NCBI GenBank assembly: GCA_030390025.1
Contig: JASTWF010000230.1
Location: 124,001 to 188,000, forward strand
Direction of reading: 5' to 3'
Length of the DNA stretch: 64,000 bases
From: Squalus acanthias
Taxonomy: Eukaryota
Shown here: piece by piece, positions 1 to 64,000 of the stretch
Position numbering within the stretch: position 1 is the stretch's first letter
Layout: every line of letters starts with the position of its first letter
Made by a program: the position numbers and the translations under genes
Notes under the pieces: model-generated
What the model was told of the DNA's origin: nothing
The model's input: only the letters and a program-made list of their open reading frames with translations
Databases searched by the model: none

Positions 1-599
1 GTGACGTTACGGAGGCTGATGTGGACAATCATTGCGATGGAAGTATATGGGGTGAAAGGATATGAGGTTCCATCATGAAGCTAATGCAGAGGCTGCGAAG
101 TGTTTGCTTGTGACTGAGACTGTTGCAATGGAGGCGGGTAGAATTAGTGGTCCGGGAACAGAGTTAGCGACAGGGATAAATATTAAAGGTAAAGCTAGCA
201 TATGCTATATGCTTTGATAGCCTGTCACATATATAGTGAGAAGAAAAAATCACTGATTACCAAAATAAATATATTTGCATTTGCAGCCTTGTTCTCAATT
301 TGTCCCTGGTGTATTCACTGAACCCTTCGGATGTGGCATTAGATTAATAATTTGCAATTTTCTAATGCTTTCCTCATTTGCAAGACGAGTTATCCATGCG
401 ATTTCGTAATTAGCGCTGATGAGCAATTCATAAAGTGCTTTGTTTATCACAGTCACTTCTCTCCCTATTTGTTTATTCTTAACCATCCTGCTGCAATATG
501 CACACCTTGAATCATTGTCATGTCATTCTATGTGAATTAAACCACTTCTTCAGTAGGATCACTGCCTACAAACTTGTGATGGCCGAATGTTACATATGA

Positions 600-2520
600 G
601 GACTGCAAAAATCTAACCTTTAGTATTGCACAAAGAGATTCCTGAAATATTGAGGAGGTTATTGGGAAGTTGTGGAAGGTTATGGAGAGTATTATTGTGA
701 AGTCCCTTGGATAAGTAGAAACACTAAGAGGAGAGTTAAAAAGTGGCACGTGAGAAATCTAAAGATAAGATTAGATTAAAGATGAAGAACGGAATCATCT
801 TCAGGAAGATGAATGAAGGAAGGAGATGCTAACCAACGACTTTGTCTCGGCTTTTAAAAAAATACATTAGTGGGAGTTGAAAGGTACAAGGGGAGAATGC
901 GGAGCAGCTCAATATGAAAACTATAGATAAGGAAGGAGTGCTGAAAAAATTATGGAAGTCAAAAGATGGCCTGTATCCTAGAATGTTGAGAACAGACATG
1001 CAACAAATAGTAGATGCTCTGACCACAAACTTTCAAACATCCTGGGATATGAAACCTGTGCCAGAGGACTAATATATTATCTTTGTTCAAGAAGGGAGAG
1101 AAGTATTATTGGTGGGCAGTCGCCAATCGCCGGTAGTGGGTCATTTTCAACAGTCAGAAATTAACATTCACTAACAGAGAAATCTTTTAATTAAAGACAC
1201 CTCGCACGGGTCTGTAAAGGACAAGTTCTCCCTGACAGATATACAGAGTTCTTCGAAGAACTCTGCACATTTCCAGTTCAGTTCTGGGCACCACACCTCA
1301 GGAATGATATATTAGCCTTGAAGGGGGTGCAGTGCAGGTTCACCAGAATTATACCAGGGCTAAAAATGTTAAATTATGTGGACAGGTCGCATAGGCTAGG
1401 CTTGTATTCCCTTGAACATAGAATATTAAGTGGTGATTTAACTGATGTGTTTAAGATGATTAAAGGGTTTGATGGTGTGGATAGAGAGAAAATATTTCCT
1501 GGGAGTATCAAGAACAGCGGGGCATAACCTTAAAATTAGAGCTCGACCGTTCAAGGAAGAATTCCGGAAGCACTTCTTCACAAATCTGTTGCGGAAATCT
1601 GAAATTATTTCCTCCAAATGGCTGTTGCGCCTATGCCAACTGTAAAGTGCAAAAATAACATAGATAGATTTTTGTCATGTGTGGGTATTAAGGGTTACGG
1701 AACTAAGGCGTGTAGATGTACTAAAGCTACAATTTGGCCTTGATTACATTGAAGGGCGGAATAGGCTCACGGGGCTGAATATCCTATTCATGTTCCTACG
1801 AAATAACGGAGCGTATAAATAAAACAAATGCAGTGGATGTTGTGTATATTGATGTTCAAAAGGCGGGTGATACAATGCCAGATAACGGGTTTGTTGATAA
1901 AGTAAAGGTGCGTATTATTGAAGAGAGGATAGAAACTTGGGGAAGAGCTTCACTAAAGGACATAAAGCAGGGGACAGTGGTTAATAATGCAAAATCGGAT
2001 TGGAGGAATGTAAGCTCGAGGTTTCTTAAAGGTTCAGTATTCGAACTATATGTAATAGGATTCGAGTACAGGAGGCTCAATGTCATAATTTTAAAATGAA
2101 TTCAGCAGTTCCCAGACAGTTTAGTAGATTGGGCAGGTAGATGGCAGATGACATGCAATATGGAGAATATAAAGTGATATATTTTGAGAGGAAGAATGAG
2201 ATAACATATTTATTAAATTGTAATGTTTTTAAAGGAGAAGAAGAATAGAGAGACACAGGTGTTCAGATAGACAGATCATTAAAAGTGGAAGGCTGTTAAT
2301 TCAACGTACGGGATGCTAGGCTTTCTCAGCAGGGGTAGCGAATGCTAAAGAGAAAGGAAAGAGAACCCTACATTTAAAAATCATTGTTTAGGCCTAAATT
2401 TAAGATTATGTCCCGTTTTGTTGCCTTACGTTAGGAAGGCTGTCAAGGCCATGGAGAGGGTGCAGAAGGGATTCACCGAGATAATGCCTCAGACGGGAAG
2501 CTCTAGTAATGAGAAGAACA
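600..2520 (+). mobile_element. Degenerate, nested CR1-clade LINE ORF2 fragments in the J-C1 intron
   Basis: Remnant CR1 ORF2 motifs in short ORFs (VQCRFTRIIPGL, LGLYSLE, VDVVYIDVQKA); many stops and frameshifts. Confidence 0.8.
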
Positions 2521-2529
2521 TAACAACCG

Positions 2530-3248
2530 GAGCAACTTGCATTTATATAGCGCCTTTAACGTAGTAAAATGTACCAAGGCACTACACAGGGGGCTTGCTG
2601 AACAAAATTTGACACCGAGACACATACGGGGATATTAGGACAGGTGACAAAAAGCTTTGAAAAGAGGTAGGTATCCAGGAGCATTTTAAATGAGGATAGA
2701 GAGAAGAGCGCCGTAGAAGTTTATTGAGAGAATTCCAGAGCTTAGTACCTAGGTATGGCCGCCAATGGCGAAGAAATGGAAATCGGGAATGCGCAAGAGG
2801 ACAGAATTGGAGGAGCGCAGACCTCTCGGAGGGTTTTAGGGCTGGAATATCTGACAGAGATACCACAAGGATAAGATGCCAATGTAGGTCAGCGAGTACG
2901 TCCTGCGAGTTACGTTCGGGACAGCAAAGTTTTGGATCAGCTCAAGATTACGAAGGGTGACTGGTGGGAGGCCAGACAGGATCGCGTTGGAATATTCAAG
3001 TCTAGAGGTGACAGAGGCATGGATGAGGGTTTCAGCAGCCGATAGGCTGAAGCAGGGGCAGACTCGAACAATTAAACGGAGGCAGAAATAGGAGCACTTG
3101 GTGACGGCGAGGATATGGGGTCGAAAGCTCAGCTCCGATTGAAGTTGGACATGGAAGTTGCGAACAGTCTGATTCAGCCTGAGACAGTGGCCATGGAGGA
3201 GAATGGAGACGGTGGTCAAGGAACAAAGTGAAACTTGGGCTCTTTTCA
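2530..3248 (-). mobile_element. L2-clade LINE 3' fragment
   Basis: Minus ORF with AETLIHASVTSRLEYSNAILSGLP...LELIQN, typical of the L2 ORF2 C-terminus; tail sequence also seen at ~45420 and in the opposite orientation at ~14050. Confidence 0.8.
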
Positions 3249-4708
3249 TGAGAACAAACTGCAGTAAAATTATGAAGCATTTGATAAGCTAAATGGAAAT
3301 AAACTACGTGCATTGGTCGGTAACTAAAGGGTATAATTTCAAAATCTTCAGCCAAAGAACGAAAAGAGAGATAAGGAGAGCTATTTTCTTTTAGAGAGGG
3401 TTGCTAGGACACGGGACGTCCTACCACAAACAGAATCAGCACATTATTTTAAAAAGGAGGTAGACAAACATTTGAAAATCGAAGTATGGGGAAAGGACAG
3501 GGAAATAGTGCTTAAGAATAAAATTTCTGCTGCGCCGCACCTTAACGAACTGCGCAATCCCAGCCGTGATTCTCCATTCACTATAGTGAATTAATATAAA
3601 ATACAGGCCGGGAATGGGCAATTGCTCCATGTGCGCTCCCGGCGTCCGCCACCAGGGGCGCAGCGGTGTTTCTACTCCTTAGTGGATTGCTCTTGTTCAG
3701 AGCCGGCAGTGGCGCCCTGATCTGAATGAATCCTTCGGTGCTGTAAATGCTAGGATTCTATCGGTCCCTCAGCTAGCATTACCAAACCTCACTGCTGTCT
3801 CTGATCCCTGAGTTACGAAATAAAACTGCTCCAACAGCAGGAAAATTAAAAGAGGCTATTGGTAGCAATAATCGATATACATTTAATATCTGACGCCAAA
3901 TCGAGAGTACAGATGTTTTCGGCAAGGTGCATTGATCATCCTTCACTCCGAAATTAACAATGATCAGAATATTATTTGAATGTTCATTCATTACCAGAAC
4001 CTCTTTATCCTAACACGCCCACTGTAATGTCGTCACAATTCCTCCCAGCTTCAATACACCACAGCCACACAGCAATAGTAAATGGTAGTTTGTTAAACAC
4101 AGAGTCGCTGGGAAAGTGGCAACGCCAGTTGGTATAATAACTTATCACGCTGTGGCCTTGGACTTTGTCCTTTCCCGTAATAAAACAATGCAACTCGTAA
4201 AACAATAATATATTGTTGAATGTGAATGGATCAGTAACATTTCAGATGAGGTTAATTTTAATAATAAACTCTTATATGTCACCAAAGTGTGTTAAACATT
4301 GCCGATCCCGTGGCTGCGAGCCAATCACATCATCTTAATCAATAGCTGGACCCTAGTTTTCAAAATATTTCAGGTGGTGTCAAATTTCACAGCGATGTTA
4401 AGGGAAGTAAAACAAACGACAATTATCCACAGACAATACGTTCAATACATAAAAGAAGGAAGACTTGAATTTCTATCGCGCCTTTTACGTCATCAGGACG
4501 TCCCAAAGCGCTTTATAGCCAACGACATATTTTTGAAGTGTAGTCACTGTTGCAATGTAGTAAACGCGGCAGCCAATTTGTGCACAGCACGATTCCTAAA
4601 ACAGCAATGTGATAATGCGTTGGTTGAGGGATAAATATTGGCCAGGACACGGTAGAAATGGTCTAATCTTCATGATAGAAGGAAGTAAGTCTTTCTTTGT
4701 AATTTTAG

Positions 4709-5029
4709 CACCACAAAATATACCACCAATCATCAGTCTCCTCTACTCTGCAACTGACGAACTGAGAGAAAAGGGTTTTGTGCAACTGGTTTGCCTCATC
4801 AGCGAATACCAGCCAGAAAGCATTGGAGTGAGCTGGGAGAAGAACGGAAACGCCATACAGTCTGGCTTTACCACCTCATCCCCAGCTAAAAATTCGAACG
4901 GAGACTTTAGCTCCACGTTCCTCCTTCAAGTCCCCCTGCAGGAATGGGCCAGCGGTTCAGTGTACAGCTGTCAAGTGTCCCACTCTCCAACCAGCAGTAA
5001 CCAGCGGAAAGAAATTAGATCAACATCAG
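4709..5029 (+). CDS. IgNAR: IgNAR heavy chain constant exon C1
   Basis: ttttag|CA acceptor and G|GTGAG donor, phase 1-1, 321 bp; PPIISLLYSATDELREKGFVQLVCLIS...YSCQVSHSPTSSNQRKEIRSTS matches shark IgNAR C1. Confidence 0.96.
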
Positions 5030-5669
5030 GTGAGCAAATGTAACCAATTCATAAGCTTGCACTGGTGAAACTTTCTCACTTTCTTTATCAGTATTGGATT
5101 AATTGCGATGTTATTGGATAATCTAACGATAAGGATTCAACTTCCCTGAACTGGTCCTGAGTGAGATCCGTGCCATTTTAGGGGCAGTGAAATGCTACCT
5201 TCAAAATATTGGGATTTGTTTCAGCGGCAATGGCCGAGGTAACTGAAGGTGATCTTTCAAAGAGCCGGCACAGGCACGGTGGGCCGAATGGCCTCCTTCT
5301 GTGCTGTATCATTCTCTCATTCTATGTTTCAGCGGCAATGGCTGAAGTCCCTGAAGGCGCTCGCTGAATGGTGGATGTTGCAAAAAGCAGATATAAGAAG
5401 TCTTGAAACATACACGAATATTGTGCTGCGGTCACCGAACACATCGAGCATAATATCGATGATATTACAAACAATTTATAACGGATTGTGATAGACCCCA
5501 TTGAATTCATTCACCAAATCAATCCGGGCGAAACAGAACAGAAAGACAGAGCGTAGGTTGGAGTTTACACAAAGAGGATCAAACATTAACAGTGCGGTTC
5601 TATTACTAGTTACACTTGTGAGAATTTATTGTATTTGCTGCTGGATATCGGCACAAAAATGAAACGGGT

Positions 5670-6930
5670 GAGAGGGGGANNNNNNNNNNNNNNNNNNNNN
5701 NNNNNNNNNNNNNNNNNNNNNNNNNNNNNNNNNNNNNNNNNNNNNNNNNNNNNNNNNNNNNNNNNNNNNNNNNNNNNNNNNNNNNNNNNNNNNNNNNNNN
5801 NNNNNNNNNNNNNNNNNNNNNNNNNNNNNNNNNNNAGAGAGTCAGCGAAACAAAGACAGAGCGAGAGAGACAGAGAGAGTGAGATAGAGTGACAGAGNNN
5901 NNNNNNNNNNNNNNNNNNNNNNNNNNNNNNNNNNNNNNNNNNNNNNNNNNNNNNNNNNNNNNNNNNNNNNNNNNNNNNNNNNNNNNNNNNNNNNNNNNNN
6001 NNNNNNNNNNNNNNNNNNNNNNNNNNNNNNNNNNNNNNNNNNNNNNNNNNNNNNNNNNNNNNAAGACAGAGCGAGAGAGATAGAGAGAGTGAGATAATGA
6101 GTGANNNNNNNNNNNNNNNNNNNNNNNNNNNNNNNNNNNNNNNNNNNNNNNNNNNNNNNNNNNNNNNNNNNNNNNNNNNNNNNNNNNNNNNNNNNNNNNN
6201 NNNNNNNNNNNNNNNNNNNNNNNNNNNNNNNNNNNNNNNNNNNNNNNNNNNNNNNNNNNNNNNNNNNNNNNNNNNNNNNNNNNNNNNNNNNNNNNNNNNN
6301 NNNNNNNNNNNNNNNNNNNNNNNNNNNNNNNNNNATCTGTCACTAGATTAAACTGACAGATACGATCACAAAACCCTGCAACAATAAGCTGATCTTTCTT
6401 TTAAAGATATTCTTTAAAAAGACCTGGGTAAGGGCCAGGGATATATGACTAATTAGAGAGCACTTTCAGGGATCTCCCAGACACGATGGTCCGAATGCCT
6501 TCTACCCTGTGGAATTAATTTATTCTCTCTCTCGCTGCCTCCCTCTCTATATCTATCTTTGTCTCTGTCTCTCTGTCCCCCTCTATCACACTTCCTATCT
6601 CTCAATGTCTGCCTCGGACTCACTCTCTCTGTCTCTGTCTCTCTCTCCTCCTCGATGTATCTCTGTCTCTCTCGCTGTCTCTAATCTCTCTTTCTCTCTC
6701 TCTGCCTCTCACCCTTTCTCTGTCTGACTCTGTCTTTTTGTCTCTCTCGCTCTCTTTATATATCCGTCTCTGTCTGTTCTTCTCTCTCTGGCTCTCTCTC
6801 TCTCTGCCTGTCTGTCTCTCTGTCTGTCTCTCTATCTCTCTGTTTCTCTCTATGTCTCTGTCTCTCTGTGTCTTTTTTCTCCCTGTCTCTGTATCTCTCT
6901 CCCTCTCTTTATGTCTCTCTGTCGCTCTCT
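5670..6930. repeat. GA-rich then CT-rich low-complexity tracts with three N runs in the C1-C2 intron
   Basis: AGAGAC-like sequence between the N blocks (5670-6105) and a CTCTGT-like tract (6520-6930). Confidence 0.9.
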
Positions 6931-7141
6931 CAGTTTTGATGAGTTTTACAAAGTTAGGATGCGACTCAACATAGGTGGAAAAACCAAAATAAGGTTTTAA
7001 ATTCAATAATAATCAGCAGAGACATGATCACATCCTGCCATGCTCTCGATTATCACTGAAATTAAAATCCATGTTAAAGGTCCGAACTCGTCAACACTGA
7101 AATATTGCCCCGATTCTGAACCTCTGGTTTCTCACTGACAG

Positions 7142-7444
7142 GGCTCGCAGTTTTTCTCAGAGATCCTTCCGTGGAAGAAATTTGGATCAATAAAACTGCC
7201 ACCCTGGTGTGTGAAGTGGTCTCTACAGTTCCCACGGAGGTTGTGATCTCTTGGACAGTGGATGGAAAGATGAGGACTGAAGGAGTTCTGACCGAACCAG
7301 CTACAAAGTATGGAGCCCAGTACCTGACCATCGGCCGCATGACCAGCAGCGTGGAAGAGTGGGAGAGCGGGGTTGAATACTCGTGTTCGGCACAGGAGGG
7401 TCAATCATCGACTGCGGTATCAAAACGAACAGGAAAGGCAAAAG
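7142..7444 (+). CDS. IgNAR: IgNAR constant exon C2
   Basis: acag|GG acceptor, G|GTGGGT donor, 303 bp; GLAVFLRDPSVEEIWINKTATLVCEV...EEWESGVEYSCSA. Confidence 0.95.
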
Positions 7445-7519
7445 GTGGGTAACAATCTACAGCCTTGTTTTCGAGTGGCAGTGGATGGGAGACTAACACT
7501 GGGTGAACTTCTGTTACAG

Positions 7520-7837
7520 TCGAGCCAGTGACGCCAAAGCTCCGCCTCCTGCCTCCATCGCCAGAGGAGATTCAAAGTACGAGCGCCGCTACTCTCACCT
7601 GTTTGATAAGAGGTTTCTACCCGGACAACATCACCGTTTCCTGGGAGAAGGACGGAGCTGCTTTGGGCGCGAACGTCACCAGTTCCCCCACTGCTCTTGA
7701 ACAGGACCAGACCTTCAGCACAAGGAGCCTCCTCACTTTACCTTTAGCGGAATGGAAGAGAGGATCAACATACACCTGTGCCGCCTCACATCCACCTTCA
7801 CAATCCACCGTGAAGGGGGCCATCAGCAGCCCGAAAG
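7520..7837 (+). CDS. IgNAR: IgNAR constant exon C3
   Basis: ttacag|TC acceptor after a 75-bp intron, G|GTAGG donor, 318 bp; LRLLPPSPEEIQSTSAATLTCLIRGFYP...YTCAASHPPSQSTVK. Confidence 0.96.
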
Positions 7838-9352
7838 GTAGGGACAGTTCCTCAAAATACATTCACACAATCAGCGCTTTGTACTTACATCTAAAGCCAA
7901 CATTGAACAATGCAGGCCCTAGTGATCAGATTACTCTAGGTTTAGGGTATAACAAACTGTAGGGATATTAATTAATGCGCCCTTAACTCACAGGCGGCGA
8001 GTAGACGATAAAATGATCAGCGCGCAATATGTGCGCCGCCACAAGCTATGTGAGGACCAATGGTAAGAAGAGCACAGGATCAGGATTTGCTAACTTCACT
8101 GCATGTTACCCTGGTGACCGTGGGCTGTCTTTAAACAGCAATATGCAGTGGCTAAAGACACAGTGTCCCACACTATGTGGGGATTAGACTTTGAATGGTG
8201 TTTGCTTCACTCTGCACTTCCTGATTTAAGGCTAGCACAACACTGAGTGGTTGCAGGCAGTGAATTAAAAGACAAAAACAGCCAGTTATCAGGTGGCGCA
8301 ACCAATTAATGTGAGTAACTTTGTACATTTCAAGTATTCAAATCTCTGCACCGCCAGCGTTAGATGTCACAGGAGGAGATAAATAATGTCTTCATGTTCT
8401 GAACCCTGTTATTTGACCTTCAGTTTTTGATGATTACAATCTCCGCTTCTGTGATTACTTTTCCATCTCCATTTATTTTTATTCAATCAAATCAAAATGT
8501 GTGCACAATAACCCTCCGTGCGAGGGACGGAGAGGCATTCGAACTTCCCTGGATCTTAGGTTGGAACCCCGTTTTCTGCTGAGTTCGTTGATCTCACCTG
8601 GTGGCGTCCCGGGCCTTATAATCGGTCTCAGTGTCGCATGATTCGTGAAGTGGCAAAGCCCCTGGTTCCGCTCCTGATCTATGGTAACTGCGCCGGGGAT
8701 CAATCTGGTGACGACAAGATAGGACTTGTCTGCGATGCCCTCGCGGTACAACAGCCTGCTGATACTCATTGTGAACGATGACTTACGCCGCATATTCCAT
8801 TGGCTGAGGTACCAGAGGGCGACTAACAGATCTCATACAGCAGTGAGGAAAGGAGAGGATACAATAGGGCCAATACTGCTGTTAGGCGCAGTCACAGACA
8901 CTTAATACTCGAGATCCTCCGATTGCTAAGCAGCTGTTCACTGTAATTCGCGAGCCATGTGCACAAAGCAGCCCCTGTGTTCCGTCGCCGGTCTTTGCTG
9001 AGTGAACTGATCTCAACTAGTGGCTTTTTGGAAGTTGCAGTGGCCTAGGCACATCCGGGTCACTGAGGAGACACCCGTTCTTTTCTCTTCCTCCTATCTG
9101 AGGAGGGCTGGTGGAAGTCAGCGTGTTGGCACCTGTGCTGAGCGCACGACTGGACGGGGCTCTTTCTGCGGATCCACTAAGAATGGCCGCTTGAGAGAGA
9201 TACTCAAGGCGACGTTCCTCAGTGGGGCCTGTACCAGATAACAATAAAACCAGGCATTTAATGAGCACCTTTAAGCGCCTTGTGCCGCTTCACAGAGTTG
9301 TAAGGAAAGTGACAGGAAATGAATGTAAAGTTGCCCATTGTCTTTATTTTAG

Positions 9353-9444
9353 AAGACTGCGGTGAAGATTTCAGTGTTGAAATTAGCACATTTCCTACAC
9401 GTGAATATTCTGCTGTTGATTGCTTCAAATTAGATCCGTGTTGA
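9353..9444 (+). CDS. Candidate alternative IgNAR exon: C4-like Cys linker (9353-9400) with read-through tail to TGA at 9442-9444
   Basis: tctttattttag acceptor in phase 1; encodes (E)DCGEDFSVEISTFPT|REYSAVDCFKLDPC*; aligns with the C4 start VDCHEVDISVKI; phase-1 donor C|GTGAAT at 9400/9401. Confidence 0.6.
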
Positions 9445-10314
9445 AACTCAGTTTACTGTTTAAACTTGTGAAGATGATTGATTTTATTACACTCAGTCAT
9501 CTGACATTCTCATTAATTCTCACTCTCCTAACATTTTGATTTACTGCCAAAGGATGGTAATCTTGGGTAATGAAGATATCGCCAAACCCCTTCAAAAGGA
9601 GTGATCTTGTAACATACAGTGTGAAATATGTCCCACTGTTTTATGAAGGGGTGGTAACTGAACGCATTTCAATCAGGGATCCCAGTAGAAAAGTACATGT
9701 TCATAATGAGAGTCTGGGAGGGGAGACAATGGAAGTGATTATAAACAGTCCGGCAACAGTTTCTACAACACTCCCCTACGGAGCATTGGCATCATTGAGA
9801 GAAATGGACGAATTTTACTGTAAGATTAGGAAACAAAGTTACAATGTTGGACATGTGCAATTGGCACGTCACTTTAGTTCACTTTGGGGGTGTTGGGAAT
9901 TTCAGAGTTGACGTCCTGGGGAATATAATGAAGGCGGCTGCTATCATTTTTAGAGTAATACATTGAGCTTTTAGTCGGTAAAAAGAGGGACAATTTTCAT
10001 TCTTTTAGTTGTTTTGTCATGCATAAATAAAGGAAGGATTTGTACATCCAGAGGGCCATTTTACTTTAAAGCTGAAGGCATGTTTTCCAATTTCTGGTAG
10101 TAATTCGCTTTCAGTTGACAAGGTACGGATACTAGAGAAGACTTTCCCACTGTCACTAATGTCAATATCGAGTACTTCCGGTCAGGTATCTCATGGTAAA
10201 ACTATATACTGTCTCACTTTACACTCTTCAAACAATGGTGTCTTGAACCTCAACCTTCACAAGAGCGCTCCTTCCTAGCCCTGAGTGGCAGTTCCTATAT
10301 TATTTCTAAACACA

Positions 10315-10740
10315 TTAGCACTGGTGCCTCACAGCGCCAGGGACCCGGGTTCGAATCTGGCCTCGGGTGACTGTCTGTGTGGAGTTTGCACATTCTCCCC
10401 GTGTCTGCGTGGGTTTCCTCCGGGTGCTCCGGTTTCCTCCCACAGTCCAAAAATGTGCGGGTTAGGTTGATTTGGCTATGATAAATTGACCCTTAGTGTT
10501 AGGGGGGGATTAAATATGTGGGGTTATGGGGATAGGATGGGATATGTTAGGGGGAATTAAATACGTGGGGTTACGGGGATAGGGTGGGATATGTGTCGGT
10601 GCAGGCTCGATGGGGATTCTGTGTGAGAAAGCAGGGACAGGGTACTGGATTTGGATGATCAGCCATGATCGTATTGAATGGTGGAGCAGGCTCGACGGGC
10701 TGAATGGCCTACTCCTGCTCCTAGTTTCTATGTCTATGTT
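10315..10740 (+). mobile_element. HE1-type (V-SINE) tRNA-derived SINE, 5' truncated
   Basis: tRNA-like head, core GGAGTTTGCACATTCTCCCCGTGTCTGCGTGGGTTTCCTCCGGG, CR1-derived tail ending in (TTTCTATG)-like repeats. Confidence 0.88.
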
Positions 10741-11296
10741 TAAAAAATTCCACTCTCTAAGTGAAACAGCGAAATCGGTGTCAAATGATGCAGAACATCT
10801 GCAGAGTGGTGCTGATGCTGAGGGCACGTTTCCATTCATTGGTCAGGCCTGGGCAAGCTCATTTCAGACCCAACCATTAGGACTGGAATAGAGAGGACTT
10901 TTAGTCACTTTAGATGAGCTGTATTGGAACCCGCCACATACAGACCACAGGCGCAGCGTTTGGCCTCCAGCATCAGTCAGTCTGATGGGTGAAGATTTGC
11001 AACCCGGGAGCGGGGGCAATTAGCCCCCATTAAATCCCAGGCAGGGCAATGCTCGAGCTGTGGAATAAATGATCGGAAATATTATCGAGGACATCATCCA
11101 AAGAAGCCAGTGGGATGAAATCAACGAGAGCAGAAGGGTGGTGTACCATCTTATTAGCTAAGCAAAAATAACCTGAGAAAAGTCATAACTTACGACAGTA
11201 AGTGGAATTTTTTAACATCTCCGTGAGTGTGTTGCATTTGTTGTTACCCGTGGTTTCAACATGACAGTTTGAAATAACCACTCGGTCTTTTTCCAG

Positions 11297-11617
11297 TTGA
11301 TTGTCATGAGGTAGACATTTCTGTCAAGATACTGAACCCTCCCTTTGAAGAGATTTGGACCCAACGGACAGCGACCATTGTTTGTGAAGTTGTTTACAGC
11401 GATTTAGAGAACGTCAGCGTGTCCTGGCAAGTGGATGGCAGTCGGAGAACGGAAGACGTCGAGACTCGGACTTCTGAGTGGAGTGGAAGTAAATCCGCCA
11501 TCGTTAGCAAACTGAAAGTCACCAGGGCAGAGTGGGAGAGTGGTGTTGAATATCTCTGCTTCGTAGAAGACAGTGAATTGCCAACACCAGTGAAAATCTC
11601 CACCAGAAAAGAAAAGG
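11297..11617 (+). CDS. IgNAR: IgNAR constant exon C4
   Basis: ttttccag|TT acceptor, G|GTAAG donor, 321 bp; VDCHEVDISVKILNPPFEEIWTQRTATIVCEV...YLCFVEDSELPTPVK. Confidence 0.96.
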
Positions 11618-11973
11618 GTAAGCACAGATAATACTCGCATATAGTTAATGAAATATAGTCTGGGATCACCTGCCTTTCACCACACGGGTAAAGACCAGCA
11701 TGAAAAATATAAACCGTTTGAAATTGTTGCGTCCCAACAGTCTCAGTGATTTTTAAACATGTGATTGTCTCCAACTCTTTGCAAACTAACATCAGACCAC
11801 AATAAAACACAACTTAAGAAGACACCCCTGACCACGCAGAGAAATGTGTAAACTCTCACAGATAGGAAACAAGTTCAACTGCCCAAGTGTGGAGTATTAC
11901 TAACAGAGGGGGATGGGAAATGAAGATCGGACAAGAGAGAGACTCAGTTTAACAAATATTCTTCTCTTTGCAG

Positions 11974-12356
11974 TTGGTGAAATGTATCCTCCGAAAGTCT
12001 ACGTCCTGCCTCCATCGGCGGACGAGATTGACACTGAGAATACGGCTACCCTGGTGTGTCTAGCCACCGGATTTTACCCTGCCGAGACTTACATCGCTTG
12101 GATGGCCAATGACACCCTTTTGGATTCAGCTTACCCGAGCCAACCGGACACCGAGAAGACAAACGGTTCCAGCTCCATTGGCAGCAGGCTGAGACTGACC
12201 GCGGCGGAATGGAACAGCGGCACCACTTACTCCTGTTTAGTGGGACACCCGTCCCTCAAAATGAATTTAATCAGAAGTATAAATAAATCTCATGGTAAAC
12301 CTACTTTAGTGAATGTTTCACTTGTTCTAACCGACAGTTTTAAATCGTGTGCATAA
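11974..12356 (+). CDS. IgNAR: IgNAR constant exon C5 plus secretory tailpiece
   Basis: tttgcag|TT acceptor; C5 domain to 12294 with internal donor G|GTAAAC for the TM splice; tail GKPTLVNVSLVLTDSFKSCA* with NVS glycosylation site and penultimate Cys. Confidence 0.96.
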
Positions 12357-12683
12357 CCCCCCGTGGTTGAGTAGCTGATTCCTGTCGAAGTGTTACCGCT
12401 GTTCTGTTCATTACTGTTTGAGCATCTGAAGCAGCGAATCTCCAATTTATCCATCCTCACTGTCACCCTCCAGATTAGAGAGCAATTCTTGAGATATTTT
12501 GCTAATATATGAAACTATATCAGTCAATGAGGGATAAATATGGTTAGAATCAGAAAACCATGAATAACCTTAGTACCATTTAAAAGAAGTTGCAACATTG
12601 TTTTAGATCCATTGAAGGGTTCAGTGACGTTATTGGACAAATAGGAAATGGCGTTTTAGTCTGTATGTGGCTTCGCTAATTAC

Positions 12684-12740
12684 AATAAATGCAGAATGAA
12701 AACCTTCTGTCTCCCAGAATCTTTGTTTTTGTGTGTGTTA
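12684..12740 (+). terminator. Probable poly(A) signal of secreted IgNAR mRNA
   Basis: AATAAA at 12684-12689 followed by a GT/T-rich element at ~12722-12739. Confidence 0.65.
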
Positions 12741-12989
12741 TCTCCGCGATGATGATTTACAACTTGATCAAGATATATATGGTGTCCTTGTCTAATCTTG
12801 GACGTGTGCAGCACTTTTCCATTCCCTCACTTTTTAGAGACATTACGGGTGATTTGAATCAGACTGCACTAATCCTCACCATTCTTGGCAGCTTCCGGAA
12901 CTCCTGTGATTTACAATTGGCCAATGAGCTATCTACTTGTAGAACGGAGTGAATAAAGGTGGACGAACATCCGGTCACACTTTAGTACG

Positions 12990-14072
12990 CCAATTAATGG
13001 CCAAGACTGGTGATTGCCTGGTGTCACGCTTACTTATCTAGTGGTAGCCAGAGAATCTCCTGCAAGGGATTCTCTTCCGGCTCCCTCACCGTTACCTCTG
13101 GAGTCTCCAGAGGATATATCCTTGGTGCCCTCCTCTTTCTCATCTACATGCTGCCACTCGGTGACATCATCCGAAATCAGATTCCACATGTACGCTGAAG
13201 ACACCCAGCTCTTCCTCACCATCACCTCTCTCAATCCTTGCACTGCCTCTGATTTGTGATGCTGTTTGTCCGGCATCTCGAATTGGATGAGCAGAAATGT
13301 CCTCTAATTAAATATTGGGAAGACCGAAGCCATGTTCTTCGAACCGCGCCACGAACTCCATTTCCCAGCCACCGACTCCATCCTACTCCCTTTTACTACA
13401 ATTTTATGAGGCTGAGCCAGACTGTTTGCATCCTTGGAATCATAACTGACCCTGATCTGAACTTCCGACCATATATCCACTCCGTCACCATGACCACCTA
13501 CTTCCACCTCAGTAATAGCGCCTGTCTGTGTCCCGTGTCGCAGCTCACCTACTGCTCAAACACTGTGTGACGTCCAGACTCGACTATTCCAATGTTCTCC
13601 TGGCTGGCCTCCCATCTTTTACCCTCTGTAAGATTGAGCTCATCCAAAACTATGCTGCCCTCTCCTAAATCGCACCAAGTCCAATTCAGACATCAGCCAT
13701 CTGATCGCTGACCTACATTGGCTCCTGGTCCGGCAACGCATAAGTGGTAGAATTCTTATCCTTGTTTACATATCCCTACATGGCCTCGCCCCTCCGTATA
13801 TCTGTAAGCTCCGCCAGTCCTAATATCCTCAGATATCCTTGTGTTCCTCCAATTCTGGCCTTTTGTGGATCCCTGATATCCATCACATACCATTGGCATG
13901 CGCGCCTTCAGCTGCCTCCTCACAGCCTACCTCTTTGACCAAGCTTTTGGTCATCTGCTATAATATCTCCTTATTTGGCTTGGTGTCAAATTATGTTTGA
14001 TGACGCTCCTGTGAAGCGCCTTGGGACGATTTGCACGGTTAAATATGCTATATGAATGCAACTTGATGTTGT
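12990..14072 (+). mobile_element. L2-clade LINE 3' fragment
   Basis: Degenerate RT motifs (SGVSRGYILG, YAEDTQL, SRLDYSN) and L2-type tail. Confidence 0.8.
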
Positions 14073-14159
14073 TGTATTGGACTATCAATCTGCAGTTTCC
14101 AATGGTTTCATTTCCAAGGTATGTCTGGACTTTGGAAGTATCCTCTTATCAATTTATTG

Positions 14160-14580
14160 TCAGCTTGGTTCATTGGCAGCTGCCTGGCCTCTGAATCAGA
14201 AGGTTCTGAGTTCAAGCTCCTCTCCAGGACCTCGACCCACAATCGTGGCTGACAATCCAATGCAACGATCACGGGGTTGCTCAGTTGTCAAAGGTGAGCA
14301 GTTCCGGATGATAAACTTCTCCCAGGCCTCGTCCAACTGTTCAGTTGACTGTTAAAGATCCAATGGGAGTACTGAGGGAGCAGCAAGCTCTCCTGGAGTC
14401 TGGCCCTATGTTCTGTTACTTGTTATACTAAATTCCCATTTACCTCAATGCTGCTTTTCGGGCCTTGCACTTGGTAAATTATCTGTGGAGTTGTTGATCA
14501 AACACATTAAACAGTAACTATTTGGCTGTGATGGTTTTGGGACCTCCTGAAGCCCTGAAAGGCGATCTATGAAGTGAAAT
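14160..14580 (+). mobile_element. Old tRNA-derived SINE; related copy at ~19820-20110
   Basis: Degenerate head CTCTGAATCAGAAGGTTCTGAGTTCAAG and L2-like tail. Confidence 0.5.
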
Positions 14581-14936
14581 ATGCCTTCTTATCATGATCA
14601 GTTAAATCACAGGTCAGGGCTAAGCACAGATTCGGCCTGCTTATCCAATGGGAAGCTGAGCCACATAGACAAAGAATATTCTAAGCAGATCTAAGTGAGT
14701 CAGCTGATCCGATCCTGACCTCAATGGTGGCGCTGCATTTTCTTCGCAAGGGTAAAATAAGCCGTCATTTAGTGTGTTCTCTTGCAACTACATAAGCATA
14801 GGCCCGTGCACATAGAACCCCCACATTCTGAAATCTTGTGGAATCAATAACACAGCGTATCATCTGGTGGCTCGAATATTCTGCTATATAAACACAGTAT
14901 GTGCATTTTCCCCGTGCTTTATGGCGATGGGAGTCT

Positions 14937-15670
14937 GCCCGCAATTTGCGGGGGGTTATAACAGCAAACTGTCAGCGTTCGCCGGCAGCACCGCTCTGAA
15001 ACTGACCATAGAATCAGGATTTAGCGCATGCGCATCTAAACGTGGAAATGCTGAAGTTGTGGTCAGTCATTCACTGCTCGGACACTGGCTGCGCTGTGGA
15101 GCTCCCCAAAGCCGACAATTAGTGTAATCAGTGGAACTGACAAAAATGATGAACTTTTCTGCGGTAATATCGCTTTTACACACCACATTAAATGTTAAAC
15201 ATTTTTGGAATATGTGTAACTGGGGGTTTAATAGATTATTGACTGCTAAACAACCGTTCTGGCCCTGAAAAGGTTTGTTTTTTTACATTTGTGGAGTGTC
15301 ACATTTCTCCATTATGATAAAAATGACAAGTTTTTAAAAACGTTTTAAAAAATTAAAGATTTGTCATGATATTTCAGCTTCTACCTTATCCCCATGTGAG
15401 ACTCGCAATCTTTATTTCGGTCTCTGTAACATTTTTACAAAAGTCCGGATAAAAGCAGCTTCTCTTTTCCTGTTTGCCGACTGTGATATTTCTTCAATGT
15501 GATTGGCTGCTCAGACACATTGTTGACGTCACTGCTGCAGCGCTTCACTTGTGATCCCCTATTCACGGCACGGCAATCAAATGCAGGGAGAAAAAGGCAA
15601 ATTTCTCGCAGCTTTCATCCGAGCCAACGGCGAACACATTGGCTTCGCTGCTGACCGCAATTTACGGGCC
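14937..15670. mobile_element. Non-autonomous DNA transposon (MITE, Harbinger-like ends)
   Basis: Imperfect terminal inverted repeats gcccgcaatttgcgg / ccgcaatttacgggc (13 of 15 match) around an AT-rich core. Confidence 0.5.
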
Positions 15671-16466
15671 TTTAATAACAATCGATAAAGCAGAGAATTG
15701 TAGAAGTGATATATCTCGTCAGTAATCCGAAACCTAACAGTATGGGAGCGCCAGCATCGTGAGTCACAGCTAGATGTAATGACAGTGAGGCTGGTCTGAC
15801 GCTCTGTGTAGATGATAATGTAAAATAGTGCCACGTCAACCGATTGAAATCCTATCACAAAACTTGTGTGTATTTGCGAGTAACCTTTTGTTACTAAATA
15901 TCAATGTATTTCCACAGTCCAACTAAACTGCGCTGATCAGATGCAGTTGAATCTTTAGACCGAAATGTGACACGGTCCGCATTTTACTGCCGATCTCTTA
16001 AATCAGTTTAGCAGGTGAACCGCAAGGGATTTAATCCTGTAATCAGTCCACCCTTCTGTTCAGAGTGGCGTCGAGTTTCACTATTCTACATAGATTTTCA
16101 TTAATTTTTGTTGTTATTAGCTTCCAGAAGAAAAAAATATACATTAATCAAACGCGCTTGTCAGCGGCATGGAACTTTAAGGTAAAAAGGTTGGTTATAT
16201 GTGCGGTATAAACTCAATCCTCCGTCCTGTGTACTCTGTCTGACCGCGACTGTCACCACACAACAAGCATCTCCTCAGTCTCCTGAAAATCACTTCCATC
16301 CACATCGAGCTGGTTAATGAATGAACTACATGTTCACGTTCTGTCAGTTCAACTTCTAACGCACCATGTCCGAGCGTCTGCCGGTTACGTGCTATTACAT
16401 AGCCTTTGTGTTTATTCTGTTTTCAACATGAACACATTTATAACAATATCCATCTATTGATTCCAG

Positions 16467-16624
16467 AAACTCCACCAATAAGTGAAGATCCAGATGACCA
16501 CGAGGTCGAGGACGGAGGATTAGAAAACTTAGATGAGAATGCCGGCACTACAGCAACAGTGATCGCTCTCGTGATCCTGTTTATTCTCAGTATCCTGTAC
16601 AGCACCTTTGTAACCGTCATCAAG
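16467..16624 (+). CDS. IgNAR: IgNAR transmembrane exon TM1
   Basis: ttccag|AA phase-1 acceptor, AAG|GTAATA donor; acidic spacer then VIALVILFILSILYSTFVTVIK with the Ig CART motif. Confidence 0.94.
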
Positions 16625-17487
16625 GTAATACCGACCTTAAATAGCACAGTGACACTGTGCAAATTCATTGGAAACGTGAGTTTATTCTTTAGATATAGTT
16701 AAGGTGCTAATGATGAACTAAATATTCCAATATCAGCATTAATCCTATCGTCCCCACAGTATCAGATTGTACTTCATTATTCGTTCCCATGTGATTAACT
16801 GTCACATTTAATAAGCCTGCTGAATATGATGAATTAACAGAGGAAGGCATGCATACGAGTATTAATGACATATAAGAAGCAGATATATATAGTTCAAAAA
16901 TGGAATCTATTACTTTGCACCTAGATTGTAGGTCGGTAGAAGCACAGTGAAAAGGACAGCGATTTATCGAATGTTTACGAGTGATAACCCAGAAATATTT
17001 AGCGATATGATGATAAACAAGCTTCCTGGGAATAGTGAGCATAACAGGTTTGAGAGAGAGAGAGAGAGAAATGTTCTGCACGTAAACATGGATCACTGTG
17101 AAGATACGAGGAAAGCATTAACTACGGAAGGATGGGCGAACATTTCAGTTGGTAAATCGATGAACAAATAGTTCAATTTATTCAAGAATTTGATCGGCGC
17201 ACACAAAAGTACACAATCCCAAAAATAGAAATTCTAATTGAATGAGTACATTATGTTGAAAGAGAACAGTTAGGGCCAGGATTAAACCAAAGCGGGAAGG
17301 TTATGTCAAGGCGAAGAAAATGGTAAGTTTGACAGCTGGGAGTATTGTATAAAACATAGTGAAAAGGAATAATGAAATTAAAAAATGCAACGTGCAGTAC
17401 GAAACAATTATAGGGACCTGTAGGATAACATCAAATGTTTTACAGGTACATAAAGAGAAAGAGAACGTGCATTTGAGGTTGTTGCAT

Positions 17488-18100
17488 AGGAACATGGGAA
17501 CATGGGAAGGCCATTCAGCTGCACGGGCCTGATCCGCCGCTCAGTTAGACCATGGCTGATCGGTAACGTACCGAAAGATAAACACCTTGGTTACACGTCT
17601 TTTAATAAAATTACCTAACATAAATCTATCAATCTCAGTTTTGAAATGTTCAATTGACCCCCAGCCTCAACAGCTTTTTGGGGTAGAAAGTTCCAGATTT
17701 CCCGTACCCTTTGTATGGTGAAGTGTTTCCTGACATCACCCTGAACGGACCAGCTCTGATGTTATCTTCATTCCACCTTGTTCTGGTGTCGCCCGTCAGA
17801 GGAATTAGTTTCTCTCTATCTACTCTTTAAATCCCTTTACTCACCAGAAACACCTAAATCACCCCTTAATCTTCTCTATCCAACGGAACACAACGCTAAT
17901 CTAAGGAAAATGCCCTTCTAATTTTAACCCTTTTAGTACCGGTATCATTCTGGTGAATCAGCTCTGCACCCTCTCCACGGCCAATATATCCTCCTGAGCT
18001 GCGGTGCTCAGAACTGACCGCAGGAACCGGAGCTTTAGACAACTACAGCATAACTTCCACCCCTTTGTATGCCAGCCCCAATGAGATAAGTTGATTTATT
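17488..18100 (-). mobile_element. CR1 LINE 3' fragment, degenerate
   Basis: Reverse-complement CR1 3' UTR and ORF2 C-terminal remnants. Confidence 0.7.
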
Positions 18101-18103
18101 TTT

Positions 18104-18540
18104 ATAGAAACATAGAAACATAGAATCTAGGAGCAGGAGTAGGCCATTCGGCCCGTCGAGCCTGCTCCACCATTCAATACGATCATGGCTGATCATCCAA
18201 ATCCAGTACCCTGTCCCTGCTTTAATCCCCACAGAACACATATACCACCCTATCCCCGTAACGCCACGTATTTAATTCCCCCTAACATATCCCATCCTAT
18301 CCCCATAACCCCACATATTAAATCCCCCCCTAACACTAAGGGTCAATTTATCATAGCCAAATCAACCTAACCCGCACATTTTTGGACTGTGGGAGGAAGC
18401 CGGAGCACCCGGAGGAAACCCACGCAGACACGGGGAGAATGTGCAAACTCCACACAGACAGTCACCCGAGGTCAGATTCGAACCCGGGTCCCTGGCGCTG
18501 TGAGGCACCAGTGCTAACCACTATGCCACCGTGTTGCCCC
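18104..18540 (-). mobile_element. HE1-type SINE, full length
   Basis: Near-identical to the other three copies; TTATTT in both flanks may be a target-site duplication. Confidence 0.9.
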
Positions 18541-18619
18541 TTATTTCAACGTTGTGTACATGTATTTTTGCGTGATTCCTATTAAGCTTCTGGAAACTCC
18601 GTACGTAAATGGAATCCCC

Positions 18620-18850
18620 TCAAGCATAATGGGAATCCCCTTTCTGATTTGTTGCGCCGGGCCCACGTGATCCTGTGGGCGCTTGCGAGCCGAATGCGCT
18701 CCTGGGATACCTGGGCCTCTACGCAGTCTTAGGCCTAGAGACCCAGGTGCGGGTGTCTTCCTGGATTCAGGACCATCAGGTAGATGCGAGATTTATTGCG
18801 TTTCGGAGGAATCCGCCCGCGCGAAGCCTCCGACGGCAAATTCAGCCCCT
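18620..18850. mobile_element. Partial diverged copy of the MITE family at 39381 and 57923
   Basis: Reverse complement resembles 39381-39600. Confidence 0.55.
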
Positions 18851-19218
18851 GTTCAGTTTTTAGGAAACTTACAGGGACAATCCTAGGTTTGCTAGGAGTC
18901 CAGCGACAATTCACATGGATGGTCACATTTTTCGGATTATTGTATAATTATTGCTGTCTATATAATCATTGCTAACACATGATTCCCTTGTCATTGATAC
19001 ATTCGCGGAGACACGCGACTAGTGAGGCTGTCTGGTCTTAGGGGTGAGGCCATTCAGTTCTGGAGGATAACTGTCCAAACCCAGAAACCACATCACATTT
19101 CACAGCAATAGTCCATCATCCTGTCTTTTATTGCACACTTTGACTATTCAGTCTGATTGGGCATCATCTGTCTCACTCTGTTACTCACTGGGTTATCATT
19201 CTATTGTTTATACTACAG

Positions 19219-19227
19219 GTGCACTAG
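19219..19227 (+). CDS. IgNAR: IgNAR TM2 exon coding part (Val-His-stop; cytoplasmic tail KVH)
   Basis: ttgtttatactacag|GTG CAC TAG; phase 0 matches the TM1 donor; analogous to the IgM KVK tail. Confidence 0.8.
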   Translation: MH

Positions 19228-22044
19228 CGCCCGCTTGGCCAGAAGGCACTTCCGGTTTATAATTAGGGTTGTTACGAGAATCTCGGTCGGATGCTGACGG
19301 GACTGGATTGCCTCACTCGCTCATCGTTATCGGCTGGTGCACGGCACCATTTCATCTCGTATTCCTATATAGTCTCAAGCAAAGCATAAAAACTGTTAGC
19401 TTTCTTTTCTTTCATGAGCTAATTTCTTATTCTTGAAACGTTAAGTGTCATTGTTGAATAGAATTCCGCGTGACTTTAGCAAAACAGTGAACCACGAATA
19501 GTTGAATGTCCAGGAGGGACAGATTGTAATTTACTGTAACTGGAGAAAATTCGATGATTCGATGTAATATTGTATTTAAATGCCGCACCTTGGATACAGG
19601 CTCAATTTATTCAGACATTAGTGAGTGGCGCCCTCTCCCAATATTCAATAGCACAGAAACAGACGACCGTCTGAAATATTAAGCATTTTGTTTAACATCT
19701 TTCAATACAATGTAACTTTAAATTTGTTAATATTTATGATTGATCTGCCAACCAATTAGCAAGAATGACTTCACCTTTGTCAATTCAATGCTCCCCTATA
19801 GGATTGGCTGATTGGTCGCTCCCTTGCCTTTGGGCCAATCAGGCGGTGGGTTCAAGTGCCACTCCAGCACCACATCCCAGAATATAGTTTGATACCACCC
19901 AATGCAGCACTGGGGGAGTACTGGATTACCACACATGCCCCGTCAATCGGCTGAATCGATAAAACCAGGCCGTGTTTGCCGGTGCAGAGCTGCCGAATTA
20001 TACACTGGCCAACATCCTCACTTTCAGGAAAACAACAAATACAAACCATCATTTTAACTTGTCTTTCATCACATTTGGGGGATCTTACTGTGTATGAATT
20101 GCCTAAATAACAGCAGTGAGCGGGGTTTGCTGGAGTATTCGGCTTCCCAACAAAGTAACCACATTGTCCCTTTCAAGGCCGACTCTCAGTGCATAATTCC
20201 CCAAGGAATATATTGGTTATTGCTGCGCACTGTGTGTATCATTATTTACAGCCTGCCGTGAGCGTCTGTGTCCCGACAGTCTGTGACTGGGGGAAGTTGC
20301 TCCAAAAGCCAAGTGACTGATATTTACTCCAACAATGGTTCCGCCGCCGCACGAGCTGCAGCAGAATCGCGCGGACCGTATTAAAGACCTCGCATGAAAT
20401 GTCCCAGCTGAAATTTCTAGGCTCCAATTGTGAACTTGGATTTTAAAAATCGATTACTAAATGTTTTGATGGATTATGGAGGATTTAGTCATTGTAGAAT
20501 TAATTGGATCTGAAAGTAATTGTGGCACAGGTTGGATGTTAGAAAGGCCCGTGACAAGGCATAAAGAGTAGATGAGATGTGTGTTTTATAGCGGAAGGGG
20601 CTGGTAGGGCAAACACACAGCACTGAAACACCCCACCCTTGTTATATCACATGACAGAAAACTGAGATCACTGGGCTTTCAGCAGGGTCTGGTGGAGAAA
20701 GGCTGATTGTGTCGCTATTAGTTAGCAGAATCTTGAAACAGCAGGAGTGTTTCCTATGTCGGCCATTTGTTAAATATATAATCACGGTGTCGCTGGGAAT
20801 AGTAACCAGTAAAACTTTCCTGAGTTCGTAGACACACAGCATTGTGTGTAAATCTTCCCCGTAGATCTTGCATTAGTTAAGGCCCTTAGACCGTACAGAG
20901 GGTCCAGGCATTCCCTCTGGGCAAAAAGTGTATTGAAGCAATCTGAATATAACATGGTTGAGCAGATTGGACACAAGATCTACCAGCAAAAGTTACCATT
21001 CCTCTACTCGCTGTTTATGTTGACAGCTCAATTGTGACAGTTAAGATTCCCTCTGTTTAGCATTTTTTGTAGAATCGTTAACAGCTCGTTGCTGAATGTG
21101 TTGACGATTTGGTTAGAGATACGTAACAGAGGAAATCTTCACCAAGGTTTATCTGATATCTGAAACCCAGTGGAAACTAAATACCGCCGTGAATGCCCAA
21201 CAGCGAGAATTATATCTGGAAAGGTGTGCCAGGTCTGACGCTTTGTTACAAACCCTGGTTAAGAATTCCTCTGCTAGTGTGTTGCAATGAGATCATGCTG
21301 CGTTCAAATCAGATTCCGTGAGGTCATATTTCTGGCCTAGTCTTTAACATATTTTAAAAGGATCCGCTAACTACTTGGCAAGAAATATCGAGCAGAGCCT
21401 GTGCAACGTCACTGTCCATAGCAAGAGATGGATTCTCCCCTGTATCTAATTTCAGCTACAAACGATGGAATCCGAAGTCGTCAGCAATTACATTGCAAAT
21501 GGAGGGATACTGTGATAGTAAGATCAATTTGTTTTAATGTGACATAGGGACATTAGGAAAAGGAATAGGCAATTCAGCCACTCGATACTGCTCCGCCATT
21601 CAATTAGATCCTGGCTGATCTGTCCCTTAACACCAGCTCCCCGCCTATGCTCCATATCCCTTGATACCCTTTCCTGACATGACTGTATTTGCAGTGATTT
21701 GCCTAAATAAAGTGTCAGAAACAATTGGAACTTGTGTCCGTTCCCTAAACGTGTGCAAATTAAATGATCTCATCAATAGATTTTTGTTCAGATTTGTTTG
21801 AATGCTATTGCTGGTTTGATTTTTTTATTAAGTTACTTTTAGTCTCTGTCAACGCAAAGTTTCAGAATATAATAAAAAATAATGTGTTCCATGCTGTTCG
21901 TCAATGTTTTTACTAAAAGTTCTGGGTTTAAATCCAACACTTATTTTTGTTTAGGTATTTCAGTTTGCGCCAATGATTAAGTTAGTAAAACTCACCAATA
22001 AACTAAATAAAAGCTACACCTTAAACAAGTAAAATAATGTACGG

Positions 22045-23123
22045 ATGAAAACAAAGAGTAGGGATAAACGGGTCTTTTTCAGGATGGCAGGCTGTGACTA
22101 GTGGGGTACCGCAAGGATCGGTGCTTGGGCCCCAGCTATTCACAATCTATATCAATGATTTGGATGAGGGGACTAAATGAAACATTTCCAAATTTGCTGA
22201 TGACACATAGCTATGTGGCAGTGTCAGTTGCGAAGAGGATGTTAAGAGGCGTCAAGAAGATCTCGACAGACTCAGTGAGTGGGCGAGAACATGGCAGATG
22301 GATTATAATGTGGATACATGTGAAGTTATCCACTTTGGTAGAAAAAAACAGAAAGGCAGAATATTTCCTAAATGGTGAAAGATTGGGGAATGCAGATGCT
22401 CAAAGGTACCTGGGTGTCCTTGTACATGAGTCACTGAAACTGAAAGTGCAGGTGCAGCAAGCCATTAGGAAGGCAAATGGTATGCTAGCCTTCATTACAA
22501 GAGGATTTGAGTACAGGAGTAAAGACGTATTACTCCAATTATATATGTCCTTGGTGAGACAACACCTGGAGTACTGTGCACAATTTTGGTCTCCTTACCT
22601 AAGAAAGGATATACTTCCGTAGAGGTCGTGCAAGGAATGTTAACGAGATTGATTCCTGGGATGGCGGGACTGTCGTATGAGAAGAGGTTGAGTAAACTAG
22701 GCCTGTATTCTCTTGAATTCAGAACAATGAGACGGGATCTCATTGAAGCATACACAATTATTACAGGACTTGATAGGGTGAATGCAGGGAGACTGTTTCC
22801 CTTAGCTGGGGAGTCTAGAACCAGGGGCCAAAGCCTCAGGATAAAGGGTAGGCCATTCAGGACTGAGATGAGAAGAAATTTCTTCACACTGAGGGTGGTG
22901 AATATTTGGAATTCTCTACCCCAGAGAGCTGTGGAGGCTCAGTCATTGGGTATATTTAAAACAGAAGTCGATAGATTTCTGATTGTAAGGCCATCAAGGG
23001 ATATGGCGATAAGGCCGGTGAATGGAATTGAGGCAGAAGATCAGCGATGATCGCATTGAATGGCGGTGCAGGCTCGAAGGGCCGAATGGCCGACTCCTGC
23101 TCCTATTTCTTGTGATCTTATGT
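22045..23123 (+). mobile_element. CR1 LINE, 5'-truncated
   Basis: [17 protein letters not shown] and LVRQHLEYCAQFWSP remnants, followed by the CR1 3' UTR. Confidence 0.92.
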
Positions 23124-26100
23124 AAATTGAGTCCAGAAACCGGCGCCCTGAATCCCATTAATTCACGACCGATATTGAATGGACTGGAGCATCTATAGGT
23201 TTGGGTGTGTTCCTGGAATATGGGAATAACCCGGACAATTAACAGTTCTAATCATTAAGCGGTATGATCATTAATACAAGGTTCATACATTCTAGGACAT
23301 TGAGTATTCAGTCTTAGCATTAATGTTCTGGTCATTATTTGGATGAATTGATTCATTCATTAATAACGCAGAAATCCAAACATCAATTTACCGAAGTGAA
23401 GCTTTCAATTCAATGCAGCTAAATTGAGTGAATCCGTTCTGTGGTTAACTGCGGAGAACTAAAGGCTTGTTGTGATATTCCGCTGCACAGGTTTAGCGAC
23501 TTTCTGTGGCTCTCCTCTGTTCCATGGCTTGAAATTTAAACCGATTGATTTAAACCGGTTGAGCCGCCATTGAAAGAATATTCTGGTGATGTCAAACCAA
23601 AGTATTGCTGCACTAATATCACAATCGGCAATTTCCGGTCACACATTCTTAAAATGACCAGAAGGACACAAAGTCTAAACATTACTTGGTCTTATTCATT
23701 GGCTAATTCTGCAGACCTTCGCAAGATGCCCCCTTATCCCAGTTTTACAGCATGCGGTAACACGTTCATTTTAGATGTATTACGCATTTTACAACAACAA
23801 GTAGCATTTATATAGCGCCTTTAACCTAGTAAAACGTCTCAAGTCGCTTCACATGAGTGTCATGAAACAACATCAGTCACCGAGCCACATAAAGGGATTG
23901 TGGCTAATAATTCATTCAACAGCTCACTAATATTGGAATTTTCTCGGAGCAAATCCCGCTTTGCAGGGTAACTTCCCGGAATCTCTGAAGTCACGGCAAT
24001 TGTGCCAGATGATGCTCCAAAGAAATTCCCTGCATAACGTGTCTTCAACATTTTGGAGGAACTTTGCATGTGTGCTATATTGGCGCAGGCACTGTCCTTT
24101 TAAACATAAATAGGTTAACATGTTATCTAAAATTGGAATTTCAAGCACATTGAGAAATCACCGGGATGTTGCTTTCCCACAGAATAAATTAAGGCCCAGG
24201 AAATCAAAGAAGCCTGTAAAATTAAGTCTAATAGCCTGACGAGGATGTAACTCAATTGAAGTGGCGCAATTGCGTGCGTGTGACAACGTTGTCGCTCCGC
24301 CTTCTTAAAAACCTACAATGCAGTTAACCTTTTCCACTGACAGCTGTTTAAATTCAACAAGCAACAACTTTAGTATTACTGAATGACATTTAAAGATATT
24401 GGACATTATTAAATTTAAGTTTCTTAATTTTAAGTTAATATTTCCCCACAGTGACAGACGGAAAATGATGATTTAATAAATTAACTCCTTGGGCTCTTAA
24501 GCAGAGCCACAATGGATTATCTGCTTTCTTGTGTGTTATGGAATTTATCTTGTAAAGTAATTGCAGCACTTCTGTCTCTAATGTTCAAACACTGTGTAAA
24601 CCACCTAGCCTGGGAATCACTTGTTTCTGAAATTGAATTGATAAGATAAATGTATAGAAATTAAATTGAACATTGACAAAACCTATCAGTCCAGTAGTAC
24701 AGAAGTTTGGATTTTGGGAGGATTTTGAAATGATATATTGGGTTACCAAGTGAGATGGTTTGATCTATGTTTTTAATGGACAGTAAAGTTCCTCCAGGGC
24801 TCATGAATGAGATATGAATGGTAATTGATGGGATGTATAAAATGGACAGAGGAAGTGATTGAGGGTGTGAGATAGAAACAGGAAAATTACACCACCAAAT
24901 GGCAATTTTCCAGACTTTTTAGTGAAAGTCAGGAAAATGTAGTTACGAATAGTAAATTGATTGCTTTCTCTTGGAGACATTTGTGACCCTGCCCATAATG
25001 AACCTTTTAAGAAAACTGAATTTGATAGTCTGGCCACTAACCAAGACATCAGAACCATGTGGTGGAAAATGAGCAAAGACAATCTTTTGATAAGATCGCC
25101 GCAAAGCCCGGGAATGTCTTGTATCGGATGGCACGTGCGGCATGATATTGTGATACCGGTATGAGTGTGCAAATATGATTTGTTACGTATGAAGCAATTA
25201 CCATCCGGGAATGCATGGTGAATCTGCACTGAAGAACGGATCTCAAACATGCTCAGTTACTTGACTACAGTACGACATGAAATGGTTAATGTGGCTCAGG
25301 AGAGTGAAACAACTTTTAAAGCATTGAAACACTCCATCGAGAGACTATCTAATTATTGAAACAATCAGAATAGAGTTAAACACACTGGTACCTGTTAGCG
25401 GGATTGAAATTTAAGTTGAAGCAGAGAGTTACATGGAATTTGGATTGGGACAATGGAGGGCTATGGAATATACATGTTTAGCAAGAATTATCCACAAGAT
25501 GGATACGAGTAAAGATATCTGGAGGATATTTAAAGTCCATGACTTGTTGATTAGATGTTAAATTGTAGTGTCGCTTCAAATGATTGTAGGACTGAATTAT
25601 AACTTGTAACTGTAATAATTGTGATTTGTAGATAACAGAGCGTGGGAAAAACCAGTACGAATCCAGTATGAGTTGGTTTTGGTGGTGCCTCCTGTGTCAC
25701 TACTACCGTAACTACCATGCTTTACGAGTTTAACAGGGCCTGTCCCATCAACCAACGCGTTTTATTCAATATCAAAATCTATGCTCAAGTGAAACTGACA
25801 GTAAATGATATACTTATGTATCGGCTGCACAATTATGTGGCACAATTCTGATAATACATTCTCCTGTTGCCTGAGGATTTCAGTGAGCTCGTGATGCGAT
25901 GAACCCCTCCCTAAAGAAATGTTATGATTTGGAGCAAGACAACTCGAGAATAGATATTGAAATTGACAGCATAGGGGCCAACTTACAATTTTTGGGAAAT
26001 TGGGTTTCATACATCATTACACCCTTAAAGTCGTATTATTTCACACGCTCTTGTAGTTCTCCAACTTGTAATGATAGTGTATTTGATATATGTAACCCAT

Positions 26101-27034
26101 GTAATAAGACTTTGATACAAAGGCCAATTGTGTATTCATGCCTATGAGAAACCAGCACCAACAAATTAATTGAGCACACCAAAAGAGAAGATCAGAAGAA
26201 ACAGAGGAGAACGAAGGCGGGGTAAGATAAGGGCCATTACTGCCAGATCTTGTGATTCAGCAATAGGATCACGGGCGGAGGTGAAATGATAGACTGGGAC
26301 ACACTAGAAGGAAAGGCATAGCAGCACGGCCCTCATGATAGTTGAGGAGATCCTGGAGTTTCCCTCAGCCATGACAATAGTAAAGGATCGCCCCTGTAAG
26401 TGGCACAGTTAGAACCCAGGCTTATAATGAAAAGGGGGATAAAACCACCTTTGAGAAGCGCTCCGTTCCCCTCAATGAGAGGACTCCGATTTGCAGCAAT
26501 TCTTGTCAGAGAATAGATTGAAATCATCGAGTAATCAATGTTTCAAACATTTCATCCTCGAGTTGGGGACTGTACGAAAGATTAGTATTTAGAGACCATA
26601 TAGTAGATGAGAATCATATATGTATAAATTCAAGTGTCGTCATTGACCAACTAATCTTACCCATGATTCCCTGTTGGTATGCATATGTTAAAGTCTATTC
26701 GAATATAGCCACCAGGACTGTCAAAAGTAGTTTTGACTAAGTTCTGATAACAAACAGTCATAAGCAAATAGTGAAGGTTAAATTGCTAAATAACACATTG
26801 TAATACTAAGCTTAATTAGAGTTCGCTTACCAATGCTTATACGAGGGAAGCTAGGAATGAAAGAGATAAGGTAAATTCCAATGTGTTGAAGAACTATAAA
26901 CAATATAACACTGAACAGGGTGAGGTTGTGGGAAAATTACTGAGCCAGGAGGGGCCAAGATGCTACCCTTAGTCTGAGTGACAATGGTATTTTGACCATT
27001 AGAACCAATTAAAAAAGGCGATTTTGTTAAAGCT

Positions 27035-29912
27035 ACAGCAGCGAGGCGGCAGAACTGCGAGGGAACAGAGGCGGCGAGCGGCGGTAATTCAGGTGAGCCC
27101 AGAGGCAGCAGCGAGGCCTAGAGCGGCGAGGCGGCAAAGGCGGCGGACCTGCGAGCGGCGGTACTTAAGGTGAGCCACGAGGCGGTTTACAAATCCAGGT
27201 TCCGGGCGAGGGAAGGAAAAAATATTCGTAGTGTGACGTCACCAAAAAGCAGGTAAGTGATTGGTTGGTGAGTGTTTTCTTTCTCAATTTTTCTAAACTT
27301 AAATTTTGTGGCTTCTACGTTCTCTTTGTGTAGCGGGGACTACTGTTAAGTGAGGGCCCTTAAGTATATCACTTAAATCCAGTGTAATTGGTGGGATCCA
27401 TTTAATTTTAATTTAATTTTTATTAATTAATTAATTAATTAAAGGGTAAATCATGGCAGGACAGCTCGGTGCTGTGACATGCTCTTCCTGCGCTATGTGG
27501 GAAATCAGGGACACATCCTGTGTCCCTGACAACCATGTGTGTGGGAAATGTATCCAGCTGCAGCTACTGACAGACAGCCTTGCGGCGCTGGAGCTGCGGA
27601 TGGATGCATACTGGAGCATTTGCGATGCTGAGAACATCGTCGATATCACGTATCACGTTGGTCACTCCGCAGGTAAAGGGTGTACAGGCAGGAAGGGAAT
27701 GGGTGACCACCAGGCAGAGTAATAGGCGCAGGCAGGTAGTGCATGGGTCACCTGTGGCCATCCCCCTCTCAAACATATATACCGCTTTGGATATTGTTGA
27801 GGGAGATGGCTTATCAGGGGAAGACAGCAGCAGCCAACTTCCTAGCACCATCGGTGGTTCTGCTGCACAGGATGGGAGGAAAAAGAGTGGGAGAGCTATC
27901 GTGATAGGGGACACTATTGCAAGGGGAATAGATAGGCGTTTCTGCGGCAGCAAACGAGACTCCAGGATGGTATGTTGCCTCCCTGGTGCAAGGGTCAAGG
28001 ATGTCTCAGAGCGGCTACAGAGCATTTTGGAAGGGGAGGGTGAACAGCCAGTTGTCCTGGTACATATAGGTAACAACGATTTTGGTAAAAAACGGGATGA
28101 GGTCCTAAAAGCAGAATATAGGGAGTTAGGAGGTAAATTAAAAAACAGGTCCTCAAAGGTGGTAATCTCAGGATTGCTACCATTGCCACGTGCTAGTCAG
28201 AGTAGAAATAGAAGGATATTTCAAATGAATACGTGGCTAGAGGAATGGTGCAAGGGAGAGGGATTCAAATTGCTGTGGCATTGAACCGGTTCTGGGGGAG
28301 GTGGGACCAGTACAAACCGCACGGTCTACACCTGGGCAGGGCCAGGACCGATGTCCTAGGGGGAGTGTTTGCTAGTGCTCTGGGGGAGGGTTTAAACTAA
28401 AATGGCAGGGGCTTGGGAACCTGAGCAGGGAGTCAGGAAAGTGAAACAAGGATAAAAGCAAAAGATAGGAAGGAGAAAAACAAAGGTTGCAGTCAGAGAA
28501 AACAACGGTTTGAATCAAACTTGGCCACAGTAAATACTAATTCTAATAGGTCTAACAGCGTTAAAAAAAACAAGCCTGAAGGCTTTGTGTCTTAATGCAA
28601 GGAGCATTGGGAACAAGGTGGACGAATTAGCTGCGCAAATAGAGGTAAACAAATATGATTTGTTTGGGATTACCGAAACATGGCTCCGGGGTGGCCTAGG
28701 CTAGGAAATTAATATACAGGGGTACTCAATATTCAGGAAAGATAGGCAAAAATGAAAGGGAGGTGGGGTAGCATTGCTGGTTAAAGAGGGGATTAACACA
28801 ATTGAAATAAAGGATATTAGCTCTGATGATGTGAAATCTGTATGGGTTGAACTGAGAAATAACAAGGGGCAGAAAACGTTAGTGGGAGTGATATATAGAC
28901 CTCCAAGCAGTAATGCGGAGGTTGGGGATGGCATTAACAGGGAAATTAGAGAAGCGTGCAATAAGGGCACAGCAGTCATCATGGGTGATTTTAATCTACA
29001 TATAGATTGGGCTAACCAAATGAGTAACAATACTATGGAGGAGGAATTCCTGGAGTGTTTACGGGATGGTTTCCTCGACCAATATGTCGAGGAACCAACC
29101 AAAGATCAGGCCATCTTAGACTAGGTATTATGCAATGAGAAAGGATTAATTAGCAATCTTGTTGTGCGAGGCCCCTTCGGTCGGAGCGGTCATAATAGGA
29201 TAAAATTCTTCATTAGGATGGAGAGTGAAGTAGGTGACTCAGAGACTAGGGTCCTGAATTTAAATAAATGAAACTACGATGTTATGAGGTGCGAGTTGGG
29301 TAGGATTGATTGGGGAATGTCACTCAAAGGGTTGACGGTGGAGAGGCAATGGCAAACATTCAAAGACCGCATGGACGACCTATAGAATTTGTTAATCCCA
29401 GTTTGGAATAAGAGTAAAATAAAAAGGGTGACTCAACCATGGCTAACAAGGGAAATTAGGGATAGCATAAGATCCAAGGAGAAGGCATAAAAATTGACCA
29501 GAAAAAGCAGTAATCCTGTGGATTGGGAGCAGTTTAAGATTCAACAAAGGAGGACAAAGGGATTAATTAAGAAGGGGAAATAGAATACGAGAGTAAGCTT
29601 GCAGGGAACATAAAAACTGACTGTAAAAGCTTGTATAGATATGTGAAGAGAAAAAGATTAGTGAAATCAAGCATAGGTCCCTTGCAGGCAGAATCAGGGG
29701 AACTTATAATGGGGAACAAAGAAATGTCAGACCAATTAAATACATATTTTGGTTCTGTCTTCACAAAGGATGACACAAATAACCTCCCAGAGATGTTGGG
29801 GAACATAGGGTCTGATGAATGGGAGAAACTGAAATAAATCAGTATTTGTAGGGAAATGGTGTTAGGGAAATTGAACGGATTGAAGGCCGATAAATCCCCA
29901 GGGCCTGATCAT
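27035..29912 (+). mobile_element. CR1 LINE 5' half (5' UTR, disrupted ORF1, endonuclease), truncated at the 3' side
   Basis: ORF1 CxxC...CxxC plus SGNH esterase (IGDT, HIGNND); ORF2 endonuclease motifs NARSI, ITETW, IYRPP, MGDFN; ends at DKSPGPD. Confidence 0.92.
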
Positions 29913-32414
29913 CTACATCAGCAAGAGGCTGTCAGGGAAGGACAACAGAAGGCTGCGGGAGGTGATCGCTGAAGCCGTCAGTGCGACAAGTGTTAGCCCC
30001 AAGACCTGGATGCAATCCCGCAAAAAGTTTAATGACCTCAGACGAGTGGTCAAGGTGGGTGAATGCATCATCAAATGCCATATCGCACCATATGCACAAC
30101 AAGCCTCACACATTGCTCCAATGCAACACACTGATGGTGTAGGCATGGATATCTTGCTATCCCCCATCCTTCACCACATCTCGACCCTTGTGCCTTTCTC
30201 CTTTCAGCTACACACGAATTCCAACTACGCCAACCTGTCCCCGAAGGGGCAACACGGTGGCATAGTGGTTAGCACTGGTGCTTCACAGCGCCAGGGACCC
30301 GGGTTCGAATGTGGGCTCGGGTGACTGTCTGTGTGGAGTTTGCACATTCTCCCCGTGTCTGCGTGGGTTTTCTCCGGGTGCTCCGGTTTCCTCCCACAGT
30401 CCAAAAATGTGCGGGTTAGGTTGATTTGGCTATGATAAATTGACCCTTAGTGTTAGGGGGGGGATTAAATATGTGGGGTTACGGGGATAGGATCGGAAGG
30501 GATATGTTAGGGGGAATTAAATACGTGGGGATAGGGTGGGATATGTGTCGGTGCAGACTCGATGGGGATTCTGTGTGAGAAAGCAGGGACAGGGTACTGG
30601 ATTTGGATGATCAGCCATGATCGTATTGAATGGTGGAGCAGGCTCGACGGGCCGAATGGCCGACTCCTGCTCCTAGTTTCTATGTTTCTATGAATCTTTG
30701 GAGGAGAGCAATGCAGGAGCACCGTCAATGCATCTGATATTCACAGGCTCCAGCTCAGAAAATGGCACTGCGTAGATTTTAGAGTGTAGTATAGAGGCAG
30801 GCTCTGCAGGAGGTGAGTTACTGGACACCAGTGGGCTGCAGCCAGGTCAGGGGGAAAGGATAGATGGGTGTCAGCTCCCCAGTGGGTGAGTTCATGCACG
30901 AGTTATGATGCACAGGAATCAGATCAGTACCTCAATGGGACGGCCATCAGAAGAAGTGTGATGGGTATGCACACTGAAATGCTAGGTGCAATGGCAAGCC
31001 TGCCAGAGGGCCTCTTGTCAGTGCCAAGGAGCATGGAGATGTCCAGCTCCAACATTGCACAGGAATTTGCACGGAGCTTGGAGCCCGTGATTTCCAGGAT
31101 GGAAATGATGGCCAACTTCATGAGAGACCTAGTAGACCCAGCCATGATGCTGTGTGTGATGGGTGATGTCACAGCTTCCATTGCAGCACAGGCGGAAGCG
31201 ACCCAACGTCTCAGTACTGCAGTGGATGCTCACATTGCTGCCATCGTGGCTGGATTTACGAGTATGAAGTGCGGGGTCTCACAGCACTCCGGCAATCTTT
31301 CACCAAACAGAAGGCTAGAATTGCAGAGGCGCCACCCTGGGAAGTGGCAGTGGCTCCACAGAGCAAGAACCTGCAGTCCTCTCTCAGGATGACAGCATTC
31401 ATACTCCCACCACTGCAACTCTGGCAGTGCCCTTGCTGCTGCCTGTCATCCAGCAAACACAGGCTGCTGCCGTCCATGCCGAGGTGGTGCAGTCTACAGC
31501 CGGGCATTCCAGGCCCAGAGCTGCTCGAGGTCCTCCTGCAAGGCCATCTGCAGTCTCCCCATTGAAAGTCAGCAGCCTTCCATCATCCATTCTGTACTCA
31601 CTGGGGGAGCACTTCGTAGGAGCACGAGAGTAGGAGAAGCAACACGAAAGAAAGACAGACACTGAGGGAAAGCACAAGAGTGATTAGAGTTGACTTTGTT
31701 ATTCTGATTGTGATTTGATAACTTTATAAATTATGTTTGGAATGTTTGTTTTGTGGTGGCTCTCATTTCAGCTTTTTGACCAGGAAGACGCTGTGATGTT
31801 CTGTGACAGAGGGATGGTAAGATGGGGAACTGGTGAGCAACAGGCATGTGGAGTTTCATCCACTGGAACTGGAATCTGATGAGGCGCTCACGGACAGCCT
31901 GTCCAGAACAATGATCTACTGCCTGATCCTCCCTTCTCCCTCCTCCTCTTCTTCGTTCTCCTGCTCTTTCATTTCTACCTATTCCGCCTCCTGCTCTTCC
32001 TCCTCCTGCCCTTCCTCCTCTTCCTCCTCCTCCTGAGGTGGTCTCAGAAAACGTGGTGGCAATCACTTCTCCCTCAAGATGCCCACGTTGTGGCGCATGC
32101 AGCAGATCACCACTAAATGGGACTCCAGTGTTTACTGGAGAGCTCCTCATGAGCCGTCAAGGCTGAGGGACCGTTGCTTTAACACTCCGATAGTCTGCGC
32201 GATGAGGTACCTCGTGGCAGCATGGCTCTCATTATATGATTGCTGGCCCCGAGTGGAGGGGTATTGGTGAGGTGTCATCAGCCAGGTGCATAGCGAAAAG
32301 CCCTTGTCTCCGAGCAGCCACCCTTTGGTTTGACATGGTGGCTGGAAGATTGCTGGCACACCAGACTGGTGCAGGATGAAGGCATCATGACTGCTGCCAG
32401 GATAACAGGCATTC
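29913..32414. mobile_element. PIF/Harbinger transposon internal fragment: Myb/SANT-like gene (+) convergent with transposase (-)
   Basis: IAEAVSATSVSPKTWMQSRKKFNDL (+); YPGSSHDAFIL...WLLGDKGF...LMTP...YNESHAATR...GVLKQR (-), HARBI1-type DDE domain; no TIRs visible. Confidence 0.88.
30246..30692 (+). mobile_element. HE1-type SINE inserted in the Harbinger fragment
   Basis: Full tRNA-like head GGGGCAACACGGTGGCATAGTGGTTAGCAC, V core and CR1 tail. Confidence 0.9.
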
Positions 32415-32488
32415 ACCCCAACGTGGGGCTCGACCGAACCTCCCTGTAAGTTAAGAGTCTCAGAGTGTACCGGGTAAACCAGCCAGAC
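32415..32488 (-). pseudogene. tRNA-Lys(CTT) pseudogene
   Basis: CCCAACGTGGGGCTCGA...TTAAGAGTCTCA, heavily mutated. Confidence 0.7.
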
Positions 32489-33796
32489 CTATTGCTGGCT
32501 TACCCTTATCTGTTGTTACAGGGAGGGAGCTGTCGGCTCAGCTTGTTCTACAACTAATGAAGTAGGTTGTCCAGAATTCCAAGGTGTAGAAATAAATCGG
32601 CCAACATCAATAATCAATCATATAATTTAGATCTTCAGTGGGAAGGGCCGAGGCTCCATCCCCGTCCTGAGGTATATTAATTTATTCACTCTGTTCTGTA
32701 TTGAACTGTAATATCATTTTAGCTGCTCAATTTCTGATTTGATGCGGATAAATAAATTGGCATATCAGTGGAAAAAGTATGTCTGTTTTATGCAGCCACA
32801 GACACTGTTTATTTCTCAGTCACTTTCCCCTTTGATCGATTAGTGGACAATTATTGCCAGAAGCTCAAAACTAAATATTGCACCGAGAAAAAACAGAGGC
32901 AGCAAACAAGTGGATAAGCCCAGTGACTCAGGGAGTGTGCTCCGGATTGCGCTGCCTGAAAGGGCGGTGGAAGCAGATTCAATAGGAACTTTCAAAAGGG
33001 AATTGGATAAATCATTGAATGGGAAAAATTTGCAAGGCTGATATCTGAGACATACATACACAAAGAGAGCACACACACATGTCTGTCTGTGTGTTTGAAT
33101 CTTTGCCTCAAGCACTGCATAACTACTTCCTCTACCAGGTCCTTGATAATAAAGTGATCAGTGTTCAATTTCCCGACGGCTTCTCTCTGTCTGTGTGTCT
33201 CTGTCTTTCTTTCTGTCTCTGAGAAAAGCTACGGCCCGGATTCGATTCTCGGTAAGGAAACATTGCGTTTTGGGGCTGTTTGAACTGCCACCAATCAAAG
33301 CACCCTGATCAAGCTTTCAACTTGCTGCACCGCTGCTACTGCCGCAACAGTCAGCAGCGCATCATTCTGTACAGCAATCCAAAATACACTTCCTTGCCTT
33401 CTGTAAAATGACGGCCACCTTTGCCAGCGGGGCGGAGAGACTCATCTTTCTGTTTATTTGTGTTTCTGGGTTTGCTGATGAACTTTGAACTGGCGGCCTG
33501 TTCCCGTTAATGGTCACAATCAGGAAGAGACATACAGAGCGGCTCTGACCCCGCGAGATGGGCAAAAGGCTTCAGTTCAGGACAAATGCATCAATAAAAT
33601 GTTCGCCCGGCACCGAGAGAGACAACATCCAGAGAAAAGCACAGAAGAGAATAGATATTAAAAAAAAACGATATATATATAAATCCTTGATGCCTCTATA
33701 TTCCATCGCCAACCCTTCAGTGCCAGATAAGTAATTCCAGTTTAAATCGTTCCGGTCGAGATTAGCAGCGGAAAGAAACTCAAATAAACTTTAAAT

Positions 33797-33866
33797 TAGT
33801 GAAACCCGGGTCTGAACCAGGGACCTTTAAGATCTCCAGTCGCTCCCCCAACTGCTTTATTTCCGC
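33797..33866 (-). pseudogene. tRNA-Phe pseudogene
   Basis: GAAACCCGGG..GAACCAGGGACCTTTA..GATCT; indels present. Confidence 0.75.
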
Positions 33867-34262
33867 TACAGAGCAAGCGCTACTGTTTTTGGAGGGAAAG
33901 GTAAGGGTTTGTGTCATGAATTCGCCGCGTTTGCATCAAGCATCTAATTCACCTGCAGGCTGGAGGAGCAGAGGAGGCTGGAGGGAAAGATGTGATAGGA
34001 GCAGAAGGAGACGCCATTTGAAACTGGCAGAATCTTGTGTCTGACTGTTGTTTCAAACGATGCAGGACAGCCCTGCGTGGATTGGCAGTTTTCCCAGGAG
34101 CTGCATTGTCAGCTTCGTGTGTTTTAGACATGGAAACATGTCCATCAGCAGCTTGTGGTAATATTTCACCTCACTGTGCATTTCAAGTGGATCCCGACCC
34201 GCACTTGGTGCTGTGGTTGCGCGAACTTGTCTTTTGTGTTCTCATTTAAAATGTCATTTTGT

Positions 34263-34328
34263 GCGAACAGTTGGATGAACGTTCGACTGAAGATCTAAAG
34301 TTCCCTGGTTCAATCCCGGGTTTCGGCA
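34263..34328 (+). pseudogene. tRNA-Phe(GAA) pseudogene
   Basis: GACTGAAGATCTAAAGTTCCCTGGTTCAATCCCGGGTTTCGGCA; 5' acceptor strand and D arm degraded. Confidence 0.8.
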
Positions 34329-34770
34329 GTTTTCAGTTCATTTGAGTTCTGTGCAGGTGCCGGTTCTCGAACTAAACGATTTTAACTGAAATTATTTATC
34401 CGGCACTGAAGGGTTGGCGATGGAATAGAGAAACAACAAAGATGGGAAATATGTATATCGTTTTTATTCATCTATTTGCTTCTGTCCTTTTCTCTGAATT
34501 TTCTCTCTCGCGCTGCCGGGTGAACATTTCATTTAAGAACATAAGAACATAAGAAATAGGAGCAGGAGTAGGCCAATCGGCCCCTCGAGCCTGCTCCGCC
34601 ATTCAATAAGATCATGGCTGATTTGATCCTAACCGCCAATCTACTATCTATCACAGAACCATCTCCTGCATCTAACAGAATTGCACACACGAAATAGGAG
34701 CAGAATCAGGCTACACAGTCCCTGGGCCCGCTCCACTACCCACAGGGCCATGACCGATCCGAACCTAGAC

Positions 34771-37718
34771 TCATGTCCAAATTCCTGCCCGCTCCCCGTA
34801 ACCCTTAATGCCCTTTACTTCTAGGAAACTGTCTATTTCTGTTTTAAATTTAATTAATGTTGTAGCTTCTACAGCTTTTTGTGGCAGCATATTCCATGGA
34901 CCTACCACCCTCTGAGTGAAGTAGTTCCTCCTCATCTCAGTTTTGAAAGAGCAGCCCCTTATTCTAAGACTATGTCCCCTAGTTCTCGTCTCACCCGTCA
35001 TCGGGAACATCCTCCCCGCATCCACCCGATCCAACCCCTTCACAATCTTATATGTTTCAATAAGATCGCCTCTCATTCTTCTGAACTCCAATGAGTAGAG
35101 TCCCAATCTACCCAACCTCTCCTCATATGACCACCCCCTCATCCCCGGGATTAACCGAGTGAACCTTTTTTGCACTGCCTCGAGAGCAAGGATGTCTTTC
35201 CTTAAGTAAGAACACCAAAACTGTATGCAGTATTCCAGGTGCGGTCTCACCAATACCTTGTACAACTGAAGCAATACCTCCCTATTTTTATATTCTATCC
35301 CCCTAGCAATGAAAGCCAACATTCCATTTGCCTTCTTAATCACTTGCTGCACCTGCATACTAACCTTTTGAGTTTCGTGCACCAGGACCCCCAGATCCCT
35401 TTGCACTTCAGTACTCTCCAGTTTCTTGCCATTAAGATAATAAATTGCTCTAGGATTTTTCCTGCCAAAGTGCATCACCTCACACTTTCCAGTGTTATAT
35501 TCCATCTGCCAAATCTCTGCCCACTTACTTAGCCTGTCTATGTCCCCTTGCAGGTTTTTTATGTCCTCCTCACTCACTACTTTCCCTCCCATCTTTGTAT
35601 CATCTGCAAATTTTGATATGTTACACATGGTCCCTTCCTCCAAATCGTTAATATAGATTGTGAAGAGTTGGGGACCCAGCACTGACCCCTGTGGAACACC
35701 ACTAGTTACTGATTGCCAGTCTGAGAATGAACCATTTATCCCAACTCTTTGCTTTCTGTTAGATAGCCAATCCTCTATCCATGCCAGAATATTACCCCCA
35801 ATCCCGTGATTTTTTACCTTAAGCAATAATCTTTTGTGTGGCACCTTGTCAAATGCCTTTTGGAAGTCTAAATACACTACGTCCACTGGTTCCCCTTTAT
35901 CCACTCTATATGTTACTTCCTCAAAGAACTCCAGCAAATTTGTCAAACATGACTTCCCCTTCGTAAAACCATGCTGACTTTGTCCTATTAAATTATGATT
36001 ATCCAAATGTCCTGTTACTGTTTCCTTAATAATGGACTCCAAAATTTTACCTACCACAGATGTTAGGCTAACCGGTCTATAGTTACCAGCCTTCTGTCTA
36101 CTGCCCTTTTTAAATGAGGGTGTTACATTAGCAGTTTTCCAGTCTGCCGGGACCTTAGCGGAATCCAGGGAGTTTTGAAAAATTATTACCAATGCATCTA
36201 CAATCCCTACCGCCACTTCCTTCAAGACTCTAGGATGTAAGCCATCAGGTCCAGGTGATTTATCCGCCTTGAGTCCCATTATTTTACCGAGTACCACTTC
36301 CTTAGTGATTTTGATCGTGTTTAGCTCCTCTCCCCCTATAGCCCCCTGTTTGTCCAGTGTTGGGATATTCTTAGTGTCCTCTACTGTAAAGACTGATACA
36401 AAATATTCATTCAGTGTTTTTGCCATCTCCATATTTCCCACCATTAATTTCCCGGTCTCATCCTCTAAGGGACCAACATTTACTTTAGCCACCCTTTTTC
36501 TTTTTATATAACTATAAAAACTCTTACTATCTGTTTTTATATTTTTTGCTAATTTACTTTCATAATCTATCTTCCCTTTCTTAATCAATCTTTTTGTTAT
36601 TTTTTGCTGCCTTTTAAAGTTTTCCCAATCCTCTGTCCTCCCACTAGATTTCGCTACCTTATATGCCCTTGTTTTTAGTCGAATACTATCCTTAATTTCT
36701 TTACTTAGCCACGGATGACTGTCCTTTCTTTTACACCCTTTTCTTTTCAGTGGAATATATATTTTTTGGAAGTTGTAAAATAACTCCTTGAATGTACACC
36801 ACTGATCATGTGTCGTCTTACCCTTTAATCTATTTTCCCAATCCACTCTACTCAATTCCACTCGCATACCTTCATAGTCTCCTTTATTCAAGCTTAGCAC
36901 GCTTGTTTGAGATCCAACCTTCTCACCCTCTAATTGAATATGGAATTCAAGCATGTTATGGTCACTCATTCCAAGGGGATCCTTTACTAGGACATTTTTA
37001 ATTAATCCTGTCTCGTTACACAGGACCAGATCTAAGGTTGATTGCCCCCTGGTCGGTTCAGTTACATACTGCTCAAGAAACCCATCCCTAATACACTCAA
37101 TGAACTCATCCTCAAGGCAGCCCTGCCCCATTTGATTTGTCCAATTAATATGATAGTTAAAATCCCCCATAATTATAGATGTTCCCTTATTACATGCCTC
37201 AACTATTTCCTGATTGATACTCCGTCCAATAGAGTTGCAACTGTTCGGAGGCCTATAGACTACGCCCACTAATGTTTTTTTCCCCTTATTATTCCTTATC
37301 TCCACCCAAACTGTTTCATTATCATGATTTTTTGACCCAATATCATTACTCTGTATTACAGTGATTCCTTCCTTTATTAACATAGCCACCCCACCTCCCC
37401 TTCCTGCCTGTCCTTCCTGATCGTTAAATAACCTGGTATGTTTAATTCCCAGGCATTGTCACCCTGCAGCCATGTTTCTGTAATGGCCACAATATCATAA
37501 CCATATGTAGTTATTTGTGCCATTAACTCGTCTATTTTGTTACGAATGCTACGTGCATTCAGATAGAGAACTTTCAAATATGCTTTGTGGCACTTAGTTC
37601 CTGCTTTTTCACTTTTTACCAGTTTACCTTTTACTCCACACACTCTGTCCCTTCCTGCCACGCTCTGATTTGTGATTCCCCTACTGCTACCTATGTCTAT
37701 GACCCTCTCTGTTGTCAT
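34771..37718 (-). CDS. CR1 ORF2 (AP endonuclease plus reverse transcriptase); frameshift near 37390
   Basis: YLNARSI and AITETW in 37377-37718, then 872 aa with [35 protein letters not shown]. Confidence 0.93.
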
Positions 37719-37756
37719 TTTTATTTTTTGCTCTCTTGAAACCTCCCCCCCACTAA

Positions 37757-38713
37757 TTAGTTTAAAGCCCTCTCCACAGCCCTAGTTATTCGATTCGCCA
37801 GGACACTAGTCCCAGCACTGGCCAAGTGAAGTCCGTCCCAACGGAACAGCTCTCTCCTGCCCCAGTACTGGTGCCAGTGTCCCAAGAAGCAAAACCCATT
37901 TTTCCCACACCAGTCTTTGAGCCACGCATTCAACTCCCTGATTTTATTTACCCTAGCCAAATTTGCTCGTGGCTCAGGTAGTAATCCAAAGATTATTACC
38001 CTCGAGGTTCTGCTTTTTAATTTGGCCCCTAGCTGCTCAAACTCCCTCAGCAGAACCTCTTTCCTTGTCCTATCTATGTCATTGGTACCAACATGGACCA
38101 CGACAACTGGATCCTCCCCCTCCCACTCCAAGTTTCTCTCCAGCCCAGAGGAGATGTCCTTAACCCTGGCACCGAGCAGGCAACACAGCCTTCGGGACTC
38201 CCGCTCTTGGCTGCAAAGAACCCTATCTATCCCCCTAATGATACTATCCTCTACCACTACAACATTACTTTTTACTCCACCCACTTGAATGGCCCCCCTT
38301 ACCACGGTGCTGTGGCCAGGTTGCTCATCCTCCCTGCAGTCCCCGCTCCTATCCACACAGGGAGTAAGAGCCTCGAACCTGTTGGACAAGAGCAAGGGCT
38401 CCGGCTCCTCCAACACTACCTCCTGGATCCCTGTACCTGCCTCACTCGTAGTCACACCTTCCTGTCCCTGACCACGGGCTACTTCTGAATTAGTTACTCT
38501 AATTGGTGTGACTACCTCCTGAAACACGGAGTCCAGGTAACTCTCCCCCTCCCTGATGTGTCGCAGTGTTTGAAGCTCGGACTCCAGCTCATCAACACGG
38601 AGCCGGAGTTCCTCGAGCAGCCAACACTTACTGCAAATGTGTTCACCGTGAACATCAATGGTGTCCACCAGCTCCCACATATTGCAGCAGTAACACATCA
38701 CCTGCTCTCCCAT
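37757..38713 (-). CDS. CR1 ORF1 (Cys zinc motif, coiled coil, SGNH esterase), 318 aa
   Basis: CYCC...CSKC, LEELRLRVDELESELQTL, EDSII, HVGTND, DGLHL. Confidence 0.92.
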   Translation of the reverse strand: MGEQVMCYCCNMWELVDTIDVHGEHICSKCWLLEELRLRVDELESELQTLRHIREGESYLDSVFQEVVTPIRVTNSEVARGQGQEGVTTSEAGTGIQEVVLEEPEPLLLSNRFEALTPCVDRSGDCREDEQPGHSTVVRGAIQVGGVKSNVVVVEDSIIRGIDRVLCSQERESRRLCCLLGARVKDISSGLERNLEWEGEDPVVVVHVGTNDIDRTRKEVLLREFEQLGAKLKSRTSRVIIFGLLPEPRANLARVNKIRELNAWLKDWCGKNGFCFLGHWHQYWGRRELFRWDGLHLASAGTSVLANRITRAVERALN

Positions 38714-38921
38714 TCTATGTAATTAATTAAAAATGTATTATTTACCCTTCAGTTAATTTATGCCAGCAGTCTCTGCTACACCACAGATACCCGAGAAACA
38801 ATAAAATTGAAGTTTTGTATAAAAAAAAGAGAAATACTCACCAACCAATCACTTACCTGCTTTCTGGTGACGTCACACTTCGATTATTTTTTACCTCTCT
38901 CCTGCTCTCGGCTTGGTGAAA

Positions 38922-39293
38922 GCCTACCTGGTCGCTGCCGCCTTTTACCGCCGCCGCCTCGCCGCTGTTGCTCCACCCAGGTCCGCCGCCTCTGTGGGCC
39001 TACCTGGTCGCTGCCGCCTTTTACCGCCGCCGCCTCGCAGCTATTGCTCCACCCAGGTCCGCCGCCTCTGTGGGCCTACCTGGTCGCTGCCGCCTTTTAC
39101 CGCCGCCGCCTCGCCGCTGTTGCTCCACCCAGGTCCGCCGCCTCTGTGGGCCTACCTGGTCGCTGCCGCCTTTTACCGCCGCCGCCTCGCCGCTGTTGCT
39201 CCACCCAGGTCCGCCGCCTCTGTGGGCCTACCTGGTCGCTGCCGCCTTTTACCGCCGCCGCCTCGCCGCTGTTGCTCCACCCAGGTCCGCCGC
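38922..39293 (-). repeat. 76-bp GC-rich tandem monomers (~4.9 copies) at the CR1 5' end
   Basis: Units start at 38922, 38998, 39074, 39150 and 39226; only copy 2 shows substitutions. Confidence 0.95.
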
Positions 39294-39380
39294 ATGTGTG
39301 CTAAACTAAAGCCTTGTCCACTTCTTTCTTTGTAAAGCTTGTATATTAAATGTTAGAAAAGACCGTGACGTAATAAATTA

Positions 39381-40103
39381 TGGGCCCTATTTTCCGATCG
39401 GACGCTTCCCGCGTGCGGAGACCTCCGATCTGGAGAAAATCTACTGACTGACCTGAGGGCTCCCGAGGCCCGGGCACTTCCGCTCCTGGGCCTCTCCAAC
39501 TCGAAATCTGCAGGGCCCACGTATCCCAGAGGCGCATGCGGTTCACAAGCGTTCCTGGGATCACGTAGGTCATGTGTAGCCAATCAAAGAAGAGAATCTC
39601 CCTTCATACACTTGACAGATAGACCTGTCAAATATATGAATGGAGATCACCCCAAAAACACTTTAAAATATTAAATATATATATTTTTAACCACATTTTT
39701 AAAATTAGTTGAAATTACAATAAATTAAATATTTTAAACAAAAATGTAATCTTTTGAAAAAAATAATTAAAGATTATTATGGGGCTAAAAATAAACTTAC
39801 CTTTGTTGAAGTATTTTTAAATGATAAATGAGTGAAAAAAAAAGTTTATAACTTTTTTCAAATCTTACGCCTGCTTTTACCAGTTGTAAGATTTTTAAGG
39901 GCAGAGGTTCTCCAGAAAGCGAAACTATCCGCCCACAGAAGCCCTTCTCCAGGGAAGGCATCCAATCTGTCAAGAGCATTCTTGACAGAACGGAAATGCC
40001 GGTTTCAGCGCATGGGCTTCGCATGCCTGAAACCGGCATTTCCGATATCCCCGCGGGTGTGTCCACAACGCGGACACACCTAGCAATTGGAATATCCGGC
40101 CCA
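39381..40103. mobile_element. MITE with Harbinger-like TIRs
   Basis: TGGGCCCTATTTTCCGAT ... ATTGGAATATCCGGCCCA; homologous to 57923-58504. Confidence 0.8.
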
Positions 40104-40113
40104 ATAAGTATGA

Positions 40114-40157
40114 TGGTTCCGTATGGGAGTCGAACCCACAAGCTATGGTGTTATCAC
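40114..40157 (-). pseudogene. tRNA-Ile-like 3' remnant
   Basis: TGGTTCCGTATGGGAGTCGAACCCAC resembles the reverse complement of the tRNA-Ile 3' half. Confidence 0.4.
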
Positions 40158-40360
40158 TCGGTGACCATGTTAGGATTTCCTTCAGACTGAAACAGAAAGT
40201 TGATTCATCAATTAGAACAATTGTTCATCATTTTACAGAGTTTAATGAGTTTTGTCAAATTAAGATAATAAAATATATTAATACAAATGTTAATCTCGGA
40301 CCTGCATTTGTAGACTGCGGTTCTCTTCTGTATTGTTCTTACAACCTTTGCCGGGCCAGA

Positions 40361-40432
40361 GTTTCCGCAGTGTAGTTGTCATCATGTTTGTCTTCAAACG
40401 CGAAGTCCACGGTTCGAAACTGAGCGGAAACA
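40361..40432 (+). pseudogene. tRNA-Val pseudogene
   Basis: GTTTCCGCAGTGTAGTTG...GGTTCGAAACTGAGCGGAAACA; anticodon arm corrupted. Confidence 0.8.
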
Positions 40433-41274
40433 TTTTGAAAACCTTCCCCATTAAAATTGAATAAATATGCAAAATTGAAGAATTCCTGTTGCGGTTAAAT
40501 ACGCAGCGAGTGGTGATGAACTGGTAGTCGGTGCCAAGGGAAGTGGTGGAAGCAGAGACGCTCAATGTTTTCAAGGGGAGACTGGACAGGCACTTGAGGG
40601 AAATAAACTTGCAGGGCTACTGGGATAGAGCGGGTGAATGGGACTGACTGGATTGCTCTACAGAGAGTCGGCGCGGACTCGATGAGCCGAATGGCCCCTT
40701 CTTTGCAGTTAAGACTCTATGAGTAAAATGACATTTCTCACAGAATCCGTATATTTTCTTTGTACAATTCTACACAGACTCAAACTCAGCACAGATTCCG
40801 AAGGTGTCCCTCCTTCACTCCCGTTTTCTGCCCTGACGGTGCAGAAAGCTCCTCTCAAAGCTGCACATTCGACTGGTTTCAGTGGATCCGTGGGAGATTT
40901 TTAAAGGATCCTGTAGCGTCGCCTCGGATAATAACCCGAGATCGTCACCATATTTCACACACCGCAGCAACCCCGTCCATTTCAGTATAAGTCCCCTTTT
41001 CAACGGTCTTAATAAGTCTTAATTACTGCCAAATAACCTCTCTGGCACCGAAAATTAACCTATATACATGTGGAGTCTCATTCATTCAGAATTCAATTGT
41101 ATTAGATTTTTAAAATAATTAAAATATTTTTACTTTATTCTGTTTGTTTTTTCTCTCTCTTGATCCAATCTTTCTTTTCCTCTCTTTATTTCGCTTTCTG
41201 TGCCTGATTTGGTATTGAATTCACTGTTCTAACTTACTTTTCCAGCTTCAGACTCTGTGCTGCTCATTAACTTT

Positions 41275-43811
41275 ATCTGAAAGCAAGAAACATTCGTAAT
41301 AAGGTAAACGAATTAACAGCGCAAATATACGTAAACGGATATGATATAATTGCGATTACGGAGACATGGCTGCAGGGTGACCAAGGCTGGGAGCTGAATA
41401 TCCAAGGATATTCGATATTTAGGAAGGACGGGCATAAAGGAAAAGGAGGTGGGGTGGCGTTGTTAGTAAAGGATGAAATCAGTGCATTACTGAGAAAGGA
41501 TATTGGCTCAGAAAATCAAGATCTAGTATCAGTCTAGATGGAGCTAAGCAGCACCAAGGACAGAAAACATCGGTGGGAGTTGTCTATAGGCCTCCAAACA
41601 GTAGTGGTAATGTAGGGGATGGCATCAAACAGGAAATTAGAGATGCATGTAACAAGAGTACGACAGTAATCATGGGTGAGTTTAATCTACTTATAGACTG
41701 GCCAAACCAAATTAGCAATAATACTGTGGAGGATGAATTCCTGGAGTGTGTACGAGATGGCTTTTTTGGAACAGTACGTTTTGGAGCCAAATAGGGAACA
41801 GGCTATCCTAGATTGGGTATTGTGGAATGCGAAGCGAATAATTAATAAACTTGTTGTGCAGGGTCCTTTAGGGAAGAGTGACCATAACATGATAGAATTC
41901 TTCATTAAGATGGAAAGTGAAGAAGTCCAATCCGCAACTAGGATTCTTAAACTAAACAAAGGAAACTACGAAGGTATGAAGAGTGAGTTGGCTGTGATAG
42001 ATTGGGGAGCTTCATTAAAATGCATGATGGTGGATAGGCAATGGCTAACATTTAAGGAACGAATGCATAAATTGCAACCGTTATACACTCCTTTCTGGCG
42101 CAAAAACACAAAAGGAAAAGCGGCCCAACCATGGCTAACAAAATAAATTAAGGATAGTATTACATCCAAAGAGGTGGCATATAAAGTTGCCTGAAAAAGT
42201 AGCAAGCCTGAGGATTGGGAGCAGTTTAGAGTTCAGCAAAAAAGGACCACGAGATTGATTAAGAAGGAACATAAAAGTGGACTACAAAGGCTTCTACAAG
42301 CATCTAAAAAGAAAAATATTAGTGAAGACAAATGTAGATCCCTTACAGTCAGAAACGGGAGAATTTATAATGGGGAACAAGGAAATGGCTGAGCAATTAA
42401 ACAAATACTTTGGTTCTGTCTTCAAGAAAGAGGACACACATAACTTTTCAGAAATGCTAGGGAACCAAAGGTCTAGTGAGAAGGAGGAATTAAAGGAAAT
42501 TAGTATTAGTAAAAAAATTGTTTTGGAGAAATTAATATAACTGAAAGCCGATAAATCGGCAGGGCCTGAAAATCCGCATCCCAGAGTACTAAAAGAGGTA
42601 GTTGTGGGAATAGTGGATGCCTTGGTTTTCATCTTCCAAAATTCTATAGATTATGGAACAGATCCTGAAGATAGCAGGGTGGCAAATGTAAAGTCACTAT
42701 TTAAAAAAGGGCGGAGAGAGAAAACAGGGAACTACAGACCAGTTAGCCTAACATCAGTAGTAGGGAACATGCTAGAGTCTATTATAAAGGATGTGATAAC
42801 AGGACACTTAGAAAATATCAACGGGATTAGACAAAGTCAACATGGATTTATGAAAGGGAAATTGTGTTTGACAAACCTACTGGAATTTTTGAGGATGTAA
42901 CTGTTAGAATAGATAAGGAAGAACCAGTGGATATGTGTATTTGGATTTTCAGAAGACCTTTAATATAGTCCCACATAAGAGGTTAGTGTGTAAAATTAAA
43001 GCACATGGGATTGGGGGTAATATACTGGCATGGATTGAAAATTGGTTAACAGACAGGAAACAGAGAGTAGGAATAAATGGGTCTTTTTCGGGGTGGCAGG
43101 CGGTGACTAGTGGGGTACCACAGGGATCAGTGCTTGGGCCCCAGCTATTCACAATATATATCAATGATTGGATAAGGGAACCAAATTGAATATTTCCAAG
43201 TTTGCAGATGACACGAAACTAGGTGGGATTGTGAGTTGTGAGGAGGATGCAAAGAGGCTTCATGGCGATTTAGTCAAGTTGAGTGAGTGGGAAAATACAT
43301 GGCAGATGCAGTATATCGTGGATAACTGTGAAGTTATCCACTTGGGTAGGAAAACCAGAAAGGCAGAGTATTATTAAAATGGTGATAGATTGGGAAATGT
43401 TGATGCACACAGGGACATGGGTGTCCTTGTACACCATTCACTGAAAGCAAACATGCAGCAAGCAGTTAGGAAGGCAAATGATATGTTGGCCTTCATTGCA
43501 AAAGGATTTGAGTACAGGAGCAAGGATGTCTTACTACAGTTATACAGGGCCTTGGTGAGACCACACCTGGAGTACAGTGTGCACTTTTGGTCACCTAAAC
43601 TAAGAAAAGACATACTTGCCATAGTGGGAGTGCAGCGAAGGTTCACCAGAATATATTTAAGAATGATATACATTTCTAGAAAAAAAATGTATCACAGGGT
43701 ATGGTGAGAGAGCACGAATATGGTATTGAGATAGAGGATCAGCCATGATCATATTGAATGGCGGAGCAGACTCGAAGGGCCGAATGGCCTACTCCTGCTC
43801 CTATTTTACTA
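41275..43811 (+). mobile_element. CR1 ORF2, fragmented, with internal deletion near 43650
   Basis: Endonuclease and RT motifs across several broken ORFs; CR1 tail at 43735-43811. Confidence 0.92.
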
Positions 43812-44695
43812 TGTTTTCTATGTTTCTATGTTTAACGATTAATGACGTGCTATGGCGTCACAGTGGTTCTGTTACTCGACCAGTAATCCAGAGACCTGGA
43901 CTAATGATCCGGGGCCGTGAGTTTAAATCCCACTGCGCCAGGTGGGTGAAATACGACACCAAGGTCGCGAACAGACTGGTTCAGCCTCAGACAGCGGCCA
44001 GGGATAGGGATGGAGTCGGTGGCCAGGGAACGGAGTTTGTGGCGGGGACCAGCACTCAATGGCGATACATTGCTGCCCCCTCAAGGCTACTTGCAAACCT
44101 TTCCGCCCAGCAAAATTGCGAATAGTGGGCAAGGTTATCTCCTTTATTCCACTTGGGCTCGGCCTTTCCTCATCCATAGCTACAGATTCAACACTTTCCC
44201 CGCTGCTAAGTGTCGATGCTGAGCTAATCACACAGCTGCCGTCAAGGCTATCGGTTCTCAAGTCGCTGCTTCTGTTTCACACTGCACAGCACCGGTTTTA
44301 TTACAGTCTTATCAGATAGAAAGTGTATAAGCATTGCAAGGCACTGATGCACAAAGCTTGAAAAGACAATATCAACTTTGCTCGAGGGCGAGAACACAAT
44401 CCATGCAATGCCTGAATTTGAGGAAGCACTGCTTTGAAGTTCTTCATGTCTACCAGCTGAATGCAGATGGAAATGAACATTTCATCAAACAGCATTCTGT
44501 TGAGCAGTCAAACGCTGCATTGAACAACAAACTTTCTCTTCCGCTGATTTTGAACAGGAAAATTATGATTTGACAGATAGACAAGGAGCTCAATCCTCAT
44601 TGATTCAGGCAGCAAACTGCCCAGAGCAGCGATTGGCTCAGGTGCCTTTTACTTCTTTGTTCTAAATTTTCCAACAGCTGGTACAAGAAGAAATC

Positions 44696-44767
44696 AGGTT
44701 CCACCGAGATTTAAACTCAGATCACTGGATTCAAAGTCCAGAGTGCTCACCATTACACAATGGAACA
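44696..44767 (-). pseudogene. tRNA-Gln(TTG), probable pseudogene
   Basis: Close to the vertebrate tRNA-Gln sequence but T loop reads GTTTAAA and G1 is lost. Confidence 0.8.
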
Positions 44768-45290
44768 CACACCCGCTGCTTGAGCCAACTCTGTTTTCTC
44801 AATCTCTGCTACCATTCACAGACAGTGGAATCGTTTCTGCCAATGCTGGAAATACTCAACAGGTCAGGCAGCATCTGTGGAGAGATCAATAGAGTTGTGA
44901 CAAAGGGGCATTCACCTGAAACGTTAATTCTGTTTCTCTCTCCACAGATGCTGCCTGACCTGCTGAGATTTTCCAGTATTTTCTGGTTTTTTTTTTAGAT
45001 TTCTAGCATTCGCAGTATTTTGCATTTGTTATCTTTTCTGATTCCAGTTCAGTGGCACTTGTTGTCTGACGCAAAGAGATGAATCGTTTCAACTGAAAAG
45101 TGAACTATCTCAGTCAAGAGCAAAATCTGTCATTGTACCAGGAGCTGGACTGAGAGCTCCAGTAACATGGATTGAAGCAGCAGTTCAGGCGACTGGGGGT
45201 TTGTGGAATGTTGTAGTCTAGAATCGATCTGTCCGCAGATTTTAACAAGTGTCTGCATTTACATGTAAAACACAGAGATTGACACAAATC

Positions 45291-45361
45291 AGGTCCTACT
45301 GAGATTTAAATCAGGTCGCTGGATTCAAAGTCCACAGTGTTCCCCATTACACCATGGAACC
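45291..45361 (-). pseudogene. tRNA-Gln(TTG) pseudogene
   Basis: GGTTCCATGGTGTAATGG head; mutated D and T arms. Confidence 0.78.
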
Positions 45362-45419
45362 GACACTAACATCTTATTGAGAGCAAATATTTGAAAGAAA
45401 CATGCCTCTTTTGTCATAA

Positions 45420-45790
45420 ACAACAACTTGCATCTATTTAGCGCCTTTACCGGCGTAGACCGTCCCAAGGCGCTTCACAGGAGGTTTCTGAAATAAATTG
45501 TGACACCCAGCCGCGAAAGGAATTATTAGCACAGATGATCGAAAGTTGGTCACAGAGGTAGGTTTTAAGGAGCGTGTTAAAAGAGAAAAGAGAGATAGAG
45601 AGGCGGAGAGGTTCAGGGAAGGAATTCCAGAACTGAGGTCCTCGGCAGCTGAAGGCACGGCCACCCATGGTGGAGCGATTAAAGTCAGGGCTGTTGAGAG
45701 CCCTGAATTGGAGGAGCGCAGATATCGCGGGGAGTTGTAGGGCTGGAGGAGATTACAGAGATAGGAAGGGGCGAGGCCATGGAGGGATTT
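45420..45790 (-). mobile_element. L2 LINE 3' end
   Basis: GGRAFSCRGPQFWNSFP...FNTLLKTYL plus L2 tail. Confidence 0.8.
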
Positions 45791-46120
45791 GCACTAGTGC
45801 GAGAGCACAGTACATGCAATGTCTGCATTTCAAGAAGCAATGCTTTGAAACTCTACAAGTCTGACTTCTGAATGCAGATTACAAAGAGAAGTTCAGCAAA
45901 CACCATGATGTTGTGCAGACAGACGCTGCATTGGACAACAAACAACTTTCACTTCCGCTCATTTGGAACAGGGAAAGACAGGCTGAGCTTGTGATTGGAC
46001 ATCTAGACAAGGAGATCAATCCCCATTGATGAAGGCAGCAAACGGCCCAGAGCAGCGATCGGTTTCCAGGAGACTTTTCATTCTTTTTTCCAAATTTTCC
46101 AACAGCCGGGACAAGAATTC

Positions 46121-46190
46121 AGGTTCCACCGAGATTTAAAGTCAGATCACTGGATTCAAAGTCCAGAGTGCTCACCATTACACCATTCCA
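46121..46190 (-). pseudogene. tRNA-Gln(TTG) pseudogene
   Basis: Paralog of 44696-44767 with the 5' end lost. Confidence 0.78.
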
Positions 46191-46498
46191 CGTGCGCTCC
46201 TCTGAGCCAACTCTGTTTTCTCCAGCTCTCCTCCCATTCACAGTCACTGGAATCTTTCTTAACTCCTGTTCAGTGAGACTTGTGTTCTGACACAAAGAGA
46301 CTTATCGTTTCAACAATCTCCGCCAAGAACAGCATTCTGTCATTGTGGCAGGAGCTGGACTCAGAGCTCCAGTAACATGGATTGCAGCAGCAGCTCAGGA
46401 TTGCAGACTTGTGGAATGTTATTTACTAGAATCGATCTGTCTGCAGATGTTAAAAAGTGTCGCCATTTCCATGGGAATCATAGAGATTGACACAAAAC

Positions 46499-46568
46499 AA
46501 GTTCCACCGAAATTTGAACTCAGAGCGCTGGATTCAGGGTCCAGAGCGCTCACCATTACACCACAAAC
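46499..46568 (-). pseudogene. tRNA-Gln(CTG) pseudogene
   Basis: Positional paralog of 45291-45361; acceptor stem broken. Confidence 0.75.
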
Positions 46569-47330
46569 AGGAAAGAACGTGTCAAAGGCGAGATTGAATT
46601 GTTGATTCTCGCTCTCTCTCCACTGACTCTCTTTCACTAACATTTCCCCAATCGAATATATTGGAACATATTTCATTCCAAAGTGAGTAACCTCCTGAAA
46701 AGCTCCGTGATTTCCCTCGCCGAATCACATCACTCTCGTTGGGATCAATTTCGACGAGAAACAGCTGTGACGTCCTGAGTGGGTGAAAGGCGCTGCAGAA
46801 AGACAAGTCTTTCTTGCAAAAGTTTCAACTGCAATTTCAAAACGCGGGCACCTCCGCGATTTGAATCCGGGAACTTCCGGCAAAATTTAACCAACAACCC
46901 CGAAGCGAGAATCACAACCCGAGACCAACTTATTAAAAAGATAGCCATACAGACCGATAGAAACTGCAATTTGAATCCTATCGCTGACCCTGTGTTGTCC
47001 TATTAATCTGTGTTGTTCTGCTCCCACATTATCAATGACAAGGTTCCGAGCCTCAATTTTTAAATAAAATATGTCCACATCTTCAGTAACGACACGCGAG
47101 GATGAGATTCCCTAAATCAGCGCCAACTTTCCCCAAAAAACCTTATAGTACGCAACCAAAACTGTGTCCTATATGGGAAATATCATTGAGAATTACTTCG
47201 CTCACTGTAACTATGCCATTTGAGTGGCATAATTCGCCTTTCAATGCGTATTTTATTCATACTTAACCAAACATGTAATTGATTCCAGTTTTCATATTTA
47301 CTGAACTTGAATGGAGAAAAGCCATCAGGT

Positions 47331-47403
47331 TGCATCTACCCACTTTCGAACCGTTGAGTTGTCGTGTGTTAGCGGACTGCGATAACCACAACACACCGGA
47401 GAC
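47331..47403 (-). pseudogene. tRNA-Val(AAC) pseudogene
   Basis: GTCTCCG..GTGGTTATC..CTAACAC..CGGTTCGAAA, strongly diverged. Confidence 0.6.
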
Positions 47404-47894
47404 CATCCAGCACTCGGGTGCATTGCATTGCAGCGACTCAATAGGAAGAGGAGGAGGCCATTCAGCCCCTCGAGCCTGTTCCGCCATTCATTTAGATCCC
47501 GGGCTGATCTGTGGGTTAACTCCATCTACCTGCTTAGGTTCAGTAATACCCTTAATACCCTTAACCAACAAAAATCTATCGACAGTAGCGGCAATCTTCA
47601 GCCTCAAACCAGCTCCGCTCCCGGATCCAGACAGAAAAGGCTTCTTACTGACGGCCACCGTGCAGATTAATGAATTACATTTCTGAACTTTACCGGGGAG
47701 GGATTCGGAGATTCCCAAAGCGATCAAAAGATGAAATGGGCGTCACTGTTGATCAGTGTTCTCTCACTCAAAGTTATCTATATAGTGAAGTGAAATAAAG
47801 AGCAATAAAAGAATAAGGGAGCAGCCACTGTAGCCCTTTTGACAGGAGAATAAACTCGCCTCGAGATGTTCATCCACAACAAGTTAAAACAAAA

Positions 47895-47967
47895 TGAACC
47901 CACCCAGGATCGAACCGGAGACCTTACGCGTGCAAAGCGAACGTGATAACCACTACACCACGGAAAC
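47895..47967 (-). pseudogene. tRNA-Val body with TGC anticodon, broken acceptor stem
   Basis: GTTTCCGTGGTGTAGTGGTTATCACGTTCGCTTTGCACGCGTAAGGTCTCCGGTTCGATCC. Confidence 0.8.
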
Positions 47968-48174
47968 TGCTGGTACTGTAACTGCATCAGAGCGGAACTG
48001 ACCAGTGAACTTCCTCTGTGCTGATCGGGAATGTGTTGGTTCAACTTAAACAACATCACTTGTGTCCCACACTAAAAGTTCACAATCCTTCTCCTCCACT
48101 ACATTTTACAGCTCACACACGGGAGAGGTGGGGAAACGCTTCCCGCGGGTAGGGGCTGCTGTCAAGGATGGGAC

Positions 48175-48635
48175 ATAGAATCATAGAATCACACAGCACT
48201 AAAGGAGGCCTTTCGGCCCATCCTGCCTTTGCCGGCTCTTTGAAAGAGCTTTCCAATTAGTCCCACTCTAGTGCTCTTCCCTTAGCACTGCAATGTTTTA
48301 ATTTTTACATTCCCTTTTGAAAGATACTATTGAATCAGCTTCCACCGATCATTCAAGGAGTGGATTCCAGCTGATAACAACTCGCTGCGTAAAAAAAAAT
48401 CGCCTCGCCTCCTCCCTGGCTTATTGTGTTACCGATTATTTTAAATCTGTGTCCTCTGGTAACCGATCCTCCTGCCAGTAAAATCAGTTTCTCCCTGTCT
48501 GCTCCATCAACGCCCCACCCGGCCCATAATGGTGAACACCTCTATTAAATCTCCCGTTAACCTTCTCTGCCATTAGGAGAACAATCCCAGCTTCTCCAGC
48601 CTCTCCACATCAGTGAAGTCCCTCATCCCTGGACA
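48175..48635 (-). mobile_element. CR1 3' fragment
   Basis: Reverse-complement CR1 3' end with (CATAGAAT)n tail. Confidence 0.75.
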
Positions 48636-49259
48636 TGATGTAAGGTGGAGGATTGCGATGAAATTTGGAAAATATTGCCAGTTGGGACCGGAAAAATCGA
48701 AAAGAACAAAACAAGAAAATACAGTGAACAGTTTTGTGAATCTTTAGAAATGCTTTTGGAAACGGAATGAGGGGAGAATGAAGAGCTGAACTGCCCGACT
48801 GTCCAGAGGCGGTCAAGGCACCTTTCCCTGGTTTAAGACAATGAGACATTTACTCTGATGTTACCGGTGAATTGAACTGATCGGAGCCAAGTGAAAGATT
48901 CTCGTTACTGCAGATCAGGAAGATAAACCTAATACCGGCTTCGGGACAATCAGAAAGCTTCCTCACAGACATGGCACCGAAAGGCTCGAAGGGAGACCGC
49001 ACCGGTTGCGGGAGAGCTGGTTGATATTCATATGAAGGAGAAGGGAATAGTAGGTTATGCTGATAGAGTTAGATGTGGAAAGACGGGAGGAGGCTCTTGT
49101 GCAGCATAAACGCCGGCATGGACTGGTTGGGCCGAATGGCCTGTTTATGTGCTGTATATCCTATGTAATCCTATGTACTCCTATGCAATGCAAGAAAAGT
49201 TGCCAAATCAATTTGTAATTTTCCCATGGCTTTGTGTAGGAGATGACGTTATTCTGGCA

Positions 49260-50785
49260 ATGGAGAAGATTGCAGGGGCTCTGACATAGATTTTCAGAAT
49301 CTCTCTGGCCACAGGGGAGGTGCCAGAGGACTGGAGGACAGCTAACGTAGTACCATTATTCAAGAATGGTAGTAGGGATAAACCAGGGAATTACAGGCCA
49401 GTGAGCCCAACGTCAGTGGTAGGGAAATAATTGGAAAAAAATCTGAGGGACCAAATTAGTCTCCACTTGGAGAGGCAAGGATTAATCAAGAATAGTCAGC
49501 ATGGCTTTGTCAGGGGGAGATCATGTCTAACCAATTTGATTGAATTTTTCGAGGGGGTGACTAGGTGTGTGGATGAGAGTAGTGCAGTTGATGTAGTCTA
49601 CATGGACTTCAGTAAGGCTTTTGACTAAGTCCCGCATGGGAGACTGATCAAGAAGGTAAGAGCCCATGGGATCCAGGGCAATTTGGCACATTGGATCCAA
49701 AACTGGCTTAGTGGCAGGAGGCAGAAGGTGATGGTCAAAGGTTGTTTTTGTGACTGGAAGCCTGTGTCCAGTGGTGTACCGCAGGGATCGGTGCTGGGTC
49801 CGTTGCTGTTTGTAGTGTGCATTAATGATTTAGTTATGAATGTAGGAGGTATGATCAGTAAGTTCGCAGAAGACACGAAAATTAGTAGAGTGGTTAATAG
49901 CGAGGAGAGAAGCCTCAGTCTCAGGACGATATAGACGGGTTGGTCAGATGGGCAGAACAGTGGCAAATGGAATTTAACCCTGAAAAGTGTGAGTGCATTT
50001 TGGGAGGACTAACAAGGCAAGGGAATACACAATGAATGGTAGGACCCTAGGAAGGACAGGTGATCAGAGGGACCTTGGTGTGCATGTACATAGATCCCTG
50101 AAAGCAGCAGAACAGGTAGATAAGGTGGTTAAGAAGGCATATGTGATACTTGCCTTCATTAGCCAAGGCATAGAATATAAGAGCAGGAAGGTTATGATGG
50201 AGCTGTACAAAATGCTAGTTAGGCCACAGCTGGAATACTGTGTGCAGTTCTGGTCGCCACACTATAGGAAGGATGTGATTGCATTGGAGAGGGTGCAGAG
50301 AAGATTCACGAGGTTGTTACCTGGGCTGTAGCGTTTCAGCTATGAAGGGAGACTGGACAGGCTGGGGATGTTTTCCCTGGAGCAGCGAAGCCTGAGGGGG
50401 TCCTGATTGAGGTGTACAAAATTATGAGGGGCAAATATAGGGTAGATAGAAATGAACTTTTCCCCTTAGTAGAGGGGTCAATATCCAGGGGGCATAGTTT
50501 CAAGGTAAGGGGCAGGACGTTTAGAGGGGATTTGAGGAAAACATTTTTCACCCAGAGGGTGGTTGGAATCTGGAACTCACTGTCTGAAAGGATGGTAGAG
50601 GCAGGATCCCTCACAACATTCCAGAAGCATTTAGATGAGCACTTGAAACGCCATAGCATACACGGCTACGGACCAAGTGCTGGAAAATGGGATTAGAATA
50701 GACAGGGCTTGATGGCCGGCACAGACACGATGGGCCGAAGGGCCTCTTTCTGTGCTGTATAACTCTATGACTCTATGACTCTATG
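49260..50785 (+). mobile_element. CR1 LINE, 5'-truncated
   Basis: [30 protein letters not shown]; tail (ACTCTATG)n. Confidence 0.92.
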
Positions 50786-50936
50786 GTTGGTCCTGTTTAA
50801 AACTAGATTAAAAAGGTAATAATTGAAGCAAATATAACGTAAGAATCAAACACAACTTTTTACCTCACAGGTGTTCCATCTGACTGATATGTATAACCTG
50901 ACCCACTTGTTGTTATTGTGCCAAGTATGGTCATTA

Positions 50937-52475
50937 CGAACATACGAATTAGGACCAGGAGTCGGCCACTCGGCCCTTCGAGCCTGCTCCGCCATTCAAT
51001 AAGATCATGGCTGATCCGATTACTCCACATTCCCGCCTACCCCCGATAACTTTTCACCCTCTTGCTTACGAAGAATCTATCTAACTCTGCCTTAAAAATA
51101 TTCAAAGACTCTGCTTCCACCGCCCTCTGAGGAAGAGAGTTCCAAAGACTCACGACCCTCTGTGAGAAAAAAATTCTCCTCATCTCTGTCTTAAATGGGC
51201 GACCCCTTATTTTTAAACAGTGACCCCTAGTTCCAGATTCTCCCACAAGAGGAAACATCCTCTCCACACCCACCCTCTCCAGACCCCTTAGGTTTTTATA
51301 TGTTTCAATCAATTCACCTCTTTCTCTTCTAAACTCAAGCGGATACAAGCCTAGCCTGTCCAACCTTTCCTCATAAGACAACCCGCCCATTCCAGGTATT
51401 AGTCTAGGAAACCTTCTCTGAACTGCTTCCAATGCATTTACATCCTTCCTTAAATAAGCAGACCAATACTGTACACAGTACTCCAAATGTGGTCTCACCA
51501 GTGCCCTGTATAACTGAAGCATAACCTCCCTACTTTTGTATTCAATTCCCCTCGCAATAAACGATAACATTTTATTAGATTTCCTAATTACTTGCTGTAC
51601 CTGCATAGTAACCTTTTACGATTCATGCACTAGGACACCCAGATCCCTCTGCATTTCAGAGCTCTGCAATCTCTCACAATTTAGATAATATGCTTCTTTT
51701 TTATTCTTCCTGCCAAAATGGACAACTTCACATTTTCCCATATTATACTCCATTTGCCAGTTCATTGCCCACTCACTTAACCTATCTATAACCCTTTGTA
51801 GCCTCCTTATGTCCTCTTCACAATTTACTTTCCTACCAATCTTTTTGTCATCAGCAAATTTAGCAACCCAACCTTCGGTCCCTTCATCCAAGTCATTTAT
51901 ATAAATTGTAAAAAGTTGAGACCCCAGCACTGATTCCTGTGGCACACCACTTGTAACATTTTGCCAATCAGAAAATGACCCATTTATGCCTACTCTCTGT
52001 ATCCTCTTAGCTAGCCAATCTTCTATCCATGCCAATATGTTACCCCCTACACCATGAACTTTTATTTTCCGCAATAACCTTTGATGTGGCACCTTATCAA
52101 ATGGCTTCTGGAAATCGAAGAACAGTACATCCACCGATTCCCATTTCTGCACAGCATATGTTACTCCCTCAAAGAACTCCAATAAATTGGTAAAACATGA
52201 TTTCCCTTGCACAAAACCATGTTGAGTCTGCCTGATTACTTTGAACTTTTCTAAGTGCCCTGCTATAACGGCTTTAATAATAGCTTCTAACATCTTCCCT
52301 ATGACAGATGTTAAGCTAACTGGACTGTAGTTTCCTGCTTTCTGTCTCCCTCCCTTTTTGAATAAAGGAGTTACGTTCGCTATTTTCCAATCTAATGGAA
52401 CCTTCCCCGAATCTAGGGAATTTTGGAAAATTATAACTAACGCATCAACTATCTCACAAGCCTCTTCTTTTAAGA
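50937..52475 (-). mobile_element. CR1 LINE, 5'-truncated
   Basis: 225-aa and 189-aa RT/C-terminal ORFs separated by a stop; CR1 3' UTR. Confidence 0.92.
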
Positions 52476-52654
52476 TTTCTCAAGTGGGACCCAATCTTAA
52501 CATCACTACATAAGAAACAGGAGCAGGTGTAGGCCGTTCGGCAGCGAAAAACACGATGGTTAAGGACGATTAGCCTTTCAGAAACCCCTGCTGGCTTTCT
52601 TTAATTAATCTGCACCTATCCAAGTGACTGTAAATTTTGACCCTGATTGCTGTT

Positions 52655-52915
52655 TTTAAAAGCTTCCATATACCGAGGTTAACCTGACTGGCCTGTAGTT
52701 GCTGAGTTTATCTTTTAACCCTTTTTTGAACAATACTTTAACATTTCCAATTCTCCAGACCTCTGGCACCATCCCCGTATCTATGGAGGATTGGAATATT
52801 ATGGCCAGTACCTCCGCAATTTCCACATTTATTTCCCTCAGTTTCCTAGGATGCATCCCATCCGCTCCTGGTGATTTATCTACTTTAAGCACAGCCAGCC
52901 TAACTAATTCCTCTT
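52655..52915 (-). mobile_element. CR1 ORF2 fragment
   Basis: DKSPGADGMHPR...NYRPV. Confidence 0.8.
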
Positions 52916-53164
52916 CTTCTGTCTCTCTGGCTCTGTTTAATCTGTGTGTTGCCATCTGCAGGTTGATTTTGATTTTGAACGAATGTGTTTGTGTCTTAAT
53001 TAAAAACAGGAAATGCTGGAAATACTCAGCAGGTCAGACAGCATCTATGGGAGAGATACACAATTAACGTTTCAGGTGGCTGACCTGTTGTCAGAACTGA
53101 AAAAAGTTAGAGATGTAACAGGTTTTAAGCAAGTACAGAGGCAAGGGAACAGGGGAGAGGAGGA

Positions 53165-54132
53165 TGCAGTGGTGTTCCCCAGCGGTCTGTATTCGGACCA
53201 CTGCTCTTTTTCATATATATTAATGACCTGGACTTGGGTATACTGGGCTGAATTTCCAAGTTTGCAGATGACAGGAGACTCAGAAATGTAGTAAACAACG
53301 ATCCTGAAAGTAACAGACTTCATGAGGACATCTACAGAGTGGTGGAATGGGCAGAGACATAGCAGATGGAATTTAACACAGAGATGTGTGAAGTGATCCA
53401 TTTTGGTCGGAAGATTGAGGAGATGCAACACAAACTAAATGGTACAATTTTAAATCGGGTGCAGGAACAAAGAGACCTGGGGGTGTATTTATTTATCTTT
53501 GAAGGTGGCGGGACAGCTTGAAAAGGCTGTTAAAAAGCGTACGGGATCCTTGGCTTTATTAATAGTGTCATAGATTTAAAAAGCAAGGAAGTAATGCTCA
53601 GCCTTTATACATCATTGTTTCGGCCTCAGGTGGAGGTTTCTGGGCACAACATTTTAGGAAGGATGTGAAGGCAGAAACGATTCACAAGCTTGTTTCGGGG
53701 GATGAGGGACTTCAGTTACGTGGATAGACTGGAGAAGCTGTCGTTGTTCTCCTTTGAGCAGAGAAGATCGCGATGAGATCTGATAGAGGTGTGCAAAATC
53801 ACGAGGGGTCTAGACAGGGTAGATAGAGAGAAACTTTTCCCATTGGTGGAAGGGTCGAAATCCAAAGGAACAAGATTTAAGGTGATTGGCAGAAGAACCA
53901 AAGGCGACATGAGGGAAAAAAACGTTACGTAGCGAGTGATAAGGATCTGGAATGCACTGCCTGAAAGCATAGGTAGAGACCGATTCAATCGTGGCTCTCA
54001 GAAGGGAATTGGATAAGTACCCGAAGGGAAAATATGTTGCGTGCTACGGAGAAAGTGCGGGGAGTGGGACTAGCTGGAGTGTTTTGCATTGAGCAGGCAT
54101 GGGCTCGATGGGCCCGATGGCCTCCTTCTGTG
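53165..54132 (+). mobile_element. Degenerate CR1 3' fragment
   Basis: SGVP-like and KFADD remnants, CR1 tail. Confidence 0.8.
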
Positions 54133-54354
54133 GTTTTGATGTTTACTGCTGATTCTATTTTCTGTGCACTGTAGAAATAACCGGTCCTGTTCAATTTGAC
54201 AAAATGAGATATGGGTAACATGCAAAGCACAAATTAAATTATTGTATATCGACTCTCCCTCAGTTAGCATTTCTTTCATTGGGCAAAAGAAGGTTATCGG
54301 TTAATTAATGACGCTTTTCCGTGGAAACAGCATACATGTTTAACAAACAGCATT

Positions 54355-54427
54355 CGCCCAACGTGGGGCTCGAACCCACGACCTTGCGATTAAGAGTCTC
54401 ATATTCTACCGACTGAGCTAACCGGGC
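54355..54427 (-). tRNA. tRNA-Lys(CTT), full length but with stem mismatches (possibly pseudogene)
   Basis: 73 nt, GCCCGGTTAGCTCAGTCGGTAGAATATGAGACTCTTAATCGCAAGGTCGTGGGTTCGAGCCCCACGTTGGGCG; A and B boxes intact; D-stem and anticodon-stem mismatches. Confidence 0.8.
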
Positions 54428-54881
54428 CTGATAAGCGCGCGCGTCCTTGTCTCTGATTGCAGCCAGGCGCCTGCTGGCTCCGCCCCAGTGTTTTAACTTG
54501 TTCTGCAAACCACGAACCAGGTTCTCCTGAATTCCAAGGTGTGTAAGGAAATCAAGCATCAAAAGTCCTTTCATTAACCACAGGGTTTCAGGCATTTTCT
54601 GATCGCAAAGCGCTTTTATTCCTTGTCAATATCTCTTGTCTATTTCCCGGTGTTTCCCGATTTTGTCTGTCTCGCTGGCTCTGTTTATTCTGTGTGTGGC
54701 CACCTGCAGGTTGATTTTGAACGAATACCTGTGCTTGTGTCTTGTCACATTAAATAAATGAGGCATTCTGGCGATTCTTTCTCTTACACTGGGGAAACAG
54801 TGAGATAGTCTTTGGAGCAAGGTTCTGATTATTGTGAAACAGCAAAGGAAATATGAATTCCGGGATTATCTAATAGAACAA

Positions 54882-54931
54882 TGACCCGCCGTGATCTGGA
54901 GTCAGACGCGCTACCGTTGCGCCACGAGGTC
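54882..54931 (-). pseudogene. tRNA-Trp(CCA) with most of the variable loop and T arm deleted
   Basis: Canonical first 40 nt GACCTCGTGGCGCAACGGTAGCGCGTCTGACTCCAGATCA joined directly to CGGCGGGTCA. Confidence 0.88.
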
Positions 54932-55649
54932 CAAAATGCGAGCGGCGATGTTTGTATATATGCACGTTCCTCAAGCACTGTTTGATTTCTCCTGACTTGG
55001 AGTAATTAAAGGGCTTTAAAATCCCCGCCCACTCCCACCGGGTGTCAGACAGCATCCGAAGCAGCGCTCACCTGTCAGTCACCGTCTCACGCCCGCTTTC
55101 ACCACCTGCGTTAAGTTCTGGTCACCACACTTTAGGAAGGATGTGCAGGCCCCTGAGAGGGTGCAGTGGAGATTTACCAGATTGTTTCCGGGGATGGGGG
55201 ATCTTAGCTACAAGGACAGGTTGGAGAAGCTGCATTTGTTTTCATTACAACAACAACATGTAATTATATAGCGCCTTTAACGTAGTAAAACGTCCGAAGG
55301 CGCTGCATAGGAGTATTTTAAGAAAAAGGAGGTTGACGGGTGATTTAATAGAGGTGGACAAGATTATGATGAGTTTGGATAGGCTAGACGGGGAAAGGCT
55401 GTTGCCACTAGTTGATGGTACAAGGACTAGGGGACACAGATTTAAGGTTTTGGGGAAGAGATACAGGGGGAATGTGAGGAAAACTTTTTTACGCAGCGAG
55501 TGGTGAGGACCTGGAACTCGCTGCCGACGGAAGTGGTGGAAACGGAGACGCTCAATGTTTTCAACTGGAGACTCGATGGGCACTTGAGGGAAATAAACTT
55601 GCTGGGCTATGGTGACAGAGCGGGGGGAATGGGACTGGCTGGATTGCTC

Positions 55650-56907
55650 AAGATAAAAAATCGCTGGATTGGGGGTAATATTCTGGCATGGGTGGAGGAT
55701 TGGTTATCTAACAGGAAGCAGAGAGTTGGGATAAATGGTTCATTCTCGGACTGGCAACCAGTAGCCAGTGGTGTTCCGCAGGGGTCGGTTCTGGGTCCCC
55801 AACTCTTTACAATCTATATTAACGATTTGGAAGAGGGGACTGAGTGTAACATATCAAAGTTTGCAGATGATACAAAGATGGGAGGGAAAGTAGAATGTGA
55901 GGAGGACATAAAAAACCTACAAGGGGATATAGACAGGCTGGGTGAGTGGGTGGAGATTTGGCAGATACAATACAATATTGGAAAATGTGAGGTTATGCAC
56001 TTTGGCAGGAAAAATCAGAGAGCAAGTTATTAACTTAATGGCGAGAAACTGGAAAGTACTGCAGTACAAAGGGATCTGGGGGTCCTAGTGCAAGAAAATC
56101 AAAAAGTTAGTATGCAGGTGCAGCAGGTGATCAAGAAGGCCAACGGAATGTTGGCTTTTATTGCTAGGGGGATAGATTATAAAAACAGGGAGGTATTGCT
56201 GCAGTTATATAACGTATTGGTGAGACCGCACCTGGAATACTGCATACAGTTTTGGAGTCCATACTTAAGAAAATACATACTTGCTCTCGAGGCAGTACAA
56301 AGAAGGTTCACTCGGTTAATTCCGGGGATGAGGGGGTGGACATATGAGGAGAGGTTGAGTAGATTGGGACTCTACTCATTGGAGTTCAGAAGAATGAGAG
56401 GAGATCTTATTGAAACATATAAGATTGTGAAGGGGCTTGATCGGGTGGATGCGGTAAGGATGTTCCCAAGGATGGGTGAAACTAGAACTAGGGGGCATAA
56501 TCTTAGAATAAGGGGCTGCTCTTTCAAAACTGAGATGAGGAGAAACTTCTTCACTCAGAGGGTAGTAGGTCTGTGGAATTTGCTGCCCCAGGAAGCTGTG
56601 GAAGCTACATCATTAAAAAAATTTAAAACAGAAATGGACAGATTCATACAAGTAAAGGGAATTAGGGGATACGGAGAGCGGGCAGGAAATTGGACATGAG
56701 GCTGAGTTCAGATCGGTCAAGGCCCTGTGGGTGGCGGAGCGGGCCCAGGGGCTGAGTGGCCGGATCCTGCTCCTACTTCTTGTGTTCTTTAGATTTGAGG
56801 TTAGGATCAGATCAGCCACGATCTTATTGAATGGCGGGGCAGGCTCGAGGGGCCGATTGGCCTACTCCTGCTACTATTTCTTATGTTCTTATGTTCTTAT
56901 GTTCTTA
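55650..56907 (+). mobile_element. Young 5'-truncated CR1, same subfamily as 34534-39293, inserted in an older CR1 fragment (55100-55650)
   Basis: Protein nearly identical to the C-terminus of the 872-aa ORF; same 3' UTR layout and (TTCTTATG)n tail. Confidence 0.92.
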
Positions 56908-57407
56908 GAACGCCAGCACGGACTCGATGGGCCGAATGACCTCCTTCTGTGCCGTTATGAATCTATGACTATGAACTATAGAGCAGTGATAATCGGGGAC
57001 TTCAGCTATCCTAATATATCTGATAATCAGTCTAAATATAGAAAGCTCAGAGGAGAATTGAAAAGGAAAAGAGGGGCGAAAAGAGAGGGTATGAGAATAG
57101 AATGGCTGCTAACACAAAAGGTAATCCAAAAGTCTTCTATAGGTGTGTATTACCAAGTTTAACGACACTAAGTTAGTGGCACAGTAAGTAGTGTAACTGG
57201 GAGCAGAAAATTGCAAAGGCACATAGAACCCGTGGTCAAACTAGAGGCATCTGATTCAGAAGATTCGGGAGAAGGAAATTCGGGAGTTTAATGAGTTTGA
57301 TAGGAACATTTTTGTCTTGCGCACTTTCGGTCAGAGAAATGTTAGTGATAGGAAATTAATCCAGAATCTGGGATGCAGCATGTCACCTTCTCGCTGAACA
57401 GATCTTT

Positions 57408-57829
57408 CACGGTGGCATAGTGGTTAGCACTGGTGCCTCACAGCGCCAGAGACCCGGGTTCGAATCTGACCTCGGGTGACTGTCTGTGTGGAGTTTGCAC
57501 ATTCTCCCCGTGTCTGCGTGGGTTTCCTCCGGGTGCTCCGGTTTCCTCCCACAGTCCAAAAATGTGTGGGTTAGGTTGATTTGGCTATGATAAATTGACC
57601 CTTAGTGTTAGGGGGGATTAAATATGTGGGGTTATGGGGATAGGATGGGATATGTTAGGGGGAATTAAATACGTGGGGTTACGGGGGTAGGGTGGGATAT
57701 GTGTACTGTGGGGATTAAAGCAGGGACAGGGTACTGGATTTGGATGATCAGCCATGATCGTATTGAATGGCGGAGCAGGCTCGACGGGCCGAATGGCCTA
57801 CTCCTGCTCCTAGATTCTATGTTTCTATG
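57408..57829 (+). mobile_element. HE1-type SINE
   Basis: Near-identical to 18104-18540. Confidence 0.9.
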
Positions 57830-57848
57830 GATGCTATGTGCATCAGAG

Positions 57849-57921
57849 GTTTACATAGTGTAGCGGTTATTACGTTTACCTTACACACAAAAAGTCCACG
57901 GTTCAATGCTGGGCGGAAACA
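57849..57921 (+). pseudogene. tRNA-Val(TAC) pseudogene
   Basis: GTTTACATAGTGTAGCGGTTAT...CTTACAC...GGGCGGAAACA. Confidence 0.75.
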
Positions 57922-57922
57922 T

Positions 57923-58504
57923 TGGGCCCAATTTTCCGATCGGAGAGTTCCTGCGTGTGGAGAACGCCAATCGGGAAATCAAATCTACAGATTTACCTCA
58001 GAGCTCCGGAGGTCCGGACATTTCCGCTCCTGGGCCTCTGCCAACTCGAAATGTGCAGGGCCCTTGTATCCCAGAGGTTCATGCGGTTTGCAAGCGACCC
58101 TGGGATCTTGGGGAACTCATCAAAGAAGAGAATCTCCCTTCATGCACGTGACAGATAGACCTGACAAATATAGGTATGGAGATCAGCCCAAAAACACTGT
58201 AAAAAGTTAAATATTTTTTTTAAATCACGTTAAATAATTTTTTTAAACTACATTTTTTAAATTATTTGAAATTACAATAAATTAAATATTTTTACAAAAA
58301 TTTAATTTTTTGAACAAAATAATTAAAGTTTTTTACGCGGCTAAAAATAAACTTAATTTTTTTTAAAGTATTGTTAAGTGATCAGATCGTAAATGCCGGT
58401 TTTCAGCGCATGCGCTTCGCATGCCTGACCCCGACATTTTTTGATGTCCCTGCGGGTGTGTACACAGCGCATACTCACCCGAAGGGATTGGAATATTCGG
58501 CCCA
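57923..58504. mobile_element. MITE, same family as 39381-40103
   Basis: TGGGCCCAATTTTCCGAT ... ATTGGAATATTCGGCCCA; the paralogous site after 60344 is empty. Confidence 0.82.
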
Positions 58505-58629
58505 ATTTTCGAGAGCATATTTTTTGTGAAAGAAATGAATACACAAAGTGTAAATTGAGATGGGGATAAAACTTCATCAATGAATAAAGTTGCGCACATT
58601 GTTAAAGTTAAGTTATTGAAGTTTCTTTA

Positions 58630-59815
58630 ACCAAGGGTCAGTGGCAGCTTGGATAAGGAATTGGCTGAACGATAGAAAACAGCGAGTTGTGGTAAATGGC
58701 TGTTTTTCACACTGGATGATGGTAGACAGTGTTGTTCCCCAAGGGTCAGTGCTGGGGCCATTGCTTTTGTGATATTTATAAATGACCTGGATATTGGAAT
58801 ACAGAGTTGAATTTCTAAATTTGCCGACGACACCAAACTTGGGGGTGTAACAAACAGTGAGGATGATACCAATCAACTGCAGCAGGACAGAGAAAGGCTA
58901 GCAGAATGGGCAGGCAAGTGGCAGATGGATTTTAATACAGAGAAGTGTGAGGTGATGCATTTTGGCAGAAGGAACTGTGAGACGCAATATACACATAATG
59001 GCACAGTTTTAAAGAGTGTGCAGGGAAAGAGGAACCGGGGATTTAATGTGCATAGGTCCTTGAAGGTGGCAGGACATATGGAGGGAGTGGTTAACAAAAC
59101 ATATCGGATCTTGGGCTTAATAAATAGAGGTATGGAGTACAAAAGTAGAGAAGTGATGCTGAAGCTTTGTAAAGTTATGGTTAGGCCGCAACTGGAGTAC
59201 TGCGTCCAGATCTGGTCACCACATTTTAGGAAGGATGTGAAGGCCCTTGAGAGGGTGCAGTGGAGATTTACCAGAATGGTCGCGGTGATGGGGGATCTTA
59301 GCTACAAGGACAGGCTGGAGAAGCTGCAATTGTTTTCATTACAACCACAACAACTTGCATTTATATAGCGCCTTTGACATAATAAAACGTCCCAAGGTGC
59401 GGCACAGGAGTATTTTAAGACAAAGGAGGTTGAGGGGTGATCTGATACAGGTATACAACATTATAATGAGTTTGGATAGGCTAAACGGGGAAAGGATGTT
59501 CCCACTAGTTGATGTTAAAAGGACTAGGGTCACATATTTCTGTTATTGGGCAAGAGATACAGGAGGGTCGTTAGGAAAAAAAAAATTACGCAGCGAGTGG
59601 TGAGGACCTGGAATTCGCTGCTGACGGAAGTGGTGGAAACGGAGACACTCAATGTTTTCAAGTGTAGACTGGATAGGCACTTGAGGGAAATAAACATGCA
59701 GGGCTGCGGGGATAGAGCGGGGGAATGGGACTGACTGGATTGCTCTACAGAGAGCCGGCACGGACTCGATGGGCCGAATGGCCTCCTTCTATGCCGTTTT
59801 GACTCTATGACTATG
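58630..59815 (+). mobile_element. CR1 LINE, 5'-truncated, with a short L2-type tail insert at ~59340-59415
   Basis: [26 protein letters not shown]; tail (GACTCTAT)n. Confidence 0.88.
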
Positions 59816-60270
59816 AACTATAGAGCAGTGATAATGGGAGACTTCAACTGTCCTAATATATCTGAGAATCAGGCTAAATATAGAAAGTTAATTTGAGATG
59901 TGAAAAGGAAAATAAGAGGTAAAAGAGAGGGTATGAGAATAGAATGACTGCTGACATAAAAGGTAATCCAAAAGTCTTCTATAGGCGTATATTCCCAAGT
60001 TTAACGACACTAATTAGTTACACAGTAAGTCGTGTGGATGAGAGCAGAAATTGCAAAGGGACATAGATGGAGTGGACAAAATCAAAGACTTCTGATTCAG
60101 AAGATTCGGGAGAAGGAATTTCGGGACTTTAATGAGTTTGAAAGGAACATTTTTGACTTATGCAGTTTCTATCAGAGAAATGTTAGTGATGGGAAATTAA
60201 TCCTGAATCTGGGATTCAGCATTTCACCTTCTCGCTGAACAGATCTTTCCGGAGGCAGTGTGAACCAATG

Positions 60271-60344
60271 GTTTCCGTAGTGTAGCGGTTATCACGTTCG
60301 CCTTGCACTCGAAAAAGCATCCGGCTTGATCCCGGGCGGAAACA
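60271..60344 (+). pseudogene. tRNA-Val body with TGC anticodon, mutated B box
   Basis: GTTTCCGTAGTGTAGCGGTTATCACGTTCGCCTTGCACTCGAA...CCCGGGCGGAAACA. Confidence 0.8.
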
Positions 60345-60990
60345 TTATGTTCGAGAGTATTATTTCTGTGAAATAAATTAATACACAGTGTGTAAAATCA
60401 GATCGGTGATAAAACTTCATCAATGAATAAAGTTTCGCAAATTATTAAATTTAAGTTATTGAAGTTTCGACTCTCCCTCAGTGTGAGCATCTCTTTCATT
60501 CTGCAAAAACAACTCTATCGGTTAATGAATGGTGATTAAAACAATTAAACCACTAAACTACCAGAAAACACTTTTCGAGTTTATCACAATTGCTGACATT
60601 TCTTATCAATGTTCTTGTGTTTTTTCAGCTCTTAGTCCTTTTCAGCTCCTGACTGCGGATATTCCTCTGATTAAACCTAAACAAAATGCAACATCTCGCA
60701 GCCCCGGCCTCGGTTAATATCATCAGATCTAAGCCGCATTTCAGACGCGGAAACAAACCCGTTAATTACTCGCTCTTCCCCAGCTCCAGAGCTCAGAGGG
60801 TTATTGTCTATCCTGGGCTGCAAGATACCACGGACCCGGGCCAAACCTCCCCATACACCGAGCACAGGCTCAGAAACACCCCGGGGGAGATGATGTCCCG
60901 TTCACTGAGCCTTCGAGCAGCATTGAACAAGCGTCCGGACTGAAACTTTCTAAATGTGGAAGTGATAACTTGCAATTTAGTTTAGGCGCT

Positions 60991-61074
60991 GTCAGAATGG
61001 CCGAGTGGTCGAAGGCGCTGCGTTCACGTCGCAGTTTCATTTGATAGGCGTGGGTTCGAATCACCCTTCTGACA
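60991..61074 (+). tRNA. tRNA-Leu(CAG)-type body with CAC anticodon (probably pseudogene)
   Basis: GTCAGAATGGCCGAGTGGTCGAAGGCGCTGCGTTCACGTCGCAG...GGTTCGAATCACCCTTCTGACA; long variable arm; two T-stem mismatches. Confidence 0.8.
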
Positions 61075-61215
61075 TTCCCTATATTTAATTACTAAGTGCA
61101 ACTCATTTCTTTTCACGCCACTGTGAAGCGCTTTGGGACATCCCTGAAAAGTGGGATTTAGCGTTTCACCTGCTCGCTGAACATTTCCATCTGACCTGGT
61201 ACTGAAAGTGGAGAC

Positions 61216-61253
61216 GTTTCCGCAGTGCAGGAGGTATCACGTTCACGGAAACA
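61216..61253 (+). pseudogene. Internally deleted tRNA-Val remnant
   Basis: GTTTCCGCAGTG...TATCACGTTC joined to CGGAAACA. Confidence 0.6.
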
Positions 61254-62644
61254 TTTTGTTGGAACTTGCTCCTCATGCATGTCCAGGGGCGAGTTTGCTC
61301 TGCTGTGAAAGGACATAAGAACGAAAGAATTAGGAGCAGGAGTCGGCCTTATGGCCCCCCGAGCCTGCACCGCCATTCAATCAGATAATGGCTGATCTTC
61401 GACCTCAACTCCACTTTCCTGCCTATCCCCATATCCCTTGATTCCACTGCAGTCCAAAAATCTATCGATCTCAGCCTCGAATATACTCAACGAATGAGCA
61501 TCAACAGCACTTTGGGGCAGAGATTACCAAGGAAAGAGGCTGCAATCTTTTCAATCGAACAATGGTGGATGTCACAAGCACCGAACATTTTTAAGCAAAC
61601 TCCTAAAATATAGTGTGTAAAATGAGAAGGGATAACATTTCATGACATGCAAAGCATGGACATCACTGTGTGAAATGGGACTTGGATAACATTGATGTAA
61701 ATATATTTCTGCCTGACATGGTGGTGGAAGCAGATTCAATATTAACTTTCAAAAGGGAAATACATTGAAAAAGAAACTCTTGCAGGGCTTCGGGGAAAGA
61801 GCTGGGGAGTGGAAATAATTGGATCGCTCTTTCAAAGAGCCGGCACAGGCACGATGGGGCGAATGGCCTCCTTCTGTGCTGTATGATTCTGTGATTCTGT
61901 AATAAGTTATTGCAGTTTGGCTGTCACCCAGTAAACGTGTTAACAATTCATACAGTGTTCAACGCAATGTTGTTGGTTGATTAATGATGATTGAAACAAT
62001 TATAAGATGTCTCACATACTTGAATTATTCCTTAATACTTGTGGTTACAAAAAAATTATCAATCGCAGATTAAAATGAACAATTGATGTAGCAACTTTGA
62101 AAGCGCTTTCCAATTAGTTCCACTCCGCTGCTCTTCCCCCACAGCCCTACTGACCCTCCTGTCAGTGGAAACAGTTTCCCCCATAATTTTGAACAGTTCT
62201 ATTAAATCTCCCCGGAACTGTGATTAATGGAGTTTAACGTGGGCAAGTGTCAGATCATCCACTTTGGGCCGAAGAAAGATCGGTCAGTGTGTGGTCTGAA
62301 AACATTATGTCAGAGCATTTTTGTTCTGTGAAATAGCCGGTCCTTTTAAATTTAACAAAAAGTTGCCCCAGATCCTGCTCTTAAAAACAATGAACATTTT
62401 AAAACATTCTCCTACATTACAATGTGTAAAATGAGATATGGGTTAACAGTTCAGCACATGCAAAGAGCAAAATAAATGACTGAAGTCTCGACTGTCCCTC
62501 AGTCACCATATTAAAATATTTATCATTCTGCAAAAGAAGGTTATCAGTTAATTAATGGTGATTCAAACATTTCTTAATTTTTTCACATTAGTTGCATGTT
62601 ATTTATTCGCTTTAATTAATTAAAAACGGTGATGTCAAAGTTAC

Positions 62645-62670
62645 TTCCCTAACCGGGAATCGAATACGGG
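62645..62670 (-). pseudogene. tRNA-Glu 3' remnant (similar remnant at 33231-33260, +)
   Basis: TTCCCTAACCGGGAATCGAA. Confidence 0.5.
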
Positions 62671-62794
62671 TTACACTTACTGATAAGAATAGGTTATTGA
62701 ATCAGTTAAAGGTTTCCTCGAAAAATCTCACACTGCTGAATTAAAATCACGGCTACAATTTGTTTCATTGTAAAATAAGGGGATTGAAAAGGAC

Positions 62795-62889
62795 AAAAAA
62801 ACACGCCAGGCAGCGCCCGCGGTGAGATAGGGGTCGAAATTAGAATTAAGTTGGCGCTGCGAAGTAACCGCTGAGCTAAAGATGACGCC
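62795..62889 (-). ncRNA. VTRNA: Vault RNA gene or pseudogene
   Basis: Minus strand CTTTAGCTCAGCGGTTACTTCG and CCGCGGGCGCT match the conserved 5' and 3' vault RNA blocks; pairing ends GCGTCA/TGGCGT; T7 terminator; TATA-like TTTATATT about 25-30 bp upstream. Confidence 0.82.
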
Positions 62890-63432
62890 GATCAAAGGGC
62901 GAGAAACCGCTCAATATAAAGGATGAGCTCACAAACATCAGGCGCAGTGCAGTCTGGTCAACGTCAAACCCCTCCTTTCTTATTCAACAGAGGAAGAAGT
63001 GACATGAACAGGAATCAGATGCTACAAACTTTTTTAAAGGCCCAAATACTTACTTACAAATCTTTTCAGTGTAAAATTCTTTCACTTTATTTCAAAGCTG
63101 ACTGCGTTTAATCTGAATGTCAGCACAATGGGATTTCATGTTCACTGCTGATTCTATTTTCTGAGCACGGTGGAAATAACCGGTGCTGTTCAATTTGACA
63201 AATATTGCCCCAGATTCCTGGTGTCATCAGCAATGAACACTTTAAACCAGACTCCTAAAGTACCGTGTGTAAAAGGAGATCTGGGTAACAGTTAACGTCA
63301 AAGCACAAATAAAATGATTGAAGTATCGACTCTCCCTCAGTTAGCATTTCTTTCATTGTGCCAAAGAAAATTACCGGTGAATTCATGATGATTTGCCGTG
63401 AAAGCAACAAACAAAAAGTTTAACAATAACCT

Positions 63433-63487
63433 TCGCCTAACTTGGGGTCCGAACCCTCGAACCTGCTGCCGACTGAACTCGCATGGC
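63433..63487 (-). pseudogene. tRNA-Lys remnant
   Basis: CGCCTAACTTGGGGTCCGAACCC...CCGACTGA in the same flanking context as 54355. Confidence 0.6.
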
Positions 63488-63783
63488 CGGTAACACTTTG
63501 AATGTCTATTATCGCTGATCGACAGTGGCGCAGTAAGTAGTGTGGATGGGAGCAGAGAATTGCAAAGGGACATTGATTGAGTGGCAAAACTGGAGGCATC
63601 TGATTCAAAAGATTTGGGTGGCGACGCGGAAATTCGAGAGTTTAATGAATTTCAAAGGAACATTTTTGACTTGTGCAGTTTCGGTCGGAGAAATGTTAGT
63701 GAAAGGAAAGTAATACAGAATCTGGGATTCAGCATTTCACCTTCTCGCTGAACAGATCTTTCTGGATATTCAGCTAAGCAGAG

Positions 63784-63848
63784 GTTCTCGTAGTGTAGTG
63801 TATATCAAGTTCCCCTCACAAGCCCCGATTCAATCCCGGGCGGGAAAC
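63784..63848 (+). pseudogene. tRNA-Val(CAC) pseudogene
   Basis: GTTCTCGTAGTGTAGTG...CCTCACA...CCCGGGCGGGAAAC with deletion; same upstream module as 57849 and 60271. Confidence 0.65.
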
Positions 63849-64000
63849 TATGTTCGAGAAATGGTCCCCGGTTGGAAACGGGAAAGAAACCTTCCCCATT
63901 AAAATTGAACAAATATGAAAAATTGAAGCATTCATGTTGTAATTAAATATCAATAAAATATCTCATAGATTCCGTATATTATTTGAGTCCATACCATTCT

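Follow-up and report, generated by a model that had tools for sequence, protein, structure and literature searches.

How does a vault RNA gene come to stand among tRNA genes, and what has become of its box B, which departs from the consensus? Both questions are raised by a locus of the spiny dogfish, Squalus acanthias, within a stretch of 64,000 nucleotides (contig JASTWF010000230.1, positions 124,001 to 188,000) that we refer to as the window and in whose coordinates its features are given. In mammals, vault genes lie in the order ZMAT2, vault, protocadherin (PMC7058938). Recent reviews report between one and four vault RNA genes, at conserved locations, for each vertebrate studied (PMC7058938, PMC10491885), the human genome having four genes along with two pseudogenes, and mouse and rat a single gene each (PMC7058938, PMC10491885, PMC7073466).

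A vault RNA gene copy in a tRNA cluster

An initial annotation had called a vault RNA-like gene on the minus strand of the window, and this call was borne out by the Rfam Vault model (RF00006), which matched positions 62799-62888 over its whole length (model positions 1-99) at 49.1 bits, as compared to a gathering score of 34 bits (E 6.3e-8 in the 64-kb scan and 2e-9 in a 2-kb scan). This gene body of about 90 nt, for which 62888 is numbered +1, is the only vault copy within the window. All of the sequence blocks quoted for the gene are in place, the 5′ block running down from 62889. Box A (62868..62878, on the minus strand like all other features of the gene) is intact, matching 11/11 positions of the type 2 consensus as excerpted from PMC7279448, and box B (62830..62840) lies in forward orientation and matches the corresponding consensus at 9/11 positions. 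Box B had been described as atypical, and indeed its first fixed G is lost by a derived G to T change at 62839, common to a 12-copy clade without this G; a second change, A to C at 62833, falls at a free position. Box B is followed by an 8-nt spacer (62823..62830), which is an insertion relative to the Rfam model, by the 3′ strand of the panhandle (62803..62822), which in intact paralogues pairs with the box A region and the 5′ end, and by a T7 run (62795..62801) as the putative Pol III terminator. Model score, box A and terminator support assignment of the window copy to the vault RNA family.

The placement of the gene in a tRNA cluster was likewise confirmed, with seven Rfam tRNA matches in the window from 44696 to 61074. 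Its closest tRNA neighbours are decayed remnants. For example, a remnant of tRNA-Lys(CTT) lies at 63434..63465 (minus strand), a site occupied in related cassettes by an intact tRNA-Lys, about 600 nt upstream of their vault gene, and a tRNA-Val(AAC)-like remnant, 72% identical in alignment, lies at 63784..63846 (plus strand). Downstream of the vault gene, the box B-like 3′ end of a further tRNA remnant at 62645..62664 (minus strand), presumably of Glu identity, is common to paralogous cassettes. On its own, the window copy is ordinary.

Copy number of the family

A 25-mer search of the whole genome (3.7 Gb) returned 99 exact matches and 242 matches with at most three mismatches; the reversed 25-mer, used as a control, returned none in the same genome. 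Judged by such matches, the vault family of this genome comprises about 240 sequences, of which the window copy is one. A degenerate 20-mer found 174 matches, 62 of them on seven chromosome-scale scaffolds (13-266 Mb) and 112 elsewhere. In a 150-kb portion of scaffold C21, selected around copies already known, the 25-mer matches coincide one for one with the eight Rfam vault genes, which are present there among 39 tRNA matches. We fetched 156 of the roughly 240 copies, of which 152 have the 3′ element; a duplicate (L049) and four copies without this element were excluded, and L047 was also left out of the tree. Nine of the 152 copies are on scaffold C3, near or in the protocadherin cluster, and the remaining 143 are termed non-C3 copies below.

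Could this number be an assembly artefact of uncollapsed haplotypes, or could the copies be a vault-derived retroposon? The 112 matches off the seven chromosome-scale scaffolds and the identity of certain copies over 230 nt would fit an artefact, and uncollapsed haplotypes on unplaced contigs may inflate the count. They cannot explain it, because 62 matches are held by chromosome-scale scaffolds and 131 of the 152 copies are distinct over 230 nt. Retroposition would account for five copies that share less than 30 nt of upstream flank, and at least two copies look like isolated insertions. Against it, at least 100 nt of upstream flank is common to the window copy and 134 of the 143 non-C3 copies (at least 300 nt in 101 of them), and upstream flank is not copied by retroposition. 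A retroposon, SINE or processed-copy origin was rejected on this ground for most copies, and we consider it very improbable that an artefact or a retroposon accounts for the family.

We found no prior report of vault RNA amplification in the literature searched; an earlier notice, in Stadler et al. 2009 or in database annotations, is possible.

Isolated vault-derived copies that lack the upstream flank of the family were observed at L048:2035, L047:2072 and L073:1478-1566 (scaffolds C1 and C22), and a contig from sequencing run X4 has flanks resembling those of L048.

Vault genes at the protocadherin cluster

The initial annotation had also noted that mammalian vault genes lie near the protocadherin cluster. 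Vault genes do exist near or in this cluster in the present genome, nine of them on C3, but the window copy is not at that site. On C3 the protocadherin cluster extends over 196.6-198.68 Mb, with IK at 198.99 Mb, and three vault genes (L066:5014-5108, L066:7812-7916 and L067:800-904) lie at 198.718-198.724 Mb. On one side of this syntenic trio is the last protocadherin variable exon that we located (198.680 Mb), and on the other, 16.5 kb away, an exon at 198.740 Mb that matches ZMAT2 (E 1e-13). The old ZMAT2-vault-protocadherin locus is retained in this genome. Two of the syntenic genes are 105 nt long and in opposite orientation, and the box B of the trio is imperfect, with 5-6 of seven fixed positions. 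The protocadherin cluster itself contains six further copies (L044:4978-8448 and L072:1467-2448, corresponding to C3:197.479-197.495 Mb), which lie between the variable exons at 197.460 and 197.498 Mb; four of these copies form two close pairs about 3.1 kb apart. Several vertebrates other than mammals have been described with a subcluster of a single gene at one end of their protocadherin cluster (PMC2764143), an arrangement that is not diagnostic of sharks. None of the nine C3 copies has an ARAGORN tRNA within 1.4 kb, and a single call was made in 155 kb of C3. The window copy, by comparison, is on scaffold C1461 among tRNAs, and the syntenic genes are three other, divergent paralogues; it is a VTRNA1 paralogue and not a positional orthologue.

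Elsewhere on C3 (116.8-117.9 Mb, L166-L170), five near-identical broken retroelement-like stretches were seen, the pieces of which we take to be integrase-like and envelope-like.

Box B and its spacer

For the atypical box B, the initial annotation had advanced a micro-inversion in which a 16-nt segment was flipped in the window gene. Its arithmetic is correct: with the segment inverted and the 3′ stem fixed, 14/17 positions agree with the Rfam-type 3′ block, and the treatment of the spacer as an insertion by Rfam also speaks for the idea. However, a match of this quality is no more than chance. Among 2000 shuffled loops in which TCGA was kept, 54% give at least 14 matches by some inversion, because seven matches lie outside the inverted stretch and are fixed and four more are supplied by the palindrome TCGA. 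When the first 40 loci were aligned, the paralogues were seen to have a forward box B in register. Within the 152 copies, 52 read GTTCGAACC at this place, a form from which the window box B is two substitutions away; seven copies carry the single G to T change, as a one-step intermediate, and nine carry both window changes. The un-inverted layout was present in none of the 152 copies, and box B never abuts the 3′ stem. In 146 of them, 7-8 nt of spacer separate box B from the 3′ stem, and the divergent syntenic trio has a 7-nt spacer of unrelated sequence in the same place. Paralogue alignment, copy counts and shuffles thus refute a micro-inversion within this genome, and the probability that we leave to it is close to nil. 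Read against its paralogues, the atypical box B of the window copy has come about by two substitutions; the spacer is a long-standing feature of the family.

Upstream promoter elements

The TATA/CRE layout proposed for the gene held only in part. The TATA-like element TTTATATT at -32/-25 (62913..62920, read from 62920 to 62913) fits, and a TATA-like element was found in 118 of the 152 copies. For the TGACGT half-CRE at -78/-73 (62961..62966) the position differs: a published table places the CRE of vault (vt) genes at -53/-46 (PMC7279448), so that TGACGT in the window copy sits 25 nt farther upstream than the mammalian position. It recurs at -78/-73 in 110 of the 143 non-C3 copies and at this place in none of the nine C3 copies. 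Because of the 25-nt offset and this absence from C3, TGACGT at -78 is only a candidate homologue of the mammalian CRE. At the same position as the mammalian vault CRE the window copy has TGATGT (-52; 62935..62940), which is possibly a half-site decayed at its CpG.

tRNA neighbours, shared flanks and phylogeny

Amplified copies are commonly accompanied by tRNA genes. Among the 143 non-C3 copies, ARAGORN called a tRNA within 1.4 kb for 79, a number that rises to 118 if remnants are counted; for the other 25, no tRNA remnant was found within this distance. ARAGORN calls at relaxed scores were noise and were set aside. Lys(CTT) at -600 and Trp(CCA) at -1100 recur most often as neighbours. Rfam scans over 64 kb, 101 kb, 129 kb and 150 kb gave no Pol III family above threshold except tRNA and Vault. 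The shared DNA can be extensive: the window copy is colinear with an intact cassette over 1.6 kb at 82%, and tandem arrays with a period of 6.18-6.27 kb were found on two contigs. A spacer of about 230 nt, seen in the window at 63100-63340 and at 62290-62500, recurs upstream and downstream of the vault gene and beside cassette tRNA genes, which suggests that the cassette was built from one repeated module.

The copies inside the protocadherin cluster share 136-234 nt of upstream sequence with the window copy (71-75%), and no BLAST match was obtained between the upstream sequence of the syntenic trio and that of the window copy. In a midpoint-rooted tree of 130 distinct rows (alignment of 234 columns), the 121 non-C3 rows form one clade (support 97/98), the copies inside the protocadherin cluster branch next, and the syntenic trio stands apart. 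Since the root is a midpoint root and the columns number only 234, the direction of the move rests on location parsimony.

Constraint and folding across the family

All seven fixed box B positions are kept in 76 of the 152 copies and imperfect in the other 76, and 50 copies pass every promoter and terminator test. For 125 distinct non-C3 sequences, we compared the number of changes with that in flanking columns matched for base, leaving out the nine C3 copies and seven copies with foreign flanks. The ratio was 0.38 for the TATA element and likewise 0.38 for the four-column core of box B, as compared to 0.72 for the 3′ stem, 1.05 for the loop and 1.19 for positions -24..-1. When all six fixed box B columns were counted the ratio was 0.94, and the gene body without box A showed 0.87 of the expected changes, a small effect. 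The conservation of box A (0.15) was dropped as evidence of constraint because copies had been found through box A, which makes the argument circular. These ratios are sensitive to the baseline, with 3.2-3.9 changes per W/S column in the 5′ flank and 4.9-5.8 in the 3′ flank; the values for the 3′ stem and the CRE are weak because the two flanks differ about 1.5-fold, and flank rates may be inflated by misalignment or conversion. The slower change of TATA and box B core than of the flanks nevertheless points to partial constraint in the family.

Across 19 picked rows, 92% of cells in the Rfam helices are paired, and two helix pairs changed on both sides, in seven and three rows, each possibly a single event. 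The canonical fold with the box A/3′ helix was predicted for 140 of 151 copies, including 75 of the 76 with an intact box B. A subfamily of 74-75 nt has lost most of the central loop and kept the panhandle ends, scoring up to 65.7 bits (L074:1524-1598, L076:1450-1524, L078, L082, L108 and L111 on C21 and C460; L309:5205-5279); the 74-nt form accounts for six of the 152 copies.

What these copies do is open to two readings. Vault RNA may by now be a tRNA-like multigene family in this animal, in which dozens of promoter-intact tRNA-cluster copies would be transcribed and under selection, would outweigh the syntenic genes as the main source of vault RNA, and would include subfamilies such as the 74-nt form; we advance this tentatively, as a doubtful possibility. 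The amplified copies might instead all be functionless passengers, with only the protocadherin-linked genes in use. The imperfect box B in half of the copies, the mere 50 that pass all promoter and terminator tests and the slight deficit of changes in the gene body would be expected of passengers, and the best-folding gene of six tested is the first of the syntenic ones (z -3.8). The low ratios of TATA and box B core beside those of the loop and of -24..-1 argue otherwise, as does the canonical fold of nearly every copy with an intact box B; moreover, the syntenic genes are themselves imperfect in box B. A family made up wholly of passengers therefore seems unlikely to us, if still deserving of weight.

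The protein partner was sought in the same assembly. Three Pfam searches of the genome for MVP gave nothing above cut-off, the weak hits being retroelement pieces or noise. With a bacterial MVP homologue as protein query, a 1-kb contig (C3115; L299:54-176) proved to carry the first coding exon of MVP, which adjoins a GC-rich tandem repeat and matches solved MVP chains at E 6e-22. Loss of MVP was rejected on the strength of this exon; no other part of the gene turned up in the assembly, and MVP is present but poorly assembled. The MVP shoulder family was also matched in 52 of 401 sampled genomes of one cyanobacterial order, mostly in full-length frames (L295-L298), and one cyanobacterial homologue that was tested scored 940 bits against a solved MVP chain.

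Activity of the window copy

The window copy is set apart by T at +7, G at +34 and T at +50. It belongs to a 12-member clade (support 100/99) in which the first G of box B is absent and T is present at +7, this G to T change (62882) breaking one pair of the terminal stem; the A to G change at +34 (62855) is found in the window copy and in none of the other 11 members, and is predicted to make a competing helix that displaces the panhandle. Indeed, in the best predicted fold the terminal stem forms and the inner box A/3′ helix is absent, as in 11 of the 151 copies overall. The fold z is -0.5, as compared to about -2 for two intact paralogues, and paralogues score up to 66.4 bits with the Vault model.

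Could the copy be normally active all the same, its TATA and CRE-like sites compensating for box B in a composite promoter? Vault promoters do join internal and external elements (PMC7058938), and box A, TATA, the -78 half-CRE and the terminator are all intact. The clade went on duplicating after the box B change, 7 of its 12 members keep the canonical fold, and none of 17 box A columns varies among them, which together with the intact elements would agree with a copy still in use. Even the first G of box B may be dispensable, given its 13 changes on the tree. Against normal activity, three changes have hit box B, the terminal stem and the fold, misfolding is predicted for the window copy itself, the tRNA genes beside it have decayed to remnants, and cassettes can be duplicated without activity. 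Normal activity is thus rather unlikely in our view. Because of its point changes, the loss of the first box B G and the predicted misfolding, the copy is probably weak or decaying: it would recruit TFIIIC less well and is likely to be weakly transcribed, and we think it fairly likely that it is weak or silent. Contigs of four sequencing runs, whose status as RNA was guessed, carry no weight either way, as none spans the gene and the pieces have other flanks.

Discussion

We consider it quite probable that the window gene is a vault copy with two forward box B substitutions, likely weak or decaying, in a family that likely arose when a vault gene with its promoter entered a tRNA cassette and was then duplicated at the DNA level. 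In such a course, a vault gene would have been duplicated into the protocadherin cluster, where six copies are now found, and one of these internal copies would have moved, with 140-230 nt of upstream DNA, beside tRNA-Lys and tRNA-Trp genes. Tandem and segmental duplication of the tRNA cassette would then have carried it to at least four chromosome-scale scaffolds and into the 6.2-kb tandem arrays, and copies would turn over by birth and death, part of them held by selection on the promoter. By analogy, an intact copy would work like known vault genes, with TFIIIC on boxes A and B, TFIIIB at the TATA element, and Pol III stopping at the T run to give an 87-90 nt panhandle RNA that would bind TEP1/MVP vaults; this scheme and the binding to vault particles are established for mammalian vault genes.

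The family resembles human VTRNA1-1, VTRNA1-2 and VTRNA1-3 (RF00006) in box A, predicted panhandle, TATA-like element and T terminator, and three genes of this genome share the ZMAT2/protocadherin site of the human VTRNA1 locus (PMC7058938). Unlike the handful of genes in human, mouse and rat, its matches number some 240; unlike mammalian vault genes, its copies have a spacer after box B and a half-CRE at -78 instead of -53, and most of those examined lie in tRNA cassettes, with six inside the protocadherin cluster. The human pseudogenes VTRNA2-2P and VTRNA3-1P are likewise vault-derived copies off the syntenic locus, not expressed or doubtful in expression. They are without the upstream CRE-like element (PMC7058938), whereas the copies described here have an upstream promoter and kilobases of shared flank. 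A further parallel comes from sharks: elasmobranch tRNA loci are described in a recent preprint as abundant and clustered, with 37 copies of tRNA-Sec in the spiny dogfish (10.1101/2025.06.08.657570). There too, a Pol III gene that is single-copy elsewhere reached tens of copies; in the present case a gene other than a tRNA has been amplified, to a number several times higher. The word "vault" does not occur in the main text of the preprint, and its supplements could bear on the point.

What deserves further attention is the amplification in tRNA clusters, with the old locus kept alongside. It suggests that other Pol III genes are captured when tRNA clusters expand, as reported for tRNA-Sec in sharks (10.1101/2025.06.08.657570). 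The presence of vault genes within a protocadherin cluster is a hint at the reason for their continued linkage. Within a single genome, the family offers naturally varying promoters, spacers and loop lengths, with which one can test where in the vault RNA selection acts. If vault RNA has indeed become a tRNA-like multigene family, it would amount to a natural high-dose experiment on an RNA of unclear function.
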